Shown one piece after another: positions 1-64,000 of a stretch of DNA of 64,000 bases. Both the position numbers and the translations under genes were made by a program. The stretch lies in sequence record NC_022968.1. The stretch is one strand, 5' to 3'. The stretch comes from Escherichia phage 4MG. How positions within the stretch are numbered: position 1 is the stretch's first letter; each line of letters begins with the position of its first letter. Under the pieces are notes generated by a model. It did not search any database and was not told where the DNA came from. It saw nothing but the letters and a program-made list of their open reading frames with translations.

Positions 1-331
1 CACGGAGAGAAGGGTCATTAACAGACCATCCCCCTGCACCAACACCCCCGGTGCTCTCCGGGGTTGAGTTGGCAGGAACCAGCTTAGGATAAGAACCCGT
101 CCACTGGTACACCTTGTTAGTTGTGCGGTCAATTACCTGGTCCTTAGCGGAGGTCAGCGTACCACCATCCTGGAATGAGAACATACGCATGACACCGAAA
201 CGAGAGAACAGGCTGGACCAAGTGGATTTGCGTGTAGCATCCGACTGGTCAACAACCAAGAAATCACCCTCGAAAGAATCCGTCGCGGTCGGAAGGTCCG
301 AAATTTTGACGGTAGGTAATAGATCTGCCAT
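1..331 (-). CDS. tail fiber-associated protein, 5' part only (CDS runs off window start)
   Basis: ATG at 331 with RBS AGAGGA; N-terminus MADLLPTVKISDLPTA...DQSDATRK is paralogous to N-terminus of 3130..3804 product; not in ORF track because stop lies outside window. Confidence 0.45.
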   Translation of the reverse strand, partial: MADLLPTVKISDLPTATDSFEGDFLVVDQSDATRKSTWSSLFSRFGVMRMFSFQDGGTLTSAKDQVIDRTTNKVYQWTGSYPKLVPANSTPESTGGVGAGGWSVNDPSLR

Positions 332-340
332 TAATTCCTC

Positions 341-3130
341 TTATCTTGTAAGGTTTCTGTACATAGCATACAGCCCAAATCCTCGTAACAGTTCTCCGGC
401 GTGGAAGCCAAAGAACATCCCGTTATCAGTATCTGCACGAGGAGCAACAGACCAGCTACCGTTCATCGGATGATTGGCAGTCAGAATGATGTAGTTCTCC
501 TGGATCAGACTGAAACAACGCTCTGCCACAATGTCGATGTTAGGAATACGAGTACGCATCCCAGCCATACCAAGGATGGAACAACCACCCATGAACAGCG
601 CCGACATATGGCTTGTAAAGTCATCCTCTGGTGCCAGAACAGTACCATCCGGGTTAAAGATGGTTGGTGTACGGCCCTCGTTGTTATCCTGGAACCATTT
701 CAGATAGTCAACCCAGTTCTTAGCCACTGTAAACAGCTTGCTAGGAATGGCTTCTCCACGTTGAGAGAGTTCATAGATACAACGACAAACACAGAAGAAC
801 GCACGAGCCTCATATCCGTCCCAAGCCTTCTCGTTCCAGTGTTTCATGGTGAAGGTATTTGGTTCCCCGTACTTACGGGCATCCCAGCGATCCCAGACAA
901 AGGCCTGAGCCATTGGTCCTGGCATAATAGGATGGAATGTGTTATAGAACCACATCTGGGAGTCATACAGGAAATCAATAGTGCTGTTCAATCTTGTCCA
1001 GTCAATGTTTTGACCTTTGAAGCAATACAGCGTAGGATATTGATACCCTGGGTATGGAAGACCACGCCAACCATCATAGAGCGCCGTGTTAGGGTCACTG
1101 ATGTTGGAGAACGGGATCAGTCCCGGAGTGTAGTACAGGCTGTTAAGTTTGTAGTCGATAATTGTACAATCACCAAGCTTCGCATTGTATGCATTATCAC
1201 CAGAAACCGTGATACGGAAGTACATGGTATAGTCGTCACCACCAGTGGAGGTGTACAACTCTGGGACAGCATTGATACAATACCAGTCGATCTTCGCACT
1301 AACACCGTCAACAGGGTCTGTGTCTGGTGCCAAGTTAATCTGTTTAAGATTATGGAGACTGATTTGGTTAGGCTTAGGATCTGTTTCTGGATGGTCTGGT
1401 TGGTAGCTGCTCAGAACGAAGTTGGAAGGACTCAACTGAAGTGTTGTCCATTCTCCGTTGGTTGCAGGAACCATAGCCCACCATCTCCACAGATTGTCAT
1501 CGGTGATTGTGATGTTAAAATTGTCAGCATAGGAACGGTATGTGAATGCTGAAAGGTCAGCAGTTTCAGTATCTGTCAGCCAGAAACCGATTGTGCAACC
1601 ACCATCCGCATCGGTCACAAGCGTACATGCTTGGTCATTGATTCGCCCAAGAATACCAGTCTGGTACTGGAAGTCAATAACTGTGTTTGATCCCCAATCT
1701 ACAACGATACGTGGATCAGCTACAATGTAGCTACCACCACCGGGAGGTGTTAATCTCACAAAGTTGGACAGAGGGATATCCATAGAAACGATGGAGTCTG
1801 TACCGCGTGGAAGGCCACAACGATAGGTCACCCTACCAGTTTCTGATTTGGTCTTGTTAAGGTCTAGTTCTGGTCTGAACAACAACCCATTCCCTGCTTC
1901 ATCCTTTCCTGAGAACTGGACACGCAGTTTTGAAGTGCCGTCAACACGGAACCAAATAGCCTGCTGTTCAAGAGTTGTCTGTGCTGCCACGTTCTGACGA
2001 ATACCAATATATCCTTCTGCGTCACGAGAATACTGTGGAACGGCTGTTGAAGGATAGGAGTAGTCATAGCTGATCCCATCAGTGAACGGGATTGTAGCGA
2101 ACGTAGATTTACGGAAGAACTTATCGAAACGGTCAATGTCTGAATAGTTATCACAAACAATTAATGAAGACTGCCAGCAAAGCCAGTATTTTCTTTCCCC
2201 GGTGATCTGATACATAACATAGTTCGCATCACACCACCATGTTTCTGCGTCAGAAGCATTGTCCTGGAAACCCATTTCAATCGGTACGTTAACAGGTCGG
2301 TTGTGCCACATGGTGTTTCTACCCATCAGGTATCCACCGTGTTCAACAGGATTACAGGTCGCATAGTTGAACTTGTAATTTCCTGTGATTGTGGTATTCT
2401 TTAACTGAACTGTACCCCATTCAGCCTCAGGGAACCCTTCAGCGAGGATATTACCATCCCAGTCAACCTTACGACCAAGACGATCAATGATCCAGTCAAC
2501 ATCCCACTGAGAGCCATACTCATCCCAGTTGGTGCTTCCGTCAGGGTTCTCTTTGTAGACTGTTGCGTTAACAGAGTTCCAACCAAGGTTTCCGTCGAAG
2601 GCAAACCAAGCCTTGTCCAGATATTCCCCCCAGTGAGGCGCTCCGTGCGGGATCAACGTTTTACCATTTGTCCACGTCATAACGCTACCCTTGAAACCAC
2701 CGTGGGTTGGGTATCCATCATCTGTCAATGGGTAGTGGGCGAGGCGTGGCTCTTTTCCGTTAATGATCCAGTTAGGACGATAAACAGCAGGAGGATCTGG
2801 GATTGGCTGACCAGCAAAGAACCAGTCAATATATGCCTGCCAGTATGCCTCTGCAAGTTCCAAGTATTTTGGATCGTTGGATGCCAGGTAAGCATAAGCG
2901 CACCCAAGGATCAGCACTGACTGACCCTCGGTAGTTGCGTCACCATTCGGTTGAGCTTCCTGTGCTGTCCAGTTGATGAAGTGGCGGTTGTTAGCCAAAA
3001 CATTTTGCAAGTTCAGAATGTAGTGCTGAACCGTAGGATCGATTGTCTCTCCGGTGTTTCTCTGAAGAAACTGAATGTGTCCGTCGATCAACTGAAACAC
3101 ATTATCAATGTTGTGGCTTAACTTTGCCAT
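341..3130 (-). CDS. tail fiber / tailspike protein (929 aa), possible carbohydrate-active C-terminal domain
   Basis: long ORF in tail module next to baseplate genes; size and W/Y/G-rich composition typical of receptor-binding proteins; enzymatic role is inference. Confidence 0.6.
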   Translation of the reverse strand: MAKLSHNIDNVFQLIDGHIQFLQRNTGETIDPTVQHYILNLQNVLANNRHFINWTAQEAQPNGDATTEGQSVLILGCAYAYLASNDPKYLELAEAYWQAYIDWFFAGQPIPDPPAVYRPNWIINGKEPRLAHYPLTDDGYPTHGGFKGSVMTWTNGKTLIPHGAPHWGEYLDKAWFAFDGNLGWNSVNATVYKENPDGSTNWDEYGSQWDVDWIIDRLGRKVDWDGNILAEGFPEAEWGTVQLKNTTITGNYKFNYATCNPVEHGGYLMGRNTMWHNRPVNVPIEMGFQDNASDAETWWCDANYVMYQITGERKYWLCWQSSLIVCDNYSDIDRFDKFFRKSTFATIPFTDGISYDYSYPSTAVPQYSRDAEGYIGIRQNVAAQTTLEQQAIWFRVDGTSKLRVQFSGKDEAGNGLLFRPELDLNKTKSETGRVTYRCGLPRGTDSIVSMDIPLSNFVRLTPPGGGSYIVADPRIVVDWGSNTVIDFQYQTGILGRINDQACTLVTDADGGCTIGFWLTDTETADLSAFTYRSYADNFNITITDDNLWRWWAMVPATNGEWTTLQLSPSNFVLSSYQPDHPETDPKPNQISLHNLKQINLAPDTDPVDGVSAKIDWYCINAVPELYTSTGGDDYTMYFRITVSGDNAYNAKLGDCTIIDYKLNSLYYTPGLIPFSNISDPNTALYDGWRGLPYPGYQYPTLYCFKGQNIDWTRLNSTIDFLYDSQMWFYNTFHPIMPGPMAQAFVWDRWDARKYGEPNTFTMKHWNEKAWDGYEARAFFCVCRCIYELSQRGEAIPSKLFTVAKNWVDYLKWFQDNNEGRTPTIFNPDGTVLAPEDDFTSHMSALFMGGCSILGMAGMRTRIPNIDIVAERCFSLIQENYIILTANHPMNGSWSVAPRADTDNGMFFGFHAGELLRGFGLYAMYRNLTR

Positions 3131-3804
3131 TACTCAACTCCTGCCATAATGAGGGAGCCGAACCATGTGTTCCCTCCGTCATAAGTGACGAACTGGAAGA
3201 TGTCTCGTACCCCGGTTTTATATGAAAGAACTGGTTCTCGTCCATAGTTCCACTTGATGTTGCTAGGCCATGAAACAAGGTTGGCCCCTGTCCCCTGAGT
3301 TAAAGATAACTGGAAGGTTTGGGAAATTCCCTGAGCGGTAGATGGGTTGGTGATACCGACCACACACTGCCCTGATGTCAGGTTAGCAAGGAAGGTATCT
3401 CCAAGTGTCAGGTTGCAGGTTGCAGTCCCCTGGACGTTACCCAGATTAACAACCTTACCTGTAGAACTTCCACCACCGCTTGCACCAAACTCCTGCCAAG
3501 CGTTAGAACTGATACCCCCGGTTGTCGCCGGGGATGAAGACATTGGAATTGTCTTTGGATAAGTACCGTTCCATGTGTAATATTTACCATCAGTTGCGAA
3601 GAAGGCGAGATCCTTTTTGGATTCAAGATATCCTCCCTCAGCAAAGAAAACCACTCTTGTCAAGCTCATCTTGGAAACGATTGTGTCCAAAGAGGCCTTT
3701 CTGGTAGTATCTGACTGATCAGTAACAACAAAATCGCCACCTGCAACGGTGACGGCAGTTGGAAGGTCAGAGACCTTCACTGTTGGAAATGCAACATCTG
3801 CCAT
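3130..3804 (-). CDS. tail fiber-associated protein (224 aa)
   Basis: start overlaps stop of upstream gene; N-terminal motif FPTVKVSDLPTA..GDFVVTDQSD shared with partial CDS at 1..331. Confidence 0.5.
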   Translation of the reverse strand: MADVAFPTVKVSDLPTAVTVAGGDFVVTDQSDTTRKASLDTIVSKMSLTRVVFFAEGGYLESKKDLAFFATDGKYYTWNGTYPKTIPMSSSPATTGGISSNAWQEFGASGGGSSTGKVVNLGNVQGTATCNLTLGDTFLANLTSGQCVVGITNPSTAQGISQTFQLSLTQGTGANLVSWPSNIKWNYGREPVLSYKTGVRDIFQFVTYDGGNTWFGSLIMAGVE

Positions 3805-3814
3805 TATTTACCCC

Positions 3815-4432
3815 TTAGTGGTTACGGTTGATGGACTTACCATCTTCGGTGGTGATGACATTACTCTTGTCATCCATCAGGCTACCGACAGGAATTGGGT
3901 TATCAATATCTGTACCAGCCCAGGTGTTCCACCATGTAGCATCGCCAGTGCGAGGCAGACGGAAGTTGATCAGATAGTAGAGCTTGTTAGCCCACGTAAT
4001 CCAACCATCATCGTCACAAAGAACCGTTGCACCTTCATCAGGGATTGGGTAATAATACTCATCCTGACCAACGAAAGCAAGTCGTACAACCTCTTGTTCT
4101 TTGGTGGTCACTTCGAAGAAGGCCTGATAACTACGTGTGGTCCGATCCATTGAAGAGTGGAACGAAGTGATCTCAAGCACATCAGGCTCAAGTCGGGTAA
4201 CTTCCTTGATCTTATTGTCAAGGACTGTTTTCATTACCTTCTTGCTCAGATATGTTCGGTATGGGAAACCAAAGGTTTCATCAAAATACCAGTTGCCAGC
4301 CCAGATATTAAAACGTAGCCACAATCTCTGACGGAGGCTTGTCTGGTTTGACTCAATGATCTGGAGACCCGTGGAGACATCAAGGTCTCCAGTAACAGGG
4401 TCCATAAGAAGGTCAGAATAAAGAGTAGCCAT
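3815..4432 (-). CDS. putative baseplate protein (205 aa)
   Basis: ORF in tight minus-strand operon between tape measure and fibers; function by position only. Confidence 0.4.
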   Translation of the reverse strand: MATLYSDLLMDPVTGDLDVSTGLQIIESNQTSLRQRLWLRFNIWAGNWYFDETFGFPYRTYLSKKVMKTVLDNKIKEVTRLEPDVLEITSFHSSMDRTTRSYQAFFEVTTKEQEVVRLAFVGQDEYYYPIPDEGATVLCDDDGWITWANKLYYLINFRLPRTGDATWWNTWAGTDIDNPIPVGSLMDDKSNVITTEDGKSINRNH

Positions 4433-4441
4433 TTATTCCCC

Positions 4442-5143
4442 TTATGCGTTTGGTGCGGCGGTGTTGCTCTGACCTGAGCCGTCCGTCCAAGTGTAGTGGT
4501 GGGTGTGGCGCATGAAGTAATCATAAAAGTCATTCATGTTGACACCACGGGCGGTGATCAGGTTTCCATCAGGTGTGATCTTTGCCCCGTTCATTTCAAT
4601 ATTCCCGTCAGTTTTCGCTGTCAAGGTTGCTGCTCCGTTAGTGAACTGCATCTGACCAGACTTATCCACCTTGAAAGTACCAACAGGCCCTGTTAAAGTA
4701 AAAGTCCCATCCGGGGTCATCGAGAAGTGAACCGTGTCATTCCACAACTCGACGTTATCAGGGTCGATTGTCATGGCGTTCCCATCACTATGCACACCAA
4801 TGATTGACCAACCAGGAAATAGTCCATGAGTTGTCGTATCGTTAGCATCACCCTCATTACGTTCGGAGAATGAAAGTCCAACCACGTCACCAGGCTTCAC
4901 AGGAAGCGTCAGGCGAGCTTTTCCACCGTTAGCTGAAGGCATGGAAAGGGGGACATCAAAAACCGCAGGATAAGCGTCTACGGTGCCATCATCGAAGTTT
5001 GTAGATGCAAGGGGTTGTACGGTTGCAGAAGGGATGCTGTAATCAACATCAACAACCCTTGCTCTTAGCCCGGTGTGGATATCACGAGCTTGACGGGCGA
5101 ACCACTGGTTCAAGGCAGCATCCATACGTTGAATTGATGCCAT
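4442..5143 (-). CDS. putative baseplate spike/tail protein (233 aa)
   Basis: ORF in baseplate block; C-terminal His-rich motif HTHHYTWTDG; assignment by position. Confidence 0.4.
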   Translation of the reverse strand: MASIQRMDAALNQWFARQARDIHTGLRARVVDVDYSIPSATVQPLASTNFDDGTVDAYPAVFDVPLSMPSANGGKARLTLPVKPGDVVGLSFSERNEGDANDTTTHGLFPGWSIIGVHSDGNAMTIDPDNVELWNDTVHFSMTPDGTFTLTGPVGTFKVDKSGQMQFTNGAATLTAKTDGNIEMNGAKITPDGNLITARGVNMNDFYDYFMRHTHHYTWTDGSGQSNTAAPNA

Positions 5144-6132
5144 TATTCCTCCACAATGCCACCACGGGTTTCTGCAAGTCCGATCTCAGACACCCAATCG
5201 CCACCTTCAAGTTGGCCTTTGTGAGTAAGATAAACTACCTTGTAGAAGCCTGTGTATTTCTGGCTTTTTAGATAAATTGTGCTTTCTGGGATGATCGCAC
5301 CGTTAAGTTCTGTAACAACAACAAGACCTGCGTCCTCTTTGATTTCAGCACGACTTGGACCTTTATTGGTCTTCGGCTTACTTTTAGACTTCTTCTTTTT
5401 CTCAAGGCGGCGTTTTGCAGGCTCTGGGTTTTGCGGGGTTGGTGAATCATGCATCCCAGATTCAGCACTGATCTCAAACACCGCATTGCGGAATCTCTTG
5501 CCCTGTGTAGTCCAGTACACAGCACCGTCCTGAACACTAAAGGTTGATCCGGTGTTTTTGGCAAGGCGTTCGAGATTGTTTGCAGCGTTACCAGTAAATG
5601 CCATAGACTGCTGAAGGGTCTGGTTACCGAACTTAACCACCTTACCAATAGGTAGTTTAAGGTCTGAAACAAGGTCATTAAGAACCGTATCCAGCGGTGT
5701 CCCCTTCTTGTAAGAACGGGCAGTCTTTGCTGTCATGATGTTGGTTGTTGCATCACCCAAGATCATTTTTGTTTGACGAGTATGACCATCCCACTTATCC
5801 TGAACAAACTCTACAGTCCCGGAGAAGATTGTCTGGTTTTCACCATCGAACCCTGCCTCCAGAACAATAGCAATCGACTCACGCTGGTTAGCATCAAGAT
5901 AGCTTACCGTTTCATCAGACAGGTTGTAAAGGGTGACATACCCTTTGTTAGGGTCTTTTGAGTTATCTTTCTTCACCTCGAACTCGATATTTGCTGCCCC
6001 TGTTTCGTTACTGACAACATAGGCATCCTTCGTGTTCTGGTTGGTGTAGTCAGAAATGTTGGTTGGCTTTTGCCCGATGTATACGGGCTTGCCAATAGTA
6101 AGTCTGAATGTTCGTGTTCTGTAAGAAGGCAT
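5143..6132 (-). CDS. putative baseplate protein (329 aa)
   Basis: ORF with start overlapping upstream stop; position downstream of tape measure. Confidence 0.4.
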   Translation of the reverse strand: MPSYRTRTFRLTIGKPVYIGQKPTNISDYTNQNTKDAYVVSNETGAANIEFEVKKDNSKDPNKGYVTLYNLSDETVSYLDANQRESIAIVLEAGFDGENQTIFSGTVEFVQDKWDGHTRQTKMILGDATTNIMTAKTARSYKKGTPLDTVLNDLVSDLKLPIGKVVKFGNQTLQQSMAFTGNAANNLERLAKNTGSTFSVQDGAVYWTTQGKRFRNAVFEISAESGMHDSPTPQNPEPAKRRLEKKKKSKSKPKTNKGPSRAEIKEDAGLVVVTELNGAIIPESTIYLKSQKYTGFYKVVYLTHKGQLEGGDWVSEIGLAETRGGIVEE

Positions 6133-6134
6133 GA

Positions 6135-6485
6135 TTACTCCTCGTCAGTTAACTCTTCGTCAGGAGATGAATAAAGGAGTTGCAAGTCAGACAAGAATCC
6201 GATATTGTATCTACCAACACGTTTGGTTGACTGTGTAAAAGAAAAGACACGCAGTTGTCCGGATGGGATGTTTTCCAAGTATTTAAACGGAGCAAAGATG
6301 TCAAAAATGGTTGTAAGTTTAAAAGAGATTGTTGGTGTTTGACCAACATCACCAAAGGAAACGAGCCAAGACTCATCTCGCTCGTTCCATTGGAAACGCA
6401 TTTCATAGGTTTGACTGTCCAGAACCACACGCATGGTCTGGTCAGCGAAGCCGTCAATGTCCCATGAGAAAGTAATAGCTGACAT
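6135..6485 (-). CDS. hypothetical tail protein (116 aa)
   Basis: compact ORF, stop/start overlap with neighbours in tail operon. Confidence 0.35.
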   Translation of the reverse strand: MSAITFSWDIDGFADQTMRVVLDSQTYEMRFQWNERDESWLVSFGDVGQTPTISFKLTTIFDIFAPFKYLENIPSGQLRVFSFTQSTKRVGRYNIGFLSDLQLLYSSPDEELTDEE

Positions 6486-7357
6486 TAGTTCCCCACTGCT
6501 TTTTTATAGTCCATGATTGAGCCGTCAGTACCACGAATTTTACCATCTGGGGTAATAGTACCAATGACCTGATCTTGTTTTGTGAAGTTACCTGAATCCA
6601 TAGCCTCAGCAATTTTTTGCCACCCATCTTTATTTGGGCCAGCAAACTTGGTGCGTCGGGCAGTTACTTCAACTTCATTATCTGTTGCGGAAGATTGTTG
6701 AGAACCTTTCTGCTTGGTCTTCCCACCAGACTTTTTAGGATCTGAGTAGACTGTCGCGAGGGCTGTTTTACCAAGGGTGAATGTACGGAATTCCGTAAAC
6801 TCAAGCTGGAATACCAGCGCCGCACCGTCAGAGTTGCTACGTGCAGCCTCCATTGAGGTGAGGATATAGTTCTCAATAATTTTGTCTTCGGTAACCAAAG
6901 TCACAATTTGACGATCAGTAATCAGACGTTCCAAGATCTCCAGAGCTTTTTCTGGACGACGAGAAGCAACCGGGTTCTGGTCATCAGTATCTTTGTCAAG
7001 GTAGTTGTTTTCGATAAGGTAAACAGGAGATGAGTTCACTCTGGCACTGAAGGAGAATTTACCATCTTCAATAACACCGTGGTCACTAAATTTTACCTTT
7101 TCTTCAACAGCATATGATGTCTTGTCAACTGTGCGTGTGTAAGAATGTTGTTCAACAACGTCGAAAATGATCGCGAGGTCGTTGGTGTAGTTTTTGTCCT
7201 TGAGTTCTACGTTTCTACCGCCGTAGTTAAGACCGCTGGCGAAGAGCGTATATTGCACCTCACCGCTGGCTTCCTGGGCTGTGTTGACCTTTTTCTCGAC
7301 GTTAGCCGTGGCCTTGCCCTGTTGCGGTTTGGACTGGTTGTTGGATACAAATGCCAT
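6485..7357 (-). CDS. putative tail/baseplate protein (290 aa)
   Basis: ATG at 7357 preceded by RBS GGGAGGA; directly downstream of tape measure gene and terminator hairpin. Confidence 0.4.
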   Translation of the reverse strand: MAFVSNNQSKPQQGKATANVEKKVNTAQEASGEVQYTLFASGLNYGGRNVELKDKNYTNDLAIIFDVVEQHSYTRTVDKTSYAVEEKVKFSDHGVIEDGKFSFSARVNSSPVYLIENNYLDKDTDDQNPVASRRPEKALEILERLITDRQIVTLVTEDKIIENYILTSMEAARSNSDGAALVFQLEFTEFRTFTLGKTALATVYSDPKKSGGKTKQKGSQQSSATDNEVEVTARRTKFAGPNKDGWQKIAEAMDSGNFTKQDQVIGTITPDGKIRGTDGSIMDYKKAVGN

Positions 7358-7412
7358 GAGTCCTCCCATTATACATGTTACGATTTTATCATAAATCTTG
7401 AGATAAAACAAT

Positions 7413-7436
7413 AAAAAAGGGGCCGAAGCCCCTTTA
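7413..7436. terminator. bidirectional hairpin terminator
   Basis: A-run, GGGGC-cgaa-GCCCC, T-run; just downstream of tape measure stop. Confidence 0.5.
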
Positions 7437-7438
7437 AA

Positions 7439-9832
7439 TTATTGAGGAACACCAAGGATTAGGTTGATGTTACCCATGTTCGCAGCTTCAATCTGCTGGT
7501 CGATCATGTTCTTCATTTCGCCTGCGTCGATTTTGATCGTGATCTCACCGCTCACAGGTTCAGTTGGAATCACCATCGGAGGTGTTGCAGCCCCGGCTGG
7601 TCCAGGAACCATTCCATTCTGGTTCAGATAATCAAGTCTGCGCTGGTCAGTCATTGATCTCTGGCCTGTAATGAAGTCCCAAGCCTGTCCCATCCAAGAG
7701 TTTTTCTTCAGGTTACCACCTGCCGTGGTTTCAGTTCCATAAGTCTTATCGCTGTATTCCTGAGCAGAGTCGAAGACGTAATCTCCCAACAGCATACTCT
7801 CACCAGCGATCAGTGCAAACAAACCACCCTTACGTGCAAGCTTATTGCCAAGGCTTAATCCCTTGCCTTTACCCTTCTTCTTGCCCGGACCATCCTCTTC
7901 ACCACCGCCACCATTTCCAACACCAAAGATATCAGAGATAACCTTCAGTGCAGTGGAGAGACCAGCGATCTTAGTCAGGATGTTAAAGACACGAATAAGT
8001 GCAGAAGCGAAGAACAGAGCACCTACGCCCCAGCCTACCCATTTCCATGCAGAGGAAAGCTCTTCACCGTTCTTACGGAAGATCGGGATATAACGCTCCA
8101 TGATGCCTTGGATCAGGACAAAGGTGTTGTAGACAGTATAGACCATCTCCATAAACCCGGCTGTGAATCCAGCAAAGAATTGACCAAGATTTTGCGCAAG
8201 GGGACCGTTGGAGTCAAGAATTTTTGCGAGTTCGTTAAACGCGCTAGTTAATTCTTCACCAAAGCCACTCTGGAATACCTTGTTCTGGAAGTCCATCCAT
8301 GTTAATGTCAGACGCTGCATTGCAACACGGTTACCTTGCAGGGCTTTCTGAAGCGCACCACCCTTGTTTGCTGCCTCTGAGTAATACTTGGCAACGAATG
8401 GCAAGATTTTCGCAGCCTTCAGTTCACCCTTCTGCATCATGTCCATCATCTTGGTTACATCAATGGTGGAATCACCAAAAGCTTCCTGCGTTGCTTTGAG
8501 GAATACCTGTAGAGAACCAGGAATACCTTCCGCAAGCTGTTGCTTAAGTTCTTCAGCCATGATCTGACCTTTACCCATCATCTGTTGGATCGCAGTAATA
8601 CCACGTTGGTATTTAACTGGGTCAACCTGGAGGGCTGTTGAATATTCAGAGAAGGACTTGAATAGCTCATCGTTTTGTGATTTACTAAGAACACCGTTAG
8701 CGGCAATAGCCATTTGGGTGTAACCCTGTGCAGCAACTTTCAGGTCAAGACCTAAACGGTAGGACTGATCACGAACAAATTTCAGACGCTTACCTGCCTC
8801 TGCGGAGTCATCAGAAACCATCAGCATGGTTGCTTCCATACCCTGGAAGAACTGACCTGTTCTTACCACGCTTGCAGCAGCGTTGAATGCACCGTATGCA
8901 GCAGTTACACTCACCAACGTGCTACGCAGGTTCTTCAGCCCATCAGTCAAGGACAGGGTGTTCATGTTTGCTTTACGAAGTCCGGTCTCCATTGCAGCAA
9001 GTTCAGCACGGAAGTTTGAAGACTTCATGGTGTTGCTGTCAAGGAATCTTTCTTTCAGGGAGTCGAAACCCTTAAGTTTGGTTGCGTAGTTGTCACCATA
9101 TTTTGCACGAAGACGTACAGAGGCGTTGGCTACAGTTGATTCTTTACCTGCAAGATAACGAGAGTAACGAAGGTCTTCTGCCTCTTGTTTCTTACGGGCT
9201 TGTTCACGAGCACGAAGTTGCTCTCTGGATGCTTTCTGCTGTTGGCGTTGAACCTGCTGTTGCATTGCACGGTTTTGACGTGCAATCAGTGCCGGATCAG
9301 ATGCAGTACCACTACCAACCATGCCTGAAGCATTCCCTGATTTAGAACGGCGAGCCAGTTCCTCTTGCAGAGCAGCTTGACGTGCAGCAGAGATAGCGGG
9401 GTTTGTACCATAACCACCACCCGTTTTTTCCATTTGACGTAGACGTGCTTTCAGTCCATTATAGTCAGCTTGGGATTCAGGTGAACGTTTGGATGTCAGT
9501 TGAGCAACAGCTTGTTTTCTACGTGCTCTCTGGATCTTGTCAATTGCTTCACGAGCACGAGCCTCTTTCTTCGCCATAGCAATGTTATGGGCTGTGGTCT
9601 TTGCTTGTTCAGCACGTTCAGTTTGTTGCAGTCTTTTGTTGACAAGGCGAGCCTGCATTGCAGAACGCTTCAATGCTGCCGCTGGGTCTGACTTGCTGGC
9701 AGAGAATGCCTTACCAGCTTTTTCCCACTCAGTTTTCAAAGACTTCACAGCTTTCATGGCACGACCGAAGGAGGTCTTGTCCACGTCCCATGTGACTTTG
9801 TTGACTGTCTGGGTTACAATAATGTTCGCCAT
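7439..9832 (-). CDS. tail tape measure protein (797 aa)
   Basis: long A/Q/K/R-rich coiled-coil protein with Gly-rich segment, located after tail tube/chaperone genes. Confidence 0.7.
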   Translation of the reverse strand: MANIIVTQTVNKVTWDVDKTSFGRAMKAVKSLKTEWEKAGKAFSASKSDPAAALKRSAMQARLVNKRLQQTERAEQAKTTAHNIAMAKKEARAREAIDKIQRARRKQAVAQLTSKRSPESQADYNGLKARLRQMEKTGGGYGTNPAISAARQAALQEELARRSKSGNASGMVGSGTASDPALIARQNRAMQQQVQRQQQKASREQLRAREQARKKQEAEDLRYSRYLAGKESTVANASVRLRAKYGDNYATKLKGFDSLKERFLDSNTMKSSNFRAELAAMETGLRKANMNTLSLTDGLKNLRSTLVSVTAAYGAFNAAASVVRTGQFFQGMEATMLMVSDDSAEAGKRLKFVRDQSYRLGLDLKVAAQGYTQMAIAANGVLSKSQNDELFKSFSEYSTALQVDPVKYQRGITAIQQMMGKGQIMAEELKQQLAEGIPGSLQVFLKATQEAFGDSTIDVTKMMDMMQKGELKAAKILPFVAKYYSEAANKGGALQKALQGNRVAMQRLTLTWMDFQNKVFQSGFGEELTSAFNELAKILDSNGPLAQNLGQFFAGFTAGFMEMVYTVYNTFVLIQGIMERYIPIFRKNGEELSSAWKWVGWGVGALFFASALIRVFNILTKIAGLSTALKVISDIFGVGNGGGGEEDGPGKKKGKGKGLSLGNKLARKGGLFALIAGESMLLGDYVFDSAQEYSDKTYGTETTAGGNLKKNSWMGQAWDFITGQRSMTDQRRLDYLNQNGMVPGPAGAATPPMVIPTEPVSGEITIKIDAGEMKNMIDQQIEAANMGNINLILGVPQ

Positions 9833-9885
9833 TGATTTCCTCTCAATAAAAAAGCCAGGTTCCCGAAAAGGAACCCGGCTTGAGA

Positions 9886-10637
9886 TTAACCTCTTCTACC
9901 ACGGCGCGGCTTGCTAGCGGCTTGAGCAGCTTTTGCTTTACTTTCTTCCTCTCTCTCGTGGACATCGTTGACAAACTCTTCCACATCGAGAAACTCATTC
10001 AGCCTGAGCAGATAGGCCATATCCGCATGTTCAAGGGACATATAAGATTCCCCTTTGAAACTTTTCAGAGCACGACACCACAAGTAATCGAACCAAGTCA
10101 GTGAGCTATTTTTCTTTGCATACTCCATAGCCCTCAGGACGACTTTCGAAATTTTGGACGGTGTTACTCCGCTGCCACTTCCGTCGCCTGATCCACCGTA
10201 TTCACTTGATGGGTCTGTCCCAGGCGTCCCAGAAGTCCCTGAAGGTCTGCGAAACCGTCTTTCGTGAAAAAACAGCCGTAGTTGATCTCCAGAACTTTAG
10301 CAACAAGCTTAATGAGGTCTAACATTTTATCTTGGAACAGAGCGTCAATATCTACTTTACCCGCCATACCATCAACGGATACATCCTCAAGAATCAATGC
10401 GAAAAGTTTTTCGATATCATCTTGCTCCATCTGTTCAAAGAGGTATAGAATAGCAGTTGGGAGAGCGTCAGAAAGGTTCTGGCCTCCAGTCATCATGGAA
10501 CCAGAGATGGTTGCCATAGGGACTGCTACATAACGACCGATCTTCGGAAGGTTTTTCATAACCTTGGAAGGAGACCAGTGTGTGATAACAAAGTTGTGAC
10601 CTGCGAGGTCGATGTCAGTTGTTGGTCTGATATTCAT
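9886..10637 (-). CDS. tail assembly chaperone frameshift product (GT-like), made by -1 ribosomal frameshift at 10266..10272
   Basis: -1 frame is open from slippery site TGT TTT TTC through the downstream ORF 9886..10128 with no stop (hand-translated). Confidence 0.5.
10164..10637 (-). CDS. tail assembly chaperone (G-like, 157 aa)
   Basis: ORF between tail tube and tape measure; contains slippery heptamer TTTTTTC near its 3' end. Confidence 0.6.
   Translation of the reverse strand: MNIRPTTDIDLAGHNFVITHWSPSKVMKNLPKIGRYVAVPMATISGSMMTGGQNLSDALPTAILYLFEQMEQDDIEKLFALILEDVSVDGMAGKVDIDALFQDKMLDLIKLVAKVLEINYGCFFTKDGFADLQGLLGRLGQTHQVNTVDQATEVAAE
10266..10272 (-). promoter_or_regulatory. -1 programmed frameshift slippery heptamer T TTT TTC
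   Basis: plus strand reads GAAAAAA; X XXY YYZ pattern in zero frame of chaperone gene. Confidence 0.55.
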
Positions 10638-10712
10638 GTACGCTCCTGCGTCTTTGAGATTGAGAGATCCTTACGTGTTTGAAAGGCCACGTCCATGTGG
10701 CACACGAAACAC

Positions 10713-11186
10713 TTATACGATACCTGCAAGACCAGCAAGACCGAAGCCTGCGGAAGACAGAGTATCTGGGCTTAACCAAGCGTCGAGGATACCGATTTCC
10801 CAGTCCATCTGGCCCACTTCTGTACCGTAGGTCAGGTCTGGTTGTTTCTGAATCCAACCGATAGTGCTGAGACCCATACCCTGAGAACCTTCAAGAAGGA
10901 CAGGGAAGAAGATCAGCCCGGTGATAGAAGCTTGTTTCTGCCAGTTTGCGAAGTTTCCGTTCCAAGAAGCGGTGTTCTGGAGGGAAACCGTCATAACACC
11001 AGATTGGTTACGGGATAGTGCGGCAGACAGTTCACCATCAACCCCCATGTGGGGGATGATGTTATCTTCGTTACGAGCAACGACGATCTTGGTATCTGCG
11101 GCAAATCCGGTAACACGCTGAGTCATCAGGTATAGCTTGACTTTTTTAGGGTCGTAAGCATACGGTGTTAGGATAGCTGTATTCAT
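10713..11186 (-). CDS. tail tube protein (157 aa)
   Basis: small ORF immediately downstream of tail sheath gene. Confidence 0.55.
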   Translation of the reverse strand: MNTAILTPYAYDPKKVKLYLMTQRVTGFAADTKIVVARNEDNIIPHMGVDGELSAALSRNQSGVMTVSLQNTASWNGNFANWQKQASITGLIFFPVLLEGSQGMGLSTIGWIQKQPDLTYGTEVGQMDWEIGILDAWLSPDTLSSAGFGLAGLAGIV

Positions 11187-11189
11187 TTA

Positions 11190-12602
11190 TTACACTCCTG
11201 CTGTTACAGTCTGACCGTTTCCGGAACTAGACCCTGTTTTATCTAACAGAACGGTCATGCGGATCTTAACGAAGTGCAGTGGTGTGTTGTACACAAGTTC
11301 CACTTTCACGTTGTTCAGAGTACGAGCAGCCAGATCGTTAGTCGGGATGTTTGCACGAAGCGGGATAGTGATCACCGGATCGTAGAACACTTTGTTAACG
11401 TCATCGTATCCGGTCAGGATAGAACCGTTAGCGATACCTACGTTGATAGGGTTGTTCAGCATCACAGACTTCAGGTTTGGCAGATCGTCATCACTCATCT
11501 TCATGGACAGGCCCTGATTAGAACGACGAGACATGTAGCCGAACACGCTTTCTTCTGTGCGGAATTTCAGCCAGTGACCGAAACGAACAACGTCAACATA
11601 GTTGCCGGAAGCACATTTGCCTTCGTAGAAGGAACCAACACCGTTAATCATACGGTAGAAGTTCAGGTTCTGACCCCAAATGGTCATACGGTCTGTTGCG
11701 CTCAGAACTGGAGCGATAACACCTTCCATAGTCTTCAGGTGAATAGAGTCACCATAAGAAGGATCGTTGGAAGCCATTGCACCGATGATACCACCTTCGG
11801 AGAACGCGCTATCCGCAAGCGGATCGTACATACCGATAGAGGTGTCGTACTGAAGAGCTTTCAGTTGGTTTGCAATAGAGTTGCTACCCGCTGTTTTAAC
11901 CAGTTCGTCAGCAGTTGCATAGACGTGCAGCTTGTAGTTAGCAGCAGCGAATGATGCAGCAGCCAGAATGGATGCGTTAGTGTGAGATTCGGTGCTCAGG
12001 AAGTACCAGTTCTCAGTTGCAGTCAGGATCTGAGGAAGAACAGAGGATACAGTTTCACTTGAAGTGTTGCTGATCACCATGTTTCCGCTGTCGCGCCCGA
12101 CGCTGAATGCACCACCGTTCTTAGGAACGATTGTTACCACACCTGCGCTTGCAGTTGCAGTCAAAACAGTGGTCAGGGTTGCATCACCGTTCAGAGATGC
12201 TGCCAGAGCGGTAGCAATACTGGTTGGTGTAGATGCACCAGTTACCGCCACGATAACGCTGGTCTGATATGCACCAGAAACTACGTTCAGGGCTACAGGA
12301 GCGTCAGGGTCGGTATTGACCTGTCCGGTGAAGTCCACGATGGTGTTAGTAAAGCCTTGACGACCAACCATCAGGTACTGAGGACGGAATGTTCCAGCGA
12401 ATGCTTTTGTTGCGAAGACATAAGCTGGGGAACCTGGAGCGAATCCATCATCTACTAGCTGATCGAGTTCGGTATAAGCGCGAAAACGTTCAGGGAAGAC
12501 GTTGTGGATAGCCAGGAACAGCGGGGTTTCAAACCCTTTGGTGTCGATTGGTTGAGTACCAAGCGCGACTGTTACGTCAACCACCTTATCATTATAAGCC
12601 AT
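11190..12602 (-). CDS. tail sheath protein (470 aa)
   Basis: 470 aa ORF followed by tube gene; N-terminus MAYNDKVVDVTVALGT typical of contractile sheath proteins. Confidence 0.7.
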   Translation of the reverse strand: MAYNDKVVDVTVALGTQPIDTKGFETPLFLAIHNVFPERFRAYTELDQLVDDGFAPGSPAYVFATKAFAGTFRPQYLMVGRQGFTNTIVDFTGQVNTDPDAPVALNVVSGAYQTSVIVAVTGASTPTSIATALAASLNGDATLTTVLTATASAGVVTIVPKNGGAFSVGRDSGNMVISNTSSETVSSVLPQILTATENWYFLSTESHTNASILAAASFAAANYKLHVYATADELVKTAGSNSIANQLKALQYDTSIGMYDPLADSAFSEGGIIGAMASNDPSYGDSIHLKTMEGVIAPVLSATDRMTIWGQNLNFYRMINGVGSFYEGKCASGNYVDVVRFGHWLKFRTEESVFGYMSRRSNQGLSMKMSDDDLPNLKSVMLNNPINVGIANGSILTGYDDVNKVFYDPVITIPLRANIPTNDLAARTLNNVKVELVYNTPLHFVKIRMTVLLDKTGSSSGNGQTVTAGV

Positions 12603-12642
12603 CGGTTTCCTCTTCTTTATTTCTGTACATACAGTTATTGAC

Positions 12643-12683
12643 CAGCACCTCGTTGTGCTGTATTATGAGGGCCGAAGCCCTCT
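12643..12683 (-). other. pair of stem-loops upstream of tail sheath gene
   Basis: CAGCAC-ctcgtt-GTGCTG and GAGGGC-cgaa-GCCCTC in intergenic region 12603..12732. Confidence 0.3.
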
Positions 12684-12732
12684 TATACGATCACTAATAA
12701 GCGAGAGCTTATCAATAACCGAGTGGTTTTCT

Positions 12733-13263
12733 TTAATCTTGAGCCGGGAAGTGATAAACGATTTGAGCGTTGATCTTCTCCAGGTCCTCGAAAGATCCGG
12801 TATCTGTTTCGATGAAGCATACGTTGAACGTAATCAGCACCACAGCACGGTTTTCGAACTTCTGCACGTTCAATGGGACTCTCAAACGAGAAATCGTCGA
12901 AGAGGATGAGTATGCAAAAGGAGAGTTGGTTGGGAAATACTTATCGTAAATGAACGGTAAGTTCATCGCCTGTAGCACCCTGCTTAAAGCATTGGGGGCC
13001 TTGCCACGGTAAGCTGTCAGAGTATACACAACCTCATAGTTGTGAACTGTCGTAGCGTTTCCGTTTACATCAAGCCCCTCGTCAGATTGCCAGTCAAGCT
13101 GGTCAACTGCTGTTAGGTCTACAAGAATGAATTCACCATCAATTTTGGGGATCTCATCCTCTCCTGCCAGAACCACCTTTCGGCCTGTGGTTTCTTTACA
13201 AAAAGAACCAACCGTTTTGGTAAGAGCATCAAAGATCTCATCGGAATTGGTGAATCCTGCCAT
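12733..13263 (-). CDS. hypothetical neck/tail completion protein (176 aa)
   Basis: ORF between head and sheath genes; function by position. Confidence 0.35.
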   Translation of the reverse strand: MAGFTNSDEIFDALTKTVGSFCKETTGRKVVLAGEDEIPKIDGEFILVDLTAVDQLDWQSDEGLDVNGNATTVHNYEVVYTLTAYRGKAPNALSRVLQAMNLPFIYDKYFPTNSPFAYSSSSTISRLRVPLNVQKFENRAVVLITFNVCFIETDTGSFEDLEKINAQIVYHFPAQD

Positions 13264-13700
13264 TAAATTCCTCCGTTTGTTCCTTCAGGAACAGACACCA
13301 CGTAAGCGCGGAAACGTGCAACACCTGTGGTCTGATATGCATCAGACTTGATCACGGTGAACCACACCATTTCCCCACGGGAATTCATCAGCTTAATTTG
13401 GTCAGCAAGTTCATTAGAACCTTCCACCGGACCGCGTAGCATCACTGAAGAGTACACGGTGAAGGAGTCATATTGTCTCCCACCTTCCTGCATCAGTTGA
13501 GATGTGTAATCTCGTGCGGCCTTACCAGTAAGCGGCTGAACAACGCATTCCAGGACATCAAACTCTTCATAGTCGATTTGGATGCCTTGGTTTTCAAATG
13601 GGTTGTCCATATCCACTTTGGCGTATTCTCTGTGTCGTCCAACAAATGTTGGTCGCGGGATCAGTTTGTTTCTACCAATAAGTCTGTAACCTTGAGCCAT
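13263..13700 (-). CDS. hypothetical neck protein (145 aa)
   Basis: ORF with overlapping stop/start in neck region. Confidence 0.35.
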   Translation of the reverse strand: MAQGYRLIGRNKLIPRPTFVGRHREYAKVDMDNPFENQGIQIDYEEFDVLECVVQPLTGKAARDYTSQLMQEGGRQYDSFTVYSSVMLRGPVEGSNELADQIKLMNSRGEMVWFTVIKSDAYQTTGVARFRAYVVSVPEGTNGGI

Positions 13701-14182
13701 TATACCCCCGAATCCTTACCTTTTGAAATTCTGAATGTTGTGGACTCTTTGAGGTCTCCATAATGGAACATCGCCTCTTTGAATCCCTTGACATCAGCCC
13801 AGGCATCAGATACTGTGTTGTGAGGGAAAAGTCCGGTGTCGATCACGAATTGGATTTTTCTCGCCCCGGCTTTACCAATCCTGTTGAGGATCGGGGTCAG
13901 GTTCTGACCACCCATTGCGAGATATGCAAACAGATCTTTTTGTAGTTTGTTCAGTTCCTTGTTAAAGGCAACTGCGGCACTGGTCATGAATGTACGAGCA
14001 GGTAGCCCGTTCCAGCCCTCTTGGTGAATCGCTGCGAGAGTCGCAGTATTAAGACCTGAGTAGTGAGGGTCATCGTAGTAACCGTATGATACTTGACGAT
14101 AATCAAGCACTTTGGTTGCCTTATAAAAGTTCTCTAACTGACTCAGATCTTGCTTACTTGTGAATTTTGGTCTCATAGCCAC
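13700..14182 (-). CDS. hypothetical neck protein (160 aa)
   Basis: ORF in neck region. Confidence 0.35.
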   Translation of the reverse strand: MAMRPKFTSKQDLSQLENFYKATKVLDYRQVSYGYYDDPHYSGLNTATLAAIHQEGWNGLPARTFMTSAAVAFNKELNKLQKDLFAYLAMGGQNLTPILNRIGKAGARKIQFVIDTGLFPHNTVSDAWADVKGFKEAMFHYGDLKESTTFRISKGKDSGV

Positions 14183-14241
14183 ATCCGTTTAGGTATTTTA
14201 CCACATTATCTTAGCAAAATCAACGATCAAGCGAAGGATAA

Positions 14242-14760
14242 TTAACGAGGCCAGCGGTGAGGGTATCTACGGGGGATTCCCGGTACACCAGTCTGGGGTA
14301 CAATGCCTGCAACATCGAAAGGACCTCTTGAGTTTGGATTCCTTTTAACGCGAAGATATTCATCTTGACGAACACCGCCAACAATGACTAAACTTGATAC
14401 CGCGCTGAGGCAATCATTCACATAATCCGGGTTAGCTTGCAGCCAGTCTAGGAAGTCTTTCCAGTTCTGGTATGTAGATCCACCCTTGACCTGGATAGTC
14501 TCGTCACCGATCTTTTCCAGACGTTCTGTGATAGATGCTTCACCAGAGTTAACTTCTTGCAGGATTAACCAACGAACGACATCCACCATCGTGTTATAGA
14601 TAACACGCCACATGTCGCAAGGGGTTGCATCAGGATTAGGCCACCCGGCCTTTACCTTTTCAATTGCAAGGAATGCCAGAATTGTTTCATCAGGCAAGAC
14701 CTCTGGAGGAATTGACCCAAGGAGCAGTCGAATGTAATCAATAATTTCTTGGTCTGTCAT
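14242..14760 (-). CDS. hypothetical head-tail connector protein (172 aa)
   Basis: ORF in neck region. Confidence 0.35.
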   Translation of the reverse strand: MTDQEIIDYIRLLLGSIPPEVLPDETILAFLAIEKVKAGWPNPDATPCDMWRVIYNTMVDVVRWLILQEVNSGEASITERLEKIGDETIQVKGGSTYQNWKDFLDWLQANPDYVNDCLSAVSSLVIVGGVRQDEYLRVKRNPNSRGPFDVAGIVPQTGVPGIPRRYPHRWPR

Positions 14761-14834
14761 TTTCGCTCCTGTTGGATTGCTCTTCTATTAATCAATATCT
14801 TATCATAAAAGATTCTATTTGTCATTAAAAAGAC

Positions 14835-14862
14835 TTGACAAGGCGTTATCACATGGTATATT
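14835..14862 (+). promoter_or_regulatory. sigma70-like promoter (TTGACA, 16 nt spacer, TATATT)
   Basis: -35 at 14835..14840, -10 at 14857..14862, upstream of RBS TAGGAGAA and ATG 14895. Confidence 0.5.
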
Positions 14863-14894
14863 AACCTTAATTAACGAACATAGGAGAACATTTT

Positions 14895-15299
14895 ATGAAG
14901 AATACTAAGGGAATTGTTTCACTGGCTGTCGGTGCTGTTGTTGCGGCTTTGGTGACGACCACCTACATCATGAAGCATCCAAATCTGGACAACATGCAAG
15001 CCATCGAATCAAGCTGGCTGTCGAAGGAAGAGAAAACAGCAAGTATCCATCGACTTGTGCGTTTGTCTTGCGACCAATCATTTCGTAAGGCATTTAAGCC
15101 TGGGGTGTCTGTAGTGCAGACAGGGGAGATGGATGAGATCACAGAGCAAGCAGAAGGCTATCAATATCTCAACGATGTGGCAATCCTCTATGGAACGAAA
15201 GGTTACAAAGGGGCATACATCTGCACATACTATAAAGATGGTAAAGAGCCTATGGTTAATGTGAATATGGAAGCGGGTGTTAAACCACTCCTAAAATAA
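14895..15299 (+). CDS. membrane-anchored protein (134 aa), plus-strand insert in minus-strand structural block
   Basis: ATG with strong RBS; N-terminal hydrophobic segment IVSLAVGAVVAALVTTTYIM; own promoter and flanking hairpin. Confidence 0.55.
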   Translation: MKNTKGIVSLAVGAVVAALVTTTYIMKHPNLDNMQAIESSWLSKEEKTASIHRLVRLSCDQSFRKAFKPGVSVVQTGEMDEITEQAEGYQYLNDVAILYGTKGYKGAYICTYYKDGKEPMVNVNMEAGVKPLLK

Positions 15300-15300
15300 A

Positions 15301-15316
15301 AGGCCCCGAAGGGCCT
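15301..15316. terminator. bidirectional hairpin terminator
   Basis: AGGCCC-cgaa-GGGCCT, A-run upstream and T-rich downstream on minus strand; between convergent genes 14895..15299 and 15322..15621. Confidence 0.5.
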
Positions 15317-15321
15317 TATGA

Positions 15322-15621
15322 TTACGCCATAATACCAGCGGCTTTTAGTTTTGCCAGCAGAGCGTTAAAGTCAGTAACCAGACCAGCAGCATCAGTTGCT
15401 GTACTGTTTGCCTGAGTTGCAGCCATTTTAACGCCACCAACTACGCTTGTAGTCGCAGCCACAGGTGCGAAAGTGGTTGGTTTGCCTGTGATATCAGCCC
15501 AAGCTACAGAACCACCGCCACCAGATCCTGAGATAATATCAGCAACGCTGATTGATTGTCCAGTACCAAGGTCGATGAGTTTAGTTGCGTAAAGCAGACC
15601 AGCTACACCAGAAGTTGCCAT
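15322..15621 (-). CDS. hypothetical protein, Ala/Gly/Thr-rich (99 aa)
   Basis: ORF with RBS. Confidence 0.35.
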   Translation of the reverse strand: MATSGVAGLLYATKLIDLGTGQSISVADIISGSGGGGSVAWADITGKPTTFAPVAATTSVVGGVKMAATQANSTATDAAGLVTDFNALLAKLKAAGIMA

Positions 15622-15634
15622 ATTTTATTTCTCC

Positions 15635-16279
15635 TTATAGGAATGAGTCGGGTAATGCAGGGATTGTTGCGATTGTGGAAGCTTGTTCCACTTGGTCAAG
15701 GTAAGACCAATAAGACTTCATCATTTCATACTGAGCACGAGAAACCTGTGTTACAAGGTCTTTCATTTCTGCATGGGTGAAGTCAGATTTGTATCCATCA
15801 AGGAATCGGAATGGGTAGACTTCTGAGGACTGATCCCCGTCTGCTTCCAGAACCGACTTAATGGAGAGAAGAGTCGCAAGGTCGAAGCTTTTAACTCTAA
15901 CTTTGTACTCAACATTGTCAACCGGATAAGGAATCCCGATATCAAGATCGCGAGATAGAATATTTTGAGCCGCAGCCTTGTAACTCTGCTTGGCAGATTC
16001 AAGGTTTGCTGCAATTTCTTCTGGCGTAAAATCTCTTGAGTTCCACGTCTGTTCCCATTGCTGAGTTTGGTCGTTGAAATGTGGAGCACCCTCAGTTACC
16101 ACATCACCAGTCGGAGGTGTGACAGGGATTACCGGAAAGTAGCCAAACTCAACAAGGTTCTCAGAATAAATCCAAGTACCGATGCTCACGTTAGGATTGT
16201 CTGCTCTGAAGTCAGCCAAGTAAACCGGATATCTCCCATCAGAAGACCTGATCATGGGTGTGTATGAATATACTACCAT
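15635..16279 (-). CDS. hypothetical tail fiber-associated protein (214 aa)
   Basis: ORF immediately downstream of collagen-like fiber gene, RBS AAGGAGAG. Confidence 0.4.
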   Translation of the reverse strand: MVVYSYTPMIRSSDGRYPVYLADFRADNPNVSIGTWIYSENLVEFGYFPVIPVTPPTGDVVTEGAPHFNDQTQQWEQTWNSRDFTPEEIAANLESAKQSYKAAAQNILSRDLDIGIPYPVDNVEYKVRVKSFDLATLLSIKSVLEADGDQSSEVYPFRFLDGYKSDFTHAEMKDLVTQVSRAQYEMMKSYWSYLDQVEQASTIATIPALPDSFL

Positions 16280-16295
16280 TTACTCTCCTTGAGAA

Positions 16296-16315
16296 GGGGC
16301 CGAAGCCCCTTTATT
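16296..16315. terminator. intergenic hairpin (GGGGC-cgaa-GCCCC) with T-run on plus strand
   Basis: stem-loop directly after stop of fiber gene. Confidence 0.35.
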
Positions 16316-18941
16316 AGTTGACAGTAAGAGAGGTTGTACCTGTCAGGTTTGTACCATCCCAAAGGATCGTAACAACTGTGCGGGTAGTTCCCAAAGTAAC
16401 CGCCGTACCGTTTGACCATGCTAAGTTTCCAGGCCACGTCAGTGACGCACCAGAACCTGTGAACACGATAACGATTGTCATTGCCCTGTTTGCAGGCAAA
16501 TTAGTAAAGCTCATGGTTTTGTTCGCTGTACCATCAACCTTGAAGACCTGAGACACGCTAACATCCATAGCTCCAGTTGAAGAAGTTACCAGAAGGTCGT
16601 AACGATCCAGTTTCTTCCATGCACTGTTTACACGAACGTAATAGCCGCTGTCAGCAGGGGCTTCAAGAACTGGCACATCTACCCAACCAGAACTTGTACG
16701 CGCCTGTGGCGTTGTTGAGGAGGTATCGTAGACGTTACCACCACCCATGTATCCCAGAGAAGCCCATACCGTAGCAGAAGTCTTCTGGAAATACTCAAGG
16801 GTGCTTTTGTTGATGAAGTAGTCACCAACACGTCCATCAGCAGGCCCTGGGTTACGTGGGAAGTTCAACCAAAGCGTACCTTGGTCACCTTTCACACCCT
16901 GGATACCCTGAGTACCTTGTGGACCCTGAGGTCCAGTTGGTCCAGCAGGCCCCGTAGGTCCTACGAATCCACCAACGTTGATCCAGTCATTGTCTGTTAC
17001 ACTCCAAACCCACAGGTCTGTTCCGATGATCCAGCCGTCACCTTCAGTACCTGTTGCTGGTAGATCAGCTTCAGATGCTTTGGTTCCTAGAGGTTTAATA
17101 CCAGCGCCCTGGTCTCCTTTAGGTCCTTGTGGGCCTGTTGGTCCGGTAGGACCTGCATCACCCTTCGGACCCTGTGGTCCATCAACACCTTGGAGTCCTT
17201 GGATACCCTGGTCTCCCTGAGGTCCTCGCATTACACCCAAGTTGGCCCAGTCAGAACCTGTAAAGGCAAAGCCCTCCCCGGTATCTACTGTGGTGTAATA
17301 ATCCCCATGAGATGCCCCAACCGGAAGGTCTGCTTCTGTTGGTACTGTTCCAAGAGGGTTAAGCGGAACACCCATTGGACCCTCAGGCCCTTGAGCACCA
17401 TCAGCACCAGCAGGCCCTGTATCTCCGGTGTCACCTTTAGGACCCTGAGGTCCATCAACACCTTGTGGACCCTGTGGGCCTGTAGGCCCGGTATCACCAG
17501 TGTCACCTTTATCGCCCTTCGGACCTACATATGGACCAACGTTGATCCACTGTGCATCAGATTGACTCCAGACATACAGGTTTGGTACAATGATCCAAGC
17601 ATCACCAGATGTTCCTGTCGCAGGAAGTTCAGATGTGGCACCTTTCGTACCGAGAACGCGAGCACTGTAACCTGTTTCACCACGGTCGCCCTTCGGACCT
17701 ACTGGTCCTTGAGGTCCAACTGGTCCGGTAAGGCCCGTGTCGCCCTTATCTCCTTTCGGACCTACGGGTCCCTGGATACCCTGTGCGCCGTCATTTCCCT
17801 GAGGACCCTGAGGTCCTGTTGGTCCGGTTGGACCTTGATCGCCTTTCTGTCCCTGTGGACCCTGAGGACCAACGTCACCATCGTCGCCTTTTGGCCCCTG
17901 AACAGGACCGATATCTTCCCATGCACCGTCAGAAGTCCACACCCAAACATGATTATCTGTTTGAACAACCCAAGCATCAGCAACGGCGTTGCCGAAAGCA
18001 GGAAGATCTGCGGTGGTGGCTTTTGTACCTTTCAGTTTAACAATGGCGGCATCGTTACCTTTATCGCCCTTCGGACCCTGAGGTCCTTGTGCGCCAGTAA
18101 GCCCTTGGATACCTTGAACACCCTGATCGCCTTTCTCACCACGATCACCTTTGTCACCTTTAGGTCCTTGTGGCCCTGTGGCACCAGTCGCACCCTGAGG
18201 CCCTGTTGGACCTACCTGACCAACTGGTTGCCAACCGTCAGCAGCGCCAGTCCATACCCACATCTGTTCTTGGACGATATAAGTATCACCCTCAGTGTTT
18301 CCTTCTGTAGGCAGGAATGCTGTGTCTGTGAAAGAGCCTTTGATTACAAGACCGATACCGTCCTGCCCTTGTGGACCTGCGAAGTCTCCAAGGTCAACCC
18401 ATTGCTGGTTTACAACAGTCCAGTAGTGTGTTCCAATAACGTATGTGTCGCCTTCCTGCATGGTTGATGCAGGTGGGAGTTGGGAAGGGTCTCCCAGAAT
18501 ACCTTGGATGTAAATACCAACACCCGGTTCACCTTGCGGCCCCTGGTCACCCTTATCCCCCTTTTCACCAGGTGGGACATACAGCCCCTCTTCACCTGGA
18601 TCAGTAACCTCAACAAGGGTGTTTCCATCCTTACTTGAGATCGGAATAACGATTTGAGGAGGAGCAACATACAGCTTTCCACCCGCCAATACAAGCAGGT
18701 TGTCACTGATTGTGCTGACACCAACGGAAAGACCGTCAGCACCAGCCACAAGAGCATTTCCGGAAGCAGGATCTACAATAACAGTTGCCTTCAGTGGGGT
18801 AGTGGATGTACCATTACCGAGAAGTGTGACGGTGGTCGTATCTTCCGTATGGAATTGACCATCATCAACAAAGGTCTCACCTGCACCGCCCTCAGGAAGG
18901 ATCAGTTCAGCGTTGACGACCTTATCATTGTAATCTGCCAT
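16314..18941 (-). CDS. collagen-like tail fiber protein (875 aa)
   Basis: multiple Gly-X-Y runs ([42 protein letters not shown]) separated by non-collagen segments. Confidence 0.65.
16840..18580 (-). repeat. in-frame collagen-like GGN-CCN nucleotide repeats
   Basis: reiterated ggtcc/ggacc motifs encoding G-X-Y triplets. Confidence 0.6.
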
Positions 18942-18950
18942 TTTTACCCC

Positions 18951-19484
18951 TTATTTTGCAGGCTCTAGTTCTTCAAGAGCAGCCTTGAAGTCAGCCATCA
19001 TGTTTTCGAAAGATTTGTTTTTCGCAAGGGTGATACCTTTGGTTGCAGCAAGATCAGCAAGTTTATCTTTGCTTCCTTTCTTATCAGCTTCATCATTAAG
19101 GGCTTCTGCCTGAGCCAGAATAGCTTCATAGCTTGCAGATTTAACCTCAACAACCTCAGTCTTGACATCTTCAACCTTAGGCGCTACAGTCGCTTCTACT
19201 GCCTTACCGCGACGGTTAGGGTTTGGAAGAGCACTGTTGAAAAATACGATGTATGTACCCATACGCAGTGTGGAATGTTCAGCATCAACATCCAGTCCGG
19301 AGATCTCTGCAAGAGCTTTGAAGAAGTCAACGGAGTTGCGGAAAGCTTTGTGCTCTTTTCCAACACAGAATCCATTCAGAGGAAGACGTGCTGATACCCC
19401 AACATTCAGGTCAGGAGCATAAGTGCCGAAGAATTTGAACAGTTCTACTTTGTTCGGGAAAATACGATAGTTTTGATTAGCCAT
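18951..19484 (-). CDS. hypothetical structural protein (177 aa)
   Basis: ATG at 19484 with RBS GGAGA; downstream of major capsid gene. Confidence 0.4.
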   Translation of the reverse strand: MANQNYRIFPNKVELFKFFGTYAPDLNVGVSARLPLNGFCVGKEHKAFRNSVDFFKALAEISGLDVDAEHSTLRMGTYIVFFNSALPNPNRRGKAVEATVAPKVEDVKTEVVEVKSASYEAILAQAEALNDEADKKGSKDKLADLAATKGITLAKNKSFENMMADFKAALEELEPAK

Positions 19485-19617
19485 AAAATCTCCATTGGTT
19501 ACCTTAGTAAAAACCACTTGACACCAGTCATGAAGTGGCTATTATTAAGGTGACGAAAATAAAAAAGGGAGAGGTGAATAATCACCTCCCCCTCTTAGAG
19601 GTAGCAGTTACGCTATC

Positions 19618-20631
19618 TTATGCGAAAGTACCAGTAGAGCGAACAACCAGTTCCGGACGGGTGTTAACAGTCAGGAAGGAAGTTTCGGACTCAACCTTTT
19701 CTTCGCGCAGGTATGCAGAAGATTTGTACCACAGGTACAGTTCTTGTGCAGGAGTGTTCGCGTCACGAACGTCATCTGCTGGTGCATAGTGAATCTGGAA
19801 CATGTCGTCGATTCCTTGCGGCAGAATGTAAGCTTCACCATCAGGGATGTAGTTGGAGATATCCTCGATGTAAGTTACGTTCTTGTGAACAAACATACGG
19901 TTGTTGGCGTTTTCCTGCCCTTGACCCAGACGACGACGAAGCGGCTCTTGAGTAGAAGAGTAGTATTGGTAAGCGTTCATTACCAGCGGATGAGCGATCA
20001 GCGCTGAGAACCACTTACGAGAAGCCAGAACTACGATGTTGTAGTTGTTACCGTTGTCACCAGCATTGTCGATGATGTACGCACGAGCGTCAGCTTCGAT
20101 GATGTCGGTTGGGTCGGTTGCTACATCGGTGAAGTCGATGTTAGCTGTGTGCTGAGTAACACCCCACTCGGTGAAGTAGTTGTACTGAGCAGTTGGGTCC
20201 TGTGGTGCCCAGGATTTACCCATGATCGCCTGAAGCATTGCTTTTTCTTTCAGTTGTTCATGAGAGATGCGGATACGACGAACCACACGAGCAACAACAT
20301 CTTCTACAGTCTTCGGAGCGTCAGCAGTAAAATACTTACGGAAGTTCTGTACGTCTGCCGCTGTGATCTGACGATCCAGTGGGAAGAACGGAATGTTGAA
20401 GTTTCTCAGTTGGGCCTTTTCAGTACCAACGTAGTTACGTTCACCCTGACGACGACGAGCCGGGAAGTCAGTTACAACTTCATCAACACGTTCGATCTGA
20501 GCGATAGTCGTTACACCGTGGTACGCTGTGAACAGGTCCATATTGGTGATCAGACGGTACTGACGTGGTACGATTTCCAGAGTCGCGCCGAGATCGACGA
20601 TCTGGAAGTCATTAGTGCGTACTACTGCCAT
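19618..20631 (-). CDS. major capsid protein, lambda gpE-like (337 aa)
   Basis: length and motifs (DPTDIIEADARAYII, YIPDGEAYILPQG) resemble lambda E family by recall; follows decoration gene. Confidence 0.75.
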   Translation of the reverse strand: MAVVRTNDFQIVDLGATLEIVPRQYRLITNMDLFTAYHGVTTIAQIERVDEVVTDFPARRRQGERNYVGTEKAQLRNFNIPFFPLDRQITAADVQNFRKYFTADAPKTVEDVVARVVRRIRISHEQLKEKAMLQAIMGKSWAPQDPTAQYNYFTEWGVTQHTANIDFTDVATDPTDIIEADARAYIIDNAGDNGNNYNIVVLASRKWFSALIAHPLVMNAYQYYSSTQEPLRRRLGQGQENANNRMFVHKNVTYIEDISNYIPDGEAYILPQGIDDMFQIHYAPADDVRDANTPAQELYLWYKSSAYLREEKVESETSFLTVNTRPELVVRSTGTFA

Positions 20632-20652
20632 TGTTATTCTCCTTGGTGTAGA

Positions 20653-21072
20653 TTAGATAGACGTTACTGGGATCTCAACGGAACCGTCGTAATATTTATC
20701 AGTGATCTTCAGACCTTTGGCCTCAAGAGCAGCGATAGCGGCAGCGTTGATTGCAGTAGTACCGTCAGCGAAAAACAGTTTGGATTTGTTCAGGGTCAGA
20801 CCACGAACAGCCACGACGAAGTTGTACTTCTGTCCTACCACGAAAGGACGTGGAGCAGAGTATGCAGGAACCAGGTCACGGTCAGTGATCACACCAAAAG
20901 CGCTTGCAGCGTCAGCAGTTGCGGCAAGAGTACCGTCTGCCTTAACGATCATACCAGCCTTCAGGCCTGCGGCGTAGGTGATTTCCATTTCTAGGAAGCT
21001 GTAGCCCTGGTCAGAAGAGTCAACTTTACCCAGAACGATGTCAGAGTAGTACCCTTGGATTGGATTAGCCAT
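20653..21072 (-). CDS. head decoration protein, lambda gpD-like (139 aa)
   Basis: small Ala/Gly-rich protein immediately upstream of capsid gene. Confidence 0.55.
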   Translation of the reverse strand: MANPIQGYYSDIVLGKVDSSDQGYSFLEMEITYAAGLKAGMIVKADGTLAATADAASAFGVITDRDLVPAYSAPRPFVVGQKYNFVVAVRGLTLNKSKLFFADGTTAINAAAIAALEAKGLKITDKYYDGSVEIPVTSI

Positions 21073-21092
21073 TTATTTAAATCTCCTCGATA

Positions 21093-22094
21093 TTAGGCGT
21101 TTTGTGCAGCTTCACGAGCGCGAGCTTTCGCTTTCTCGATGTTAGCTTTCAGAATGTCTTCAGCAGACTTGTTGATGTCATCAACAGGCGCTTCAGCACC
21201 AGAGCCGTGTTCAGCAGTGCTGAATTCTTTCTTCACGGTTTCAACTTCTGTTTCCAGTTCGCTAATACGAGCCTGAGCTTTTTCCAGAAGAGCTACTACC
21301 GGAGCGTTAGCTTTTTCGATGATGAAGTCAGCCAGAGCGGAATGGTCTGCATCAGTAGCAAAGGTGAAACCTTTAGCTTTGGTCAGAGCAGCATTCTTTT
21401 CTACTTCCACAGCAGCTTTGATGATTTCATCAGCTTGTGCGGCTTTAGCTTTGGCATCTTCCAGTTGCTTAACCAGGTCAAGATATTCTTGAGACTTGGT
21501 TACATCAGTAACATTATCGGACACTGAGGTCTCCTTATTTTCTTTGGATGTATCAATTACAGGGTCAGTACCTGCTTCTTTGACGACCCCAGTTACCTGG
21601 AGATCTTTGGACTCACCTTCTGTGAAGGTCAGACCTAATTCGCTTACACCTTTTTCAAACAGTTGCTGAAGTTTCAGCAGTTCGTACTGTTTAACAAGGT
21701 CAATTTCTTCACCACTGTTTGCAGCCTTGGCGATGGAGATGGACTCCATACGTTCTTCAAGCCATTCCTGATGTTGTGCATTCCACGCTTGGACCCATTC
21801 ATCGTCAGGATTTTCAGCAGCTTCGTTTTCAAGTTCTGTTTCAAAGCCCAGTAGCTTAGTAAGCAGTTCCGCGTCATCACTCCACATATAGAAGAATCTA
21901 CGCAGGAATTCTTCAAAGCTCATAGAGACAGTAACTTGCTGCAATGCCTTGATAACGTCTTCAGTAATCTGTTCTGGTTTCAGGTCAGACTTCATCAGAA
22001 GTGACACTGGTCTCAGGTTTGCAGAAAAACCTTGACTCTCGTGGCAGAGTGCGATACCCTTCTCTTTAATGGCTTTGGCTTTAGCAATTGTCAT
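21093..22094 (-). CDS. putative scaffolding protein (333 aa)
   Basis: acidic, highly alpha-helical/coiled-coil composition (EAKAKAAQADEIIKAAVEVEK); between portal and capsid. Confidence 0.45.
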   Translation of the reverse strand: MTIAKAKAIKEKGIALCHESQGFSANLRPVSLLMKSDLKPEQITEDVIKALQQVTVSMSFEEFLRRFFYMWSDDAELLTKLLGFETELENEAAENPDDEWVQAWNAQHQEWLEERMESISIAKAANSGEEIDLVKQYELLKLQQLFEKGVSELGLTFTEGESKDLQVTGVVKEAGTDPVIDTSKENKETSVSDNVTDVTKSQEYLDLVKQLEDAKAKAAQADEIIKAAVEVEKNAALTKAKGFTFATDADHSALADFIIEKANAPVVALLEKAQARISELETEVETVKKEFSTAEHGSGAEAPVDDINKSAEDILKANIEKAKARAREAAQNA

Positions 22095-22720
22095 TCGCCA
22101 TCTTCCTCAACATATTCGACACCGAAATCAACGTTGGTGATCTCACCTGTTTCTTTGTCGATAGAACCGGAGCACTGAATGCTTAGGCCACCAACAACAT
22201 TGGACTTTTTGAGGTCCCAGAGAACAGGGTCGTTATATTTAACTTTAGCTACCCAGGTGCCAGCTTTAATTACTTGCTCGGTCCCGATAACCACCACATC
22301 AAATTCTTCCTGAATCCAAGTCTTCTCGATTGTGAAAGAGTCAGTCTCAATCATGTGGAAGAGGTTCTCTTTAACAATGCCAGCTTCGTGTGCCTTATCA
22401 AAAGACTGCTTCGCTTTGGCGATTGTATCAGCAGACATCCATTCGCCGTGAGCATCTTTGGCATCTGGTTCATAAATGACCTCGTAAGAAATCATTTGTT
22501 CTCCAGCATCCTTTTGGACACTTACAACAGATGTTGACTTGTTGATTTCAGTTTTAACGTTCACGTTTAGAACGTCTTTGGAAGCCTTCTCGATAGCGGC
22601 TTCAGGAGATTGGCCTGAAGCAATCAGGCCATTTGCAATATTCAGTACCTTGCTCTTCTGAACGAGAGACAGATCAGATACTGATGCAGGAAGGTCAGCA
22701 ATACTTGTGTATTTCATCAT
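22091..22720 (-). CDS. head morphogenesis protein, possible prohead protease (209 aa)
   Basis: position between portal and scaffold; stop overlaps start of scaffold gene; function unverified. Confidence 0.35.
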   Translation of the reverse strand: MMKYTSIADLPASVSDLSLVQKSKVLNIANGLIASGQSPEAAIEKASKDVLNVNVKTEINKSTSVVSVQKDAGEQMISYEVIYEPDAKDAHGEWMSADTIAKAKQSFDKAHEAGIVKENLFHMIETDSFTIEKTWIQEEFDVVVIGTEQVIKAGTWVAKVKYNDPVLWDLKKSNVVGGLSIQCSGSIDKETGEITNVDFGVEYVEEDGE

Positions 22721-22786
22721 TTTCCCCGTTGATAGTTATTTTAACACCGTTCATTTTCTTTTGCAAGCTATTTCAGTAAGTTGAAA

Positions 22787-24337
22787 TTAATTATCCATAT
22801 TGGATACGGAATTGTCTCTTGTTGAGGAGATTTTTCCAGTTCCATTACCGCTAGAGCCTGCTGCCATACCATCACCGGAGCGACTGACATCCTGACCAAG
22901 GAGTTTCAGAAGTTCGTCGGTAGACATGTCCTCAGGAATCTCCTCATCAAAGCCACCAACTTCAAGGATCTTGTTGATAACAGTAGGAGTTTTAGGTAAG
23001 TACCCAACAGCACCAATACGCTGAACAAACTTGGAGAACCCTTCCATATCCACTTCTTGAATCAGTCCCGGCTTCAGTTTAGGCATGTCTTCGTCGGAAA
23101 GACGAATGTCATTTAGTGCCAGAAGCTGCGGGATCAGGTTCTTGTTGAACGCTTCAACAATGATGTCGATATCGCGTTGAACGAAGTGTCCGTGAATAGA
23201 TTGCTTGGATTCTGACAGGTTGTAGGAACCCTGACCATCGTTACCAAGGTTGATGAAACCAGCACCAAAACGGTCAAGGATCGCCTTTTTACGTGAGTTC
23301 ACCAGTTCTTGTGTGCTATACTGCTTACCAGCACCGTCAATGCCCTTCAGAGCCATCTTGTACTGTTCACCACCCTGAGCGTTCATATCTGAAGGTAGGA
23401 TGAAGTAAGCTTGCTCACCTGCGTGTGCGTTTGCAGCGTCAGCCATTAATCCTTGAACCATATCGGCTTCTGGGGATTTAGGGTCCATTGCTGCTTTGTT
23501 CAGAATCTGAGAAGGGATCTTAAGTTCAATGATACCACCAAGGTCTTTAGATGCCCCGATAGTCTCAAGGTTTTCAATCAAGATCTTCTCACGGAAGGCA
23601 CGATAACATCCAACCAAAGGAGATACACCCGCCGGGTTGGATTCTGTACCACCCAGACTCATCACCATCAATTTGTTGATAGGGATAAATACTTCATCAG
23701 CAGAGGATGTCAGGTTGGTAACCAGAGACATTGCAGAAGAAATCTGGGTCAATCCGTTCTGGAAGTTAGCAAAAGCCAGTTGGCTTTGGTAAATCCCTTT
23801 CAGTGTACGACCATCATCGTCGAAAACCCAAGGCTTAGAACGAGACAGGCTTGACTGAGGACGGAAAGCAATCTTATCAATAGTGATGTACCCTGCATAC
23901 TTTGACGGAGCAGATTCAGTACGGTATACTTTCTCAAAGATGGAAAAACCATATTCGTTGAAAGTTGCTGCACTACGAGCAACGTCACGAAGGGTTTGCT
24001 GGTTGGCAAGGTTCTTCAGGGCGTACTCTACAAACTCTGCGGCATCTTTGGAAGCTTGGCTATCACGATTGAACAGGATTTTAAAATCGTTGAATGCTTT
24101 AGTTACGAATACGTATTTCGTATCAAGCGCCGTGGAGACAGTATGATCCTGTTTCATCGCCTCTACGGTAGCCAGGAAGCAAGGCCAGCGTAGCTCTTCT
24201 ACCTTCATCACTTCGGACTCTGCACGAAGCTGGGAGAGAGCACCAGAGCCTAATTCCCCGGTACGGAGGCGGCTAACCGCAAGGTTTTCATTCCCTGCTT
24301 TTACAACCGCCCCTGGTTGTGCAAATCTTGTTGACAC
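22787..24337 (-). CDS. portal protein (516 aa)
   Basis: ~500 aa ORF immediately downstream of large terminase. Confidence 0.65.
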   Translation of the reverse strand: MSTRFAQPGAVVKAGNENLAVSRLRTGELGSGALSQLRAESEVMKVEELRWPCFLATVEAMKQDHTVSTALDTKYVFVTKAFNDFKILFNRDSQASKDAAEFVEYALKNLANQQTLRDVARSAATFNEYGFSIFEKVYRTESAPSKYAGYITIDKIAFRPQSSLSRSKPWVFDDDGRTLKGIYQSQLAFANFQNGLTQISSAMSLVTNLTSSADEVFIPINKLMVMSLGGTESNPAGVSPLVGCYRAFREKILIENLETIGASKDLGGIIELKIPSQILNKAAMDPKSPEADMVQGLMADAANAHAGEQAYFILPSDMNAQGGEQYKMALKGIDGAGKQYSTQELVNSRKKAILDRFGAGFINLGNDGQGSYNLSESKQSIHGHFVQRDIDIIVEAFNKNLIPQLLALNDIRLSDEDMPKLKPGLIQEVDMEGFSKFVQRIGAVGYLPKTPTVINKILEVGGFDEEIPEDMSTDELLKLLGQDVSRSGDGMAAGSSGNGTGKISSTRDNSVSNMDN

Positions 24338-24352
24338 GAGTTATCCCCTCTG

Positions 24353-25909
24353 TTAAAGTCTTTTATACAAGGTCGGAGCAACAATTTTCGGGATTACGAC
24401 AGGTCTGATGACTTCGTTCTTCTCAAGGTAGTTAATACCGGAAGCTACGCAGTCGGCCCAGTCATCCTTACGGGTTGTTGTGCTTCGCTCACCATTGAAC
24501 TTTTCAAGTTCGGTCATAAGGGCTTCGTAAGTTTTAGCATCAAAGCTGTCTCTTACGACACGTACCATTCCGGACTGTGCAAGTTTTGCAAATGGGGTGA
24601 AGCGGGTAAGTTTTGATTTGTTACCCGGCGTTGGATCTCGCTCAACGATAAATCCTTCAGCCAGAAGCTCACGAGAACTTGTTGTGAATTCACTAATACC
24701 AGCCTGACCAGGGTCAACGTTGAAAATGATAACAACGTCATCACCATCGTAATGGGCTTGCTTTTTAATGATCACATCACGTTCGCCAGCTTTTTTACAG
24801 AAACGACCTTGTGTTTGTGTTGAGTACATTCCGTCATCAACGAACTCAGGGCAATAGTCACCGGACAGGTAGTAGAACCCGTCACTATCCTTACTGATCT
24901 TGACAGACGCTGTAAAGTCGGGATATCTGTTGCCAGAGGTTCTCTCTGTACCCGCCTTATCGTAAGGACGGACAGATGTCACACCCAAAGGAAGGCAAGG
25001 AACTTCTTTCAAATAAGATCGTTGGAAATAGTTTGCACCTTCAGGGCGAACTTTCCAGTTACCGTGAAGTAGCTGTGCCTTTTCGATTTCAGGTAGACCT
25101 TCAAGGAACGCAAGGTAATCAGGGTTGTTGTCAAGCATCGGTGGGTTATCAAAGATAGTCGCACTGATGAATGAGAATGATAGTGGTTTTGGTTTCTTAC
25201 GAACGTCAAGACCATCCCAATACTGCTCGATCAGTTCCTCTGCACTCTCTCCCCAAATGAATTCACCATCACGACGAATGAACCAGCGAATAACACCGTC
25301 ACGTTCAGGGATAGGGAAACCATCATCATCAAGATACCATTCGATAAGCTCTTTGATCTTGTGATCTGGGTCCGGGTTACAAGAGATAACCATGCGGCTT
25401 GGGTATTTGGATTCAGAACGAAGACGAGACATAAGGTATTCGATCTGAGACCATTCAAACTGTGTTCCTTCGTCAAAACCGACAAAGGTATATTGCAGAC
25501 CCTGGTGAGAATACTTATCTTTCTCATATTCCATGTGGGACCACTTAACTTTAGCACCGGAAGGGAAAATTGCCTCTAGGTCTTTCTCCCTGAAGCGTGG
25601 CTTCCATTCAGGAGCAAGCTGTGTGTAAATGCCTCGTGCAGTATCATACAGACCACCACCACCTTTCAACTGAGGTGTGTTTCTACGGAACATAATACAG
25701 TTCGTTCTTGGGTCGTCGATAATGTTGAGGGGCATTAATTGAAGCAGGTAAGATTTACCTGACCCCGCCGCACCCCCAATGATCAGGATTTGTGCGTTGT
25801 TTTCCAGGATCATTTTCTGCTTGGGGCTGGCAGGTCCGAATGTTTTACTCAAAAGACCTCCATATTGTGCCTTAAATTGGCCTATAGGAGGTAGTTTACC
25901 ATGAAACAT
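24353..25909 (-). CDS. terminase large subunit
   Basis: Walker A IIGGAAGSGKS near N-terminus; start codon uncertain (ATG 25909, or alternative TTG at 25951). Confidence 0.75.
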   Translation of the reverse strand: MFHGKLPPIGQFKAQYGGLLSKTFGPASPKQKMILENNAQILIIGGAAGSGKSYLLQLMPLNIIDDPRTNCIMFRRNTPQLKGGGGLYDTARGIYTQLAPEWKPRFREKDLEAIFPSGAKVKWSHMEYEKDKYSHQGLQYTFVGFDEGTQFEWSQIEYLMSRLRSESKYPSRMVISCNPDPDHKIKELIEWYLDDDGFPIPERDGVIRWFIRRDGEFIWGESAEELIEQYWDGLDVRKKPKPLSFSFISATIFDNPPMLDNNPDYLAFLEGLPEIEKAQLLHGNWKVRPEGANYFQRSYLKEVPCLPLGVTSVRPYDKAGTERTSGNRYPDFTASVKISKDSDGFYYLSGDYCPEFVDDGMYSTQTQGRFCKKAGERDVIIKKQAHYDGDDVVIIFNVDPGQAGISEFTTSSRELLAEGFIVERDPTPGNKSKLTRFTPFAKLAQSGMVRVVRDSFDAKTYEALMTELEKFNGERSTTTRKDDWADCVASGINYLEKNEVIRPVVIPKIVAPTLYKRL

Positions 25910-25951
25910 GATAAAAATAAAGCCCTTATCACAAAATAAGGGCCTTGTCAA

Positions 25952-26242
25952 TCACTTTTTAGGATCAAATATGTTGCGAATATACTGCTGAAGGATGCGA
26001 AGTTTGCTACGATCATTTGCTCCGTCGAGGTTGTTCTTCTTCATGATCGCACTGTTAACCGAGTTGTCAGCACCATAAGGAAGAGGTGTAGGCTCAACAG
26101 GGTCAACCATAGCCGCAGCAGGAGGCTTTGCAAGGACTTCTGCTGGGTCAAACTTCTGCACCACTGGAACAACCTCAGGTGCATTTCTGCACCCGCTTAT
26201 AAGCGCTGTAGCAACCAGCACTGCGATTATCGTCTTTCTCAT
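25952..26242 (-). CDS. outer-membrane spanin lipoprotein (Rz1-like, 96 aa)
   Basis: signal peptide with lipobox LISGC, Pro-rich mature part; follows i-spanin with 4-nt overlap. Confidence 0.55.
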   Translation of the reverse strand: MRKTIIAVLVATALISGCRNAPEVVPVVQKFDPAEVLAKPPAAAMVDPVEPTPLPYGADNSVNSAIMKKNNLDGANDRSKLRILQQYIRNIFDPKK

Positions 26243-26643
26243 TTCAACCCCAGGCTCTCGTTATAAATATCCACAAAGTCATTATCCAGACCCTTCTTCT
26301 TTCCGTTATCAGAGTTTCGATAAGCGTCTTGCTTCTTGTCAAGCTCTGATTGCAGTTTTGCATTCTTTGCTTTCTCTTCCTCAAGTTGCTTACTTAACTC
26401 ATCAGAAGACTTCTGCTGGTTGTCTTTGTAGTCATGATTGGCATTCTTGTTTTCCTGTTGTTTGGCAGTCCACTTATCATCAGTATCTTTCACACCACGA
26501 TTGTAAGAAGCTGTGATTTGGTCATTGTACCAGTGCTTAGTATAAACCGCCCCGGAGAACAGGGCGATTGCTAAGATTGCTGCGATGACTAATTTAGTGT
26601 TGTTCCTGATAAAGGCAACCACCATTCTAACTACATCTATCAT
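26239..26643 (-). CDS. inner-membrane spanin (Rz-like, 134 aa)
   Basis: N-terminal TM helix then charged coiled-coil (EEEKAKNAKLQSELDKKQ). Confidence 0.55.
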   Translation of the reverse strand: MIDVVRMVVAFIRNNTKLVIAAILAIALFSGAVYTKHWYNDQITASYNRGVKDTDDKWTAKQQENKNANHDYKDNQQKSSDELSKQLEEEKAKNAKLQSELDKKQDAYRNSDNGKKKGLDNDFVDIYNESLGLK

Positions 26644-28064
26644 GAGATATCCCCATTTGATTCAATAAGACGTTCTATTCTGAGAAGAGTTTCTTCATCG
26701 TCAAGGATCTCAACCTGTGCATCATCATACGCGATCTTTGTTGGATCAAGCACGGTCACCTCAAGCAAAACAGCGCCCGGTTTGGAGAGTCTGTCGCCCC
26801 AACGTCCTGTTTTACCCTTCTCACCCCAAGACTTATAAACATCGTATGCTTCTTTCTCATCTACATACAGATTCATTACATCAAGGAATTCATCAGCAGG
26901 TTTTGTCTCCAGAAGCCCTACAGACTGGTTTGGGTTGGTTGCCTGCATCAGGTAGAAATTCTCTGCTGGACAAACACCCCATAACTTTGAGAAGTAAGGC
27001 CTGCCCGTATTCATACGGAGGCGTTGATACATAGAGAAGATGTTTTCCGGCTTTAACCCTCGGTATCGGCTGAACTGACCCTTTTCAGATTCCGTTGCGA
27101 TGCTGGAGATCATGTAATCACCCGCTGAATCCAGTTTATCAAATAATAGGTCAAATGAAAATGGTTTAGTTTCATTGAAAAGCTCTTCAACGTTTGTACC
27201 ATACATCCCACTCAGGTGTGCCTTGGCATCTTCCCACGATTCAATATTAAGACCTGTCGCTGCGATACCGAGCTTCATTGTTTCACGACGAGAGATCGTG
27301 TACCCACGGGCGCGGTATTTGTCTGAGCGAAGCATACTGATAATGGGGTAATCTGTGCCGGGATTAATCACCAGCACCTTTTGTGCTAAGTGCTTGAGGA
27401 ATCGGCTATCAAACTCCCATTTCTCGCTGGCAAAGCTGAAGGCACCCATATTGATCGTAAAGTCAAATTTATCGAAGATCGCCTGAGAATCCTGGAACAC
27501 ATCGAAAGCAATAACCTGCATCACCGGGGACGACTGATTGGTGAACATAACGCTCTTATCCGTCATACCGAGGTTGTAGATGTTGTCTGGTTTATTATCT
27601 TCAGTTGCCTTCTGGATAGCCTTGAATACATTCCCGTTTCTCTCCCGGAGCAGAGAATACAGCTTTGAAAGCTGAGATGCGGAGAGCGGGGTTGGTTGGC
27701 GCTCTTTCTTCTCACATACCAATGCGTTCACGTAATCTTTGTGGCAACCAGGGTTATCCAGTTCAAGGAAATAGACGAACGAACGTTTTGAATTGCCCCA
27801 GTTGTTACTTGTAGGGGTTAGGTCGCTGTCACCAATAAGTAGACCGCGATCAGTCATGTATGCGAGGAAGATCTCTAAGTTTTCCCATGATGGGAAGTAG
27901 AGGTCAAGGTCGTTGACTTCACGATTAGAGAACAGAGAGGTGAGCGTACCACCCGCAATACGGGCATCAAGACGCTTGAGGATCTCGTACACGCCCTTAG
28001 GGATCAGGCTGTTGAGGATATTGAATTCACGCTGGAAGTCTTCTTTTGGGTAAATATGAAGCAT
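26640..28064 (-). CDS. hypothetical protein with Pol-beta-type nucleotidyltransferase signature (474 aa)
   Basis: motif GGTLTSLFSNREVNDLDLYF fits G[GS]x9-13-DhDh; otherwise unassigned. Confidence 0.4.
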   Translation of the reverse strand: MLHIYPKEDFQREFNILNSLIPKGVYEILKRLDARIAGGTLTSLFSNREVNDLDLYFPSWENLEIFLAYMTDRGLLIGDSDLTPTSNNWGNSKRSFVYFLELDNPGCHKDYVNALVCEKKERQPTPLSASQLSKLYSLLRERNGNVFKAIQKATEDNKPDNIYNLGMTDKSVMFTNQSSPVMQVIAFDVFQDSQAIFDKFDFTINMGAFSFASEKWEFDSRFLKHLAQKVLVINPGTDYPIISMLRSDKYRARGYTISRRETMKLGIAATGLNIESWEDAKAHLSGMYGTNVEELFNETKPFSFDLLFDKLDSAGDYMISSIATESEKGQFSRYRGLKPENIFSMYQRLRMNTGRPYFSKLWGVCPAENFYLMQATNPNQSVGLLETKPADEFLDVMNLYVDEKEAYDVYKSWGEKGKTGRWGDRLSKPGAVLLEVTVLDPTKIAYDDAQVEILDDEETLLRIERLIESNGDIS

Positions 28065-28102
28065 GGTTTTCTCCTTTAGTTAGTTAACTATTGGAGTGTA
28101 CC

Positions 28103-28133
28103 AGAAAAAGAAAAGCCCCGCAAGAGCGGGGCG
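28103..28133 (-). terminator. rho-independent terminator at downstream end of tRNA cluster
   Basis: hairpin GCCCCGC-aaga-GCGGGGC with run of T on minus strand (A-run 28105..28114 on plus). Confidence 0.6.
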
Positions 28134-28178
28134 AGGCAAAGGAGAGGAGATTGAATATTTATTATTATTAGAATTTGG

Positions 28179-28257
28179 ATGCGTGGATGGGAGTCGAACC
28201 CACAATTTTCGGCTTATGAGGCCAACGTGATCTATATATCCGTTTCACTAACACGCA
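28179..28257 (-). tRNA. tRNA-Met or Ile2 (anticodon CAT), extended D-region
   Basis: hand-folded: T-loop TTCGACT, anticodon loop CTCATAA, CCA encoded; D-loop about 14 nt. Confidence 0.55.
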
Positions 28258-28266
28258 ATTGTTTGG

Positions 28267-28339
28267 TGGGACCGGGTGGACTCGAACCACCGACCATCTG
28301 CTCTTCAGGCAGGCACTCTACCAACTGAGTTACAATCCC
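28267..28339 (-). tRNA. tRNA-Phe (GAA)
   Basis: T-arm GGTGG/TTCGAGT/CCACC, anticodon loop CTGAAGA, A73, CCA encoded. Confidence 0.75.
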
Positions 28340-28349
28340 ATAAGATTGG

Positions 28350-28420
28350 TACTTCCTGGTAGAATCGAACTACCGCAACTGCCGTGTAAAGACAGGGTTC
28401 TACCATTAAACTAAGGAAGC
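28350..28420 (-). tRNA. tRNA-Val (TAC)
   Basis: T-loop TTCGATT, anticodon loop TTTACAC, CCA encoded. Confidence 0.7.
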
Positions 28421-28430
28421 ATTAAGGTGG

Positions 28431-28504
28431 TGGGCGACAGGGGACTCGAACCCCCAAAATTCGGAATCTAAATCCGACACGTATACCAATTCCATCAATC
28501 GCCC
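28431..28504 (-). tRNA. tRNA with Leu-type anticodon TAG but short (5 nt) variable arm
   Basis: 74 nt cloverleaf, anticodon stem TCGGA/TCCGA, loop TTTAGAT, A73, CCA encoded. Confidence 0.55.
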
Positions 28505-28616
28505 ATAAATGTTTGGAAGCCCATACTGTCTTCCTGATCAGCCAGAATCCTTTTCTAGCATTATCATCGGCCCTGTAGATCCTATCATTAGCCAGGGGAT
28601 CGACGCCTTAATTTGG

Positions 28617-28689
28617 TGGAGCCACTGAGAATCGAACTCAGTTCTACAAGGTGCAAGCCTGTGATTTTATCCAAATAAACTACAGCCCC
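28617..28689 (-). tRNA. tRNA-Ala (TGC)
   Basis: anticodon loop CTTGCAC; G3:U70 pair present; CCA encoded. Confidence 0.75.
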
Positions 28690-28696
28690 ATGTTGG

Positions 28697-28769
28697 TGCA
28701 AGTACAGGGATTCGAACCCCGATTCTCAGCTTCGTAAACTGATGCTCTGTCCAGTTGAACTATACCTGC
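28697..28769 (-). tRNA. tRNA-Arg (ACG)
   Basis: T-loop TTCGAAT, anticodon loop TTACGAA, CCA encoded. Confidence 0.7.
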
Positions 28770-28778
28770 TAAAATTGG

Positions 28779-28853
28779 TCGGAGCGGCAGGATTCGAACC
28801 TGCGACCCAGTGCATCCAAGGCACCCACGCTGACCAGACTGCGCTACGCTCCG
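28779..28853 (-). tRNA. tRNA-Pro (TGG)
   Basis: T-arm GCAGG/TTCGAAT/CCTGC, anticodon loop CTTGGAT, perfect acceptor pairing, CCA encoded. Confidence 0.75.
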
Positions 28854-29040
28854 AAGGTGCAGAATTTTAATTATCCCAGATACTGCAACTGGTATCGCTG
28901 GCTAGCTAATTTGATCCGCTCTGGTCACCTCGTGTGACATTGCAGACAGGCTAACCTATTCTGCAAGAGCGTATTGGGTTTGATACGTCGAACTCATTTT
29001 GAGTGCCTTCCGGCAATTTACATCAACATATCAAATTTGG

Positions 29041-29111
29041 CGGGAACTTCCTGACTCGAACAGGAGACAACCGCAGCACAAGCGGCCATTATGCCCCTTA
29101 ACTAAATTCCC
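29041..29111 (-). tRNA. tRNA with anticodon GTG (His-type) but G73 and C37, atypical
   Basis: T-arm TCCTG/actcgaa/CAGGA on plus strand, anticodon loop TTGTGCT, CCA encoded. Confidence 0.45.
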
Positions 29112-29118
29112 AATTTGG

Positions 29119-36117: not shown

Positions 36118-36140
36118 AGAAAAGCCCCCGAAGGGGCTTG
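36118..36140 (-). terminator. rho-independent terminator after NAMPT-like gene
   Basis: hairpin AGCCCC-cgaa-GGGGCT followed by TTTT on minus strand. Confidence 0.6.
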
Positions 36141-36144
36141 TGGA

Positions 36145-37827
36145 TTACAGTTGAGCGGCTGCTCGTTCACGAATCGTTGTCAGGTCTTCATCGACAATCA
36201 GTTTGCCGTTGTAGAACACACGACGCAGTTCGTTATCGTCAGACTGTACATCTTCAAGCTGACAATTGTCAATCAGTTCTAGCTGACCAAACATATTGCG
36301 AACAACCTTCAGGAAACCTTTTGCAGACTTCTTACCGAGGTCAGTCTTAGGTTCTTTGACAACCATGATCTGCTGACCATCAATAACCGCACCAGTTGCC
36401 TTCACAGCCATACCCAGTGAATCGCGGGTTGTGTACTGGGTAGTAAAGGAACCAACACCGTACACGATATTGCTGGATGCAAAGCCTTTATCTTTCAGAC
36501 GTTCAAAGATGTCTTTTGCACGAGCAACAGTGATAGAGTCACCGTAGATCAGGCCAACATGACTATCCAGAACTTTGTAACCCTTGGAGTTAACTTCACC
36601 ACCAAAGATTTCCCACAGACACTGGATTGCACCTTTGACTTCATGGTCTTGCAGATCGGAAGGCTCAAGATCAAGGTAATCCGTATCTTCATCGAATTCG
36701 ATGTTGTAATACTTACCTTTGACTGATACAACTTCACCTTTCTCGCTTTCCCATGCTGCGTCTTTGGCTTCAGACAGCGTTTCGAAATCACCAATATAAC
36801 GATACCCCGCAATGATATGTTCCGGAATGCCTGAATCAGGACGGAACACAACACGACCGTCACGAGCCATGATTTCTTCTTTCAGAATCAGTGCTGCACG
36901 GGTAATAATCGCCCAGAAGTCATAGCTGTCTGCTACGTAGGAAACAAAACCTTTCGGGAAAATTTCCGTGATGTAGCGTTTCAGGAATTCAACTTCAGCC
37001 AGGAAACGCAGTTCATCCAGGGACAAATCAGGATTTTCAGTTTTCAGGCGACCGACGATAAAGCCAATGTTAGTTGTTGCAACACTGTGTTCTGATGCAG
37101 GAATAGAACCAGCAACGAACTTACCTTTCATGTTGTAATAACGGTTCGCATACAGAATCGCAGGAATGGTATCTGTACCCATTGAGTTGATCAGTTGACC
37201 AAACTCACTCTGTGCCGCGTCGTGAGTACCAGATTCACCGCGATAAGCGAAGCAGTGGTTCTGGAACGGAACATGCAGGTTGTTATCACAAGTTTCGGCA
37301 GCGTATGCTTCAGACAGTTTGCGATACTGCCAGAAGGTAGTTGCAGTTGTGATGGTTTTCCATGTCTCTGCGGAGATCACGCTTTCCAGGAAGTTCGGCA
37401 ACCAGTAAAAATCAGGGTGCGTGTTCTGAATGGTGAACAGCGGAACCTGTACCGGGGACAGAGTGCCTTCAGGAATCGAACGGATTTCCAGTGGCAGGTA
37501 ACCAAGGTCATGCAGCTTTTCAAAGCCCCAGGTTTCAACCATGTCCGGGCCGATGCTCAGTTCACAAATTTCTTTGTACTGTGCGATAGCCGCTTTCTTT
37601 TTCATTTTGAAAAAGTTTTCGTTGAACAGGTCGATCAGGAACCATTTGATGAAACCTTGCAAGCCAGCCATCATCACACGCTGATCGTTATCAGCGAAGT
37701 GAATGAAGTGCTTTGCATTGCGTGGTGTCATGTTGTCCTGAACAATTTCAGAACGTCGGTCATACATGGAGATGTGTGAAGGTTTGTAAAAGTCAGCGAA
37801 TACGAGTGGGCTTTCTTTATGCAGCAT
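36145..37827 (-). CDS. nicotinamide phosphoribosyltransferase family protein (560 aa)
   Basis: NAMPT-like sequence features across ORF by recall; adjacent to PRS-like gene. Confidence 0.7.
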   Translation of the reverse strand: MLHKESPLVFADFYKPSHISMYDRRSEIVQDNMTPRNAKHFIHFADNDQRVMMAGLQGFIKWFLIDLFNENFFKMKKKAAIAQYKEICELSIGPDMVETWGFEKLHDLGYLPLEIRSIPEGTLSPVQVPLFTIQNTHPDFYWLPNFLESVISAETWKTITTATTFWQYRKLSEAYAAETCDNNLHVPFQNHCFAYRGESGTHDAAQSEFGQLINSMGTDTIPAILYANRYYNMKGKFVAGSIPASEHSVATTNIGFIVGRLKTENPDLSLDELRFLAEVEFLKRYITEIFPKGFVSYVADSYDFWAIITRAALILKEEIMARDGRVVFRPDSGIPEHIIAGYRYIGDFETLSEAKDAAWESEKGEVVSVKGKYYNIEFDEDTDYLDLEPSDLQDHEVKGAIQCLWEIFGGEVNSKGYKVLDSHVGLIYGDSITVARAKDIFERLKDKGFASSNIVYGVGSFTTQYTTRDSLGMAVKATGAVIDGQQIMVVKEPKTDLGKKSAKGFLKVVRNMFGQLELIDNCQLEDVQSDDNELRRVFYNGKLIVDEDLTTIRERAAAQL

Positions 37828-37880
37828 GTTTTGTTTCTCCTTTGTGTGTTTTGATGGGGTGATTCTACACCCCGTTTCGT

Positions 37881-38414
37881 TTAGATGTCAAGTGAAAAAT
37901 CTAAAGATTTAGATTCTTCTGTTACAACCGTTGTTTCTTTAACCAGACGACAGCCTTTCACCTTGATTTCTTTGGCTGGTGACCACTTAGTCGCACGGAT
38001 ATAGAATGTGTTTGCACGAATAACCATGAACCGGGCTACATCTTCAGGTGGTTCCTCGTTAATAAAAATCGCAACACTTTCGTATGCAGGCCACTTCATA
38101 GGGTTTTCATCGGTAACATCGGAATGTATACCATTACCGTTGTTAGTGCGACCCGGTGTAGGCCAGATAGTACAAGGTCGATAGCAGGCGTGGTCATCAG
38201 GAACCTGAATAACGTGATTTTCTAACCACGAGCAAATTTTTTCCAGGTCAAAATCATAATGGTCTTCTTTCAGGTCTTCAATATCTGTACGATATTCAGC
38301 CCCAACACCACACTCACCGATTTGCCCGGTAATATGAGCGCACATGTCACGCTCAAAGTTTCCTGCGTATGAGTCAGTATCGACAACAAAAATAAAACGA
38401 GTTGATTCAGTCAT
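37881..38414 (-). CDS. hypothetical protein (177 aa) between NAMPT-like and PRS-like genes
   Basis: ORF track; Cys/His-containing, no family recognised. Confidence 0.45.
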   Translation of the reverse strand: MTESTRFIFVVDTDSYAGNFERDMCAHITGQIGECGVGAEYRTDIEDLKEDHYDFDLEKICSWLENHVIQVPDDHACYRPCTIWPTPGRTNNGNGIHSDVTDENPMKWPAYESVAIFINEEPPEDVARFMVIRANTFYIRATKWSPAKEIKVKGCRLVKETTVVTEESKSLDFSLDI

Positions 38415-39214
38415 TAAAAATTCTCCGTCCAGTCATGGTATGCGTAGATTTCATCAACCCCGCCATCGAGGATGATTTGTTTCCCGAATGAGAAAATGCC
38501 GTGCGTAACGTAAAGGATAACACGTTTTGCACCATTCTCTTTCAGGGCTTTAGCCAGGGCGATGAAGGTACGACCACCATCACAGATATCATCGACGACA
38601 ACGCATTCGCGTCCTTCAACATCACCAAAGATTGCTGTCCCCGTAATTTCGTTTGTTTTCAGGTCACGAACCTTACCAGCTTCAACCAGAGGGAGTCGCA
38701 TACGGTCGGCAACCTTCTGTGCCTTCTTGCGAGCGCCTGCGTCTGGTGCAACAATGGTCACATCTTTCCCGGCAAGTTGATCATGGAATTCTGCAACAAG
38801 AATCTCTTGTCCACGAATCTGAACATTGTCCAGCAGTGCAGCAGAAACATCACTGTGTGGGTCATCAACAATCACTTTGTCGAAGCCAAGCGAGTTGACG
38901 AGGTTTGCAAAAACCTTGATAGATAGTGACTGTCCAGGTTGCATCACGCGATCCTGACGGGCATACGGGATGTATGGCAGGTGCAGGGTAAACTCAGCAT
39001 GGTTATGCAGCCCTTCAAGACGGGAACATGCATCCACCAACATAGCTAATGCCATGACATCGGTGGAGTTTTTGATTTTTGCAGTGATATCGACGAAACC
39101 AATACCGCCTTTTGGGGCATGTTTCAGATCAATCTCAACCTGTTCCTCACCACCCTTGAAGGTGAAGTGGTTAACAGGCACTTCCAGTTTGTTCAAGCGT
39201 AATTCAATACTCAT
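38414..39214 (-). CDS. ribose-phosphate pyrophosphokinase family protein (266 aa)
   Basis: PRPP-binding motif CVVVDDICDGGRT; shorter than typical bacterial Prs. Confidence 0.7.
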   Translation of the reverse strand: MSIELRLNKLEVPVNHFTFKGGEEQVEIDLKHAPKGGIGFVDITAKIKNSTDVMALAMLVDACSRLEGLHNHAEFTLHLPYIPYARQDRVMQPGQSLSIKVFANLVNSLGFDKVIVDDPHSDVSAALLDNVQIRGQEILVAEFHDQLAGKDVTIVAPDAGARKKAQKVADRMRLPLVEAGKVRDLKTNEITGTAIFGDVEGRECVVVDDICDGGRTFIALAKALKENGAKRVILYVTHGIFSFGKQIILDGGVDEIYAYHDWTENF

Positions 39215-39215
39215 T

Positions 39216-39533
39216 TTATTTCTCCTCTATCCAATCGTGAATTTCGTAAACCGTTTTGTTGTGGCCCATATTGGTGCGTGTTGTATCCTTTGTCAACCAT
39301 TTTATTTTCTCAAGGTTACCCACACACCGGGCAACAGTCGCCCTCGATAATCCTGTGGCATCAGCGATACTATCAAGTGACTCATGGTAAGTTTTCCGGA
39401 GAGACTTGAAGTAATGATACTGATGACGCATGTAGAGGTACACAATCTTGTCGTTGGACGAGGCGCAGGTCACCGACAGCAACTTCAGTTCGAAGTTACC
39501 GTAGATGTGCTTACCTGACGCGATGTACCCCAT
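39216..39533 (-). CDS. helix-turn-helix DNA-binding regulator (105 aa)
   Basis: HTH segment LDSIADATGLSRATVARCVGNLEKIKWL; first minus-strand gene next to divergent control region. Confidence 0.5.
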   Translation of the reverse strand: MGYIASGKHIYGNFELKLLSVTCASSNDKIVYLYMRHQYHYFKSLRKTYHESLDSIADATGLSRATVARCVGNLEKIKWLTKDTTRTNMGHNKTVYEIHDWIEEK

Positions 39534-39539
39534 GTCTCT

Positions 39540-39805
39540 CCTCCATAGCCTATACTCAAATTGACACTAAGCCTAGTCTCAAATTGATAACAGAAATAAA
39601 TACTATATAAAATAAATAAAACAATACTCTTTTAAAAAACAATAAAACATAAGATCTAAAAACAAGATCTTTTAGTATGATCTATATATTCTACTATCAA
39701 AGAGTCGCTGACTCGATGGAACGCAGTATGAATGAACAAAAATGTGCTGTCAAGTGGTTGACTTGAGATTTTGTTCATGTAGAATGCTCGTATTGTTAAA
39801 GGAGA
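39540..39805. promoter_or_regulatory. AT-rich divergent control region with direct repeats and palindromes
   Basis: direct repeat CTCAAATTGA(C/T)A twice, two AAGATCT palindromes, sigma70-like promoter at 39758..39785. Confidence 0.5.
39758..39785 (+). promoter_or_regulatory. sigma70-like early promoter (TTGACT, 16 nt spacer, TAGAAT)
   Basis: -35 39758..39763, -10 39780..39785, upstream of RBS AAAGGAGA and ATG 39812. Confidence 0.55.
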
Positions 39806-39811
39806 TTGTTA

Positions 39812-40135
39812 ATGTTGTCAAGTAAACAAACAAAAGATATTGGTGATATGGTATGTGGAAAACCTCGTCGTAAACCTGAACAGACTGACGAGGAGAAGTC
39901 AAGACTTATGTTAATTCGTGATGTTTTTCATGAAACAATGAAAGAACAAAATGTGTGTGTTGTGTTACCAGATGGTAAGTCCGAGCAGGAAGTGTTCGGA
40001 GATTACCTCACGTCATTGCGTGGTCGATTAAGACGTAGAAATGTGACTGTGGTGTGGTATAAAGACTTGACAGTGGAACACATCGAGAGTAATAATTGTG
40101 TGGTGGATCTCAGTGAGATTCGTATAACGCTCTAG
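39812..40135 (+). CDS. hypothetical early protein (107 aa)
   Basis: ATG 39812 after strong RBS. Confidence 0.45.
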   Translation: MLSSKQTKDIGDMVCGKPRRKPEQTDEEKSRLMLIRDVFHETMKEQNVCVVLPDGKSEQEVFGDYLTSLRGRLRRRNVTVVWYKDLTVEHIESNNCVVDLSEIRITL

Positions 40136-40252
40136 GAAGCGTTGTAAGACGTTTTTATTGTGTGGTAGTACACTTGGGTTACCAACACCTGTTTAATTCA
40201 ATACAGGGCCGCTCAGAGGCTCTGAGGGCTATTGTGGAGGGTTAATTTGGAT

Positions 40253-40522
40253 ATGAAAAGCATTAGCAGTGAAAACTCCATCTACAAAGATGCGTATGAC
40301 GCTTTGGTGGGGTTCATGAAAGCTGCTGAGAAGCGGTATGGTGTGAAACTATACCTTGACAGCAAGGTTGACTGGGGTAAGACATGGATGGACTCCAGTG
40401 TGTACATTCATGGTGATCGCCATGTGGTTAATTTGGTGTGCATGAAACTGATTGTGTGGCAACACCAACAGAAGATTCTGGACGGTATTCTGTACGCTTA
40501 CCCGGCATCGGAGATGAAATGA
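40253..40522 (+). CDS. hypothetical protein (89 aa)
   Basis: ORF track 40232..40522; ATG 40253 after GGAGGG. Confidence 0.4.
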   Translation: MKSISSENSIYKDAYDALVGFMKAAEKRYGVKLYLDSKVDWGKTWMDSSVYIHGDRHVVNLVCMKLIVWQHQQKILDGILYAYPASEMK

Positions 40523-40803
40523 AAAAGGATATCAAGAAACCAGTTCGTGAGAAGTTCGATACCGAGGCGTTTGTGTTCACAACCGATATTGGTGTGATCA
40601 AAGAGGCGCTTCAGCGACTACATGACCAGGAGGCAGATCCTGAAGCAGAACCACTGACCAAAGACCAGATCTACTGGATGGGTTGGTGGGAGCTTAACAT
40701 GCCGGAGGTTGATCGTCGTAAGATCGAAAAGGTACTCACCTGCGCTAAAGAGAATGCGGCCTTGGGCCTGTATAAGAAAACCACAAAGAGGAAGAAAAAA
40801 TGA
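40519..40803 (+). CDS. hypothetical protein (94 aa)
   Basis: ATGA start/stop overlap, RBS GGAG. Confidence 0.4.
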   Translation: MKKDIKKPVREKFDTEAFVFTTDIGVIKEALQRLHDQEADPEAEPLTKDQIYWMGWWELNMPEVDRRKIEKVLTCAKENAALGLYKKTTKRKKK

Positions 40804-41039
40804 GCAGACTTTCAAAGCTTCACAGACGAAAGAACATGCTGAAAGAAAAGCAGAAAAATATCACCGCAACTTTCCAAGTGTGCCGTGAAGCTATGAAGGC
40901 AAATCTGATAACGCCTTCACAGAGGCAGATTATCCGTGATATACTCCGGCCTGTGCTGCACGACCTGGAGGGCGAGGTTCGTGATGTTTTATGCCACATT
41001 CAAGAAGAACTTGAAAAATTAAATCAGGAGAATACATGA
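40800..41039 (+). CDS. hypothetical protein (79 aa)
   Basis: ATGA overlap with upstream gene. Confidence 0.4.
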   Translation: MSRLSKLHRRKNMLKEKQKNITATFQVCREAMKANLITPSQRQIIRDILRPVLHDLEGEVRDVLCHIQEELEKLNQENT

Positions 41040-41629
41040 TCGACCACGTTACATCAGACACGCATTGGTGGCACACCAATATTCTGGGTTTTCCCTCGTG
41101 TGATAAATTCCGGAAAAACCTGTACGGTCCAAAGGAAGTCCGTGAAAGTCTGTATGCCATGAATGCTGGCATGATTGAAATCTGGAATAAGCACGTCAAA
41201 CCAGATGATGTCGTAGCACACCTCGGTGATTTCGTGATTGCTTACGGACGCTACATGGAGCCTCGCGTTCGTGACATCTTGGAAAAGATCAACGGAAAGA
41301 TCATTCTGGTTGGTGGAAACCATGACAACCGAGATACGAAACGTATCTTCCGTGAGTTTGGTCACGAAGTTGTTGATTATAAAGAGATTAACTTCAGCAC
41401 TGGAAAAGAGAAGGTGCATGTGTGTATGTCTCACTATCCGTTTGCATCGTGGAATAAAGCTCACCACGGGTCAGTTATGCTGCACGGTCATAGCCACGGC
41501 TCCTATACAGCCCCTGGTGGACGTATTCTGGATGTGGGTTGGGATGTACATGGTCGTCCTCTGACGATGCGTGAAGCCGTCCTGATGTGCCTTGAAAAAC
41601 CAATTTACACTGCTGATCACGGAGAATAA
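41036..41629 (+). CDS. calcineurin-like metallophosphoesterase (197 aa)
   Basis: motifs HLGDF, GGNHD, HGHSH typical of Ser/Thr phosphatase-type phosphoesterases. Confidence 0.65.
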   Translation: MIDHVTSDTHWWHTNILGFPSCDKFRKNLYGPKEVRESLYAMNAGMIEIWNKHVKPDDVVAHLGDFVIAYGRYMEPRVRDILEKINGKIILVGGNHDNRDTKRIFREFGHEVVDYKEINFSTGKEKVHVCMSHYPFASWNKAHHGSVMLHGHSHGSYTAPGGRILDVGWDVHGRPLTMREAVLMCLEKPIYTADHGE

Positions 41630-41630
41630 T

Positions 41631-41987
41631 ATGCACAACAAAGTACGTAATTTCTTACCTAAGAAAACATCTAAGTCTTTTTATGCTACGATACACATTG
41701 CTGGGGATCTGGAATCAGCAAGACCATTGCTCCGTCAATGGACTATGCGTGGTGCTTGTGTACAACTAGTCGGGTGTGATTACATCTACACTGGCGGCTC
41801 TGAACGGGGTATGACAGTTCGCATCATGCAGTATCCTCGTTTTGAACGACCGGAGCACGAGATCCTTGAAATGGCGGTTGAACTTGCTAACTTTTTAGCT
41901 CAGGAACTCTGCCAGATCAGTTTCAGCATTGAAACTCCTTACAATACAACGTATTACCAAGCAGAAGGTTACGAAAAGCGATCATGA
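41631..41987 (+). CDS. hypothetical protein (118 aa)
   Basis: ATG 41631 after RBS GGAGA. Confidence 0.4.
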   Translation: MHNKVRNFLPKKTSKSFYATIHIAGDLESARPLLRQWTMRGACVQLVGCDYIYTGGSERGMTVRIMQYPRFERPEHEILEMAVELANFLAQELCQISFSIETPYNTTYYQAEGYEKRS

Positions 41988-42187
41988 AAATTCACAACAT
42001 AACCAAGGACAGGATTCATTTCATAATGGATTCAGGGGCTTACGGTTCAATTTCAAAGGTGGATGCCATGAAGTTTCTGTATGCTTCAAATATTCCTCAG
42101 GCAAAGCTTGACTCCCGTTCAGGAGAGTGTATTATTGACTCTATTACGAATACACAAGAACTGTGGGAGATATATCATGAAATTTAA
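41984..42187 (+). CDS. hypothetical protein (67 aa)
   Basis: ATGA overlap. Confidence 0.35.
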   Translation: MKIHNITKDRIHFIMDSGAYGSISKVDAMKFLYASNIPQAKLDSRSGECIIDSITNTQELWEIYHEI

Positions 42188-43097
42188 CGTAGATGATCTG
42201 GTTGCTAAAAAGCTGGTAACCAAAAAGACTTACACCGAAGGCCCGTTCGCGGGTCTGTCTGTACTGAAATATAAGAACAATGTGTTCTGGGATAACCTGT
42301 GGCACACAGATGCGCGTCTGCTTGAGTGCCGTGGCATGGTTGTTGATGCAGAGGACAACGTTGTTATCTGGCCTTTCACGAAGATTTTCAATCGCTTCGA
42401 GAACAACACTGATGTCCCACAGGACAAGTTGGTGTGCGTACCTCGTAAAGTCAATGGCTTTATGGCAGCAATGAGTGTTTACAATGGTGAAGTAATTGTG
42501 TCTACCACAGGAACACTTGATTCTGAGTTTGCACAAATGGCAAAAGATAAGATCACTGGTTCCATGCCTGAAGGGATGCTTGACTATTTCGTGAAGAATG
42601 CTGGACCTTGCACACTTATCTTTGAAATATGTGATGAGAGTGATCCCCACATTGTCGCAGAAGAAGCGGGTGCTTATCTGATTGGTTGCCGGGTCCACTT
42701 AAGTGGTGGTATGCTTCCAGAGTGGGACCTTGATAGAGTTGCAAATCGTTATGGTTGGAAACGTGCTGACTGGGACAACATGATCTTCAGCGATGTTGTT
42801 AAGGCTTCCAAGTCAGTTAATCATGAAGGTTTTGTTGTTCGTGATGTTGACACCAATGAGCTACTGCTGAAAATTAAGTCTCCACATTACCTGGCGAAGA
42901 AGTTCCTGATGCGTGGTAGCCAGAACAAGTGGGACCTGATTTGGGACAACCCGAAAGAAGCCAAAAAACGTATCGACGAAGAGTTCTACGAACTTCTTGA
43001 CTGGCTGCGCTGGGCTTACGAAAAAGATGAGTGGGCGGCTAAGGACTCTCAGTATCGTCGTATGATTATTGAAAAATATTTTGAGGATCGCAAATGA
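42177..43097 (+). CDS. ATP-dependent ligase-like nucleotidyltransferase, putative RNA ligase (306 aa)
   Basis: covalent nucleotidyltransferase motifs I KVNG, IV EGFVVR, V LLKIK; start ATG 42177 within ORF 42081..43097. Confidence 0.5.
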   Translation: MKFNVDDLVAKKLVTKKTYTEGPFAGLSVLKYKNNVFWDNLWHTDARLLECRGMVVDAEDNVVIWPFTKIFNRFENNTDVPQDKLVCVPRKVNGFMAAMSVYNGEVIVSTTGTLDSEFAQMAKDKITGSMPEGMLDYFVKNAGPCTLIFEICDESDPHIVAEEAGAYLIGCRVHLSGGMLPEWDLDRVANRYGWKRADWDNMIFSDVVKASKSVNHEGFVVRDVDTNELLLKIKSPHYLAKKFLMRGSQNKWDLIWDNPKEAKKRIDEEFYELLDWLRWAYEKDEWAAKDSQYRRMIIEKYFEDRK

Positions 43098-43330
43098 CAC
43101 TCATGTCAATCAAGAACAAACTTGACCGGGCTGTTTCCATAATTACCAGACTTATCATTGGGTTATCTGTGTTTATCTTCTTATTTGCACTGATAATCTT
43201 TGTGAATTGGGTTATCGAAACTCTGGGTGGTAAAGTAATATTCGGTGGAATTCTGCTCATCATTGCGGTGATTGGCTGTTATGGTGTTGGATGTTCCATC
43301 TACCCACACAAAGAAAAGGGTGAAAAATGA
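43094..43330 (+). CDS. small membrane protein (78 aa)
   Basis: two hydrophobic helices. Confidence 0.4.
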   Translation: MTLMSIKNKLDRAVSIITRLIIGLSVFIFLFALIIFVNWVIETLGGKVIFGGILLIIAVIGCYGVGCSIYPHKEKGEK

Positions 43331-43671
43331 TCATCTGGCTTGATGACTTGAGAGACCCAAAAGACTACGGGTATCCTGATGCCTTGTGGTTCAAGACCTC
43401 TCAGAAGTTTATGGATTTTCTTGATAATCGGTCAAAGTTCTATCGTTATGTCACAGAGTGGCATTTTGATAATGACCTAGGTGAAGATTCAGAAAAGGAG
43501 GGCTATGACTGCCTACTGGCCTTGGAAGAGAAGCTTGTGTATGGGAAACTTCCTGTGCATGATGCTAAACTCTATGTCCATACGTCTAACCCTTCTGCGG
43601 CACAAAAGTTCATGCTTGCAAAAGAGAGCTTCTTGAAGTATCGTATCACGATCTTAAGAAACAATTACTGA
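43327..43671 (+). CDS. hypothetical protein (114 aa)
   Basis: ORF track, ATGA overlap. Confidence 0.4.
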   Translation: MIIWLDDLRDPKDYGYPDALWFKTSQKFMDFLDNRSKFYRYVTEWHFDNDLGEDSEKEGYDCLLALEEKLVYGKLPVHDAKLYVHTSNPSAAQKFMLAKESFLKYRITILRNNY

Positions 43672-43680
43672 GGAGAAGAG

Positions 43681-44088
43681 ATGGAAAAGACTCTGATCAT
43701 CCTGCGTGGTGTGTCTGGTGCTGGTAAGTCTACAGTAGCAGATATGCTGGCAGAGGATTTGTGGCCTGTCTATGAAGCAGATAAATTCCACTACACAGAA
43801 GATGGCGTGTACGACTGGAAACCTGAAAACATGCAGGCTGCACACGCATGGTGTCAGTCAGAGGTCAAAGATATGATGGGGTGGAATATCAGCAGGATCA
43901 TCGTATCTAACACCTCTACCAGTGAAAAAGAACTGAAGCCGTATCTTGATCTCGCAGCGGAGAACGGGTATCGTGTCATCAGCTTGGTGGTAGAAAACCG
44001 TCATGGCAATGACTCCATTCACAGCGTTCCGCAGGAAACCCGCGATGCTCAAGAGCGTCGTCTGCGTAACTCATTGAAATTACAGTAA
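43681..44088 (+). CDS. P-loop kinase, polynucleotide-kinase-like (135 aa)
   Basis: Walker A GVSGAGKST at N-terminus; small AAA-kinase architecture. Confidence 0.55.
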   Translation: MEKTLIILRGVSGAGKSTVADMLAEDLWPVYEADKFHYTEDGVYDWKPENMQAAHAWCQSEVKDMMGWNISRIIVSNTSTSEKELKPYLDLAAENGYRVISLVVENRHGNDSIHSVPQETRDAQERRLRNSLKLQ

Positions 44089-44098
44089 GGGGAAACAA

Positions 44099-44875
44099 TT
44101 GAGGCGTTTAATTGTTATTAGTGGTGCAGGCTTCTCTGCTGAAAGCGGTGTTCGTACATTCCGTACTGATACAGACTCCGGAAAGGCTTTGTGGGATGAG
44201 TACGACCTTGAAGAGGTCTGTAATATCCATGCTTTCCGTGGTAATTTCTATCACAAAACGCACATGTTTTATAACAAGCGTCGTGTAGAACTGCAAACTG
44301 TGCATCCGAATGCTGCACATATGCGTGTTGCTGAGTGGTATAAAAACTACCCAAAACAGGTTGTTAATCTGACGACAAACGTAGATGACCTGCTGGAACG
44401 TGCTGGTGTTCCTAAGGAAGATACTCTGTATATCCACGGATATCTGAAAGAACTTCGGTATAAACTTCACGAAGATTCTGAAGAGCAGTTAGTTGACATT
44501 GGTTACAATGAAGTAGATCCTGATGAATTTCACTGGTGCAAACCAAATGTGGTCTTCTTTGGTGAGGCTGCTCCAGCATATAACGACCTATACTCAACCC
44601 TAGATAGCCTGACATCTGAAGACATGGTGATTGTTGTTGGATGCTCAAACACAGTTATCAACTTCAACTGGGAGCTTTTCCCAGCATCAAGGATGGGTAC
44701 TAAGATTGTTGTGGTTAACCCTAATGTTCGCTACGATGAACAGTTGATGTACGAAGACGCTGGTGTTGTTGTATACCGAACTGGTGCTGTAGATGCGTTC
44801 AGCAACCCTGGTCTCATCAAAATGGTTGAGGATCACCTTGAAGGTAAAACCTCATTGCAGAAGAAGGAGAAATAA
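44099..44875 (+). CDS. Sir2-family (sirtuin-like) NAD-binding protein (258 aa)
   Basis: motifs GAGFSAESGVRTFR, TTNVDDL, YIHG, VVFFGE; canonical Zn-binding Cys pairs not evident; TTG start. Confidence 0.6.
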   Translation: MRRLIVISGAGFSAESGVRTFRTDTDSGKALWDEYDLEEVCNIHAFRGNFYHKTHMFYNKRRVELQTVHPNAAHMRVAEWYKNYPKQVVNLTTNVDDLLERAGVPKEDTLYIHGYLKELRYKLHEDSEEQLVDIGYNEVDPDEFHWCKPNVVFFGEAAPAYNDLYSTLDSLTSEDMVIVVGCSNTVINFNWELFPASRMGTKIVVVNPNVRYDEQLMYEDAGVVVYRTGAVDAFSNPGLIKMVEDHLEGKTSLQKKEK

Positions 44876-46179
44876 TGTCAATTAGTTTAGACACACCAAC
44901 ACTATACGCCATTAACAAGGACGGATCGTATCAAGTTTGGAATGTAACCACAGAAGGTGATGAGGTTGTCGTTTCTTTCGGTAAGGAAAATGGAAAGATT
45001 CAACAAAAGCGCACCAAGTGTGAAATGAAAAACATTGGTCGTTCCAATGAAACCACCGCTGAGTTCCAGGCCGTCCTGGAGGCCCGGTCTAAGTGGGAGA
45101 AACAGGTCCGTTTAGGTTATCGTGAGACCAAAGAGGAGTTACAGACGGAAGAGAACTTCTCTCCTATGCTGGCACACGATGCGATCAAACGGTCAAAGTC
45201 AATCGTCTATCCTGCGTATATTCAGCCAAAGCTCGATGGTGTTCGTGCTCTTGTGACGCTTGACAAGGACGGCATCCCGGTGTTTAATAGCCGTGGCAAC
45301 AAAACATACCCAGTACAGGGCGCTTTATTGCAGCAAGTTAAAGAACTTGCAGAGCACACAGGGTTTGACAAGTTCGATGGTGAACTGTATATTCATGGTC
45401 TAAGCCTTCAGAAGATTGTTGCTTTGGCTAAGAAGTGGCGCACCCCTGAACAGATTGAAGCTGAGATCGAGAAAGACTATCAGGCTGATATCAAGCGCTG
45501 TAATAAGGCGGTTGCCGATGGTGAGCATCTCTGGAAAGACTTTGATGGTAATGTGTGGGCTGTTTCCACGTATAAACCAGTAAAAGACGTTGACCGCTTC
45601 AGTGGTTATTCCAGTCTTGACCTAGAGTATCACATCTTTGACATTCCTGTGAATGCACAAAGCCCTTGGTACTCTTATGAGCATGATAAGACCAGACATC
45701 AAGATCTGTTGGTGGTTGCCGATGCTGTTGAATGTGAACTTAACGTACCTATGGTGAAAGTTATCCACGGGATCGTGGTATCTTCTGAAAGGGAAGTTAA
45801 ATGGTCCATCGGTAAATACATGGAGCAGGGATTTGAAGGTTCAATCATCCGAAACTTCAAAGGTGTCTACGAATTTGGTCAACGATCCTCTGATCTCCAA
45901 AAATGGAAACAGTTCCAGGATGGTGAGGCAAAAGTTCTTGATTCTGTAGAGGATAAGAACGGTGAGGGTGTCCTGCTCTGTGAAGAAAGAGATGGTACTC
46001 GATTCAACTGCAAAATGAAAGGCACTCACGCAGAGCGTTCTCAGGCGAAGATGCTATTGTTGGTTGGCGATTTCATCAACTTTACATTCCAGTCGCGTAC
46101 TGATGATGGTGTACCTCAGTTCCCGGTGGGGCAGAGTGTACGTGAACTTGATACATTAACATGGGAGCCAGTATACTAA
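44875..46179 (+). CDS. ATP-dependent DNA ligase (434 aa)
   Basis: motif I KLDGVR, motif III DGELY, motif IV EGSIIR. Confidence 0.7.
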   Translation: MSISLDTPTLYAINKDGSYQVWNVTTEGDEVVVSFGKENGKIQQKRTKCEMKNIGRSNETTAEFQAVLEARSKWEKQVRLGYRETKEELQTEENFSPMLAHDAIKRSKSIVYPAYIQPKLDGVRALVTLDKDGIPVFNSRGNKTYPVQGALLQQVKELAEHTGFDKFDGELYIHGLSLQKIVALAKKWRTPEQIEAEIEKDYQADIKRCNKAVADGEHLWKDFDGNVWAVSTYKPVKDVDRFSGYSSLDLEYHIFDIPVNAQSPWYSYEHDKTRHQDLLVVADAVECELNVPMVKVIHGIVVSSEREVKWSIGKYMEQGFEGSIIRNFKGVYEFGQRSSDLQKWKQFQDGEAKVLDSVEDKNGEGVLLCEERDGTRFNCKMKGTHAERSQAKMLLLVGDFINFTFQSRTDDGVPQFPVGQSVRELDTLTWEPVY

Positions 46180-46625
46180 TGGGATTCTATAAACGTAAAC
46201 CTCAGGAAGTTGAAGCACACGTATTCAACGGATCGAGCACAGGGGTTGGTCAGGTGACCAAGTGGATCGAGACCGGGGTCTGGAAAGACGCTGAGATCCA
46301 CACACGGGATATCCGAAATATGGACGTGAATGGCGTTCAGGCGTTTCCTGGTGATTACATAGTAAAAGTGGGTGACCAGTTCACAGCAATGTCCCCACAA
46401 GCGTTCAGCGACCTTTATGAGGCTGTTAGCGATGAAGATCGTCTTCCAGGGGACTACAAAGCAAAGAACGTAGTGATGGGTGACAAAGTTGAGATGTGGG
46501 GTAAAGACTACATCGTAAAAGGTCACAAAATCAGTGGTGACGATATTATCCTCACCCTTGATGACGGATCTAACATTCAGCTTCGCGGCGAAGCAACCGT
46601 GAAGGTAACAGAGGTACGTGCATAA
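46179..46625 (+). CDS. hypothetical protein (148 aa)
   Basis: ORF track 46161..46625, ATG overlapping ligase stop. Confidence 0.4.
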   Translation: MGFYKRKPQEVEAHVFNGSSTGVGQVTKWIETGVWKDAEIHTRDIRNMDVNGVQAFPGDYIVKVGDQFTAMSPQAFSDLYEAVSDEDRLPGDYKAKNVVMGDKVEMWGKDYIVKGHKISGDDIILTLDDGSNIQLRGEATVKVTEVRA

Positions 46626-46996
46626 TGATCTGGTACTGGCTGGCGCTCTTAGGCGCAACACTGGTCACAGGGGGCGGTATTTATACCGCTTTCCGTTTCC
46701 GGAAAGACAAGCTCGATGACTTTATCGACTGGATTCAGGGTAAAGTAAAACGACTGCTGTTGATTTGGGCTGTGGTGTTGGGCCTGGTAACGCTGGCCCT
46801 TACCAAACCGTTGTGGAACACCATGACCTGTCAGTTCGACGGCATGGCCTACAAGGTGAATACGTCTTATTCTTGGTATAAGAATGGGACATATGGCGAC
46901 AAATGCCTGTTCGTTGCTAAGAACGGTGCTCTTTTGCCATTACGAATTATCCGTGACCAACCGGAAGGTGATCACGCAACAGATGTAATTAATTAA
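46625..46996 (+). CDS. membrane protein (123 aa)
   Basis: two N-terminal TM helices. Confidence 0.4.
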   Translation: MIWYWLALLGATLVTGGGIYTAFRFRKDKLDDFIDWIQGKVKRLLLIWAVVLGLVTLALTKPLWNTMTCQFDGMAYKVNTSYSWYKNGTYGDKCLFVAKNGALLPLRIIRDQPEGDHATDVIN

Positions 46997-47005
46997 GGAG
47001 AATCA

Positions 47006-47695
47006 ATGAGTAAGGTTTACGAAACACTTTTAGCGATGACAAAACCAACAGATCTGTACGCATATGCGGAGCATGTTATCGAATGGAACCATGTTGCATA
47101 TCGTGCTCGCAATAATGTGGCAACACCATTCGATCTGCAATGGGGCTTTATTCGTGAAGAATTCAACGAACTCGTTGACGCACTCCGTGTTGGTGACCGT
47201 ATCGAAACTGTTGACGCTGCCTGTGATCTCTTTGTTGTAGCTTCATACGCTTGCCAGTTGAAGAGTCCTGAGTATCTTCGTGAAGCCTGTATTCCTTCAC
47301 CGACACTGACGTTCACTATTGGCGATCTTGAGCACAACCTGTATGGCAATATGCGAGACCCGGTTTATGTTCTTAAGCTGGTAACTGCATTATGTTATCG
47401 CCTTGATATTAATCTTGACTACAATATGCGACAGGTGTTACATTCAAACGATACCAAATACCCATATGTGCAAGATATCCTTGCCTTGTGGCCTGGTAAG
47501 GCGAAAGCCGAAGCTTTACGTCAAGAATGTAAGGCAATCGAAGATCGTTCCAATGGTCGTTATGAGGGTGTTGGTTTCCGCGAGGTAATTGATATCCGCA
47601 ACCCGGATGTTAAAGGTTCACGCCTTGTCTTCTTCGATAGAAACGGAAAAATCATGAAGCCAAGCACTTTCGAAAGTCCGAAAATTATTGCTTGA
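47006..47695 (+). CDS. hypothetical protein, possible MazG-like NTP pyrophosphohydrolase (229 aa)
   Basis: segment IREEFNELVDALRVGDRIETVDAACDL resembles EExxE...D motif; weak. Confidence 0.35.
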   Translation: MSKVYETLLAMTKPTDLYAYAEHVIEWNHVAYRARNNVATPFDLQWGFIREEFNELVDALRVGDRIETVDAACDLFVVASYACQLKSPEYLREACIPSPTLTFTIGDLEHNLYGNMRDPVYVLKLVTALCYRLDINLDYNMRQVLHSNDTKYPYVQDILALWPGKAKAEALRQECKAIEDRSNGRYEGVGFREVIDIRNPDVKGSRLVFFDRNGKIMKPSTFESPKIIA

Positions 47696-47719
47696 CAATG
47701 GATAAGGGGTCTGTATAAT
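47692..47719 (+). promoter_or_regulatory. consensus sigma70 promoter (TTGACA, 16 nt spacer, TATAAT)
   Basis: -35 47692..47697, -10 47714..47719; upstream of RBS GAGGAGAA and gene 47750. Confidence 0.65.
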
Positions 47720-47749
47720 GGCCCCTATCAAGACAGAGAGGAGAAAGCA

Positions 47750-47971
47750 GTGGAAGAAATTATTGATTACCCAGAGATTATTGCGTTAGCTAATCGCCTC
47801 GGCATTACTATCGTCAGTCGTGGTCCAAATACACGTTATCTGATCCGCTTCACCATGAAACGTCGCTGGGGTGGCGCTAAGAAGTACGCTTACGAATGTA
47901 CGCTTGGCACACTGACAGCGTATGTTGACCAGATTGAGCGCTCTGGTGGAAAGATTGTCGGCATTGATTAA
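47750..47971 (+). CDS. hypothetical protein (73 aa)
   Basis: ORF track; GTG start with RBS. Confidence 0.4.
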   Translation: MEEIIDYPEIIALANRLGITIVSRGPNTRYLIRFTMKRRWGGAKKYAYECTLGTLTAYVDQIERSGGKIVGID

Positions 47972-47977
47972 AAGTGT

Positions 47978-48005
47978 TTGACAAAAAGAATTAAAAAGCT
48001 ATACT
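47978..48005 (+). promoter_or_regulatory. sigma70-like promoter (TTGACA, 16 nt spacer, TATACT)
   Basis: -35 47978..47983, -10 48000..48005; upstream of RBS AGAGGAGA and ATG 48039. Confidence 0.6.
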
Positions 48006-48038
48006 GAACAGACTAAATAAACAGAGGAGAAACAAAAC

Positions 48039-48401
48039 ATGGCACGTACCGCAAAAATCAAAGTAGCACTGATCACCTCCCTGCCTTCTGACCCGGCATC
48101 CCGCGAGCGTCTGAAGTCAACCGTTAACGAAATCGTTGATCTACAGCGTCAAATCGCTGACCTGAAAGACCAGATCAAGGACATTCGTGCTGTGGAAAAA
48201 GAAAACCACAACATCTCTCCTAAGTTCCTGAATTCTCTGGTAAAACGTGAGTACGATGTGCGTTATGAAGCAGAGAAGAAGACTGCTGCACTCGATGCAG
48301 AGCAAGAGATCTTCACCGAAGCGGATATCCTGTTCGGTCGCGGCAAGCCTGCAAATGTCGCACAAACCGAAGAAGATGACGGTGCTGAGGACGCTGAATA
48401 A
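48039..48401 (+). CDS. hypothetical acidic protein (120 aa)
   Basis: ORF track. Confidence 0.4.
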   Translation: MARTAKIKVALITSLPSDPASRERLKSTVNEIVDLQRQIADLKDQIKDIRAVEKENHNISPKFLNSLVKREYDVRYEAEKKTAALDAEQEIFTEADILFGRGKPANVAQTEEDDGAEDAE

Positions 48402-48592
48402 TGAAACACTACCTTAACGCTGTTGGTATCTTCCTGTTTATCTGCATCACCTTTGGCGTCGGTGTTCCGACGCTGGTGTCAGCGAAAGATACCCTGATGC
48501 TGTGTGCTGGTTTTGCATGGATCATCGCAACACCTGCAATCGTGTGGTATTGGGCGAGAAAAGCGTTCTTCCCTAAAAAATCGGAGGCGTAA
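48401..48592 (+). CDS. small membrane protein (63 aa)
   Basis: two hydrophobic segments. Confidence 0.4.
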   Translation: MKHYLNAVGIFLFICITFGVGVPTLVSAKDTLMLCAGFAWIIATPAIVWYWARKAFFPKKSEA

Positions 48593-48756
48593 TGTTACTA
48601 AACCTGAAAGCGTCTACCTGGGAAAAGTTGCAGCACTTAGCGCGAGTTAAGAATAAGTCTGCTGCTGCCCTTGTAGCAAAAATTGTTGACGAACATGTTG
48701 ACGAGAAAGTAAAAACTACCTATAAAATTGAAGAGGAGAACCAAACCAATGCTTAA
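48592..48756 (+). CDS. small ribbon-helix-helix-like DNA-binding protein (54 aa)
   Basis: ATG 48592 after RBS GGAGG; LNLKASTWEKLQHLAR..SAAALVAKIV pattern; hand-translated. Confidence 0.35.
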   Translation: MLLNLKASTWEKLQHLARVKNKSAAALVAKIVDEHVDEKVKTTYKIEEENQTNA

Positions 48757-49639
48757 GAATATCAAACGTGTGATTTTTGCTGGCCTGATCGCTCTGGGTG
48801 CCGTTGGCCTGACTGGTTGTGAACGTGCAACTGTCCCGGCAGGTTATGTGGGTGTGAAGGTTGACCTGTATGGCGACGAAAAGGGTGTTCAGCAGCAGGA
48901 AGTGGGTGTTGGTAAATACTGGCTGACCTGGAACGAAGAAATCTATCAGTTCCCTACATTCAACCAGTTAAACAACTACGACCAACCGTTTAACTTCCAG
49001 ACCAAGGATTCTATGACGGTCTCTGCGAAGGTTGGTGTTGAGTATTACGTTGACCGCTCCAAGGTCACCAAGATCTTCCAGACCTACCGTAAAGGTGTTC
49101 AGGAAATCACTGATGTCAACATTCGTCAGAACATCTCTGATGCACTGATCAAAGAAGCGGGTACGATGGATATCGGTACGCTGGCTGGCGATGGTAAATC
49201 TCAGCTTCTGGATCGTGTGACGAAGACCCTGAAAGCGAAGCTTGACCCGATTGGTATCGTGATCGTGAAACTGTCTTACACTGATGATCTGCGTTATCCA
49301 CCACAGGTAACCGCATCCATCAACGCGAAGATCGAAGCGACTCAGAAAGCGCTGCTGCGTGAAAACGAAATCCAGCAGACCAAAGCTGAAGCTCAGAAAC
49401 AGATCGAAGCCGCTCGCGGTGAAGCTGAATCTAAGCGACTGCAAGCTCAGGGTGAGGCAGATGCTAAAGTAGCACTGGCAAAAGGTGAAGCAGAATCCAT
49501 CCAACTGCGTGGTGATTCTCTCCGCAAAAACCCAGAAATTATGCAACTGGAAGCGATCAACAAGTGGAACGGTGTGACCCCGGTCTATATGACCAGCGGT
49601 TCTCAGACCCCATTCGTTACCCTGCCAGCAGGTAAATAA
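48749..49639 (+). CDS. SPFH/band-7 domain lipoprotein (296 aa)
   Basis: signal peptide with lipobox LTGC, then SPFH-like core and C-terminal coiled coil; start within ORF 48728..49639. Confidence 0.55.
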   Translation: MLKNIKRVIFAGLIALGAVGLTGCERATVPAGYVGVKVDLYGDEKGVQQQEVGVGKYWLTWNEEIYQFPTFNQLNNYDQPFNFQTKDSMTVSAKVGVEYYVDRSKVTKIFQTYRKGVQEITDVNIRQNISDALIKEAGTMDIGTLAGDGKSQLLDRVTKTLKAKLDPIGIVIVKLSYTDDLRYPPQVTASINAKIEATQKALLRENEIQQTKAEAQKQIEAARGEAESKRLQAQGEADAKVALAKGEAESIQLRGDSLRKNPEIMQLEAINKWNGVTPVYMTSGSQTPFVTLPAGK

Positions 49640-49642
49640 GAG

Positions 49643-49675
49643 TTGACAAAAGGCCCGGTGATAGATTATCATCGG
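49643..49675 (+). promoter_or_regulatory. TTGACA box overlapping near-perfect inverted repeat CCCGGTGATA...TATCATCGGG
   Basis: intergenic between 49639 and 49703; possible promoter/operator. Confidence 0.35.
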
Positions 49676-49702
49676 GTCTCAACTTAACAAAGGAGATACA
49701 AA

Positions 49703-49897
49703 ATGATCCGCACAACAATTCTTTTAGCAGTAGCTCTGCTCTCTTCTCCGGCGTTCGCCACAGTTAATACACTCTCTTTGGTAGATGAATACACCGATGG
49801 GAGTTCTAAAGTATGCATCTACAGCGACGGTAACCGTACCGAAAGCGTTGTGAAAGAAGGTGCTGGCTCATGTCCGTCTAAAAAGACGTTCCACTAA
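49703..49897 (+). CDS. small secreted protein (64 aa)
   Basis: N-terminal signal peptide MIRTTILLAVALLSSPAFA. Confidence 0.4.
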   Translation: MIRTTILLAVALLSSPAFATVNTLSLVDEYTDGSSKVCIYSDGNRTESVVKEGAGSCPSKKTFH

Positions 49898-49908
49898 GAG
49901 GATGAACC

Positions 49909-50415
49909 ATGAGAGTAACTGATCAGCATGTTTTCTTCTTCACTTATCGTGATATGTTCAGCAACCACTTTCGACAGATAATTCCTATTCGTTGTGGTGG
50001 CTATGAGTTCTTCACGGTGGAGCACTTTATGATGTTCCAAAAAGCAATGCTCTTTGATGACAAAGAGATTGCTGCACGTATTGCCACAGTTGATAATCCA
50101 AACGAGGCAAAAGCGCTGGGTCGTAAAGTCAGGGACTTTGACAACAGTGTTTGGGAAGAAAACAGAATGGACATTGTAACAAACGGTCTTGTTCTGAAAA
50201 TGAAGGCTAACCGCTCTATTCTGGAGTCTGCACTGACTCACAGAGATGCTGGGCGGCGATTTGTAGAGGCATCCCCGTATGATGCAATCTGGGGTGTAAA
50301 ACTGAATGAATATGATCCACGCATTGATGATCCTGCTAACTGGCAAGGTCTTAATCTTCTCGGTGAGTGCTGGGAAAGAGCAATTGATGTTGTGATCGCA
50401 GCTTCGTGGAGGTGA
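49909..50415 (+). CDS. NADAR-domain protein (YbiA-like, DUF1768) (168 aa)
   Basis: N-terminal FFFTYRDMFSNHF, EHFMMFQKAML, later WGVKLNEY block characteristic of YbiA/NADAR family by recall. Confidence 0.6.
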   Translation: MRVTDQHVFFFTYRDMFSNHFRQIIPIRCGGYEFFTVEHFMMFQKAMLFDDKEIAARIATVDNPNEAKALGRKVRDFDNSVWEENRMDIVTNGLVLKMKANRSILESALTHRDAGRRFVEASPYDAIWGVKLNEYDPRIDDPANWQGLNLLGECWERAIDVVIAASWR

Positions 50416-50416
50416 G

Positions 50417-50854
50417 TTGAAATTAGAGATTGAACTTGTTCCAAAAACAGCTTGGTTTACTAACTTACGCTCTCACCTCACTAAATCCCAATGGGATGTC
50501 GTAAGAAAGAAATGCTATGCCAAAGCCAATTACAGATGTGAGATTTGTGGTGGTAAAGGGAATAAGCACCCTGTTGAGTGTCACGAAATCTGGGACTTTG
50601 GTAATGGTAAGATCACGCTGAAAGGTCTTATCGCGCTCTGCCCGTCATGTCACGAAGTAAAACATATCGGCCTTGCTGGTATTCGTGGAAGAGGAGAGAT
50701 TGCCCTTCGTCACTTCATGAGGGTCAACAATGTCTCCCGACAGGTTGCAGAGAAATACGTGAGCGAGGCATTTGCCTTGTATCATGAACGGAGTAAGCGA
50801 GAGAAATGGGAACTGGATGTCCGGTATTTGGACGAGTATTTGAGTAACGATTGA
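50417..50854 (+). CDS. HNH-like zinc-finger nuclease (145 aa)
   Basis: TTG start after RBS GGAGG; CEICGG...ECHEIWDF...CPSCHEVKH. Confidence 0.45.
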   Translation: MKLEIELVPKTAWFTNLRSHLTKSQWDVVRKKCYAKANYRCEICGGKGNKHPVECHEIWDFGNGKITLKGLIALCPSCHEVKHIGLAGIRGRGEIALRHFMRVNNVSRQVAEKYVSEAFALYHERSKREKWELDVRYLDEYLSND

Positions 50855-50862
50855 GAGGGCTA

Positions 50863-51984
50863 GTGGGATATCCGTATGATAAAGATTGGAAAAATAAAGT
50901 CACGAATGACTGTGTGATCGCTTTAGACCTTGACCAGACTTGCTTTGTGTCTGCTGCTGGCGCTGAGAAGCGCACAATTAAGGCAACACACATCGCCTCT
51001 GGCAGGGAAAAGATCTTCAAAAACAGAACAGAATTCTGGGGTTCCACCAAAAGGGTGGTGGGCGGTTGGCTAAAAGACCAAAACGCCAATATGGAAATTA
51101 AGGCAAAATCCGAGGGTCGTGAATTCACACCTTGGGGACGCGATGACTTCCTGATTGAGGATATTCAGACTCCGGAACCTGTTGAAAACTGTCTGCACAT
51201 CCTGAAAACAAAGATCAACGCGATCTTTGAGCACTTAGAGATGGACAGCCAGTATGGTATGGGCGTGTTGGGTGGGGAAAATAACTTCCGTCTACTACTG
51301 CCTGCACCAGAACGCTATAAGGGTAACCGTGAGGACACCCTACGTCCTAAACTGTTACAGGAAACGCGTGATTACGTCAAGAAGAAGTACAAGGCAAAGG
51401 TAATTGACGGAGTAGAGGCAGATGATTATCTTTCTGTCCTGATGAATACCGGGTGGGAGTTCTACCAGGCGACTGGCAAGTTCAACTACATGGTTGCATC
51501 CTTCGACAAAGACCAGAAAGGAACGCCGGGGCTTCTGTTCGACACCATGCGGGACAGTGAAGAGAGATCATGGAAACATCCTATCCCTATGGTCATTGAT
51601 GACTCTATGGGTGAGATTTGGATGGAAGGTAATAAGGTTAAGGGTTGGGGACGTAAGTTCTTCGGCTACCAGATGCTCTGTGGCGATAGCTCAGATAACA
51701 TCAAGCCTTATCAGTGCTTTGACATCTCCGGACGATTTGGTGATACCGCCGCATTCAACCTAATCGGTCATTTACAGACTGAAAAGGATATGTGGACAGC
51801 TATTGTTGACCAGTATAAGACCTGGTTCCCTCAGGGTGTGGAGTTTACATCGTGGGATGGAACACAGCGTAAAATGAGTGCTGGTCAGTGGGCTTCGATC
51901 ATCTTCCAGATGGTATACATGAAGCGCACAGCCAACGATCCAACAACTCTGGCAACAGAACTGCGTCGTGTGGGGGTTTTATGA
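50863..51984 (+). CDS. 5'-3' exonuclease / flap endonuclease (FEN family)
   Basis: motifs YKGNR, GVEADDYLSV, GDSSDNIKP; start codon uncertain (GTG 50863 or TTG 50851). Confidence 0.6.
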   Translation: MGYPYDKDWKNKVTNDCVIALDLDQTCFVSAAGAEKRTIKATHIASGREKIFKNRTEFWGSTKRVVGGWLKDQNANMEIKAKSEGREFTPWGRDDFLIEDIQTPEPVENCLHILKTKINAIFEHLEMDSQYGMGVLGGENNFRLLLPAPERYKGNREDTLRPKLLQETRDYVKKKYKAKVIDGVEADDYLSVLMNTGWEFYQATGKFNYMVASFDKDQKGTPGLLFDTMRDSEERSWKHPIPMVIDDSMGEIWMEGNKVKGWGRKFFGYQMLCGDSSDNIKPYQCFDISGRFGDTAAFNLIGHLQTEKDMWTAIVDQYKTWFPQGVEFTSWDGTQRKMSAGQWASIIFQMVYMKRTANDPTTLATELRRVGVL

Positions 51985-52286
51985 TTGATGGGATGATCAT
52001 GGAAGCAGTAATGAGGGACTCCAAGGCCCTCGCTGTTTCTTCTCTGAAGCCTAAGTTCATAGTTGGAACAGGTATTTGGCGTATGCTTGAGACAGACCAC
52101 GGTGACTACGTGGTCTTCACAGATGACTTTATTGACCCGGATAAGGCCTTCACGGTACTTCTTCTTGAAGATTGTGAGCTTGTTGAAGGTGAGAAGTTGC
52201 TGTTGTTGACAAGCGTTGCCTATGGAGACCTTGAATGCTCCCTTGTTCTTTTCCGTGAAAATGCTGTGGATGGGAATGATGAGTGA
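51981..52286 (+). CDS. hypothetical protein (101 aa)
   Basis: ATG 51981 overlapping upstream stop. Confidence 0.4.
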   Translation: MIDGMIMEAVMRDSKALAVSSLKPKFIVGTGIWRMLETDHGDYVVFTDDFIDPDKAFTVLLLEDCELVEGEKLLLLTSVAYGDLECSLVLFRENAVDGNDE

Positions 52287-52914
52287 TTTCCCATATGTAC
52301 TGATGTCTGTTGACCAGTCGCTATCCCATTGTGCTGTTGTTATCTGGCGCGATGGGGTGCCAATCTACAGGGAGATGATCAGGACAGGGTCTACAAAGAG
52401 TAAAGGGAAGCAAAGCCCGGATGTCTACTACTTTGACACTGTTTATGAGCAGATAGAGCACATCTGTAAGCGCATAAATGAACTCTGTGAAGAGTATTCA
52501 CCCGATGACTATGTGATGGAAGCACTAAGTCTTGGATCGATTGGTAGCGCAACAAGGGACCTTGCTGGACTGTTTTATTGTATTGCTCTCAGTCTGGATG
52601 ATTGCGGTAATCATTTTATTGAATACTTCAATATCCACACTGTTGCACCAACTTCTGTTAAGTCTTTTGCCCGTAGTCTGCTCCCGGAAGATGAGCAATG
52701 GGAAGTTAAGGAAAAGCTTGACAAAAAGAAGAATAAAATGGTATCATCCAAGTCCAAAGTTAAGATGGACAAAGCCATGATGGTTAAGGCTGTCAATTAC
52801 GACTGCCCTGGCTGGTTGGATGGTGTTACTCTTGCAGCAGGAAAGGCTGACTATGCAGATGCATATTTGATTGGGAAAAAGTTCTTGGAGGACCTATCCG
52901 CAGGAAAAGAGTAA
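52276..52914 (+). CDS. RuvC-like Holliday junction resolvase
   Basis: N-terminal LMSVDQSLSHCAVVIWRDG, central DYVMEAL, C-terminal ADYADAYLIG match RuvC catalytic blocks by recall; start approximate. Confidence 0.5.
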   Translation: MMSDFPYVLMSVDQSLSHCAVVIWRDGVPIYREMIRTGSTKSKGKQSPDVYYFDTVYEQIEHICKRINELCEEYSPDDYVMEALSLGSIGSATRDLAGLFYCIALSLDDCGNHFIEYFNIHTVAPTSVKSFARSLLPEDEQWEVKEKLDKKKNKMVSSKSKVKMDKAMMVKAVNYDCPGWLDGVTLAAGKADYADAYLIGKKFLEDLSAGKE

Positions 52915-52955
52915 AGAGTCCTGCATCTAAACCCAAGGCAAGGAAGAAACCTGTC

Positions 52956-53444
52956 GTGGTGCCATTGACGGCAGAACTTTGGGTTAAGGATGCAAGACAG
53001 ATAGCAGCATTCAGGGAGAAGTTAATTCTGGAACAAGGCGGTCTTGATCCTGTACTTGGTGAGCCACTTCGCAAACCATGTCTCGATCATGATCACTTCG
53101 ACGGAAAGTGTCGAGGAGTCCTTAGCCAGTGTGTGAATACGTTTGAAGGATATGTCCTGAAGGCTTGGATGAAGTACGTTTCTGCTTACACAGAGACCTC
53201 GTTGTCCACAGCGCTTAGAAATCTTGCTGACTACTTGGAACAAGATTTCAGTGGGTATCCTATTCATGCTGGCTACAAGGACGACATGCTGAAGTTTTTG
53301 AGAAGATGTACCAATGAGAAGATCATTGAAAGGGCTGAGTCGGATCTCGGCCTCATCATTCCGAAAGGAACTCAGAAGCATGACAGCATCACACTTTACC
53401 TTACGGAGTTTGTCAGACAGACGGAGGAAAGATTTGCTGAATAA
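52956..53444 (+). CDS. endonuclease VII-like recombination nuclease (162 aa)
   Basis: CLDHDHFDGKCRGVLSQCVN and YLE blocks resemble T4 endonuclease VII by recall; GTG start. Confidence 0.5.
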   Translation: MVPLTAELWVKDARQIAAFREKLILEQGGLDPVLGEPLRKPCLDHDHFDGKCRGVLSQCVNTFEGYVLKAWMKYVSAYTETSLSTALRNLADYLEQDFSGYPIHAGYKDDMLKFLRRCTNEKIIERAESDLGLIIPKGTQKHDSITLYLTEFVRQTEERFAE

Positions 53445-53645
53445 TTTGAGTAAGCCCCTGAAGTTCTATTACAAGAACTGGCGCGGGGAATACGGTTACC
53501 GTACCGTGGTGGACCCGGTGATGTGGTATGGGTCTACAGAGTTTCACAAAAAGCCTCAATGGATGATCAAGGCATATGATGTCGAGAAAGATGCCGTGCG
53601 AGACTTTGCTGTGAATGATATCGTTGAATTTATCCGAGAGGTGTA

Positions 53646-54620
53646 ATGCTGAGTGCAGAAGAAATCCTTGATTTAAAAGCTAAAGGCCTGAGTAACCGTG
53701 AAATTGCTCGTCGTTATCTGGGAAAAGAAAGCAAGGAATCCCACATCCGTCTTATTCTTAAGGCGCATGAGTATAACAAGGAAGCTGAGAGAGTGATCAG
53801 TGATGTTATTGAGCAGCATCCCGGTGCTAAGATCTTCCTCGGTGACGTAGAAGTATCACCAACACTGGCTTGGGTCTTTAACCGATTCAAGGCGTTTGTA
53901 ACACCTTCCCACGTAGAGCATGAACCTTACATGTACACATGGGCTGGTAAGTGGTTACATAACCCTGCGATCATCAGTCGCAAACTTCCTGACTACGAAA
54001 CGTTCAAAACAGATATCCACGACGACCGTGAACTGGTTGAAGAACTGTGGCATATTTTGGATGAGTGTGATATCTTCATCGCACACAACGCTCGCTTCGA
54101 CAAAGGTTGGGCTAACCAGCGTTTCGCGTTCCACGGAATGAAACCGCCATCTCCGTACATCGTGATCGATACGCTTGCAGAACTCAAGTCAGCATTCTCC
54201 TTGCCTTCTAACGCTCTGGAAGCTGCGTGTAATTACTTCCAACTGGACGCTCGTAAGCGCCACCACGAAGGTATCACGCTGTGGATTCGTTGTTTCCACG
54301 GAGAGATTGAAGCATTCGAAGAAATGGAATACTACAACATCGGGGATATCCCGACACTTGAAGGTATCTACTTGAAAGTCCGTCCTTTCATGAAGAAACA
54401 CCCTAACGTGACCCTGTACAATGATGAAGACGAAAACACGGTCCTGCGCTGTGTCCGTTGTAACTCTGATCAGGTTGTTGAGATGCCGGGTAAGGTCGGT
54501 ACTACGTACCTGTCTAAGTTCCAGGCATACCGTTGTGAGTGCTGCGGTTCTGTGATGCGTGACCGCCGTAACATCCGTACTAAGGAAGAAATGGCTAACA
54601 CGCTTGTGAATATCATTTAA
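53646..54620 (+). CDS. DnaQ-like 3'-5' exonuclease with N-terminal HTH and C-terminal zinc ribbon (324 aa)
   Basis: HTH LSNREIARRY; exonuclease motifs FLGDVEV, FIAHNARFD, YYNIGD; CxxC...CECC. Confidence 0.5.
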   Translation: MLSAEEILDLKAKGLSNREIARRYLGKESKESHIRLILKAHEYNKEAERVISDVIEQHPGAKIFLGDVEVSPTLAWVFNRFKAFVTPSHVEHEPYMYTWAGKWLHNPAIISRKLPDYETFKTDIHDDRELVEELWHILDECDIFIAHNARFDKGWANQRFAFHGMKPPSPYIVIDTLAELKSAFSLPSNALEAACNYFQLDARKRHHEGITLWIRCFHGEIEAFEEMEYYNIGDIPTLEGIYLKVRPFMKKHPNVTLYNDEDENTVLRCVRCNSDQVVEMPGKVGTTYLSKFQAYRCECCGSVMRDRRNIRTKEEMANTLVNII

Positions 54621-54636
54621 GGGCTTCGGCCCTTTT
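54619..54636 (+). terminator. rho-independent terminator
   Basis: AAGGGC-ttcg-GCCCTT followed by TT(T)G after stop at 54620. Confidence 0.55.
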
Positions 54637-54651
54637 GCAAAGGAGAGAAGA

Positions 54652-55257
54652 TTGGATATTATTGTTCTTAACGCCCCGCCACAAAGCGGTAAAGATGAGA
54701 TCTCTGCGTATCTGTGCAAAGGTAATCCCAACATCAACCACGAAGAGGTAAAGGAACTCCTGTTTGAGGTTGCTATTCGTTCAGCGGGGATTTCCCGTGA
54801 GTTGTGGGATGCAATGTATACTCGTCGGTATAAAGAGATCCCAAGCCCATATCTGATGATTGATGGTGTGAATGTATCTCCACGTCAGTGGATGATCCAT
54901 TGCTCTGAGAAGGTTATCAAGCCGTTGTTTGGTAAGTCTGCATTTGGTAAGGCCGCTGTAGAGCACCTGAAAAAGACCTATGCGAATGATGAAGTCATTG
55001 TGTATTCTGATGGTGGTTTCAGGGAAGAAATCAAAGAGTTATCCGATTACGCATATTCAACTGGTGGTGAATTCTTCCTTGCACGTATCCACCGAAAAGG
55101 TTATGATTGGGGTAATGACAGTCGTAACTGGTTGTACCTTGATGGTATCAGAGGCCACGAACGTGACTTTGACAACAAAGAGGGCGGCATGATAGACTGT
55201 GCTGAAGAGGTTCTCGAATGGGCGAGAACTATTAGCTACGGAGAAGAGAATGCGTAA
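54652..55257 (+). CDS. deoxynucleoside monophosphate kinase-like protein (201 aa)
   Basis: TTG start after RBS AAGGAGAG; N-terminal IIVLNAPPQSGKDE resembles T4 gp1-type P-loop. Confidence 0.5.
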   Translation: MDIIVLNAPPQSGKDEISAYLCKGNPNINHEEVKELLFEVAIRSAGISRELWDAMYTRRYKEIPSPYLMIDGVNVSPRQWMIHCSEKVIKPLFGKSAFGKAAVEHLKKTYANDEVIVYSDGGFREEIKELSDYAYSTGGEFFLARIHRKGYDWGNDSRNWLYLDGIRGHERDFDNKEGGMIDCAEEVLEWARTISYGEENA

Positions 55258-55852
55258 ACCGCTAAATATCGGTATTGATGTTGACCTGACTTTTGTCGAT
55301 TCAGGGTCCCCTTGGATTCTATGGATGGAACAGGTGTATGGTGTGAGTGCTGACTACAAGCTTCCACCACCAAACCCACAAGGGAAACTCTACTACAACG
55401 TTTCCAAGTATTTTCCACCTGCAAAGGTAAATCAGGTTCCACCATACGAGTTCTGGGAAGACCCATACCTCTATGACAAACTGAAGCCTCTGCCTGGTGC
55501 AGTTGAAGCAGTAGCGGCTTGGGCCGAAGCTGGACACTTCAACCAGTTTGTGTCTTACTGTAAGAAAGGCCACTTCTCGTCTAAGGTGCGATTCCTGAAA
55601 CGTGAAACGGAAGAGTTTTTCAGTATCGAGCCAGGCTCAGGCCACGGGTTCTATGCAACGAAAAACAAAGCTGGTATCAAACTCGATGTCATCATTGATG
55701 ACCGCAACGAGTTCCTGAATCAGTTCGGTCCTGAAGTGATCAAGATTAAGTTCAAGACACCTTACGATCAGTCCGAAGAACTTCGTGTCTCGATTGACCT
55801 TGAGACCGATAACTGGGACGACATCCGGAAGTTTGTTCTGGACATTGCATAA
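55250..55852 (+). CDS. HAD-superfamily 5'-deoxyribonucleotidase (200 aa)
   Basis: HAD motif I IGIDVDLTFVD near N-terminus; ATG 55250 within ORF 55199..55852. Confidence 0.5.
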   Translation: MRKPLNIGIDVDLTFVDSGSPWILWMEQVYGVSADYKLPPPNPQGKLYYNVSKYFPPAKVNQVPPYEFWEDPYLYDKLKPLPGAVEAVAAWAEAGHFNQFVSYCKKGHFSSKVRFLKRETEEFFSIEPGSGHGFYATKNKAGIKLDVIIDDRNEFLNQFGPEVIKIKFKTPYDQSEELRVSIDLETDNWDDIRKFVLDIA

Positions 55853-56046
55853 TGAAGAGATGCCCCACAGGAGACTTCGTTGTCCACTATGGGGATTGGG
55901 TGGAGGTTTTCACCGAGGACGGAACCTTCCTCATATCCTTCAAAGCAACAAGCGACATGTGTCAGGACATCCTGACACGTTATCTGGTGTTTAAAGCAGG
56001 AATGAACCCTGAGACACCATATCGAATCAAAAGGAGAGGCAAATGA
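55852..56046 (+). CDS. hypothetical protein (64 aa)
   Basis: ORF track. Confidence 0.35.
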   Translation: MKRCPTGDFVVHYGDWVEVFTEDGTFLISFKATSDMCQDILTRYLVFKAGMNPETPYRIKRRGK

Positions 56047-56366
56047 CATTAAAACAAGAATCTTTCGACATCCTGAAAAATGAATTGCAACGCCGTGTGG
56101 ATAAGGTTCCACAGGTTATGGGGTTTGATGCCTATGGTATCACCGCCGCAGATATGGGTCTCGATGCCGATTTCATTAACCGACTGATCACTGAAGCCTA
56201 CCTTGGTATCTTCACTGCCGAAGAAGCTGAAGAAATGATCGCATTCCAGCAACGCTTTGCTGATCGCACCGCGATCCTTGAAAAGGTTGTGGAAGAAGCT
56301 GTTGGAAAGGTAATGGAAGCCAACAAAGAAAACATCCTGAAAAAACTGCAAGAAGGGGTTAAGTAA
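56043..56366 (+). CDS. hypothetical protein (107 aa)
   Basis: ORF track. Confidence 0.4.
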   Translation: MTLKQESFDILKNELQRRVDKVPQVMGFDAYGITAADMGLDADFINRLITEAYLGIFTAEEAEEMIAFQQRFADRTAILEKVVEEAVGKVMEANKENILKKLQEGVK

Positions 56367-57331
56367 TGACAGAAGCTGTAATCGCTCGCGTAGTAGCGGA
56401 TAGTGTTTCTCCGCAGGGACAACGTATTACAACTTTTGAGCTTGAATACCCGCGTATCATCCACAGTGAGTTGATGACGCACCGACTATTCAGTCGTAAT
56501 GCTATGAGTAGCCGTGCAATTCCGATCAAGAAGATGATCGAGCAGGTTCAGCAAAATCCAGCAATGCCTGTTAAGTTCGGGAAGAACCAGCCCGGTATGC
56601 AAGATGCAGGTGACCATAACCAGTTGATCGATGCGGGTTATGAACCCGCAACTTGGTGGGGACTAGCAGGGCTGAGTGCAGCACGATTTGCTGAGGCATT
56701 TGCAGAAGCTGGGTATCATAAGCAGATTGCAAACCGCCTTCTGGAGCCATTCCAGCGTATGAAGACGGTCCTGACTGCTACCGACTTCGAGAACTTCTGG
56801 TGGTTGCGTGTGGATAAGGATGCAGATCCTACCATCTTCGCACTGGCTGAAGCCATGAAGAAGGCCTTTGATGAGTCCTTACCAGAACTTCTGGAACCGG
56901 GACAGTGGCATACGCCGTATGTTGATCACGTCTACGAATACGAAGACATTGACGACAAAGAATGTGTTGTGTTTGTTGGGTATTGTGTTCTTGACGAGAA
57001 CGACAAGCCTGTTATGCTTACCGTTGAGGAAGCAAAGGCAATATCTGCCTCGTGTTGTGCTCAGGTCTCTTACCGTGTCCTGAACAACACAAAAGATAAG
57101 GCGCTGGACATTTATGGGAAACTTTTGAGCGGTAATAAGGTTCATGCTTCTCCGTTCGAACACCAGGCTACGCCACTTGTTCATGCTTCCTGTGATGAAC
57201 TGGAGAATGGGGCATTCGCTTGGGAAGAGGGCGTTACCCACGTTGACCGGAATGGGATGTTCTGGAGTGGTAATTTCCGTGGTTGGTCACAACACCGCCA
57301 GTTAGTTCCCAACAACGTAGTTTCAGGTTGA
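56366..57331 (+). CDS. thyX: flavin-dependent thymidylate synthase ThyX
   Basis: ThyX signature HSELMTHRLFSRNAMSSRAIP (RHR-S motif region). Confidence 0.75.
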   Translation: MTEAVIARVVADSVSPQGQRITTFELEYPRIIHSELMTHRLFSRNAMSSRAIPIKKMIEQVQQNPAMPVKFGKNQPGMQDAGDHNQLIDAGYEPATWWGLAGLSAARFAEAFAEAGYHKQIANRLLEPFQRMKTVLTATDFENFWWLRVDKDADPTIFALAEAMKKAFDESLPELLEPGQWHTPYVDHVYEYEDIDDKECVVFVGYCVLDENDKPVMLTVEEAKAISASCCAQVSYRVLNNTKDKALDIYGKLLSGNKVHASPFEHQATPLVHASCDELENGAFAWEEGVTHVDRNGMFWSGNFRGWSQHRQLVPNNVVSG

Positions 57332-57356
57332 CAAAGGTTCCAGTAATCCGTATCTT
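57328..57356 (+). promoter_or_regulatory. sigma70-like promoter (TTGACA, 17 nt spacer, TATCTT)
   Basis: -35 57328..57333, -10 57351..57356. Confidence 0.45.
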
Positions 57357-57412
57357 GGTTGTATGAATTGCGGGGAGAGTTTCTCCCCGATTATAGGCAG
57401 AATGGAGAATAC

Positions 57413-57889
57413 ATGAGTAAAACAAAACGCAAACCTACCCAACACATTTCGGTCACTTTGGACTTCCTGAGAACCGTTCCTGGATTCGATGTGACACAAG
57501 AAAGTGGACTCCGCGCTGCCCTTTATGCAGTAGGATTCCAAGTCTCCGACAGTGAGGGTAATCCTAAGCAAGTAACTATGCTTAACAACAAAAATGTACG
57601 ATGTGCTAATTTGCCATATTTGTACCGTAAGACCACGATCTTTGTCGGTGACATGCGTCCGGACTATCCGTATGCAAAAATTTATAACGGCGTTGACATC
57701 CTTGATGTCGGTGTGTATTCAGAGCGCGACATGGAGTTCGTTATCGACTTGCCTTATGACATCCCGGTAAACGAAAAAGTCAACACCCGTAAGTACACAA
57801 AACGCGGTGACCGCCCAGACTCGTTCGATATTACGTTCAATAGTGAAGATGAAGCACGTCTGAGTGACGCATTTGGTCTGGGGGACTAA
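57413..57889 (+). CDS. hypothetical protein (158 aa)
   Basis: ATG 57413 after GGAGA within ORF 57359..57889. Confidence 0.4.
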   Translation: MSKTKRKPTQHISVTLDFLRTVPGFDVTQESGLRAALYAVGFQVSDSEGNPKQVTMLNNKNVRCANLPYLYRKTTIFVGDMRPDYPYAKIYNGVDILDVGVYSERDMEFVIDLPYDIPVNEKVNTRKYTKRGDRPDSFDITFNSEDEARLSDAFGLGD

Positions 57890-58119
57890 TGAGTAAAGAG
57901 AAGACCAAGTGGAAAGACCGTGGCTTTGATGATAAGCATCACTACGCCGGGTGGCTCTACTTCAATGATTTGACCGATGACAGTAAGATGTACGATGATG
58001 TTTACTATGATCAATATTCTGGTAAAATAATCAATGTCACTGCTCCGTCTGAAGAAACACCTCAAGACGAGGAAGTTGACGAAGCCGATAAATATCTTGC
58101 TCAATTCGAAGAGAAATAA
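57889..58119 (+). CDS. hypothetical acidic protein (76 aa)
   Basis: ORF track. Confidence 0.4.
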   Translation: MSKEKTKWKDRGFDDKHHYAGWLYFNDLTDDSKMYDDVYYDQYSGKIINVTAPSEETPQDEEVDEADKYLAQFEEK

Positions 58120-58128
58120 GGAGAAAGT

Positions 58129-60444
58129 TTGATCAATACAGTTGTAAAGAGTGATGGAACAGAAGTTGTGTTCGAGCCGGAACGTCTTAACAAAGCAGCA
58201 ATCTTTGGTGATGACGGCAATGGCAACTGGTCACATATCTCAATGGACGCTTACAAGCGTCTGTATGACGGTTGCACCACTCGTGAAGTAAACCAGGCAT
58301 TGATCGACGCTTGTGTAAGTCGTAAAGATGAAGCTCACTCCCGCATGGCTGGACGTGTTCTCATCGGGCAGATCTACAAAGAGGCGTATGGTGGTTTTAC
58401 AAAGATCCCTACGCTGTTTAACTTCTACCACTACATGACCAATATCGGCTACTGGGAAGATATGGGTTATGACTCTTTCGACCTGATTAAGCTGGAAGAA
58501 GCTATTGATCACTCGAAAGACCTGAGTTATGGTTATGCGGTTCTGAAACAGTTCCGCGATAAGTACGGTATCAAGGACAACATCAACGATGTTCTGTTTG
58601 AATCTCCGCAGATGATGTTCATGGGTATCGCAATGGCAGTAATGAAACGTATGCCGAAGGAACGCCGTATCAATGACGTTATCCAACTGTACACGTACCT
58701 GTCTGATCTGAAGATCAATGCTCCAACGCCGTACCTGAATGGTCTGCGTACTGGTCGCACTGGCTATGCGTCATGTTGCATCATCAAAGCAGACGACACA
58801 GCTAAGAGCATCGGTGTTGCTCGTGAAGTTGCGTACACAATGACGGTTGCACAGGCCGGGATTGGGTATTACCTGTCCTCCCGTTCAATCGGTGATGGTG
58901 TCCGTGGCAATACGATCAAACACATGGGTAAAATCCCATATTACCGTGGGATTGACTCTGGTGTGAAAGAGAACCGTCAGTCAACTCGTGGTGGCTCTGC
59001 AACAGTTTCGTTCTTGGCTATCGACCCACAAGTCGAAGACCTGATGAAGCTGAAGAACCCGCTCACAGTGACCTCTAAACGCCTGAACACAATGGATTAC
59101 TCCATCGGTATTAACCAGTCGTTCATGAACCGTGTGGCTAAGAACCTTGACTGGATGCTGGTCTCTTACAAGGATGCACCTCAGTTACACGAGGGTATGT
59201 TTAAGATGACCATGCAGGAGTTCGATGCGGAAGTTGCTCGTATCGCAGCGGATAAGAAGATCCCTAAGACTTGGGTTAAAGCCCGTGACTTAGCTCTGGA
59301 GATCATCACACAACGAGCAGAAACAGGTCGCCTGTACGTGTACTGGCCTGATGAGATGAACCGACACACGCCGTTCCTGGAGACAATTTACTCCTCTAAC
59401 CTGTGTCAGGAAATCTGTCTGCCGACCAAGGGCTACAAAGATATGCGTAATATCTTCAACCCTGTTGCAGACGATGGTGAGGTTGCGCTATGCTTCCTGT
59501 CCTCTTTGGTTGCTGGTCGTGTTACTCCTGAAGAGTACGAGGATGTTGCTTACTACACCGTCCTGATGATCGATAACGTTATGGATATCATGGAATATCC
59601 GTATGAGAACATGAAGCACACAGCCGAATCTCGTCGTTCGATTGGTGTTGGCCTGACTAACCTTGCTCACTACATCGCGAAACACAAAGTCGCGTATGGT
59701 TCTCCGGAAAGCAAGCAGTTGGTTCACGATCTGGCAGAACTGCACAGCTACAGCCTGCACAAGGCAAGCTTGCGACTGGCGAAAGAGCGTGGTGTGGCAC
59801 CGTGGATGCATAAGACCAAATACCCTCAGGGTTGGTTGCCTATCGACACCTATAACAAGGCAGTTGATAGTGTTGTGAAGAATCCGAGTCTGAAGCAGGA
59901 CTGGGAAACTCTGCGACAGGAAATCATCAAGAATGGTGGTATTCGTAACAGTGTTCTGGAAGCGTATATGCCGAACGAAAGTTCCTCATTGGCTACCAAC
60001 ACAACCAACGGTCTGTATCCGGTACGTGATCATGTGATCTTCAAGAAATCGCCTCAAGGCTCTGTGCTGTTTATTGTGCCTGAGTATGAAGAACTGAAGG
60101 ATTACTACACCTCTGCGTGGGATATCAACACAAACGACCTGATTGACATTTACGCCATCATTCAGAAGTTCGCAGGCCAGGCAATCAGTGCTGACCTCTA
60201 CATCGACTACACCCAGTTGAAAGACGGGAAGATTTCGATGAAAGACCAGATTGGTTATCTGATCCGTGCGACGAAGATGGGGATGAAGACCTGGTACTAC
60301 CTGAACTCGAAGGTTGGTGCTGGCGACTCCCTCACCGCAGAACTTCAGGCGAAGAAAGAAGCAGAAGAGGCCACCCGCAAGGATTATCCTCTGATCGCTG
60401 ACAACTCTGTCGAAGATCCGTACTGTGAAGGTTGTGCATTGTAA
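58129..60444 (+). CDS. nrdA: ribonucleotide reductase class Ia large subunit
   Basis: TTG start after RBS; N-terminal ATP-cone, active-site SSNLCQEI, C-terminal CEGCAL. Confidence 0.85.
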   Translation: MINTVVKSDGTEVVFEPERLNKAAIFGDDGNGNWSHISMDAYKRLYDGCTTREVNQALIDACVSRKDEAHSRMAGRVLIGQIYKEAYGGFTKIPTLFNFYHYMTNIGYWEDMGYDSFDLIKLEEAIDHSKDLSYGYAVLKQFRDKYGIKDNINDVLFESPQMMFMGIAMAVMKRMPKERRINDVIQLYTYLSDLKINAPTPYLNGLRTGRTGYASCCIIKADDTAKSIGVAREVAYTMTVAQAGIGYYLSSRSIGDGVRGNTIKHMGKIPYYRGIDSGVKENRQSTRGGSATVSFLAIDPQVEDLMKLKNPLTVTSKRLNTMDYSIGINQSFMNRVAKNLDWMLVSYKDAPQLHEGMFKMTMQEFDAEVARIAADKKIPKTWVKARDLALEIITQRAETGRLYVYWPDEMNRHTPFLETIYSSNLCQEICLPTKGYKDMRNIFNPVADDGEVALCFLSSLVAGRVTPEEYEDVAYYTVLMIDNVMDIMEYPYENMKHTAESRRSIGVGLTNLAHYIAKHKVAYGSPESKQLVHDLAELHSYSLHKASLRLAKERGVAPWMHKTKYPQGWLPIDTYNKAVDSVVKNPSLKQDWETLRQEIIKNGGIRNSVLEAYMPNESSSLATNTTNGLYPVRDHVIFKKSPQGSVLFIVPEYEELKDYYTSAWDINTNDLIDIYAIIQKFAGQAISADLYIDYTQLKDGKISMKDQIGYLIRATKMGMKTWYYLNSKVGAGDSLTAELQAKKEAEEATRKDYPLIADNSVEDPYCEGCAL

Positions 60445-60451
60445 TTCTTAT

Positions 60452-60470
60452 GGGGCTTCGGCCCCGTTTT
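60452..60470 (+). terminator. rho-independent terminator after nrdA
   Basis: GGGGC-ttcg-GCCCC followed by GTTTT. Confidence 0.55.
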
Positions 60471-60481
60471 AGAGGGGAATA

Positions 60482-61570
60482 ATGGCTGTATTTAACGTTG
60501 AGAACACCGCTCATAAAACTGGTGACTATCCGCTGTTCTTAGGGCAGCAAATGGGGATGTATGACTCCATCAACAAAAAGTACCCGCAACTGTTCGACCT
60601 GTACAAAAAGCAGAAAGAGCAGGACTGGTCTGAAGATGAAGTTGAACTGAACCAATCCATTACCGATTTCGCGACCTGTAGCAAATCAACCTACGATGTC
60701 ATGGTCCAGACGATCATGTGGCAGTGGGAAGCCGACAGCGTTGCAGCACAGGCGATTATTTGTCTGTTCGCACCATTCATCACCAATAGTGAACTGTTTG
60801 CTATGATGATGAAGCAATCTGAGATTGAAGTTCTTCATGCTTTAACGTATTCTGATATTGTCCGTCAGTGTCTGCCAAACTCACGACAGATCATTGAAGA
60901 CATTCAGAATAACCAAGCTGTTCTCGAACGCTCTGGTGTAATCGTGAAGTATATGCGTGAACTGGAAGTTCTCGGTGCAAAATACCGTATCGATCCTGAG
61001 TCCGTGGACAAAGAAGAGATTCGCCGTGGTATTCTGCGAGCGCTGTTCTCTCTGCTTGGTCTTGAAGGTATCGAGTTCATCTCCAGCTTTGCATGTACCT
61101 TTGCACTGGCAGAACAGGGTGTGTTCGTTCAGGTCGGTCAGCTTGTCCAGAAAATCATGCTGGATGAAATGCTGCACACCAAGATGGACTTCGGTGTTAT
61201 TGACATTCTCCTGAAAGACCCTGTGTGGAAAGATAGTTTCTACGCTATCAAGTCAGAACTGAAGGCGATCCTCGATGAGGTACGTACAAACGAGTATGCA
61301 TGGGGTGATTACCTGTTCAGTGAAGGCCGTGCGATCATCGGGCTTAACGCTCCATTACTGAAGGACTGGACAGACTGGAACTGCGCCCCGATCTACGATT
61401 ACTACGGTATCGAACGTGACTTCGAAGCACCAAAACGCGATCCTCTTCCGTTCATGGACACTTGGATGAACCCAAGCAAACAGCAGAATGCGAATCAGGA
61501 ACAAACCAACACCGATTATCGTGTCAACGCGGCAATTGATGACACTGAAGGCGAAACCTGGGATTTCTAA
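60482..61570 (+). CDS. nrdB: ribonucleotide reductase small subunit
   Basis: 362 aa ferritin-like ORF directly after nrdA; family assigned by recall. Confidence 0.8.
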   Translation: MAVFNVENTAHKTGDYPLFLGQQMGMYDSINKKYPQLFDLYKKQKEQDWSEDEVELNQSITDFATCSKSTYDVMVQTIMWQWEADSVAAQAIICLFAPFITNSELFAMMMKQSEIEVLHALTYSDIVRQCLPNSRQIIEDIQNNQAVLERSGVIVKYMRELEVLGAKYRIDPESVDKEEIRRGILRALFSLLGLEGIEFISSFACTFALAEQGVFVQVGQLVQKIMLDEMLHTKMDFGVIDILLKDPVWKDSFYAIKSELKAILDEVRTNEYAWGDYLFSEGRAIIGLNAPLLKDWTDWNCAPIYDYYGIERDFEAPKRDPLPFMDTWMNPSKQQNANQEQTNTDYRVNAAIDDTEGETWDF

Positions 61571-61580
61571 GGAGAAAAAT

Positions 61581-61937
61581 ATGACAGTGCAAGACAACGT
61601 TCCACTTAAACCGCTACGCTTAGTGGCTTACGACCCACAGAAACTCCATCTTTTCCTTGGTGGCGAACGGGTTAGTGGATTCATGCCATACCGTAAGATT
61701 TCCTTGCGCCGTGGTCTGAACGGCACGTTTGAAATGGAAATTTTCCTAAGTGGGGTGTCTTCTTGGGTCCCTAAGTTGCGTCAACTTTTAGGTTATGAAA
61801 TGGCTATCAGTGTTCAGTATCCAAATGAATTTGCTGATAATCTTGGTTTTGAGGATGTTGGTGTCCTCTCCGGATTCGACCTGCACTTCACCAACGAAGT
61901 TCCGGAAATTGTGTTCTACTTTAAAAATAAGGATTGA
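61581..61937 (+). CDS. hypothetical protein (118 aa)
   Basis: ATG 61581 after AAGGAGAAA. Confidence 0.4.
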   Translation: MTVQDNVPLKPLRLVAYDPQKLHLFLGGERVSGFMPYRKISLRRGLNGTFEMEIFLSGVSSWVPKLRQLLGYEMAISVQYPNEFADNLGFEDVGVLSGFDLHFTNEVPEIVFYFKNKD

Positions 61938-61938
61938 T

Positions 61939-62205
61939 ATGAGTATCAAAGACAATACCTTCGTGATCTATGGCAAAGATAGCTGCCCTCACTGTGTTCG
62001 TGCGAAAGAATTCGCAAAGTCAAAAGGTCTTGACTTCCTGTACATGACCCTTGACAAGAACTATACAAAGGAAGAACTGGTTGCCAAATGTGCTCCAGTG
62101 ATCCCGACAACCGTCCCACGCGTATTTATGGAAGTAGACGGTACTGAGCGTTATGTAGGGACCGCAGATGAGTTTATCGCATTTGTGAAATCTCATAACA
62201 TCTGA
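61939..62205 (+). CDS. glutaredoxin/NrdH-like redoxin (88 aa)
   Basis: CPHC active-site motif near N-terminus; adjacent to nrdAB. Confidence 0.6.
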   Translation: MSIKDNTFVIYGKDSCPHCVRAKEFAKSKGLDFLYMTLDKNYTKEELVAKCAPVIPTTVPRVFMEVDGTERYVGTADEFIAFVKSHNI

Positions 62206-62234
62206 TTGACAGTCGTCTAAAAACCATATAAGAT
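62206..62234 (+). promoter_or_regulatory. sigma70-like promoter (TTGACA, 17 nt spacer, TAAGAT)
   Basis: -35 62206..62211 immediately after redoxin stop. Confidence 0.4.
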
Positions 62235-62282
62235 TAACTAAGCCCATCCTCATGTTGTTGGTGGGCCACAAAGGAGAAAAGA

Positions 62283-62423
62283 ATGAGCAAACGTACTCTG
62301 CGTAAGGCATATCAAAAGGAACTGGCACTGGAACTGCGTGGTAAAAAGCGTAAGACTAAACGTGCCACTGAAGACGAACTCCTGCAACTGGTAGCTGACG
62401 CTGCTGCCCGTAGCACATACTGA
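62283..62423 (+). CDS. small basic protein (46 aa)
   Basis: ATG after RBS AAAGGAGAAAAG; hand-translated. Confidence 0.3.
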   Translation: MSKRTLRKAYQKELALELRGKKRKTKRATEDELLQLVADAAARSTY

Positions 62424-62431
62424 GGTAACCC

Positions 62432-62857
62432 ATGACTGACGTTATCAATGATGAAGGACAAACATTCGTCCCAATGCCACAATCAGAGCTTGACACTATT
62501 CTGTTTGGTGACCACGAGCAACTGGCCCGTGACTTTGTTGGTCTTGTATTCCCACGACTGATTAATCAGTTCAGTGAACAGACTCAATACCAGATCGAGG
62601 CAATGCGCCAGATGAAGTCTAGTTCAAAAGACCCGGCTTTCGAAAAGGAACTGAATGCCGCTCAGGTTCGCCTGAAAAAGGCTCTTTCCGAAGAGGTTAT
62701 GCAAAAAGTTATGGATAAGATGGTCTATCTCCTGAAAGAAGAGCTTGCGCCACATGAGCTGGCCTATGCTATCTACCAGGAACGTATTACCATCAAGATC
62801 TCTGGGATTGCCGCCCAACTTGAAACGGCTTTTGAAGAGGCGCTAGGAGAGGGTTAA
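62432..62857 (+). CDS. hypothetical protein (141 aa)
   Basis: ORF track. Confidence 0.4.
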   Translation: MTDVINDEGQTFVPMPQSELDTILFGDHEQLARDFVGLVFPRLINQFSEQTQYQIEAMRQMKSSSKDPAFEKELNAAQVRLKKALSEEVMQKVMDKMVYLLKEELAPHELAYAIYQERITIKISGIAAQLETAFEEALGEG

Positions 62858-62876
62858 TCCGTAAGGAGGTCTTCTT

Positions 62877-63431
62877 TTGAAACTAACGCTTGAACAACTC
62901 AACAAGATTTTTCCAGTAGGTGCATCCGCTGGGCGTAACGCAAAGTTCATTGATGCACTGAACGACTTGTTTGAGAAGGGTGGTATTAATACTGTCAACC
63001 GTATCGCCGGATTCCTCTCCCAAATTGGTGTGGAGTCTGCCGAGTTCCGTTACGTCAAGGAGCTTGGGAAGGATTCGTACTTTGATAAGTATGATACTGG
63101 CTCTATCGCAAAGCGTCTTGGTAACACCCCAGAGAAGGATGGGGATGGGGCCAAGTACAAGGGGAGAGGCCTGATTCAGGTAACCGGACTTGCAAACTAC
63201 AAAGCTTGCGGTAAGGCACTTGGTCTGGACCTCGTTAACCACCCAGAATTGCTTGAACAGCCTAAGTATGCAGTTGCCAGCGCTGGTTGGTATTGGAACA
63301 TGAGAAACATCAACGCCGCTTGCGATGCTGATGATATCGTTAAGATTACCAAGCTGGTAAACGGTGGTACAAACCACCTGGCCGAGCGCACAGCCTATTA
63401 CAAAAAGGCAAAATCTGTTCTAACCTCGTAA
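62877..63431 (+). CDS. GH19 chitinase-like endolysin (184 aa)
   Basis: TTG start after AAGGAGG; motifs AGFLSQIGVESAEF and YKGRGLIQVTGLANY typical of family 19 lysozymes. Confidence 0.65.
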   Translation: MKLTLEQLNKIFPVGASAGRNAKFIDALNDLFEKGGINTVNRIAGFLSQIGVESAEFRYVKELGKDSYFDKYDTGSIAKRLGNTPEKDGDGAKYKGRGLIQVTGLANYKACGKALGLDLVNHPELLEQPKYAVASAGWYWNMRNINAACDADDIVKITKLVNGGTNHLAERTAYYKKAKSVLTS

Positions 63432-63443
63432 GGAGAACCAATA

Positions 63444-64000: not shown

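Follow-up and report, generated by a model that had tools for sequence, protein, structure and literature searches.

Two small genes on the minus strand of Escherichia phage 4MG, a Vequintavirinae myophage of the rV5-like type that is related to GAP31 and PVP-SE1 of Seunavirus, raise the question of whether they encode a spanin pair, and how such a pair would take part in lysis when it lies beside the large terminase gene and far from the endolysin. The window analyzed here is a 64,000-nucleotide stretch of this phage (NC_022968.1), and all five window proteins that were looked up by exact sequence came from Escherichia phage 4MG. The two genes are:

26239..26643, minus strand: i-spanin gene, 134 aa, ATG start, phrog_4297 match
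25952..26242, minus strand: o-spanin gene, 96 aa, ATG start, phrog_1267 match

The PHROG search matched both products to families named 'Rz-like spanin', the i-spanin to phrog_4297 (E=1.4e-51) and the o-spanin to phrog_1267 (E=3.6e-23), E-values far too low to arise by chance. Pfam and NCBIfam scans of the two proteins gave only sub-threshold noise and no matching model. The i-spanin is 100% identical to the database entry 'Rz-like spanin [Escherichia phage 4MG]', and the o-spanin is an exact sequence match to YP_008857291.1, 'Rz-like spanin [Escherichia phage 4MG]'. In the ORF reading the i-spanin stop and the o-spanin start share 4 nt at 26239..26242, with the sequence ATGA, which gives the gene order of spanins, where the o-spanin gene is embedded in, overlaps or follows its partner. 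The earlier note had described an overlapping pair. Both ORFs and the overlap are real, but the overlap is only 4 nt, which Kongari et al. class as 'separated'; as read from the sequence, the architecture of the 4MG spanins is "separated", of the T4-like class.

Hydropathy analysis of the i-spanin showed one hydrophobic segment, located N-terminally at about residues 16-34 (KD19 maximum 2.0) and preceded by R6, R13 and K17, a pattern that predicts type II (N-in, C-out) topology. The AlphaFold2 model (pLDDT 79) shows residues 16-109 as one long unbroken helix, in line with the helical periplasmic domain of an i-spanin, and for the i-spanin of GAP31, which is 90% identical to that of 4MG, one coiled-coil region at residues 70-117 is given in the supplement of Kongari et al. 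2018. The o-spanin, 94% identical to its GAP31 counterpart, carries the signal MRKTIIAVLVATALISG directly before a Cys, with the lipobox ISG-C18 and Arg at +2, and its mature form of 79 residues is proline-rich (10 Pro, 12.7%). A lipoprotein signal, no Asp at +2 and a small proline-rich mature domain are together the features of an o-spanin. C18 is invariant and the sole Cys in an alignment of the 14 closest o-spanin homologues.

That the two genes instead encode an unrelated membrane protein and a lipoprotein, for example of the Cor/Llp type acting in superinfection exclusion, would agree with the lack of a curated Pfam or NCBIfam model for either protein, with the lack of a periplasmic cysteine and with a location outside any lysis cassette. 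We consider this very improbable, given the strong PHROG spanin matches and the full architecture, with a TMD and helical domain, a lipoprotein gene joined through ATGA and a proline-rich mature o-spanin. Moreover, the pair occurs throughout the subfamily in conserved synteny, the window holds no other spanin candidate, and the pair is curated as spanins in the survey of the Young laboratory. Homology and architecture taken together, 25952..26643 very probably encodes the two-component spanin of Escherichia phage 4MG.

The neighbours of the pair, all on the same strand, are:

26640..28064, minus strand: ORF474, phrog_16176 (a family of no assigned function), Pol-beta-type nucleotidyltransferase
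24353..25852, minus strand: TerL, large terminase subunit, 499 aa, 1500 nt, TTG start after a GGAGG Shine-Dalgarno
22787..24337, minus strand: portal-like gene, after TerL

TerL matched phrog_979 (E=3e-214) and also PF03237 and PF17289, and its 1500 nt equal the annotated length in GAP31, PVP-SE1 and Ro1. With the TTG start at 25852, the gap to the o-spanin stop is 99 nt. The claim that an i-spanin and a lipoprotein o-spanin stand directly upstream of TerL is therefore in agreement with both the ORFs and the PHROG matches. The order tRNA cluster, spanins, TerL, portal was found in rV5, Ro1, Av-05, PBES02, GAP31 and PVP-SE1, representing five genera, and tblastn recovered the o-spanin family from 221 phage records.

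The ORF474 stop also overlaps the i-spanin start as ATGA, and this coupling made ORF474 a candidate lysis partner, which was excluded by its nucleotidyltransferase fold and by its absence in rV5 and Certrevirus. The GG..DxD motif is invariant in 38 homologous sequences. While a sequence search against PDB chains gave no match, the AlphaFold2 model of ORF474 (pLDDT 82) had 3aql and 5hc9 as its top Foldseek PDB matches (E ~1e-4, TM 0.26-0.30), which suggests a distant likeness to class II CCA-adding enzymes and poly(A) polymerases. ORF474 is present in GAP31, PVP-SE1 (as two ORFs), Mydovirus and Avunavirus and missing from rV5 and Certrevirus; it is not a constant partner of the spanins.

Whether the spanins are transcribed together with TerL depends on the signals that border the slot:

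28115..28132, minus strand: GC-rich terminator-like hairpin, GCCCCGC-TCTT-GCGGGGC followed by a T-run, found by consensus scan
25919..25946, minus strand: terminator-like hairpin, 12-bp stem followed by ATTTTTAT, 5 nt past the o-spanin stop, found by consensus scan
25889..25901, minus strand: promoter-like motif TGGTAAACTACCT, ~37 nt upstream of the TerL start

All three signals were recognised by their match to a consensus. The first hairpin sits between the tRNA cluster and ORF474, at the upstream edge of the spanin unit, and has the same position in GAP31, Ro1, Av-05 and rV5, as well as in PBES02 with a different stem. The region between o-spanin and TerL folds with -36.5 kcal/mol (z=-5.1), and its hairpin is kept in GAP31, Ro1 and Av-05; Certrevirus PBES02 also has it, with a stem of other sequence. 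The motif TGGTAAACTACCT, which is kept in GAP31, Ro1 and Av-05, resembles the late-promoter-like motif 'TggTAaAAtA' of rV5 (PMC3606486). TGGTAAAMTA has three copies in the window vs. 0.16 expected. A longer form is also present at 14191..14202 (minus strand), upstream of a structural gene. The third copy precedes nrdA, a non-late gene, and for this reason the motif cannot be called a late promoter on the evidence here; before TerL we infer only a late-promoter-like element.

From the hairpin-bounded slot and the motif before TerL, the spanin slot would be a short transcription unit of its own, running from hairpin through ORF474, i-spanin and o-spanin to hairpin, and TerL would start after the late-promoter-like motif. 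The spanins thus adjoin TerL but are probably not the first genes of the TerL mRNA. Since the signals are matches to a consensus only, one copy of the motif lies before nrdA and rV5 has no hairpin before TerL, separate transcription stands as a proposal. A reading less likely than that of disulfide-free function (below) is that a short unit of their own, shared with the CCA-adding/poly(A)-polymerase-like enzyme, supplies the spanins instead of the late head operon. Alternatively, the spanins could head the late morphogenesis operon and share its transcript with TerL and portal, which would tie their synthesis to packaging, with the hairpin only attenuating or stabilising the mRNA. The common strand, the 99 nt gap and the order conserved in five genera speak for such co-transcription, as do rV5, where the o-spanin stop abuts the TerL start without any hairpin, and the region upstream of ORF474, where neither the consensus scan nor the sequence gave a convincing sigma-70 promoter. 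We nevertheless find it somewhat doubtful, as a stable hairpin with a T-run past the o-spanin stop is conserved in four genera, in one of them with a different stem, and is followed by the conserved late-promoter-like motif. A similar TGGTACACT sequence also follows the upstream hairpin at 28115..28132. A search of the literature found no transcriptome of a Vequintavirinae phage.

The enzyme that the spanins would have to work with lies elsewhere in the window:

62877..63431, plus strand: GH19 endolysin, 184 aa, TTG start, PF00182 and phrog_181

This gene scored 39.8 bits against Glyco_hydro_19 PF00182 (cutoff 25.5) and E=3e-73 against the phrog_181 endolysin family, and its product is an exact match to YP_008857355.1, 'endolysin [Escherichia phage 4MG]'. 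Over the first 40 residues the KD19 maximum was 0.41, with no signal peptide or SAR, and judged from these features the enzyme is globular and cytoplasmic, without an N-terminal peptidoglycan-binding domain. A KPP-1 homologue with the same TTG start has been purified and lysed cells (PMC9862379). The distance from the i-spanin start to the endolysin is 36,234 nt. The earlier note had named GH19 as the only recognisable endolysin, about 36 kb from the spanins, which holds for the window, as the Pfam and PHROG searches and tblastn gave no other. Its placement in an early block stands in so far as the gene lies in a nucleotide-metabolism block, flanked by phoH and a 141-aa phrog_7650 protein of no assigned function; the early timing had been inferred from those neighbours. 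Both flanking genes are TMD-free, so that the adjacent holin of a classic lysis cassette is missing, and GH19 enzymes without an adjacent holin are also described for KPP-1 (PMC9862379) and phiSalP219 (PMC11358711).

Relatives of 4MG have a second hydrolase. GAP31_003 is a SleB-like protein with a Hydrolase_2 domain (PF07486, E=7e-21) and a signal peptide, and immediately downstream GAP31_002 encodes a 57-aa protein that has two TMDs and ends in a very basic tail; in relatives this pair is found beside rIIA. Possibly, the main lysis path consists of such a secreted SleB-like hydrolase with its 57-aa, two-TMD pinholin-type partner, with GH19 as an accessory enzyme and the spanins acting downstream of the SleB pair, and in that case 'far from the endolysin' would name the wrong enzyme. 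Besides the domain, the signal peptide and the adjoining two-TMD gene, this possibility draws on the CB7 paper (PMC7344957), in which the SleB-like homologue of CR3 is implicated in lysis and toxic when expressed, and the small protein beside it is a class II holin candidate, and on BME3 and phiSalP219 (PMC11358711), where both GH19 and SleB-like enzymes are present. We regard it as unlikely, because muralytic activity has been shown for GH19 homologues and the pair is not in the 4MG window, where tblastn with the relatives' SleB-like hydrolase and small membrane proteins gave no match. Moreover, the GAP31 pair lies ~58 kb from the spanins, which leaves the conclusion of dispersed lysis genes unchanged.

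The cytoplasmic GH19 enzyme raises the question of the holin. None of the genes flanking the spanins (ORF474, TerL) or the endolysin (the 141-aa protein, PhoH) encodes a TMD, which bears out the earlier observation that no holin-like gene stands beside either. A second endolysin/holin pair next to the spanins, which would have overturned the picture of a distant endolysin, is not present in the complete genome of GAP31, a close relative, where no holin is annotated anywhere. Two small membrane proteins had been put forward:

48401..48592, plus strand: holin candidate, 63 aa, two TMDs, basic C-terminus, phrog_1130 'membrane protein'
43094..43330, plus strand: holin candidate, 78 aa, two TMDs, phrog_30308, no assigned function

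Hydropathy showed both to have the topology of class II holins (small, two TMDs, N-in/C-in, charged C-terminus), and to this extent the proposal stands. Neither adjoins a lysin or shows homology to a known holin family, and Pfam and NCBIfam gave no match for either. The gene at 43094..43330 was found by tblastn in only three phage records, from GAP31 (two records) and EC152, and was excluded as the core holin because it is an accessory gene. The better conserved candidate, 48401..48592, is present in 67 phage records from several genera, and always, in the contexts inspected, directly precedes a gene for an SPFH/Band-7 lipoprotein (48728..49639). With this constant linkage a role as partner of the SPFH protein fits at least as well, and 48401..48592 is to be seen as a possible holin. 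A further small gene, 14895..15299, was rejected: its strand is the opposite one, and the near-consensus sigma-70 promoter in front of it (TTGACA-17-TATATT with TG) suggests early expression. The holin candidates of relatives, GAP31_002, _117 and _228-230, were not within the 4MG window by tblastn. The matter is of practical weight, since rV5-like phages have no assigned holin, yet find wide use in both biocontrol and phage therapy.

Put together, these features suggest how the pair may act. By its sequence features, the i-spanin is anchored in the inner membrane by its one N-terminal helix, with the long helical domain reaching into the periplasm, and the o-spanin is cleaved at the lipobox, lipidated at Cys18 and sorted to the outer membrane, as expected from the Arg at +2. 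Following the paradigms of lambda Rz/Rz1 and T4 PseT.3/PseT.2, the C-termini of the two proteins may bind each other through the peptidoglycan mesh. By the same paradigms a putative holin would let out the cytoplasmic GH19 endolysin, the wall would be removed, and the freed spanin complexes would bring about fusion of the inner with the outer membrane as the final step of lysis. The lysis genes are dispersed as in T4, the spanins occupying a conserved slot that separates the tRNA cluster from the TerL-portal-head operon, and the endolysin lying 36 kb away among nucleotide-metabolism genes.

In one respect the 4MG pair departs from most spanins. Function of the lambda and T4 spanins needs at least one intermolecular disulfide (PMC6139136), and about 96% of spanin pairs have a periplasmic Cys, the remaining ~4% being cysteine-free; the feature is near-universal but not strictly defining (Kongari et al.). 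The 4MG i-spanin has no cysteine, and in the o-spanin the lipidated C18 is the sole one. Likewise, the 14 closest o-spanins have no periplasmic Cys, and nearly all i-spanins of a set of 29 lack one. Although the family is homologous throughout, its cysteines are at non-homologous positions or missing: rV5 has a single periplasmic one, in the o-spanin, the C-terminus of the Certrevirus o-spanin carries two, the i-spanin of Av-05 and of some few others has one at position 118, and 4MG's clade and Mydovirus have none in the periplasm. From these sequences it appears rather likely that the spanins of 4MG's clade and Mydovirus function without any periplasmic disulfide. If true, covalent homodimerisation, essential in lambda and T4, would be an interchangeable and dispensable add-on and not a universal requirement of two-component spanins, and the 4MG clade offers a natural test case for whether these can work disulfide-free.

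The arrangement as such is correct and already known, from the RefSeq names, from Kongari et al. 2018 and from publications on the phage group, where spanins adjoining the large terminase gene or distant from the lysin, with no holin assigned, have been described (PMC7344957, PMC6658697, PMC11358711). It therefore has little weight as a discovery, as the genes are named and surveyed and the terminase-side position is in print. Kongari et al. 2018 placed the pairs of 4MG, GAP31 and PVP-SE1 in one spanin family and in their supplement scored those of GAP31 and PVP-SE1 as 'separated, -4'. GAP31 gp194/195 and PVP-SE1 gp78/77 are the same gene pair, likewise joined through ATGA and placed next to TerL, with no difference of substance from 4MG. 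In Vequintavirus the homologous pairs rV5 gp67/68 and LL12 gp65/66 (o-spanin ~40% identical by tblastn) are also directly upstream of TerL, and for the rV5 type the holin has either no assignment or only the guess of rV5 gp129 (PMC3606486, PMC6658697). In contrast to 4MG, the rV5 o-spanin keeps one periplasmic Cys, ORF474 and the hairpin before TerL are absent from rV5, and rV5 has a T4-type lysozyme (Phage_lysozyme; PMC3606486) as its endolysin instead of GH19.

Lambda Rz/Rz1 shares with the 4MG pair the combination of a type II helical inner-membrane protein and a small proline-rich outer-membrane lipoprotein, and presumably the same last step of lysis. In lambda, however, Rz1 is encoded within Rz in a different reading frame as part of the S-R-Rz/Rz1 cassette, whereas the 4MG genes are separate and unlinked to holin and endolysin, and the three intermolecular disulfides of lambda, at least one of which is required, have no counterpart in the cysteine-free periplasmic parts of the 4MG proteins. 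T4 PseT.3/PseT.2 differs from 4MG in that the pair is not beside the terminase gene, PseT.2 has two essential periplasmic Cys where the 4MG o-spanin has none, and no sequence family link between the two pairs is detectable, their PHROG families being different. Nonetheless, T4 has the same separated arrangement with a 4-nt overlap, a Cys-free i-spanin and, in the genome of a large virulent myophage, the same dispersal of lysis genes, with its spanins unlinked to holin t and endolysin e.

Directly upstream of the large terminase gene lie two minus-strand ORFs that, judged from their products of 134 and 96 aa, make up an i-spanin/o-spanin pair.

26239..26643, minus strand: i-spanin, 134 aa (PHROG 4297, 'Rz-like spanin', E=1.4e-51)
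25952..26242, minus strand: o-spanin, 96 aa (PHROG 1267, 'Rz-like spanin', E=3.6e-23)
24353..25852, minus strand: large terminase (TerL), downstream of the spanins (phrog_979, E=3e-214; PF03237, PF17289)

The i-spanin has a single hydrophobic segment (approximately residues 16-34) preceded by 3 basic residues, it lacks proline and cysteine, and charged residues make up 39% of the periplasmic part; in an AlphaFold2 model (29 homologues) residues 16-109 form one unbroken helix with a pLDDT of 79. The N-terminus of the o-spanin, MRKTIIAVLVATALISG followed by C, comprises a signal peptide and lipobox with Arg at +2, and proline makes up 12.7% of the mature protein. Traits of this kind define an i-spanin/o-spanin pair. 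Pfam and NCBIfam scans returned no model for either protein. The ORFs, PHROG matches, transmembrane domain (TMD), lipobox and helical model bear out the spanin pair that the earlier note had proposed at 25952..26643. Its description of the o-spanin as overlapping holds for the junction of the two ORFs, a 4-nt ATGA stop/start overlap, but not for the class of the pair, since Kongari et al (2018; PMC6139136) count a pair joined in this way as 'separated' rather than as overlapped or embedded.

The likely TerL start is a TTG at 25852 with a GGAGG Shine-Dalgarno sequence ahead, which gives a gene of 1500 nt as annotated in GAP31, PVP-SE1 and Ro1. The gap from the o-spanin stop to TerL is therefore 99 nt, in agreement with the claim that the spanins are directly upstream of the terminase. 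A portal-like gene is next after TerL, and on the other side the stop of a 474-aa ORF (ORF474, 26640..28064, minus strand) overlaps the i-spanin start, with a cluster of 25 tRNA genes beyond. The o-spanin family is present in 221 phage records, and the order tRNA genes, i-spanin, o-spanin, TerL and portal was the same in all six relatives inspected: rV5 (Vequintavirus), Ro1 (Mydovirus), Av-05 (Avunavirus), PBES02 (Certrevirus), GAP31 and PVP-SE1. Inside the tRNA run, at 30264..30333 (minus strand), ARAGORN calls a tRNA-like gene of 70 nt to which it assigns no anticodon, and a tRNA pseudogene is annotated at the homologous position in GAP31.

Both annotation and literature already describe this spanin arrangement, for 4MG itself as well as for relatives. 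The i-spanin is 100% identical to 'Rz-like spanin [Escherichia phage 4MG]', and exact-sequence look-up of five proteins (o-spanin, endolysin, ORF474 and two small membrane proteins) returned the 4MG RefSeq names 'Rz-like spanin', 'endolysin' and 'membrane protein'. The 4MG genome is 148,567 bp; the closest genomes in the phage collection, LNA4, EC152 and GAP31 (~87% nucleotide identity), are all Vequintavirinae. Kongari et al placed 4MG, Av-05, PVP-SE1 and GAP31 in one i-spanin family and joined them with rV5 in one o-spanin family; in the supplement, the pairs of GAP31 and PVP-SE1 are classed as separated, the two genes overlapping by 4 nt (PMC6139136). For LL12, TerL (gp64), o-spanin (gp65) and i-spanin (gp66) were reported with no identifiable holin (PMC6658697).

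The lysis enzyme is located elsewhere.

62877..63431, plus strand: GH19 endolysin, 184 aa, TTG start (PF00182, 39.8 bits; phrog_181, E=3e-73)

It has no hydrophobic N-terminus, so it is predicted to be a cytoplasmic, holin-dependent endolysin. The gene stands between phoH and an ORF of unknown function (141 aa); nrdA, nrdB and a glutaredoxin gene belong to the same block. By tblastn, the SleB-like hydrolase and several small membrane proteins of relatives had no match in the window, which leaves GH19 as the only recognisable endolysin there. Its distance from the spanins is 36.2 kb, close to the ~36 kb first estimated, and the flanking genes encode no TMD, in line with the statement that no holin is evident beside it. 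Overall, the observation on spanins, terminase and endolysin was confirmed and its interpretation supported. The window endolysin is the short form; in PVP-SE1 and several metagenomic relatives from the same 90% cluster the protein has 236 aa (locus L003, 3605..4315) and is extended at the N-terminus. The extension corresponds to the peptidoglycan-binding module known from PVP-SE1 gp146, and the PVP-SE1 endolysin is annotated with both starts. The homologous GH19 enzyme of KPP-1, likewise starting at TTG, has been purified, and no holin was found in that phage (PMC9862379); in phiSalP219 neither a TMD protein upstream of the endolysin nor a holin homologue was found (PMC11358711).

The holin proposed for rV5 is gp129 (78 aa, two TMDs), which is not linked to the lysin, 'as in phage T4' (PMC3606486). 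In the complete genome of GAP31 no gene is annotated as a holin. It does encode a second wall hydrolase with a signal peptide, GAP31_003 (Hydrolase_2/SleB-like, E=7e-21), and the gene directly after it encodes a protein of 57 aa with two TMDs and a very basic tail. This pair (2007..2727 of GAP31 locus L004) adjoins rIIA, ~58 kb from the spanins and outside the window, and the CB7 paper treats the homologous pair as candidate lysin and class II holin (PMC7344957). We regard it as the best cassette-like holin/lysin candidate of the phage group. Further small two-TMD, basic-tailed proteins in GAP31 are GAP31_117 and a membrane-protein trio after the tail-fibre genes.

None of three ORFs considered in the window can be called the holin. 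The two named in the earlier note were 43094..43330, found in only three records, and 48401..48592, found in 67 records but with a gene for an SPFH/Band-7 lipoprotein shortly downstream in the contexts inspected. The third, 14895..15299 (plus strand), runs opposite to the late region that surrounds it, behind a near-consensus sigma-70 promoter.

The second of these ORFs opens a conserved trio at 48401..49639 (plus strand): its own two-TMD product has 63 aa, the next protein, of 54 aa, weakly matches a ribbon-helix-helix family, and the third is a lipoprotein of 303 aa that carries an SPFH/Band-7 domain (PF01145, E=2e-21); small membrane protein and SPFH lipoprotein are still adjacent in the distant phage TH18. 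The product of 14895..15299, inside the late structural block and found in 64 records, is a membrane protein of 134 aa that has its one TMD at the N-terminus. The promoter-like site ahead of it, at ~14826..14860, reads TTGACA-17-TATATT with TG, and the product may be an early membrane protein, e.g. an exclusion factor. A 258-aa ORF at 44099..44875 (plus strand) starts with a GAGxS-type motif, typical of Sir2-family NAD-dependent deacetylases, and may belong to that family; it lies near NAD-salvage genes (NAMPT, PRPP synthetase) as annotated in relatives.

Putative signals at both ends of the spanin region may bear on how the genes are transcribed.

28132..28115, minus strand: GC-rich terminator-like hairpin and T-run between tRNA cluster and ORF474 (consensus match)
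25946..25919, minus strand: terminator-like hairpin, 12-bp stem then ATTTTTAT, 5 nt past the o-spanin stop (consensus match)
25892..25901, minus strand; 14194..14203, minus strand; 58020..58029, plus strand: TGGTAAAMTA copies, one preceding a structural gene and one preceding nrdA

RNA folding of the o-spanin/TerL intergenic region gave -36.5 kcal/mol (z=-5.1). The hairpin there is followed by TGGTAAACTACCT, similar to 'TggTAaAAtA', a motif reported ahead of late genes in rV5 (PMC3606486), and the three TGGTAAAMTA copies in the window compare with 0.16 expected. The hairpin at the tRNA/ORF474 boundary is kept in all five genera; the one on the o-spanin side is retained in GAP31, Ro1 and Av-05, and in PBES02 with a different stem sequence. 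On the simplest reading, ORF474, i-spanin and o-spanin would form a short unit between terminators, and TerL would open its own late transcript. Co-transcription of the spanins with TerL stays a live rival, because the o-spanin of rV5 abuts TerL with no hairpin between them, and hairpins and motif are consensus matches.

ORF474 lies between tRNAs and i-spanin in GAP31, PVP-SE1 (split into two ORFs), Mydovirus and Avunavirus. It is absent beside the spanins in the rV5 and Certrevirus loci inspected, so it is not a spanin partner. A Pol-beta type nucleotidyltransferase motif, GG...DxD, is invariant in 38 homologues, and the precomputed Pfam family is PF26128. The best PDB matches (Foldseek) of its AlphaFold2 model (pLDDT 82) were E. 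coli poly(A) polymerase and class II CCA-adding enzymes, although distant (E ~1e-4) and with low TM-scores of 0.26-0.30. Its position beside the tRNA cluster would fit a function at RNA 3' ends, not one in lysis.

Spanin function requires at least one intermolecular disulfide in lambda and two in T4, and ~4% of two-component spanins lack periplasmic cysteines (PMC6139136). The 4MG pair belongs to this minority, as the i-spanin has no Cys and the o-spanin only the lipidated one; the same lack was seen in the 14 closest o-spanins, almost all of the 29 i-spanins and the Mydovirus pair. This pattern is the one mildly new angle, as an observation at the sequence level. Elsewhere in the family, the rV5 o-spanin has one periplasmic Cys, the Certrevirus o-spanin two C-terminal Cys and the Av-05 i-spanin one Cys at position 118. 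The cysteines of these rV5, Certrevirus and Avunavirus homologues occupy non-homologous places (25952..26643 of the window compared with loci L008-L011), which suggests that a single spanin family can acquire and lose the disulfide link.

Follow-up and report, generated by a model that had tools for sequence, protein, structure and literature searches.

According to the review of Giege and Eriani (PMC9976931), leucine tRNAs are long-armed everywhere except in animal mitochondria, in which tRNA-Leu is of class I and has an identity resting on A73 and A14, in a lineage and with a synthetase other than those considered here. A natural bacterial type I tRNA-Leu(CAA) with a 5-nt variable loop is known from Streptomyces coelicolor, where it coexists with class II leucine tRNAs and is leucylated by a single bacterial leucyl-tRNA synthetase (LeuRS) (Fan et al. 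2019, PMC6614811). The short tRNA-Leu(UAG) gene of Escherichia phage 4MG, the subject of this study, is similar in its loop length, but it keeps A73 and U48, in contrast to the S. coelicolor tRNA with its loop ACAGC, its C48 and an A73 that is not an identity element. The latter is the one natural bacterial type I tRNA-Leu that was tested with E. coli LeuRS, and it is not charged by this enzyme (PMC6614811), so that a short arm is not automatically accepted, although the comparison is imperfect given C48 and the different role of A73. Behra et al. (2019, PMC6582537) have likewise remarked on a short-loop tRNA-Leu(TAG) within tRNA gene clusters of mycobacteria, and long bacterial tRNA arrays together with their link to phages have been described (Santamaria-Gomez et al. 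2021, PMC8421152). The mycobacterial and cyanobacterial array genes for tRNA-Leu(UAG) have the short loop and occur beside a normal chromosomal long-arm gene, whereas the 4MG copy is phage-borne; most cyanobacterial short copies are without an encoded CCA, which the 4MG gene possesses. In the Anabaena array 23 of 26 tRNAs are charged in vivo (PMC8421152), but the Leu members are not named in that text, and this charging is therefore not counted here as direct support.

Among phages the exact tRNA-Leu gene is already known and annotated in public genomes: Cronobacter phage GAP31 (D856_gt023) and the Klebsiella phages KB57 and KpS11, all Vequintavirinae, possess an annotated tRNA-Leu of 77 nt which is 100% identical to that of 4MG, occupies the same array position and shows no difference from it. 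The Leu(UAG) gene of Salmonella phage PVP-SE1, of the same subfamily, lies in the same slot of a syntenic array and is 89.6% identical to the 4MG gene. Its acceptor, D and T arms (locus L003, 3501-3577) are identical to those of 4MG, while its anticodon arm, CCGUC-CUUAGAA-GUCGG with a U30.U40 mismatch, is that of the T5-like gene (locus L004, 5997-6073), a pattern that suggests recombination of single arms between different lineages of phage tRNAs. Two short Leu genes of 77 nt, UAG and UAA, are present in the T5-like phages (Tequintavirus and relatives) and share with the 4MG gene the class I cloverleaf, an RUUUU variable loop, an AAUUGGYAU D loop, A73, A37 and the CCA. They differ in the sequences of the acceptor and anticodon stems, with 76.7% identity over 73 nt, and belong to phages of another family, the Demerecviridae. 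Leucine acceptance by T5 tRNA-Leu and data on an arm-less E. coli tRNA-Leu are taken here from their treatment in the review (PMC9976931). Outside the older T5 tRNA work, our literature search found no description of a class I Leu family in phages; an eLife paper on anticodon-loop mutations of phage tRNAs and a 2026 JBC review do not mention Leu variable arms.

The first-pass annotation of this DNA had noted that bacterial tRNA-Leu is normally long-armed, which is right for cells: E. coli leuW has 85 nt. This gene and the phage class II genes like it agree with the 4MG gene in anticodon, A73, U8-G9 and D-arm layout AAUUGGUAN, a non-Watson-Crick 13.22 combination and the type of T loop, but they have a 13-nt variable arm, G37 and G10-C25 where 4MG has 5 nt, A37 and A10-U25, and identity outside the arm amounts to 0.67-0.72.

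The tRNA-Leu(UAG) gene and its array in phage 4MG

Phage 4MG is a myovirus of the Vequintavirinae. The window analysed here is the whole stretch of 64,000 nucleotides from its sequence record (NC_022968.1); the 5 kb around the tRNA-Leu(UAG) gene share 91.6% identity with Cronobacter phage GAP31, and 83-92% with phage relatives from Enterobacter, Escherichia, Salmonella and Klebsiella. The gene comprises 74 nt at 28431-28504 on the minus strand. The first-pass annotation had given this interval and length without the strand, and Rfam reproduces them exactly. The gene obtains 50.8 bits with the Rfam model RF00005, whose gathering score is 29 (E = 6e-8, calculated over the whole window), and the match spans model positions 1-71 and hence a full-length cloverleaf. 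ARAGORN reports a tRNA-Leu(tag) of 77 nt at 28428-28504; the additional positions result from a 3' CCA which is encoded in the genome (28428-28430, minus strand). The RNA reads GGGCGAU-UG-AUGG-AAUUGGUAU-ACGU-G-UCGGA-UUUAGAU-UCCGA in its 5' half and AUUUU-GGGGG-UUCGAGU-CCCCU-GUCGCCC-A-CCA in its 3' half.

The covariance-model alignment sets the anticodon UAG at tRNA positions 34-36 (28468-28470, minus strand; 'cta' on the plus strand) within the loop UUUAGAU, in agreement with the triplet that had been read before, so that the different triplet named as a possible refutation does not appear. The 5-nt variable loop AUUUU (positions 44-48; 28456-28460, minus strand) and the discriminator A73 (position 28431) were likewise seen correctly in the first reading, and U48 of this loop can form the A15:U48 Levitt pair. 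Arm-by-arm segmentation places a Leu-type D loop, AAUUGGUAU, with A14, A15, G18G19 and A20a, at 28483-28491 on the minus strand. To call all arms clean, as the first-pass annotation did, is slightly generous: the cloverleaf itself stands, but the acceptor stem contains one wobble pair (U7.G66), the T stem another (G49.U65), and the D stem consists of three standard pairs and a G13.A22 mismatch. The latter is the D-arm layout exactly as in E. coli tRNA-Leu.

If a class II tRNA is taken to have a variable arm of more than 10 nt that folds into a stem-loop, the 4MG gene falls outside this class, with 5 nt against 13-15 nt in the E. coli Leu tRNAs. It corresponds instead to type I, i.e. a Leu anticodon and a variable loop of 4-5 nt in an otherwise complete cloverleaf. 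Position 37 constitutes a second departure from the host's CUN-reading Leu tRNAs: these have G37, the m1G37 site, whereas the 4MG gene has A37.

The minimum free energy fold of the single sequence is the cloverleaf, with a z-score of -1.5 that is uninformative for a tRNA. Support for the predicted structure is provided by the covariance model and by covariation among homologues, not by this single-sequence fold. A pattern scan for the family, in which the UAG loop, a 5-nt RUUUU variable loop and the T arm were forced, matched at least 119 IMG/VR contigs and 51 bacterial contigs. Among the matches listed, 159 short Leu(UAG) sequences are cloverleaf-compatible, 104 of them unique; A14, A15 and A73 are present in 159/159 and U8 in 158/159, and the CCA is encoded in 95 of the 116 viral homologues among the matches listed. 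Across 31 diverse homologues 99.2% of the cloverleaf cells are paired; the shuffles give 70.4% and the slid controls 36-49%. Both sides change in 16 of the 20 cloverleaf pairs, and none of 500 shuffles reaches the observed values. A separate count over the 104 unique sequences agrees with this result and finds compensatory changes in every stem, although its pairing percentages are slightly inflated by the cloverleaf-compatible filter and by a D-loop length that was partly chosen by pairing.

These data bear on the question of whether the gene is simply a decaying, non-functional Leu gene that has suffered a deletion of the variable arm. The G13.A22 mismatch and the low single-sequence z-score could be read in this way, and the 4MG array does contain at least one apparent pseudogene (30264-30333). 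However, the mismatch is the normal state in tRNA-Leu, the tertiary and identity positions are all intact and the CCA is encoded. The compensatory changes among the 104 unique homologues of the matches listed likewise speak against decay, as does the conservation of the 77-mer, which is 100% identical in GAP31, KB57 and KpS11 while the flanking 5 kb are just 83-92% identical, i.e. have diverged by 8-17%. We therefore consider a pseudogene very unlikely. The apparent pseudogene itself (30264-30333, minus strand) is a 70-nt tRNA-like gene with a 6-nt anticodon loop and without CCA, reported by ARAGORN as 'tRNA-???'; this gene of the array has probably decayed, and its counterpart in GAP31 is flagged as a pseudogene.

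The tRNA-Leu(UAG) gene belongs to a dense array of tRNAs of many isotypes at 28179-34878, with about 27 genes (25 found by ARAGORN and two by Rfam only) that all lie on the minus strand. GAP31 and PVP-SE1 have annotated arrays that are syntenic with it. A consensus scan points to a promoter-like site, TTGACA-17-TAACAT, at 31062-31090 (minus strand), 5' of the tRNA block to which the Leu gene belongs, and to a putative terminator hairpin, GCCCCGC-TCTT-GCGGGGC followed by a T run, at 28115-28132 (minus strand), just 3' of the last tRNA. Pattern matches to similar near-consensus sites, each with TTGACA, a 17-nt spacer and TAGTAT or TAACAT, precede tRNA blocks at 34899-34927, 34595-34623, 33580-33608 and 31062-31090 on the minus strand. 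The spacer between tRNA-Leu(UAG) and the upstream tRNA-Ala (28505-28613) measures 109 nt in 4MG and 35 nt in GAP31, a surplus of about 74 nt. A second arm-less Leu gene, tRNA-Leu(UAA), with the loop GGGUU, A73 and an encoded CCA, was found by ARAGORN and segmentation at 31289-31366 (minus strand). It carries G37 where E. coli tRNA-Leu(UAA) has A37, the reverse of the exchange seen in the UAG gene.

Several other members of the array have unusual architectures. A UUU (Lys) tRNA at 29459-29542 (minus strand) has a 13-nt insertion in the D loop; it obtains 50.5 bits with Rfam, was missed by ARAGORN, and is annotated in GAP31 as an 87-nt tRNA-Lys. The CAU tRNA at 28179-28257 (minus strand) has a 9-nt D-loop insertion, a U discriminator and a flagged non-standard pair in the acceptor stem; the annotation of the relatives lists it as tRNA-Met, and the PVP-SE1 copy is misread by ARAGORN as Ala(ggc). 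At 29197-29285 (minus strand) lies a 'tRNA-Asn(GUU)' of 89 nt with a genuine 17-nt variable arm and G73. When anticodon arm and variable region are hidden, its core comes closest to tRNA-Ser(GCU) (0.82) and tRNA-Tyr of E. coli rather than to tRNA-Asn, so that the gene amounts to a Ser-like class II body with an Asn anticodon, GCU and GUU being one base apart. Judged by its identity elements it could be charged by AsnRS (anticodon and G73) or by SerRS (long arm and G73). Long 'Asn' genes are also present in GAP31, PVP-SE1, T5-like phages and 22 IMG/VR loci; the cores of those from T5 and PVP-SE1 are not Ser-like.

Leucine identity and the meaning of CUA

The determinants used by E. coli LeuRS are A73, U8:A14, A15:U48, the placement of G18G19 and A20a, together with the pairs G18:U55, G19:C56 and U54:A58, and neither the anticodon nor the long arm is needed (Giege and Eriani, PMC9976931; PMC6614811). 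All of these elements are present in the sequence of the 4MG tRNA-Leu(UAG). Its D arm, UG-AUGG-AAUUGGUAU-ACGU, has the Leu layout, which in the E. coli Leu isoacceptors reads AAUUGGUAG. In a blind similarity ranking against 30 E. coli K-12 tRNAs covering all 20 isotypes, from which anticodon arm and variable region had been removed, the four Leu isoacceptors rank first among the 30 (core identity 0.75-0.82), and the best non-Leu tRNA is Trp with 0.62. A Vibrio-phage homologue has the same acceptor stem as E. coli leuW, and the two genes are 0.77 identical when anticodon arm and variable region are left aside. A BLAST search with the 4MG gene against 5,426 complete E. coli genomes (28 Gb) returned no match, which excludes near-identical or prophage copies only, as a 74-nt query is too short for the detection of distant similarity. 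Judged by these features, the gene very probably encodes a working leucine tRNA.

In yeast mitochondria CUN codons are read as threonine, and the known CUN reassignments show the combination of a Leu anticodon with a class I body. The 4MG tRNA might accordingly be supposed to be charged by a synthetase other than LeuRS and to insert another residue at CUA, or at CUN codons in general. The codons of the phage itself speak otherwise. In 27 ortholog pairs between the 4MG window and PVP-SE1 (mean amino-acid identity 88.6%), 38 CUA codons of the window could be aligned; 30 of these 38 differ in PVP-SE1, and all 30 are replaced by other Leu codons, namely CUG (11), CUU (9), UUA (5), CUC (4) and UUG (1), of which CUG, UUA and UUG are read by ordinary host tRNAs. 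A non-Leu partner was not seen for any of the 38 codons in these 27 pairs, and CUA therefore means leucine in 4MG. The body of the tRNA leads to the same result: its core is Leu-like, and under the identity rules (PMC9976931) G3:C70 excludes AlaRS, the missing long arm excludes SerRS, and A35-G36 does not satisfy what any other E. coli synthetase requires of the anticodon. Recoding thus appears highly improbable.

We consider it likely that the gene encodes a functional phage tRNA which is charged with leucine by the host LeuRS and decodes CUA, and whose variable arm has been reduced to 5 nt. Under this explanation the tRNA would be transcribed as part of the array of about 27 genes, receive leucine from the host leucyl-tRNA synthetase and read CUA, by wobble also CUG and perhaps CUU; reading of CUU would depend on a presumed modification of U34. 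The long variable arm of a tRNA-Leu would have shrunk to a 5-nt loop, a reduction that would be tolerated because the enterobacterial LeuRS reads A73 and the tertiary core instead of the anticodon or the arm. The tRNA would then top up the host's single-copy decoders of CUA and CUU, for the benefit of a genome in which CUU is about twice as frequent as in E. coli and CUG less frequent. The data establish the gene with its fold and Leu-type core, its conservation and the reading of CUA as leucine in this phage; expression, charging by LeuRS and the advantage in codon supply are what we infer.

Codon usage gives this last step an uneven basis. Per 1000 codons, 71 long ORFs of the window contain 20.9 CUU, 4.4 CUA and 30.3 CUG, compared to 9.4, 3.7 and 62.4 in a sample of 25 E. 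coli genes. The host possesses a single gene each for the reader of CUA (leuW) and for that of CUU and CUC (leuU). Since CUA is barely commoner in the phage than in E. coli, the codon-supply argument leans mainly on CUU.

Short and long leucine tRNA genes in phages and mobile arrays

Homologous tRNA-Leu(UAG) genes of 73-77 nt are present in 210 INPHARED phage records, which include GAP31, KB57, PVP-SE1, T5-like phages of Salmonella and Escherichia, and phages of Vibrio and Aeromonas. Phage records with the long form that resembles leuW number 303. The bacterial matches to the short form lie mostly in tRNA arrays of filamentous cyanobacteria, some of them plasmid-borne, and additionally on MAG contigs; family members were found in arrays and plasmids of Nostoc, Calothrix, Tolypothrix and Anabaena. 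The arrays that harbour homologues contain a median of 13-15 tRNAs per locus. The architecture had been singled out as unusual in the first-pass annotation, with a routine occurrence in related phages set beforehand as the observation that would speak against it. For cells this judgement stands, while for related phages it largely does not, given the 210 records; the short form is nevertheless not universal among the relatives, as FENT2, KP12 and VIK251 have a long-armed Leu(UAG) and about 10% of viral Leu(UAG) genes are short.

The latter proportion derives from a scan of viral Leu(UAG) genes that is neutral with respect to arm length, because the genes were defined by D loop and anticodon alone: it yielded 95 long and 11 short genes, the short form making up about 10%. 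Position 37 follows the arm in this sample, with A37 in 11/11 short and G37 in 81/95 long genes, and the arrays around the short genes are denser (median 11 tRNAs per locus, compared to 5 for the long genes).

SerRS and bacterial TyrRS use the long arm of their tRNAs. Among the 170 array loci of the matches listed, the Leu genes of most anticodons are frequently short, whereas Ser remains long in 134/136 viral and 37/37 bacterial cases and Tyr in 57/57 viral and 23/23 bacterial cases, likewise among the matches listed. The frequent loss of the arm in Leu and its retention in Ser and Tyr can be attributed to a bacterial LeuRS that does without the long arm. Outside the older T5 work, this contrast of Leu with Ser and Tyr was found nowhere in the literature that we searched.

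Changes in tRNA architecture within such arrays are not limited to Leu. Long predictions occur for Lys, Thr, Pro and Met too; the bacterial loci L135 and L144 contain two predicted 92-nt UAU tRNAs, labelled 'Ile(tat)', and 13 IMG/VR loci contain 'Ile' predictions of at least 82 nt. Some bacterial arrays with a short Leu(UAG) gene also possess tRNAs of 72-75 nt with a CUA anticodon, which would decode amber and which ARAGORN labels 'Pyl(cta)'; these are the arrays L139, L140 and L143 (Nostoc, Mojavia) and L163 (a Phocaeicola MAG contig).

Within the phage subfamily the two architectures alternate in one and the same slot. In FENT2, KP12 and VIK251 the array slot beside tRNA-Phe that is taken by the short gene in 4MG contains a class II Leu(UAG) gene of 85 nt. 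Outside the arm these genes are 86-87% identical to leuW, and they have the same anticodon arm, including G37; to the 4MG gene they are 71-72% identical. The Leu(UAA) slot behaves similarly, being short in 4MG, FENT2 and KP12 and long in PVP-SE1 and VIK251, where class II genes of 86-89 nt (L003, 773-858; L306, 5100-5188) are 0.57-0.60 identical to the 4MG Leu(UAA). Short and long forms are therefore interchangeable alleles within one phage subfamily, a natural swap.

This exchange also bears on a role outside translation, as a decoy, a primer or a tRNA-shaped regulatory RNA. Non-canonical roles of array tRNAs are left open in the work on cyanobacterial arrays (PMC8421152). An RNA of this kind would hardly be expected to swap with a canonical Leu(UAG) gene in a single slot, nor to conserve the anticodon loop, the identity set and the encoded CCA, and we give a non-translational role next to no credence.

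The simple reduction of the arm described above competes with one further explanation, in which the tRNA likewise functions with leucine but the arm-less A37 form was selected as a 'hardened' replacement and is not a neutral simplification. Such a form would escape a tRNA nuclease or toxin of the host, or work without the m1G37 methyltransferase TrmD. Some phage tRNAs do counter tRNA-cleaving defences, and the tight linkage of short arm and A37 (11/11 short genes with A37, 81/95 long genes with G37) as well as the denser arrays of the short forms (median 11 versus 5) would fit this idea, as would the other odd architectures in the 4MG array, i.e. the expanded D loops of the Lys(UUU) and CAU tRNAs. 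On the other hand, no defence system directed against tRNA-Leu(UAG) or against the variable arm of this tRNA is known to us, nor did our analysis find one; in close relatives, which thrive, the slot is occupied by a host-like allele of class II with G37, and shared ancestry could account for the link between A37 and the short arm. Selection for hardening is accordingly an explanation that we regard as rather unlikely. A shade less probable still is its extension to the whole family, according to which the arm-less A37 Leu tRNAs of phage and mobile arrays would form one horizontally spreading 'hardened' lineage with a non-neutral loss of the arm. If it were true, this lineage would maintain the decoding of CUN codons during infection or stress, when the Leu tRNAs of the host are cleaved, depleted or under-modified, for example through independence of TrmD and m1G37 or through resistance to a nuclease that recognises its target by the class II arm or by the G37 loop.

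We therefore return to the leucine tRNA with a tolerated loss of its arm. The arm-less tRNA-Leu(UAG) of 4MG is unusual for cells and ordinary for this class of phages, and it is explained by known properties of LeuRS. Since T5-like phages, related phages and mobile arrays commonly carry the short form, the 4MG gene is a curiosity rather than a discovery. Loss of the arm in Leu and its retention in Ser and Tyr are what is expected if LeuRS alone ignores the arm. The existence of hundreds of arm-less Leu genes in phages and mobile arrays, set against the statement that tRNA-Leu is long-armed outside animal mitochondria (PMC9976931), adds a footnote to tRNA biology. Minimal Leu tRNAs and class I and class II alleles at a single locus would be convenient material for studies of LeuRS recognition, of the dependence on m1G37 and of the annotation of tRNA isotypes in phages.

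Follow-up and report, generated by a model that had tools for sequence, protein, structure and literature searches.

Conserved, putatively structured RNA elements in the spacers of a Seunavirus-like phage tRNA cluster

Two RNAs of phage T4, RNAC (species 1, 139 nt) and RNAD (species 2, 119 nt), are encoded straight after tRNA-Arg in the T4 tRNA cluster, and the fold of rnaC combines a canonical T arm with a closing terminal stem and large hairpins in its interior. What either RNA does is still unknown (PMC3014915). The annotation of phage tRNA clusters usually consists of tRNAs and "hypothetical proteins"; in the cluster described here, stretches left unannotated or misannotated appear to be conserved structured RNAs. 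YrlA (RF02553) is a bacterial Y RNA-like tRNA mimic; it is noncoding, has a tRNA-like domain and works by protein binding and not by decoding. In tRNA-Sec and allo-tRNAs the acceptor and T stems measure 8/5, 9/4, 8/4 or 9/3 bp.

The window, a stretch of 64,000 nucleotides from Escherichia phage 4MG (NC_022968.1), is that of a Seunavirus-like phage (Vequintavirinae) and carries its tRNA cluster on the minus strand. Neighbouring minus-strand tRNAs, as located using ARAGORN and Rfam, are mostly 1–10 nt apart. Three stretches were left without a call by either program: gap 1 (28854-29037, 184 nt), with tRNA-Pro on one side and tRNA-His on the other; gap 2 (29286-29458, 173 nt), flanked by tRNA-Asn and a tRNA with anticodon UUU; and gap 3 (31367-31669, 303 nt), which contains the elements designated 3b and 3a. 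A sequence-only reading had flagged all three as unassigned spacers, and the gaps are real, with two corrections: gap 1 starts at 28854 and not at 28860, and the end at 31560 given for the third is the edge of a tRNA-like RNA (31558-31667), so that the true stretch is 31367-31669. Similar gaps were found again in relatives, and they are thus not an assembly oddity.

ARAGORN identified no tRNA in any of the three gaps. Rfam gave zero matches on 28854-29037, 29286-29458 and 31367-31669 at E≤1, and gaps 1 and 2 were also blank at E≤10 (631-nt query). The other Rfam 15 families (group I intron, ribozymes, riboswitches, phage ncRNAs) gave no covariance-model match in the spacers, and permissive Rfam searches of the window region, of a short sub-query and of four related loci returned tRNA-clan and chance-level matches over true tRNAs only. 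The covariance search that the sequence-only reading had proposed therefore assigned no family; conserved structure was nonetheless seen by alignment and covariation. The canonical T loop reported as missing is indeed absent from gap 1 and from 31367-31559, as judged by a T-loop consensus scan. The trailer motif AATTTGGCGG, said to be shared by tRNA 3' ends and gap 2, was counted at exactly four copies in 64 kb against 0.15 expected, three at tRNA 3' ends (29034, 29112, 29193) and one in gap 2 (29344), and the hairpin TGAGG-gtttgca-CCTCA was located in gap 2 at 29358-29374. Elsewhere in the cluster, the tRNA with anticodon UUU (29459-29542), which has an enlarged D loop, was detected by Rfam alone; a tRNA-His(GUG)-like molecule with the T loop AGCGAUA (29988-30063) was missed by both ARAGORN and Rfam; and ARAGORN called a pseudo-tRNA at 30264-30333. 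The annotations of EC152 and KB57 place tRNA-His between tRNA-Ser and tRNA-Gln.

Most of the spacers are predicted to fold, on comparative grounds, into RNA structures maintained by compensatory substitutions, and two or three of the elements are, to judge from their sequences, visibly tRNA-derived. Support for RNA structure is strong for 31381-31545 and 31558-31667 and modest for 28979-29035.

Element 3b (31381-31545, minus strand) is a tRNA-Pro-like RNA of about 165 nt with a cloverleaf-like four-way junction. The acceptor-like stem P1, of 7 bp (5 bp and a bulge in the window copy), is followed by UA and by P2 (GCUC/GAGC), which encloses a branched insert of about 100 nt in place of the D loop. 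Within this insert a hairpin, P3, whose loop is the invariant palindrome CUGAUCA, is followed by GAGAAUGAG and then by P4/P5. After P2 come one nucleotide, P6 (6 bp, loop G(C/U)GGA, with a U-U mismatch in the window copy) and five nucleotides; P7, GGUG-GAGU-CACC, with the 4-nt T loop GAGU, abuts the 3' strand of P1. The anticodon region reads C-G-(C/U)-G-G-A-G, with G33 instead of U33, and is able to close to a 5-nt loop. The element is without CCA, and an A/U-rich leader-trailer helix, P0, extends it to 31368-31558.

Nine distinct versions of 3b, from Seunavirus, Phapecoctavirus (two types) and Avunavirus and forming four groups, were placed in alignment A1. Length was kept at 182–185 nt across the four lineages, and compensatory changes were found at 19 of the 45 pairs. 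Pairing was seen in 96.5% of cells, compared with 38–50% when partners were slid; 19 pairs had changed on both sides, compared with 2–4 in the slid controls, and none of 500 shuffles attained the observed values. The many G-U pairs indicate that the structure belongs to the tRNA-sense RNA. Beyond its orthologues, the 3b model R1 matched the tRNA-Pro of KB57 (21 bits) and that of T4 (17.9 bits); the insert is deleted in these alignments, in which the D arm, anticodon arm (NGG), variable loop and T stem all find their counterparts. R1 and model R2 each found one copy per genome.

Homologues of 3b were sought using gapped-motif scans, which yielded nine stretches in IMG/VR, four of them real, and 34 in metagenomes, of which a covariance-model search confirmed six; a BLAST query with the Av-05 version returned Avunavirus only. 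No member of the family was found outside Seunavirus, Avunavirus and Phapecoctavirus in these IMG/VR, metagenome and BLAST searches, and the independent lineages are few (nine distinct sequences in four groups, with six further metagenome matches). Unrelated cassettes occupy the 3b slot in Mydovirus and Ro1, and 3b and its slot-mates have terminal inverted repeats of 12–14 bp. A miniature inverted-repeat mobile element was considered and rejected, as there is a single copy per genome and the repeats differ between lineages yet stay complementary. Of the RNA modules in the gaps, 3b is the best supported; it is a relic most like a proline tRNA, kept in two phage subfamilies. It has gained the D-loop domain of about 100 nt and lost three T-loop bases, U33 and CCA, with the four-way junction kept.

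Element 3a (31558-31667, minus strand) is a 110-nt type-II tRNA-like RNA that adjoins the third gap as originally drawn. It has an acceptor of 7 bp, a D stem of 6 bp with a 4-nt loop, and an anticodon stem of 5 bp with the 6-nt loop CAGCCA (CAUCCA in most relatives). The long extra arm, hypervariable yet paired, lies between the conserved GAAAAUA and GAAUACAUA, and the T arm GGUGG-UUAGAUU-CCACC is followed by U73 and CCA. The T loop is one base from canonical, and the PVP-SE1 version has the canonical UUCGAUU. The minimum-energy structure is the cloverleaf (fold z -3.65); in nine versions, Av-05 included, 7 of the 23 pairs were compensatory and none was broken. Model R3, for 3a, found one orthologue per genome and matched all true tRNAs weakly, the best being the long-arm tRNA-Asn of the phage (34 bits). 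The anticodon loop is 6 nt long in all Seunavirus and Mydovirus versions, with the central bases CAG, CAU or CCU. By its sequence features 3a is a complete long-arm tRNA-like molecule with a presumably non-decoding 6-nt anticodon loop.

No cloverleaf was found in gap 1, which as a whole has a fold z of -3.4. Module A (28979-29035, minus strand), a 57-nt Y-shaped RNA, starts 2 nt past the CCA of tRNA-His. Its 13-bp stem, UUUGAUAUGUUGA/UCGACGUAUCAAA, is capped by the hairpins GCC-GGAA-GGC and ACUCA-AAA-UGAGU, and is directly followed by CCCA in the window, ACCA in most relatives and UCA in pEp_SNUABM_01. The fold z is -4.8, and 21 pairs, none of them broken, were obtained using RNAalifold. In an alignment of 13 orthologues (10 distinct) that had been fitted to the model, 100% of cells (210) pair, compared with 23–38% in slid controls; compensatory changes occur at two pairs only, the sequence being so conserved. 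G-U pairs in the stem argue for RNA and for the tRNA strand. A single copy per genome was present in 13 of the 15 sources searched; the module is missing from GAP31, EC152, PVP-SE1, Av-05, Hena1 and AV124.

Module B (28918-28970, minus strand) is a 53-nt three-way junction (fold z -4.3) with the closing stem GCUCU/AGAGC and the arms UGCAGA...UCUGCA and GUCAC-ACGAG-GUGAC. Its slot is variable, with at least five unrelated alternatives among relatives (FENT2/VIK251/Mydo; KB57/BIS47/KP12/Ro1/EspYZU15; GAP31, PVP-SE1 and Av-05), and the version of the window was found in LNA4 only. When the two were compared by eye, all differences lay in a loop or bulge or were neutral for pairing, and one A-U pair was replaced by a compensatory G-C pair.

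Block C (28858-28910, minus strand), the tRNA-Pro leader, consists of the near-invariant AUUAGCUAGCCAGCGAUACCAGUU at 28887-28910 and then a hairpin at 28858-28887, which has the stem UGCAG/CUGCA and the conserved loop CUGGGAYAAUUAAAA and stops 4 nt short of tRNA-Pro. Every one of the Vequintavirinae compared has the block ahead of tRNA-Pro, including those whose tRNA-Pro belongs to another sequence type; the distance between its two conserved blocks varies from 17 to 20 nt. The stem was tested directly, the automatic alignment of RNAalifold having misplaced it. Four complementary versions were found (UGCAG/CUGCA, GUGAG/CUUAC, UGUAAG/CUUACA and UGUAGA/UCUACA), the chance per case being 0.14 for a stem of at least 5 bp and 0.04 for at least 6 bp; the hairpin is thermodynamically weak (z +0.9). 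A repeated promoter or pairing partner was excluded for block C, as each conserved block occurs just once in the window, both strands considered. Block C may be an RNA element, a promoter or both.

Element 2a (29348-29450, minus strand), in gap 2, is a degenerate tRNA-like cassette of 103 nt. Its 5' end, GGGACGA-UA-GUUU-AAUGAGGCUGG-AAAU, has the appearance of an acceptor strand and D arm; at the 3' end the T arm UGAGG-UGCAAAC-CCUCA (29358-29374, with G55), whose loop has one mismatch to the canonical consensus, is followed by AGAUCCC-G-CCA. The acceptor is of just 4–5 bp and there is no anticodon arm. The fold is not significant (z -0.6 and -0.2), and neither the Rfam tRNA model nor R3 matched the element. 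Against relatives free of the cassette, its 3' end lines up with that of tRNA-Lys. The cassette is 100% identical in five mosaic relatives (GAP31, LNA4, FENT2, KP12 and VIK251), in two of which, KP12 and VIK251, the adjoining tRNA-Lys is just 69% identical; it is missing from PVP-SE1, KB57, Ro1, BIS47, Mydo, EspYZU15 and pEp_SNUABM_01. Being invariant in sequence, the element offers no covariation. Short-word BLAST searches for its origin yielded chance 10–17-mers and one D-arm word common to tRNA-Val. A long-arm tRNA was tried and dropped, since a type-II parse of the middle 46 nt gave no anticodon stem. From these comparisons 2a appears to be a degenerate tRNA spreading as an identical cassette. 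It may simply be a dead tRNA, and for 2a taken alone the chances of non-functional debris are about even.

The same explanation, extended to all spacers, would make them decaying tRNA pseudogenes and scars of cassette shuffling and homing-endonuclease traffic. The cluster is mosaic, with adjacent tRNAs 65–100% identical for one and the same phage pair, and HNH endonuclease genes lie between tRNAs in Mydo, pEp_SNUABM_01, Hena1 and Iguana. Modules come and go among close relatives: A, B and 2a are each present in some and absent from others, so none is essential. The broken acceptor, missing anticodon arm and insignificant fold of 2a, together with the pseudo-tRNA at 30264-30333, fit decay as well. 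Debris would not, however, be expected to hold the 45 pairs of 3b through 19 compensatory changes in two subfamilies, to keep its length constant within 3 nt despite internal divergence, or to preserve its loop CUGAUCA and GAGAAUGAG invariant; nor are any pairs broken in 3a or module A. Debris is therefore considered an unlikely account of the spacers as a whole.

The remainder of gap 2 carries a predicted internal promoter (29294-29323, minus strand), whose parts are CTTGCAA (-35 TTGCAA), an extended -10, TGaTAAAGT, and a spacer of 17 bp. It ends 8 nt ahead of the 5' end of tRNA-Asn and has A/T-rich DNA upstream. Its layout is of the sigma-70 type (TTGCAA-17-TAAAGT, with TG at -15/-14); at 8 of 12 consensus positions it lies under the cut-off of the simple scanner used. 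It is kept in every relative (13 versions), with near-invariant hexamers, a varying spacer sequence and constant spacing. The 16-base pattern CTTGYAA-N14-TGATAAAGT has exactly two copies in 64 kb, both in the cluster and on the minus strand. The second, an exact match (CTTGTAA-N14-TGATAAAGT, 32157-32186, minus strand), stands at the cluster head and precedes the first tRNA (Thr) by about 330 nt, in a region (31825-32213) that is 82–96% identical in relatives. About one third of gap 2 thus appears, from this conservation, to be a promoter and not an RNA gene. Past the last tRNA a terminator-like hairpin, GCCCCGC-UCUU-GCGGGGC with a U run, was located at 28115-28132 (minus strand), which implies that the spacers are within the transcription unit; they lie on the tRNA strand amid these two promoter motifs and the hairpin. 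At the 3' end of 3b, TAAAAT was observed 7 nt ahead of tRNA-Leu, and in phAPEC8 a clear TTGACA-N17-TAGATT lies downstream of the 3b homologue.

The spacers could be regulatory DNA alone, that is, promoters, terminators and protein-binding sites splitting the cluster into transcription units. The well-conserved promoter in the 3' third of gap 2, repeated at the cluster head, the extended -10-like TGgGATAAT in the block C loop, and the TAAAAT and phAPEC8 sites at 3b all favour this. A promoter needs only about 40 bp, however, and the gaps span 173–303 nt; covariation on one strand with G-U pairs points to RNA pairing and not to protein-binding DNA. In block C the spacing of the two halves varies (17–20 nt), and the covarying stem strands flank the putative -10. 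A simple scan of the cluster showed no surplus of promoter-like sites (8, with 6.0 expected) or terminator-like sites (6, with 4.4 expected). Regulatory DNA as the sole content of the spacers is judged improbable.

Genuine decoding tRNAs of unusual shape, overlooked by the detection programs, were also considered. Such oversights do occur in this cluster (29459-29542, Rfam only; 29988-30063, neither program), 3a has all arms and CCA, and the Av-05 version of 3a can form the 7-nt loop UUUAUAA. Against this, the four-way junction of the RF00005 cloverleaf was found in 3b and 3a only, the gap 1 modules and 2a being without it. A 7-nt anticodon loop with U33 and purine 37 was found in none of 3b, 3a and 2a: 2a has no anticodon arm, 3b has G33 and a loop of 5–7 nt, and 3a has a 6-nt loop with a variable centre in every Seunavirus and Mydovirus version. 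A 7-nt UUCRANY T loop was likewise absent from 3b (4 nt), 2a and 3a, and from gap 1. On the discriminator and CCA encoded by cluster tRNAs the elements divide, 2a (G-CCA) and 3a (U-CCA) having them and 3b lacking them. The Rfam tRNA model was silent at E≤1 and, on the short query, at E≤10. Decoding tRNAs are thus very improbable. The suggestion of the sequence-only reading that the gaps may hold noncanonical tRNAs or small regulatory RNAs is borne out in part, for RNA structure on the tRNA strand with compensatory changes, and not for an RNA capable of decoding in the flagged gaps.

Small proteins are hardly credible: short CDS are called over homologous stretches in FENT2, Mydo and PsgM04F and ORFs of 25–70 aa overlap gap 3 in the window, but no frame is open throughout the four 3b lineages, the longest Seunavirus frames (one of 60 aa in PVP-SE1 and EspYZU15, read from the RNA strand, and one of 54 aa in all five versions, read from the other strand) shrink to 22–32 aa with up to 6 stops in the other lineages, length differences in 3b are not multiples of three and its substitutions are paired and not codon-periodic, gap 1 has just two ORFs (26 aa each, neither of them on the RNA strand), and none of gap 1, gap 2 and 3a contains a complete minus-strand ORF of at least 25 aa. 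The short CDS annotated at these positions in FENT2, Mydo and PsgM04F are probably spurious.

The spacers are probably cassettes in a mosaic, polycistronic tRNA operon, structured and partly tRNA-derived, that would be co-transcribed with the tRNAs and released as small stable RNAs. Transcription from the promoters would include the spacers, excision of the neighbouring tRNAs by RNase P and 3' processing enzymes would release them, and they might then persist as small stable RNAs, by analogy with RNAC and RNAD in the T4 cluster. Persistence is proposed because long helices close their ends. A tentative assignment, somewhat short of an even chance, is that 3b and 3a are mimics of tRNA and, instead of being decoded, bind a host or phage tRNA-binding protein. 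For the smaller modules a role in precursor processing or stability may be equally possible. It is a good deal less probable that 3b, and perhaps 3a, are exapted decoys, in which an undecodable RNA shaped like proline tRNA binds and neutralises a host factor able to recognise either the shape of a tRNA or the NGG anticodon stem. The target may be, for example, a tRNA-cleaving defence nuclease; alternatively, a tRNA-modifying or tRNA-processing enzyme may be recruited. Under the decoy reading, the palindromic loop CUGAUCA would be a dimerisation or protein-binding handle, and such decoys would, if real, be a new class of RNA-based counter-defence within phage tRNA arrays.

The co-transcribed cassettes would be a second set of tRNA-cluster RNAs, unrelated to that of T4 and in other enterobacterial phage groups, with a clear tRNA-Pro-like core and strong covariation. 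Noncoding RNAs derived from tRNAs may, on this showing, be a recurrent part of phage tRNA arrays, and the elements offer a new system for testing the roles of tRNA-cluster RNAs. Standard tools miss several real noncanonical tRNAs in the cluster, which also has a predicted internal promoter. A full-text literature search, incomplete in coverage and weak as support for novelty, found no description of these elements.

The tRNA most similar to 3b is tRNA-Pro(UGG) of the KB57/T4 type, with which it shares the four-way junction, the UA linker, the D stem GCUC/GAGC with the flanks UAGCUCA...GUAGAGC, one nucleotide at position 26, a 5-nt variable loop, a T stem abutting the acceptor, and NGG. From a canonical tRNA 3b differs in its D-loop insert of about 100 nt, its 4-nt T loop, G33 and the lack of CCA, whereas 3a keeps all arms and CCA and departs in its 6-nt anticodon loop and a D arm without GG. 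The long extra arm of 3a and its 6-bp D stem with a 4-nt loop recall tRNA-Sec and allo-tRNAs; unlike them, 3a has acceptor and T stems of 7/5 bp and no UCA anticodon. An assignment of 3a to either was rejected on these stems, on the loop CA(G/U)CCA and on the best score for tRNA-Sec (RF01852), 29.4 bits for the Av-05 version against a gathering score of 47, the window copy giving no match. With YrlA the proposal for 3b and 3a has in common protein-binding tRNA mimicry, as a proposed mechanism only; the sole regional match to YrlA (22.6 bits, E 0.3) lay over true tRNAs, and no Ro-binding stem was identified. Like T4 RNAC and RNAD, which are longer than a tRNA, the spacer elements adjoin tRNAs and are encoded on their strand within a phage tRNA cluster. 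When models R1, R2 and R3 were run against the T4 locus (L037), the T4 tRNAs were matched and rnaC and rnaD (2909-3047 and 3054-3172) were not. In contrast to RNAC, 3b is without a canonical T loop or CCA and carries its extra domain in the D loop; in contrast to both T4 RNAs, the elements are modular and come from the unrelated groups Vequintavirinae and Stephanstirmvirinae. Judged by sequence, RNAC and RNAD thus appear to be the closest analogues of these elements and not their homologues.

The phage, a virulent myovirus of enterobacteria, belongs to the Vequintavirinae, and its tRNA region is 94-95% identical to those of Cronobacter phage GAP31, Enterobacter phage EC152 and Escherichia phage LNA4 (all Seunavirus). 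Twenty-five tRNAs, all on the minus strand, were called in the window by ARAGORN, and three more were called by Rfam (28179-28257, 29459-29542 and 30428-30498). Most adjacent tRNAs of the cluster are separated by 1-10 nt, and a terminator-like hairpin (28115-28132, minus) lies 3' of the last one. The three gaps named in the sequence-only reading were present (gap 1, 28854-29037; gap 2, 29286-29458; a third starting at 31367) and were called neither by ARAGORN nor by any of 4227 Rfam families; gaps 1 and 2 also gave no Rfam match as a short query at E<=10. The end given for the third gap, 31560, had to be moved: because the element bounding it there was called by neither program, the unassigned stretch is 31367-31669. 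Gaps of similar kind were found in relatives. The suggestion that the gaps hold noncanonical tRNAs or small regulatory RNAs was borne out in part, in that sequence and modelling point to cassettes of structured RNA, the majority derived from tRNAs, within a polycistronic tRNA operon; part of gap 2 is instead a predicted promoter, and one element, 3b, is non-decoding. Transcription and processing of the spacers, and any function, are inferred.

By BLAST, the most widely conserved spacer was element 3b of the third gap (31381-31545, minus; 31368-31558 including its A/U-rich closing helix), which was found whole in Seunavirus, over its 3' 100 nt in Phapecoctavirus (Stephanstirmvirinae) and over its 5' 64 nt in Avunavirus. 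Full elements were extracted, giving nine distinct sequences from four lineages; all measured 182-185 nt with flanks, and the middle was unalignable by BLAST. RNAalifold predicted 45 pairs, with compensatory changes in 19 of them. For the 3b structure 96.5% of cells pair, compared with 38-50% when partners were slid by 1-3 columns; two-sided changes fell in 19 pairs versus 2-4 in the slid controls, and the observed values were reached by none of 500 shuffles. G-U is found among many of the pairs, and the structure is therefore that of RNA from the tRNA strand, not of DNA or the opposite strand.

The topology of 3b is that of a tRNA. A closing stem of 7 bp is followed by UA, a D-stem equivalent of 4 bp (GCUC/GAGC) and one nucleotide; then come an anticodon-stem equivalent of 6 bp whose loop is G(C/U)GGA, a linker of five nucleotides, and a T-stem equivalent of 4 bp (loop GAGU) directly against the closing stem. 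A branched domain of ~100 nt makes up the "D loop"; in it a hairpin loop, CUGAUCA, both invariant and palindromic, precedes the conserved GAGAAUGAG. In the window copy the 6-bp stem contains one U-U mismatch. Searches with R1, the covariance model built on the 3b family, returned one copy per genome and, below the orthologues, true tRNA-Pro genes (21 bits in KB57, 17.9 bits in T4), with tRNA-Thr genes scoring equally. When R1 was aligned to tRNA-Pro, the insert was deleted, UAGCUCA...GUAGAGC, the anticodon stem and AGGUUG with the T stem were matched, NGG fell at the anticodon position, and UUCGAGU was shortened to GAGU. Element 3b thus most closely resembles a proline tRNA and is probably derived from one; because tRNA-Thr scores close, it is the NGG triplet, together with the match in the T arm, that favours proline. 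With G33, a T loop of 4 nt and no CCA, 3b is no longer able to decode, and it is kept under structural selection despite that loss. No conserved reading frame was found across its versions, and gapped-motif scans of IMG/VR and metagenomes returned close relatives only. It is well supported as a new structured-RNA family.

In Mydovirus and Ro1 the slot of 3b holds two other cassettes, unrelated and highly structured, of ~160-185 nt (loci of relative phages L021 1251-1416, from Mydo, L017 and L016; L007 8124-8300, from Ro1, and L020, from VIK251). Their folds are very stable (-53 to -87 kcal/mol), a 12-bp A/U-rich helix closes each, and neither has an Rfam match. In phAPEC8, the stretch downstream of the 3b homologue (the stretch being L023 4599-4740) has a clear TTGACA-N17-TAGATT promoter followed by a long-arm tRNA-like gene of ~95 nt, which ends in G-CCA and has a canonical T arm and the anticodon loop CUUGAAA (UGA, Ser); ARAGORN missed this gene, and the one Rfam score for it, as tRNA-Sec, was below threshold (37.4 bits).

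Element 3a, in the same gap (31558-31667, minus, 110 nt), takes a cloverleaf fold that includes a long extra arm (z -3.65). Among nine versions, Av-05 included, two-sided changes were seen in 7 of 23 pairs and none was broken; when sequences were compared by eye, the extra arm was hypervariable and its pairing always kept. The D stem has 6 bp and a loop of 4 nt, the anticodon loop has 6 nt with variable middle bases (CAG, CAU, CCU), the T loop is one base from consensus (canonical in PVP-SE1), and the 3' end is U73 with CCA. All true tRNAs were matched weakly by R3, the covariance model built on 3a, the top match being long-arm tRNA-Asn (34 bits for the PVP-SE1 homologue). Mydovirus and Ro1 retain 3a. 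It is a tRNA-like RNA, and decoding in the window's lineage is unlikely. The tRNA-Asn(GUU) of the window (29197-29285, minus) measures 89 nt and, atypically for tRNA-Asn, carries a long extra arm.

The last 60 nt of gap 2 (29286-29345) are conserved in all relatives compared; TTGCAA and TGATAAAGT are near-invariant there and always 17 bp apart, with a spacer of variable sequence. Across the window there are exactly two occurrences of CTTGYAA-N14-TGATAAAGT, one in gap 2 (29294-29323, minus) and one at the cluster head (32157-32186, minus). This 3' third of gap 2 is a predicted promoter, whose transcripts would start at about the first base of tRNA-Asn. At 22738-22767 (minus), CTTGCAAAAGAAAATGAACGGTGTTAAAAT fits this promoter pattern with 2 mismatches, its first 10 bases being the same as in the gap-2 promoter, and may be a third promoter of the type, outside the cluster. 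The cluster-head promoter is separated from the first tRNA by a noncoding leader of ~330 nt (31825-32156, minus), 82-96% identical across Seunavirus and Mydovirus, with repeated words like TTCAAAG/AACTTTAA; a small CDS is placed there in some annotations.

The 5' two-thirds of gap 2, element 2a (29348-29450, minus), are an insertion present in only some relatives. Element 2a is 100% identical in five phages and the adjoining tRNA-Lys is just 69% identical in two of those; 2a therefore moves as a cassette. The motif AATTTGGCGG, earlier noticed at tRNA 3' ends, does recur, with four copies against 0.15 expected, three at tRNA 3' ends and one inside gap 2, and the T-arm-like hairpin reported in this gap is real (29358-29374), its RNA strand being one base off the canonical T loop. 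The 5' end of 2a is acceptor-strand-like and D-arm-like; at the 3' end, a T arm bearing G55 precedes G-CCA and an acceptor strand similar to its counterpart in the neighbouring tRNA-His. Acceptor pairing is of 4-5 bp only, a search for an anticodon arm found none, the fold is no improvement over shuffled sequence, and tRNA models, including Rfam (E<=10, short query) and R3, gave no detection. Its versions have zero sequence variation and hence offer no covariation test of structure. The simplest reading would be a degenerate tRNA.

Gap 1 as a whole folds better than shuffles (z -3.4) and resolves into three modules. Module A (28979-29035, minus), a 13-bp stem with two small capping hairpins, starts 2 nt past the CCA of tRNA-His, and most relatives have ACCA or CCCA after it. 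Among 10 distinct versions, drawn from Seunavirus, Mydovirus and Henunavirus, 210 of 210 cells pair, with compensatory changes in two pairs and one-sided G-U changes in two; this is consistent with the structure, the support being limited by high conservation. The module is absent from GAP31, EC152, PVP-SE1, Av-05, Hena1 and AV124. Module B (28918-28970, minus) is a three-way junction (z -4.3) common to the window and LNA4 only, every difference between the two fitting the fold; its slot holds at least five unrelated sequences in other phages. Block C (28858-28910, minus), 5' of tRNA-Pro, precedes that gene in every Vequintavirinae genome examined, even with differing tRNA-Pro type. It consists of a near-invariant stretch of 24 nt and a hairpin, weak by itself, with four complementary stem versions and a conserved loop, CUGGGAYAAUUAAAA. 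The loop resembles an extended -10 element, and the spacing from hairpin to upstream block varies (17-20 nt); block C may act as RNA in the leader, as a promoter, or in both ways.

A further unassigned gap, of 109 nt (28505-28613, minus), lies between tRNA-Ala and tRNA-Leu. Its fold does not improve on shuffles (z -0.35), PVP-SE1 is the one relative in which it is conserved (90%), and it has a weak promoter-like match, ATGATA-17-GATAAT. Another, of 114 nt (29983-30096, minus), comprises a hairpin and then a cloverleaf, whose tRNA-like core (29988-30063, minus; z -3.75) has anticodon loop CUGUGAC (GUG, His), C-CCA and a noncanonical T loop, AGCGAUA. The core was called by neither ARAGORN nor Rfam in the window; EC152 and KB57 have an annotated tRNA-His in the same slot, flanked by tRNA-Ser and tRNA-Gln. 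With this His-type cloverleaf the window has two His-type genes, the other being at 29038-29111. The tRNA at 29459-29542 (minus; anticodon UUU, Lys; Rfam 50.5 bits) has an enlarged D loop of ~20 nt with its own small hairpin; it was missed by ARAGORN, and its homologues in PVP-SE1 and EspYZU15 were mis-read with a 4-base anticodon. Directly 3' of tRNA-Lys(CUU), an unannotated tRNA-like sequence (33929-34026, minus), also uncalled by both programs, combines an irregular acceptor and a CCACCA end with a T arm that is exactly canonical, GUAAGG-UUCGAAU-CCUUAC (T loop at 33944-33954); a ribosome-binding site and ATG follow within 20 nt.

HNH endonuclease genes lie between tRNA genes in several relatives (L021 3986-4423, L022 3769-4191, L072 1277-1441 and L074 1752-2147), and single tRNA genes range from 65% to 100% identity within one phage pair; replacement of cassettes is therefore how the cluster evolves. 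In FENT2 (L015), Mydo (L021), PsgM04F (L036) and EspYZU15 (L019), homologues of 3a, 3b, module A and further spacers are overlaid by annotated short "hypothetical protein" CDS, and in the last so are true tRNAs; these annotations are probably gene-caller artefacts. The record of Pseudomonas phage PsgM04F has a tRNA region of Phapecoctavirus type, and an E. coli phage carries an identical 3b.

The spacer elements failed the defining tests for tRNA, tRNA-Sec and every other Rfam family, and a full-text search of the literature turned up no account of these elements. They come closest to RNAC and RNAD, two small stable RNAs that phage T4 encodes after tRNA-Arg in its tRNA cluster and whose roles are still unknown (PMC3014915); in the RNAC fold a stem closes the molecule and the T arm is canonical. 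The window elements are not homologous to these T4 RNAs but are like them in position and general form.

Follow-up and report, generated by a model that had tools for sequence, protein, structure and literature searches.

Three tightly spaced open reading frames of 560, 177 and 266 aa occupy positions 36145-39214 on the minus strand of a 64,000-nucleotide window of Escherichia phage 4MG (NC_022968.1), the window being the whole stretch of DNA that was analysed. An initial annotation had described a Nampt-like, a 177 aa and a Prs-like gene of these sizes in one minus-strand operon, and this description was confirmed by the open reading frames and by profile matches. The genes and the features next to them are listed here.

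36145..37827, minus strand: namat, predicted nicotinamide ADP-ribose transferase, Nampt-like, 560 aa (similarity to solved Namat)
37862..37891, minus strand: putative sigma-70-like promoter, TTGACA-18-TAGAAT, 11/12, just upstream of namat (consensus scan, a match only)
37881..38414, minus strand: orf177, uncharacterised, 177 aa, between adps and namat (PHROG 23621 match only)
38414..39214, minus strand: adps, predicted ADP-ribose pyrophosphate synthetase, Prs-like, 266 aa (Pfam domains, Adps clade)
39216..39533, minus strand: winged-helix gene, 105 aa, directly upstream of adps with a 1-nt gap

The adps, orf177 and namat genes are packed like an operon. The stop codon of adps and the start codon of orf177 overlap in TAATG, orf177 and namat are spaced by 53 nt, and namat lies two genes downstream of adps on the same strand, 587 nt apart. 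The transcription unit probably begins with the winged-helix gene. Its product matched HTH_IclR above the Pfam cut-off, wHTH-PRTase_assc below threshold, and PHROG 8102, corresponding to the N-terminal part of a replication-initiation protein. This gene is kept in phage GAP31 (GAP31_179), and other genes are found at its place in PVP-SE1 and Ro1. Relative to the same two phages orf177 is a clean indel in the Adps-Namat spacer; both lack orf177 and conserve the TTGACA element, the ribosome-binding site AAGGAGAAAC and the ATG of namat. Nucleotide identity of the window to GAP31 and EC152 was 89-90% across 24 kb, and from its sequence the phage is classed as a GAP31-like Seunavirus myovirus.

The Prs-like protein

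The 266 aa protein matched Pribosyltran_N, Pribosyltran and Pribosyl_synth above the Pfam cut-offs, corresponding to a Prs-like two-domain phosphoribosyltransferase fold, and also matched PHROG 619 and TIGR01251 (163.5 bits, cut-off 113). It fell below every NCBIfam equivalog Prs cut-off by a wide margin, for example 143.9 vs 297 bits. Identity was 40-41% to the Adps enzymes of Bas63 and JohannJBalmer, 38% to ICP1 Adps and 33% to E. coli Prs. Listing in Table S1 of Osterman et al. was rejected as a clade assignment and a separate tree was built, because that table also includes canonical bacterial Prs. In this small, distance-based neighbor-joining tree (18 sequences, 267 columns, 500 bootstraps, Poisson correction; canonical Prs set mostly actinobacterial), the window protein grouped with the validated Bas63 and ICP1 enzymes in the Gram-negative phage Adps clade with a bootstrap of 99.8%, and the split between phage proteins and bacterial Prs received the same value. 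Published data indicate that 97% of Adps-clade genes adjoin Namat, an arrangement that is rare beside bacterial prs genes. The GAP31 orthologue of Adps is itself entered in a published table as "Namat within 10 genes: Yes" (Osterman et al. 2024, 10.1101/2024.02.11.579819). The short length of the PRS homologue, previously considered unexplained, is accounted for because validated Adps enzymes are 272-293 aa long, compared with 315 aa for E. coli Prs.

Two active-site features were located by alignment.

38672..38674, minus strand: Adps catalytic lysine K181 (aligned with ICP1 K185 and SPbetaL1 K162; codon verified)
38564..38593, minus strand: Adps distal-ribose contacts and PP loop DDICDGGRTF, D208-F217 (alignment; role per PMC13586617; coordinates verified)

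Substitution of the corresponding beta-hairpin lysine, K185 in ICP1 or K162 in SPbetaL1, is known to abolish Adps activity. The PP loop is identical in Bas63 Adps and reads DDICDGAASF in ICP1 and DDMIDTGGTL in canonical E. coli Prs. Residues F19, R86, H120, D158, D208, D209, I210, C211 and D212 correspond to ADPR/ATP contacts of solved Adps. Twelve of the 20 mapped ICP1 Adps positions were identical in the alignment, and three PP-loop positions were unlike ICP1. The departures from ICP1 (M91, T191, T193, G214, R215, T216 and A219) are mostly as in Bas63 or JohannJBalmer; ICP1 F92, an ADPR-adenine contact, is replaced by Met here and likewise in Bas63. By clade membership and conserved residues, the 266 aa protein is predicted to be an Adps.

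The Nampt-like protein and the probable route to NAD+

The 560 aa protein matched Pfam NAPRTase (1.6e-27) and PHROG 448, "nicotinamide phosphoribosyl transferase" (6e-194), and it passed the NCBIfam equivalog NF006629, "nicotinate phosphoribosyltransferase" (475.7 vs 405 bits). As a predicted Namat passes this model, curated models as yet fail to distinguish Namat from Nampt. With phmmer the protein scored 418.6 bits to SPbetaL1 Namat (9W5X/9W5W), 183.6 bits to Xanthomonas Nampt and ~161 bits to human NAMPT. Two features bear on its specificity and activity.

36421..36453, minus strand: Namat selectivity-clamp helix motif GSFTTQYTTRD, G459-D469 (published consensus; coordinates verified)
36841..36843, minus strand: Namat R329, equivalent of SPbetaL1 R306 (aligned in conserved RPDSG motif)

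The helix motif conforms to the consensus specific to Namat, GS-X-phi-X-phi-X-phi-TRD, in which positions 3 and 7 are aromatic; here these are F461 and Y465, which are predicted to stack on adenine. Among the loci compared, the motif was present in all five NARP1-linked enzymes and absent from both NatV-linked Nampts. The published clamp loop carries Arg, Lys or Tyr at its third position plus a stacking residue, and the pattern is SDKW in Bas63. As the putative beta1-beta2 clamp loop of the window enzyme, TPR-NAKHF (34-41), which would provide a third-position Lys followed by His and Phe, was placed by eye from a pairwise alignment. At the counterpart of R329, an R306G substitution inactivates SPbetaL1 Namat, and the catalytic histidine H191 (FQNH) also aligned with its SPbetaL1 equivalent. 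The orthologues in GAP31, PVP-SE1 and SSE121 have been tabulated as "Adps-associated" (Osterman et al. 2024, 10.1101/2024.02.11.579819). The protein is thus predicted to be a Namat; no Nampt comes near the score of the solved SPbetaL1 enzyme.

NARP1 chemistry has been demonstrated in vivo for Escherichia phage Bas63 (JohannRWettstein), and in vitro and by structure for the enzymes of Bacillus phage SPbetaL1 and Vibrio phage ICP1 (10.1101/2024.02.11.579819; PMC12774641; PMC13586617). The same chemistry is suggested for the window pair by its place in the Adps clade, by the conservation of catalytic and specificity residues and by the operon arrangement. In the proposed mechanism, a host defence (SIR2-HerA, DSR1/2, type I Thoeris or SEFIR) would split NAD+ into ADP-ribose and nicotinamide. 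Adps would then move the beta,gamma-pyrophosphate from ATP onto ADP-ribose at its 1'' hydroxyl, with ADPR-PP and AMP as products, and Namat would exchange the pyrophosphate of ADPR-PP for nicotinamide. Since NAD+ would be remade directly by Namat, an NMN adenylyltransferase (NMNAT) would not be needed.

The initial annotation had left this two-enzyme route open beside Prs/NadV salvage, and the Adps/Namat alternative is now favoured by the tree (99.8%), the clamp motif and the phmmer scores (418 vs at most 184 bits). The sequence checks it had proposed agreed with this: in the profile comparison the 266 aa protein missed the equivalog Prs cut-offs and the 560 aa protein was nearer to solved Namat than to Nampts, and inspection of substrate residues found K181 and a Bas63-type PP loop in Adps and the clamp motif in Namat. 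Of the two observations that together would have counted against the proposal, canonical residues in both proteins were not seen, and an NMNAT encoded elsewhere was seen only in the relative GAP31.

Regarding the latter, tblastn (E<=1e-3) detected no NadR-like NMNAT, NatV-type NMNAT-Nudix or PnuC in the window. The absence of an NMNAT therefore holds for the window, as first stated, but probably not for the genome, because GAP31, the nearest sequenced relative, carries a NadR-like NMNAT outside the window span. This protein, GAP31_248 (CTP_transf_like + AAA_28), is encoded ~52 kb from the operon. The PnuC transporter GAP31_243, also ~52 kb from the operon and in the part of the genome beyond the window span, is separated from GAP31_248 by four genes. 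A NARP3-type pair of PnuC and NadR-like genes is probably present in the genome of the window phage, outside the window.

Classical salvage would make the 266 aa protein a PRPP synthetase and the 560 aa protein a Nampt/NadV producing NMN, with a NadR-like NMNAT encoded elsewhere or host NadR/NadD completing the synthesis. Pfam, PHROG and GenBank annotations agree with this assignment, as does the NF006629 score, and Namat enzymes are reported to yield NMN from PRPP in vitro as well. With the NadR-like NMNAT and PnuC of GAP31, gene content alone leaves room for some contribution from this route. It is nevertheless considered very improbable as the function of the pair. The Prs-like protein belongs to the Adps clade and misses all equivalog Prs cut-offs, and the 560 aa enzyme carries the Namat-specific adenine clamp that NatV-linked Nampts lack. 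According to a published figure legend (Fig. 2D), the purified Adps of SPbetaL1 yielded no product when assayed with ribose-5-phosphate; Bas63 is also reported to overcome defence in cells mutated in both pncC and nadR. The NadR-like gene, moreover, sits with PnuC, as expected of a separate NARP3-type module using imported nicotinamide riboside.

The Adps/Namat pair was compared with the described NAD+ restoration systems. It shares enzyme families, gene order and a single strand with the NARP1 systems of Bas63, SPbetaL1 and ICP1 (10.1101/2024.02.11.579819), together with the catalytic Lys, the Namat adenine-clamp motif, a PP loop with the sequence found in Bas63 and a route that would require no NMNAT. 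It differs in sequence (Adps 40% identical to Bas63, 38% to ICP1) and in being interrupted by a 177 aa gene. Namat has ~55 more residues (342-396) than the SPbetaL1 enzyme; an insertion at this place is also seen in Bas63 Namat. Bas63 was rejected as a close relative, the proteins being only ~40% identical and Bas63 Namat matching VpaE1 and O157 typing phages. NARP2 consists of Nampt and the NMNAT-Nudix NatV (Vibrio phage KVP40) and NARP3 of PnuC and a NadR-like enzyme (Bas30) (PMC13464706). Both likewise restore phage NAD+ against NAD+-depleting defence, and the NARP3-type pair of GAP31 accompanies NARP1 in the same genome. The window differs in having no NMNAT or PnuC by tblastn, and hence no NARP3 pair, and in encoding a Namat clamp that NatV-linked Nampts lack. 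Membership in NARP2 was rejected on this clamp and on NatV, which was neither found in the window nor annotated in GAP31.

The 177 aa protein in the spacer

The intervening gene had also been called unexplained. The product of this gene, orf177, had no Pfam or NCBIfam match, and its sole profile match was PHROG 23621, "unknown function". The family comprises 1,763 clusters at 50% identity and is widespread in metagenomes. Its signature is as follows.

38349..38381, minus strand: orf177 family signature DTDSYAGNFER, residues 12-22 (61-homologue alignment; coordinates verified)

G18, N19 and F20 are invariant in the 61 homologues. The AlphaFold2 model (pLDDT 95.3) is mixed alpha/beta, with the signature predicted where strand 1 meets helix 1. 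It matched only generic ferredoxin-like domains, with no specific structural relative, and allowed no assignment to a catalytic or binding fold. Among longer or fused family members, DUF6575 and sub-threshold matches were the sole hints of function.

Two NARP1 accessories have been described. NARP1-AP of Vibrio phage Gary (Adps-Adpp-Namat) likewise has three genes with the extra one between adps and namat, and this middle gene broadens the range of recyclable NAD+ breakdown products (Osterman et al. 2026, 10.64898/2026.01.28.702374). Adpp is a Macro-domain ADPR-1''-phosphate phosphatase, whereas orf177 is unrelated to it; a Macro/Adpp identity was rejected on the lack of a Macro Pfam match and an hhalign probability of 0.1% vs Adpp. 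RyDEP, a RyR-domain glycosidase encoded beside NARP1 in mycobacteriophage DyoEdafos, makes ADPR for NARP1 (10.64898/2026.05.28.727677) and resembles orf177 as a small protein encoded with NARP1. It has a RyR Repeat12-type domain, whereas orf177 has no RyR Pfam match and a mixed alpha/beta model with ferredoxin-like structural matches only, and this identity was also rejected.

A role for orf177 as a helper like Adpp or RyDEP, feeding ADPR or nicotinamide from another NAD+ product or signal into an extended NARP1, or otherwise protecting the NAD+ pool, is doubtful. The gene sits exactly between adps and namat, as Adpp does in the published operon, in a geometry of translational coupling, and 10 of the 14 cultured-phage records with a homologue carry it inside NARP1. 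In the model the invariant YAGNFER lies where, as we infer, ferredoxin-like folds often bind ligands. Against such a role, no catalytic or binding fold was found, the gene is absent from PVP-SE1, Ro1, Bas63 and SPbetaL1, and it occurs in only 10 of ~1,575 Adps-bearing phage records.

Gene neighbourhoods bear on the same question. Distant homologues adjoin Adps (locus L090), an NMNAT (L054) or a NadR-like enzyme beside PnuC (L027); another belongs to an NMNAT-Nudix/Nampt/NADAR/Macro island (L048). For about 88-90% of the family, no NAD gene was seen at a distance of up to 6 kb. Co-location within 6 kb was 8/49 or 9/75 for orf177 vs 5/55 for PTH2 (Fisher p 0.21-0.41), a control for the same region type that is not fully independent, neighbouring orf177 in four loci. 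Enrichment by this measure was rejected, the control rate being similar. Direct adjacency to NAD-synthesis genes was not seen in the PTH2 control, but the excess for orf177 was not significant (p 0.15), and any bias from an NAD query set partly taken from orf177 loci favours orf177. Direct adjacency is thus a weak signal, and the link is not statistically established. The commonest neighbour family in orf177-homologue loci (7 loci) is a metallophosphoesterase, encoded here at 41036-41629.

We consider it probable that orf177 is a "moron" or accessory gene unrelated to NARP1, such as an anti-defence or host-takeover factor acting on another target, which came to lie in a permissive spacer and is merely co-transcribed. 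This agrees with its cassette-like clean indel and patchy distribution across Vequintavirinae, with the mostly unrelated contexts of the family in large environmental phages (for example near saccharopine-dehydrogenase-like and PTH2 genes), and with the control, which shows that accessory regions of this kind often hold NAD genes anyway. Against it, family members in distant lineages repeatedly lie directly beside three different enzymes of NAD synthesis. That the family is a new NAD+ counter-defence accessory, recruited repeatedly beside NARP1, NARP2-type and NARP3-type genes, is a tentative idea that we regard as unlikely; orf177 would then be its founding member among cultured phages. The three pathways share only NAD+, so an accessory of this kind would act on something common to them, for example an NADase effector, a signal derived from NAD+ or a breakdown product beyond the reach of the known recycling pathways.

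Predicted NAD+ counter-defence in Seunavirus-type phages

The probability that the pair is NARP1 in a GAP31-like Seunavirus, with orf177 as a lineage-specific spacer insertion and most likely an independently acquired accessory, is put at roughly 0.88. The NARP1 core is already known, having been described in 2024, with both enzymes structurally solved and the orthologues of the closest relatives (GAP31, PVP-SE1 and SSE121) tabulated. For annotation the assignment would be a correction, as GenBank and PHROGs name the pair PRPP synthetase and nicotinamide phosphoribosyltransferase. The spacer gene is a modest lead, compact, confidently foldable, widespread in metagenomes and uncharacterised; the earlier extra genes of NARP1 operons, Adpp and RyDEP, each revealed new host defence chemistry. 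Seunavirus-type phages combine NARP1 with PnuC and NadR genes of the NARP3 type and with NADAR, which would make up a multi-layered NAD/ADP-ribose counter-defence kit.

Layout of the operon and its source phage

The three minus-strand ORFs (560, 177 and 266 aa) lie exactly where the initial annotation had placed them and are genuine genes rather than chance ORFs. The operon and the gene next to it are listed below.

Operon genes and the adjoining winged-helix gene
36145-37827, minus strand: namat, 560 aa (Pfam NAPRTase; PHROG 448, 6e-194; NCBIfam NF006629)
37881-38414, minus strand: orf177, 177 aa (sole match PHROG 23621, "unknown function")
38414-39214, minus strand: adps, 266 aa (three Prs domains; PHROG 619; TIGR01251)
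39216-39533, minus strand: 105 aa winged-helix gene (HTH_IclR match; Pfam wHTH-PRTase_assc sub-threshold, 21.3 vs 27 bits)

The start of orf177 overlaps the Adps stop codon (TAATG), a spacer of 53 nt separates orf177 from namat, and the winged-helix gene ends 1 nt from adps. The leftward transcription unit begins near 40 kb, as marked by a divergent intergenic region and a switch in GC skew. The source phage is a GAP31-like member of Vequintavirinae/Seunavirus, and the window shares 89-90% nucleotide identity over 24 kb with Cronobacter phage GAP31, Enterobacter phage EC152 and Escherichia phage LNA4. In phages PVP-SE1 and Ro1 the operon is plain, namat following adps after 61-67 nt. This spacer is filled by orf177 in the window; the gene starts at the Adps stop codon and ends just short of a promoter-like motif (TTGACA-N18-TAGAAT) that, together with the RBS and ATG before namat, is common to the window, PVP-SE1 and Ro1. 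GAP31 has the winged-helix gene, and PVP-SE1 and Ro1 have other genes in its place, so that the GAP31-type and PVP-SE1-type operons differ at two points.

Assignment of the Adps-Namat pair

The NARP1 pathway was described in 2024 (Osterman et al., bioRxiv 10.1101/2024.02.11.579819). The Prs homologue Adps uses ATP to pyrophosphorylate ADP-ribose, and Namat, a Nampt homologue, converts ADPR-PP and nicotinamide to NAD+; phages overcome the SIR2-HerA, DSR1/2, Thoeris and SEFIR defences by this route (Osterman et al. 2024). The tables of that study include the GAP31, PVP-SE1 and SSE121 orthologues, entered as a Prs/Adps homologue that has Namat nearby and as Namat labelled "Adps-associated". Because Table S1 also includes ordinary bacterial Prs, listing is by itself no clade call, and a separate tree was therefore built.

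The window protein was aligned with validated Adps (Bas63, SPbetaL1, FADO and ICP1 gp228) and with bacterial Prs drawn from the Osterman table and E. coli K-12. ICP1 gp228 was taken as the solved enzyme since all 19 of the 19 residues named in PMC13586617 fit its numbering. The neighbour-joining tree separated all phage proteins from bacterial Prs (99.8% bootstrap) and placed the window Adps with Bas63 and ICP1 in a Gram-negative phage Adps clade (99.8% bootstrap). The catalytic lysine is kept as K181 (ICP1 K185, SPbetaL1 K162), as are F19, R86, H120, D158 and D208-D212, and the PP loop matches that of Bas63 exactly (DDICDGGRTF, vs DDMIDTGGTL in E. coli Prs). The shortness of this Prs homologue, initially regarded as unexplained, is usual for Adps, validated members having 272-293 aa vs 315 aa for E. 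coli Prs.

In phmmer searches of the PDB, the window Namat scored 418.6 bits against SPbetaL1 Namat (9W5X/9W5W), vs 183.6 bits for Xanthomonas Nampt and about 161 bits for human NAMPT. The window protein contains the Namat-specific selectivity-clamp motif, here GSFTTQYTTRD, in which F461 and Y465 occupy the adenine-stacking positions; among the loci of this analysis the motif occurred in five of five NARP1-linked enzymes and in neither of two NatV-linked Nampts. Relative to the solved SPbetaL1 Namat, the window protein has an insertion of about 55 residues (residues 342-396; 36640-36804, minus strand) that begins just past the conserved RPDSG..IIAG, where Bas63 Namat also carries extra sequence. 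In ICP1 isolate 2017_Dha_AB (L062, 4988-6307), the structurally solved Adps is followed by a 439 aa gene annotated as hypothetical, and a regular-expression search of this gene did not find the selectivity-clamp motif.

The Adps tree and residues, with the Namat score and clamp motif, support two-enzyme NAD+ reconstitution, the second of the readings originally offered. The first was classical salvage by Prs and NadV with the third enzyme encoded elsewhere. Tblastn searches of the window with NadR-like, NatV-like and PnuC queries gave no match, and the initial statement that the window lacks an NMN adenylyltransferase (NMNAT) thus holds. The genome of GAP31 encodes both of the following, outside the window's span.

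PnuC and NMNAT genes of GAP31 (NC_019400.1)
132818-133525: GAP31_243, PnuC
134813-135886: GAP31_248, NadR-like NMNAT/kinase (CTP_transf_like and AAA_28)

The two are four genes apart and lie in a part of the genome beyond the window, at a distance of about 52 kb from NARP1. By their domain content they represent predicted NARP3 (PnuC plus NadR-like) genes in a genome that also carries NARP1; a term search of the NARP3 paper (PMC13464706) found no mention of such co-occurrence. The initial annotation had set against NAD+ reconstitution the combination of canonical Prs and NadV residues with an NMNAT elsewhere in the genome. The NadR-like NMNAT of the relative GAP31 supplies the second element and favours classical salvage, but the canonical residues were not found in the pair, and classical salvage therefore stays very unlikely.

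The orf177 family and its gene neighbourhoods

In the window, orf177 occupies the position that Adpp has in the published Adps-Adpp-Namat operon (NARP1-AP, bioRxiv 10.64898/2026.01.28.702374). Its family comprises 1,763 clusters at 50% identity, with 456 metagenomic relatives, and shares the motif DTDSYAGNFER, in which G-N-F is invariant. Homologues occur in 14 cultured phage records, of which 10 are Seunavirus-type, all 10 with the gene inside NARP1; the gene is rare among Adps-bearing records (10 of about 1,575). The 12 genome-collection matches all come from MAGs assigned to candidate-phyla-radiation bacteria, DPANN-type archaea or comparable bins, and one homologue (38% identity) lies on a 1,563,871 bp contig labelled Candidatus Woesearchaeota MAG (L084/L147). 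The MAG copies could be mis-binned phage contigs or true cellular copies.

Neighbourhoods were sampled at 152 loci, which form 126 clusters at 90% identity (75 of them usable). An NAD-reconstitution gene lay within 6 kb of the orf177 homologue in 9/75 clusters. As a control, PTH2, an unrelated accessory family, was counted in the same way at 80 loci and gave 5/55; by this comparison co-location within 6 kb does not reach significance (Fisher p 0.21-0.41). Five orf177 clusters, vs zero PTH2 clusters, had an NAD gene directly adjacent on the same strand, no more than 250 nt away (p = 0.15); the closest NAD gene in the PTH2 set was 2.5 kb away.

Loci with NAD genes near orf177 homologues
L090: Adps, directly followed by the orf177 homologue
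L027: PnuC, NadR-like gene, directly followed by the orf177 homologue
L054: MazG, NMNAT, orf177 homologue
L048, 900-7852 (IMG/VR UViG_3300033984_000473), same strand: NMNAT-Nudix, Glu-synthase-like, Nampt, unassigned 201 aa gene, orf177 homologue, NADAR, nucleoside deoxyribosyltransferase-like, Macro
L044: orf177 homologue 1.8 kb upstream of an Adps/Adpp-like/Namat operon

In L048, part of a 233 kb phage contig, NAD/ADP-ribose genes are densely packed, with NADAR immediately after the orf177 homologue; 5 kb past the island there is also a Prs/Adps-like gene. Given the co-location and adjacency statistics, a role for orf177 as a NARP accessory is held as a hypothesis and is somewhat doubtful; an unrelated, co-transcribed accessory gene is more likely.

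Other genes of the window, and significance

Other features of the window
28264-34878, minus strand: cluster of 25 tRNA genes
41036-41629, plus strand: calcineurin-like metallophosphoesterase (Pfam Metallophos, 2.7e-06)
42081-43097, plus strand: RNA ligase 1-like gene, near the operon
49909-50412, plus strand: NADAR-domain gene; identity to GAP31_157, 95% (the GAP31 protein scores 119 bits against Pfam NADAR)

The NADAR gene, which lies about 11 kb away from NARP1, represents a further function of this phage related to ADP-ribose. Metallophosphoesterase homologues are the most recurrent single neighbour of orf177-family genes (seven IMG/VR loci, some non-Seunavirus), and RNA-ligase-family genes also recur beside orf177 homologues (L001, L002, L021). 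One aberrant call in the tRNA cluster (30264-30333) has a two-base anticodon; its GAP31 counterpart is annotated tRNA-OTHER with a pseudogene flag.

The system is a further member of a known, well-studied kind whose closest orthologues are already catalogued. Of remaining value are the uncharacterised insert orf177 and the presence of NARP1 alongside a predicted NARP3-type pair and NADAR in one phage lineage.
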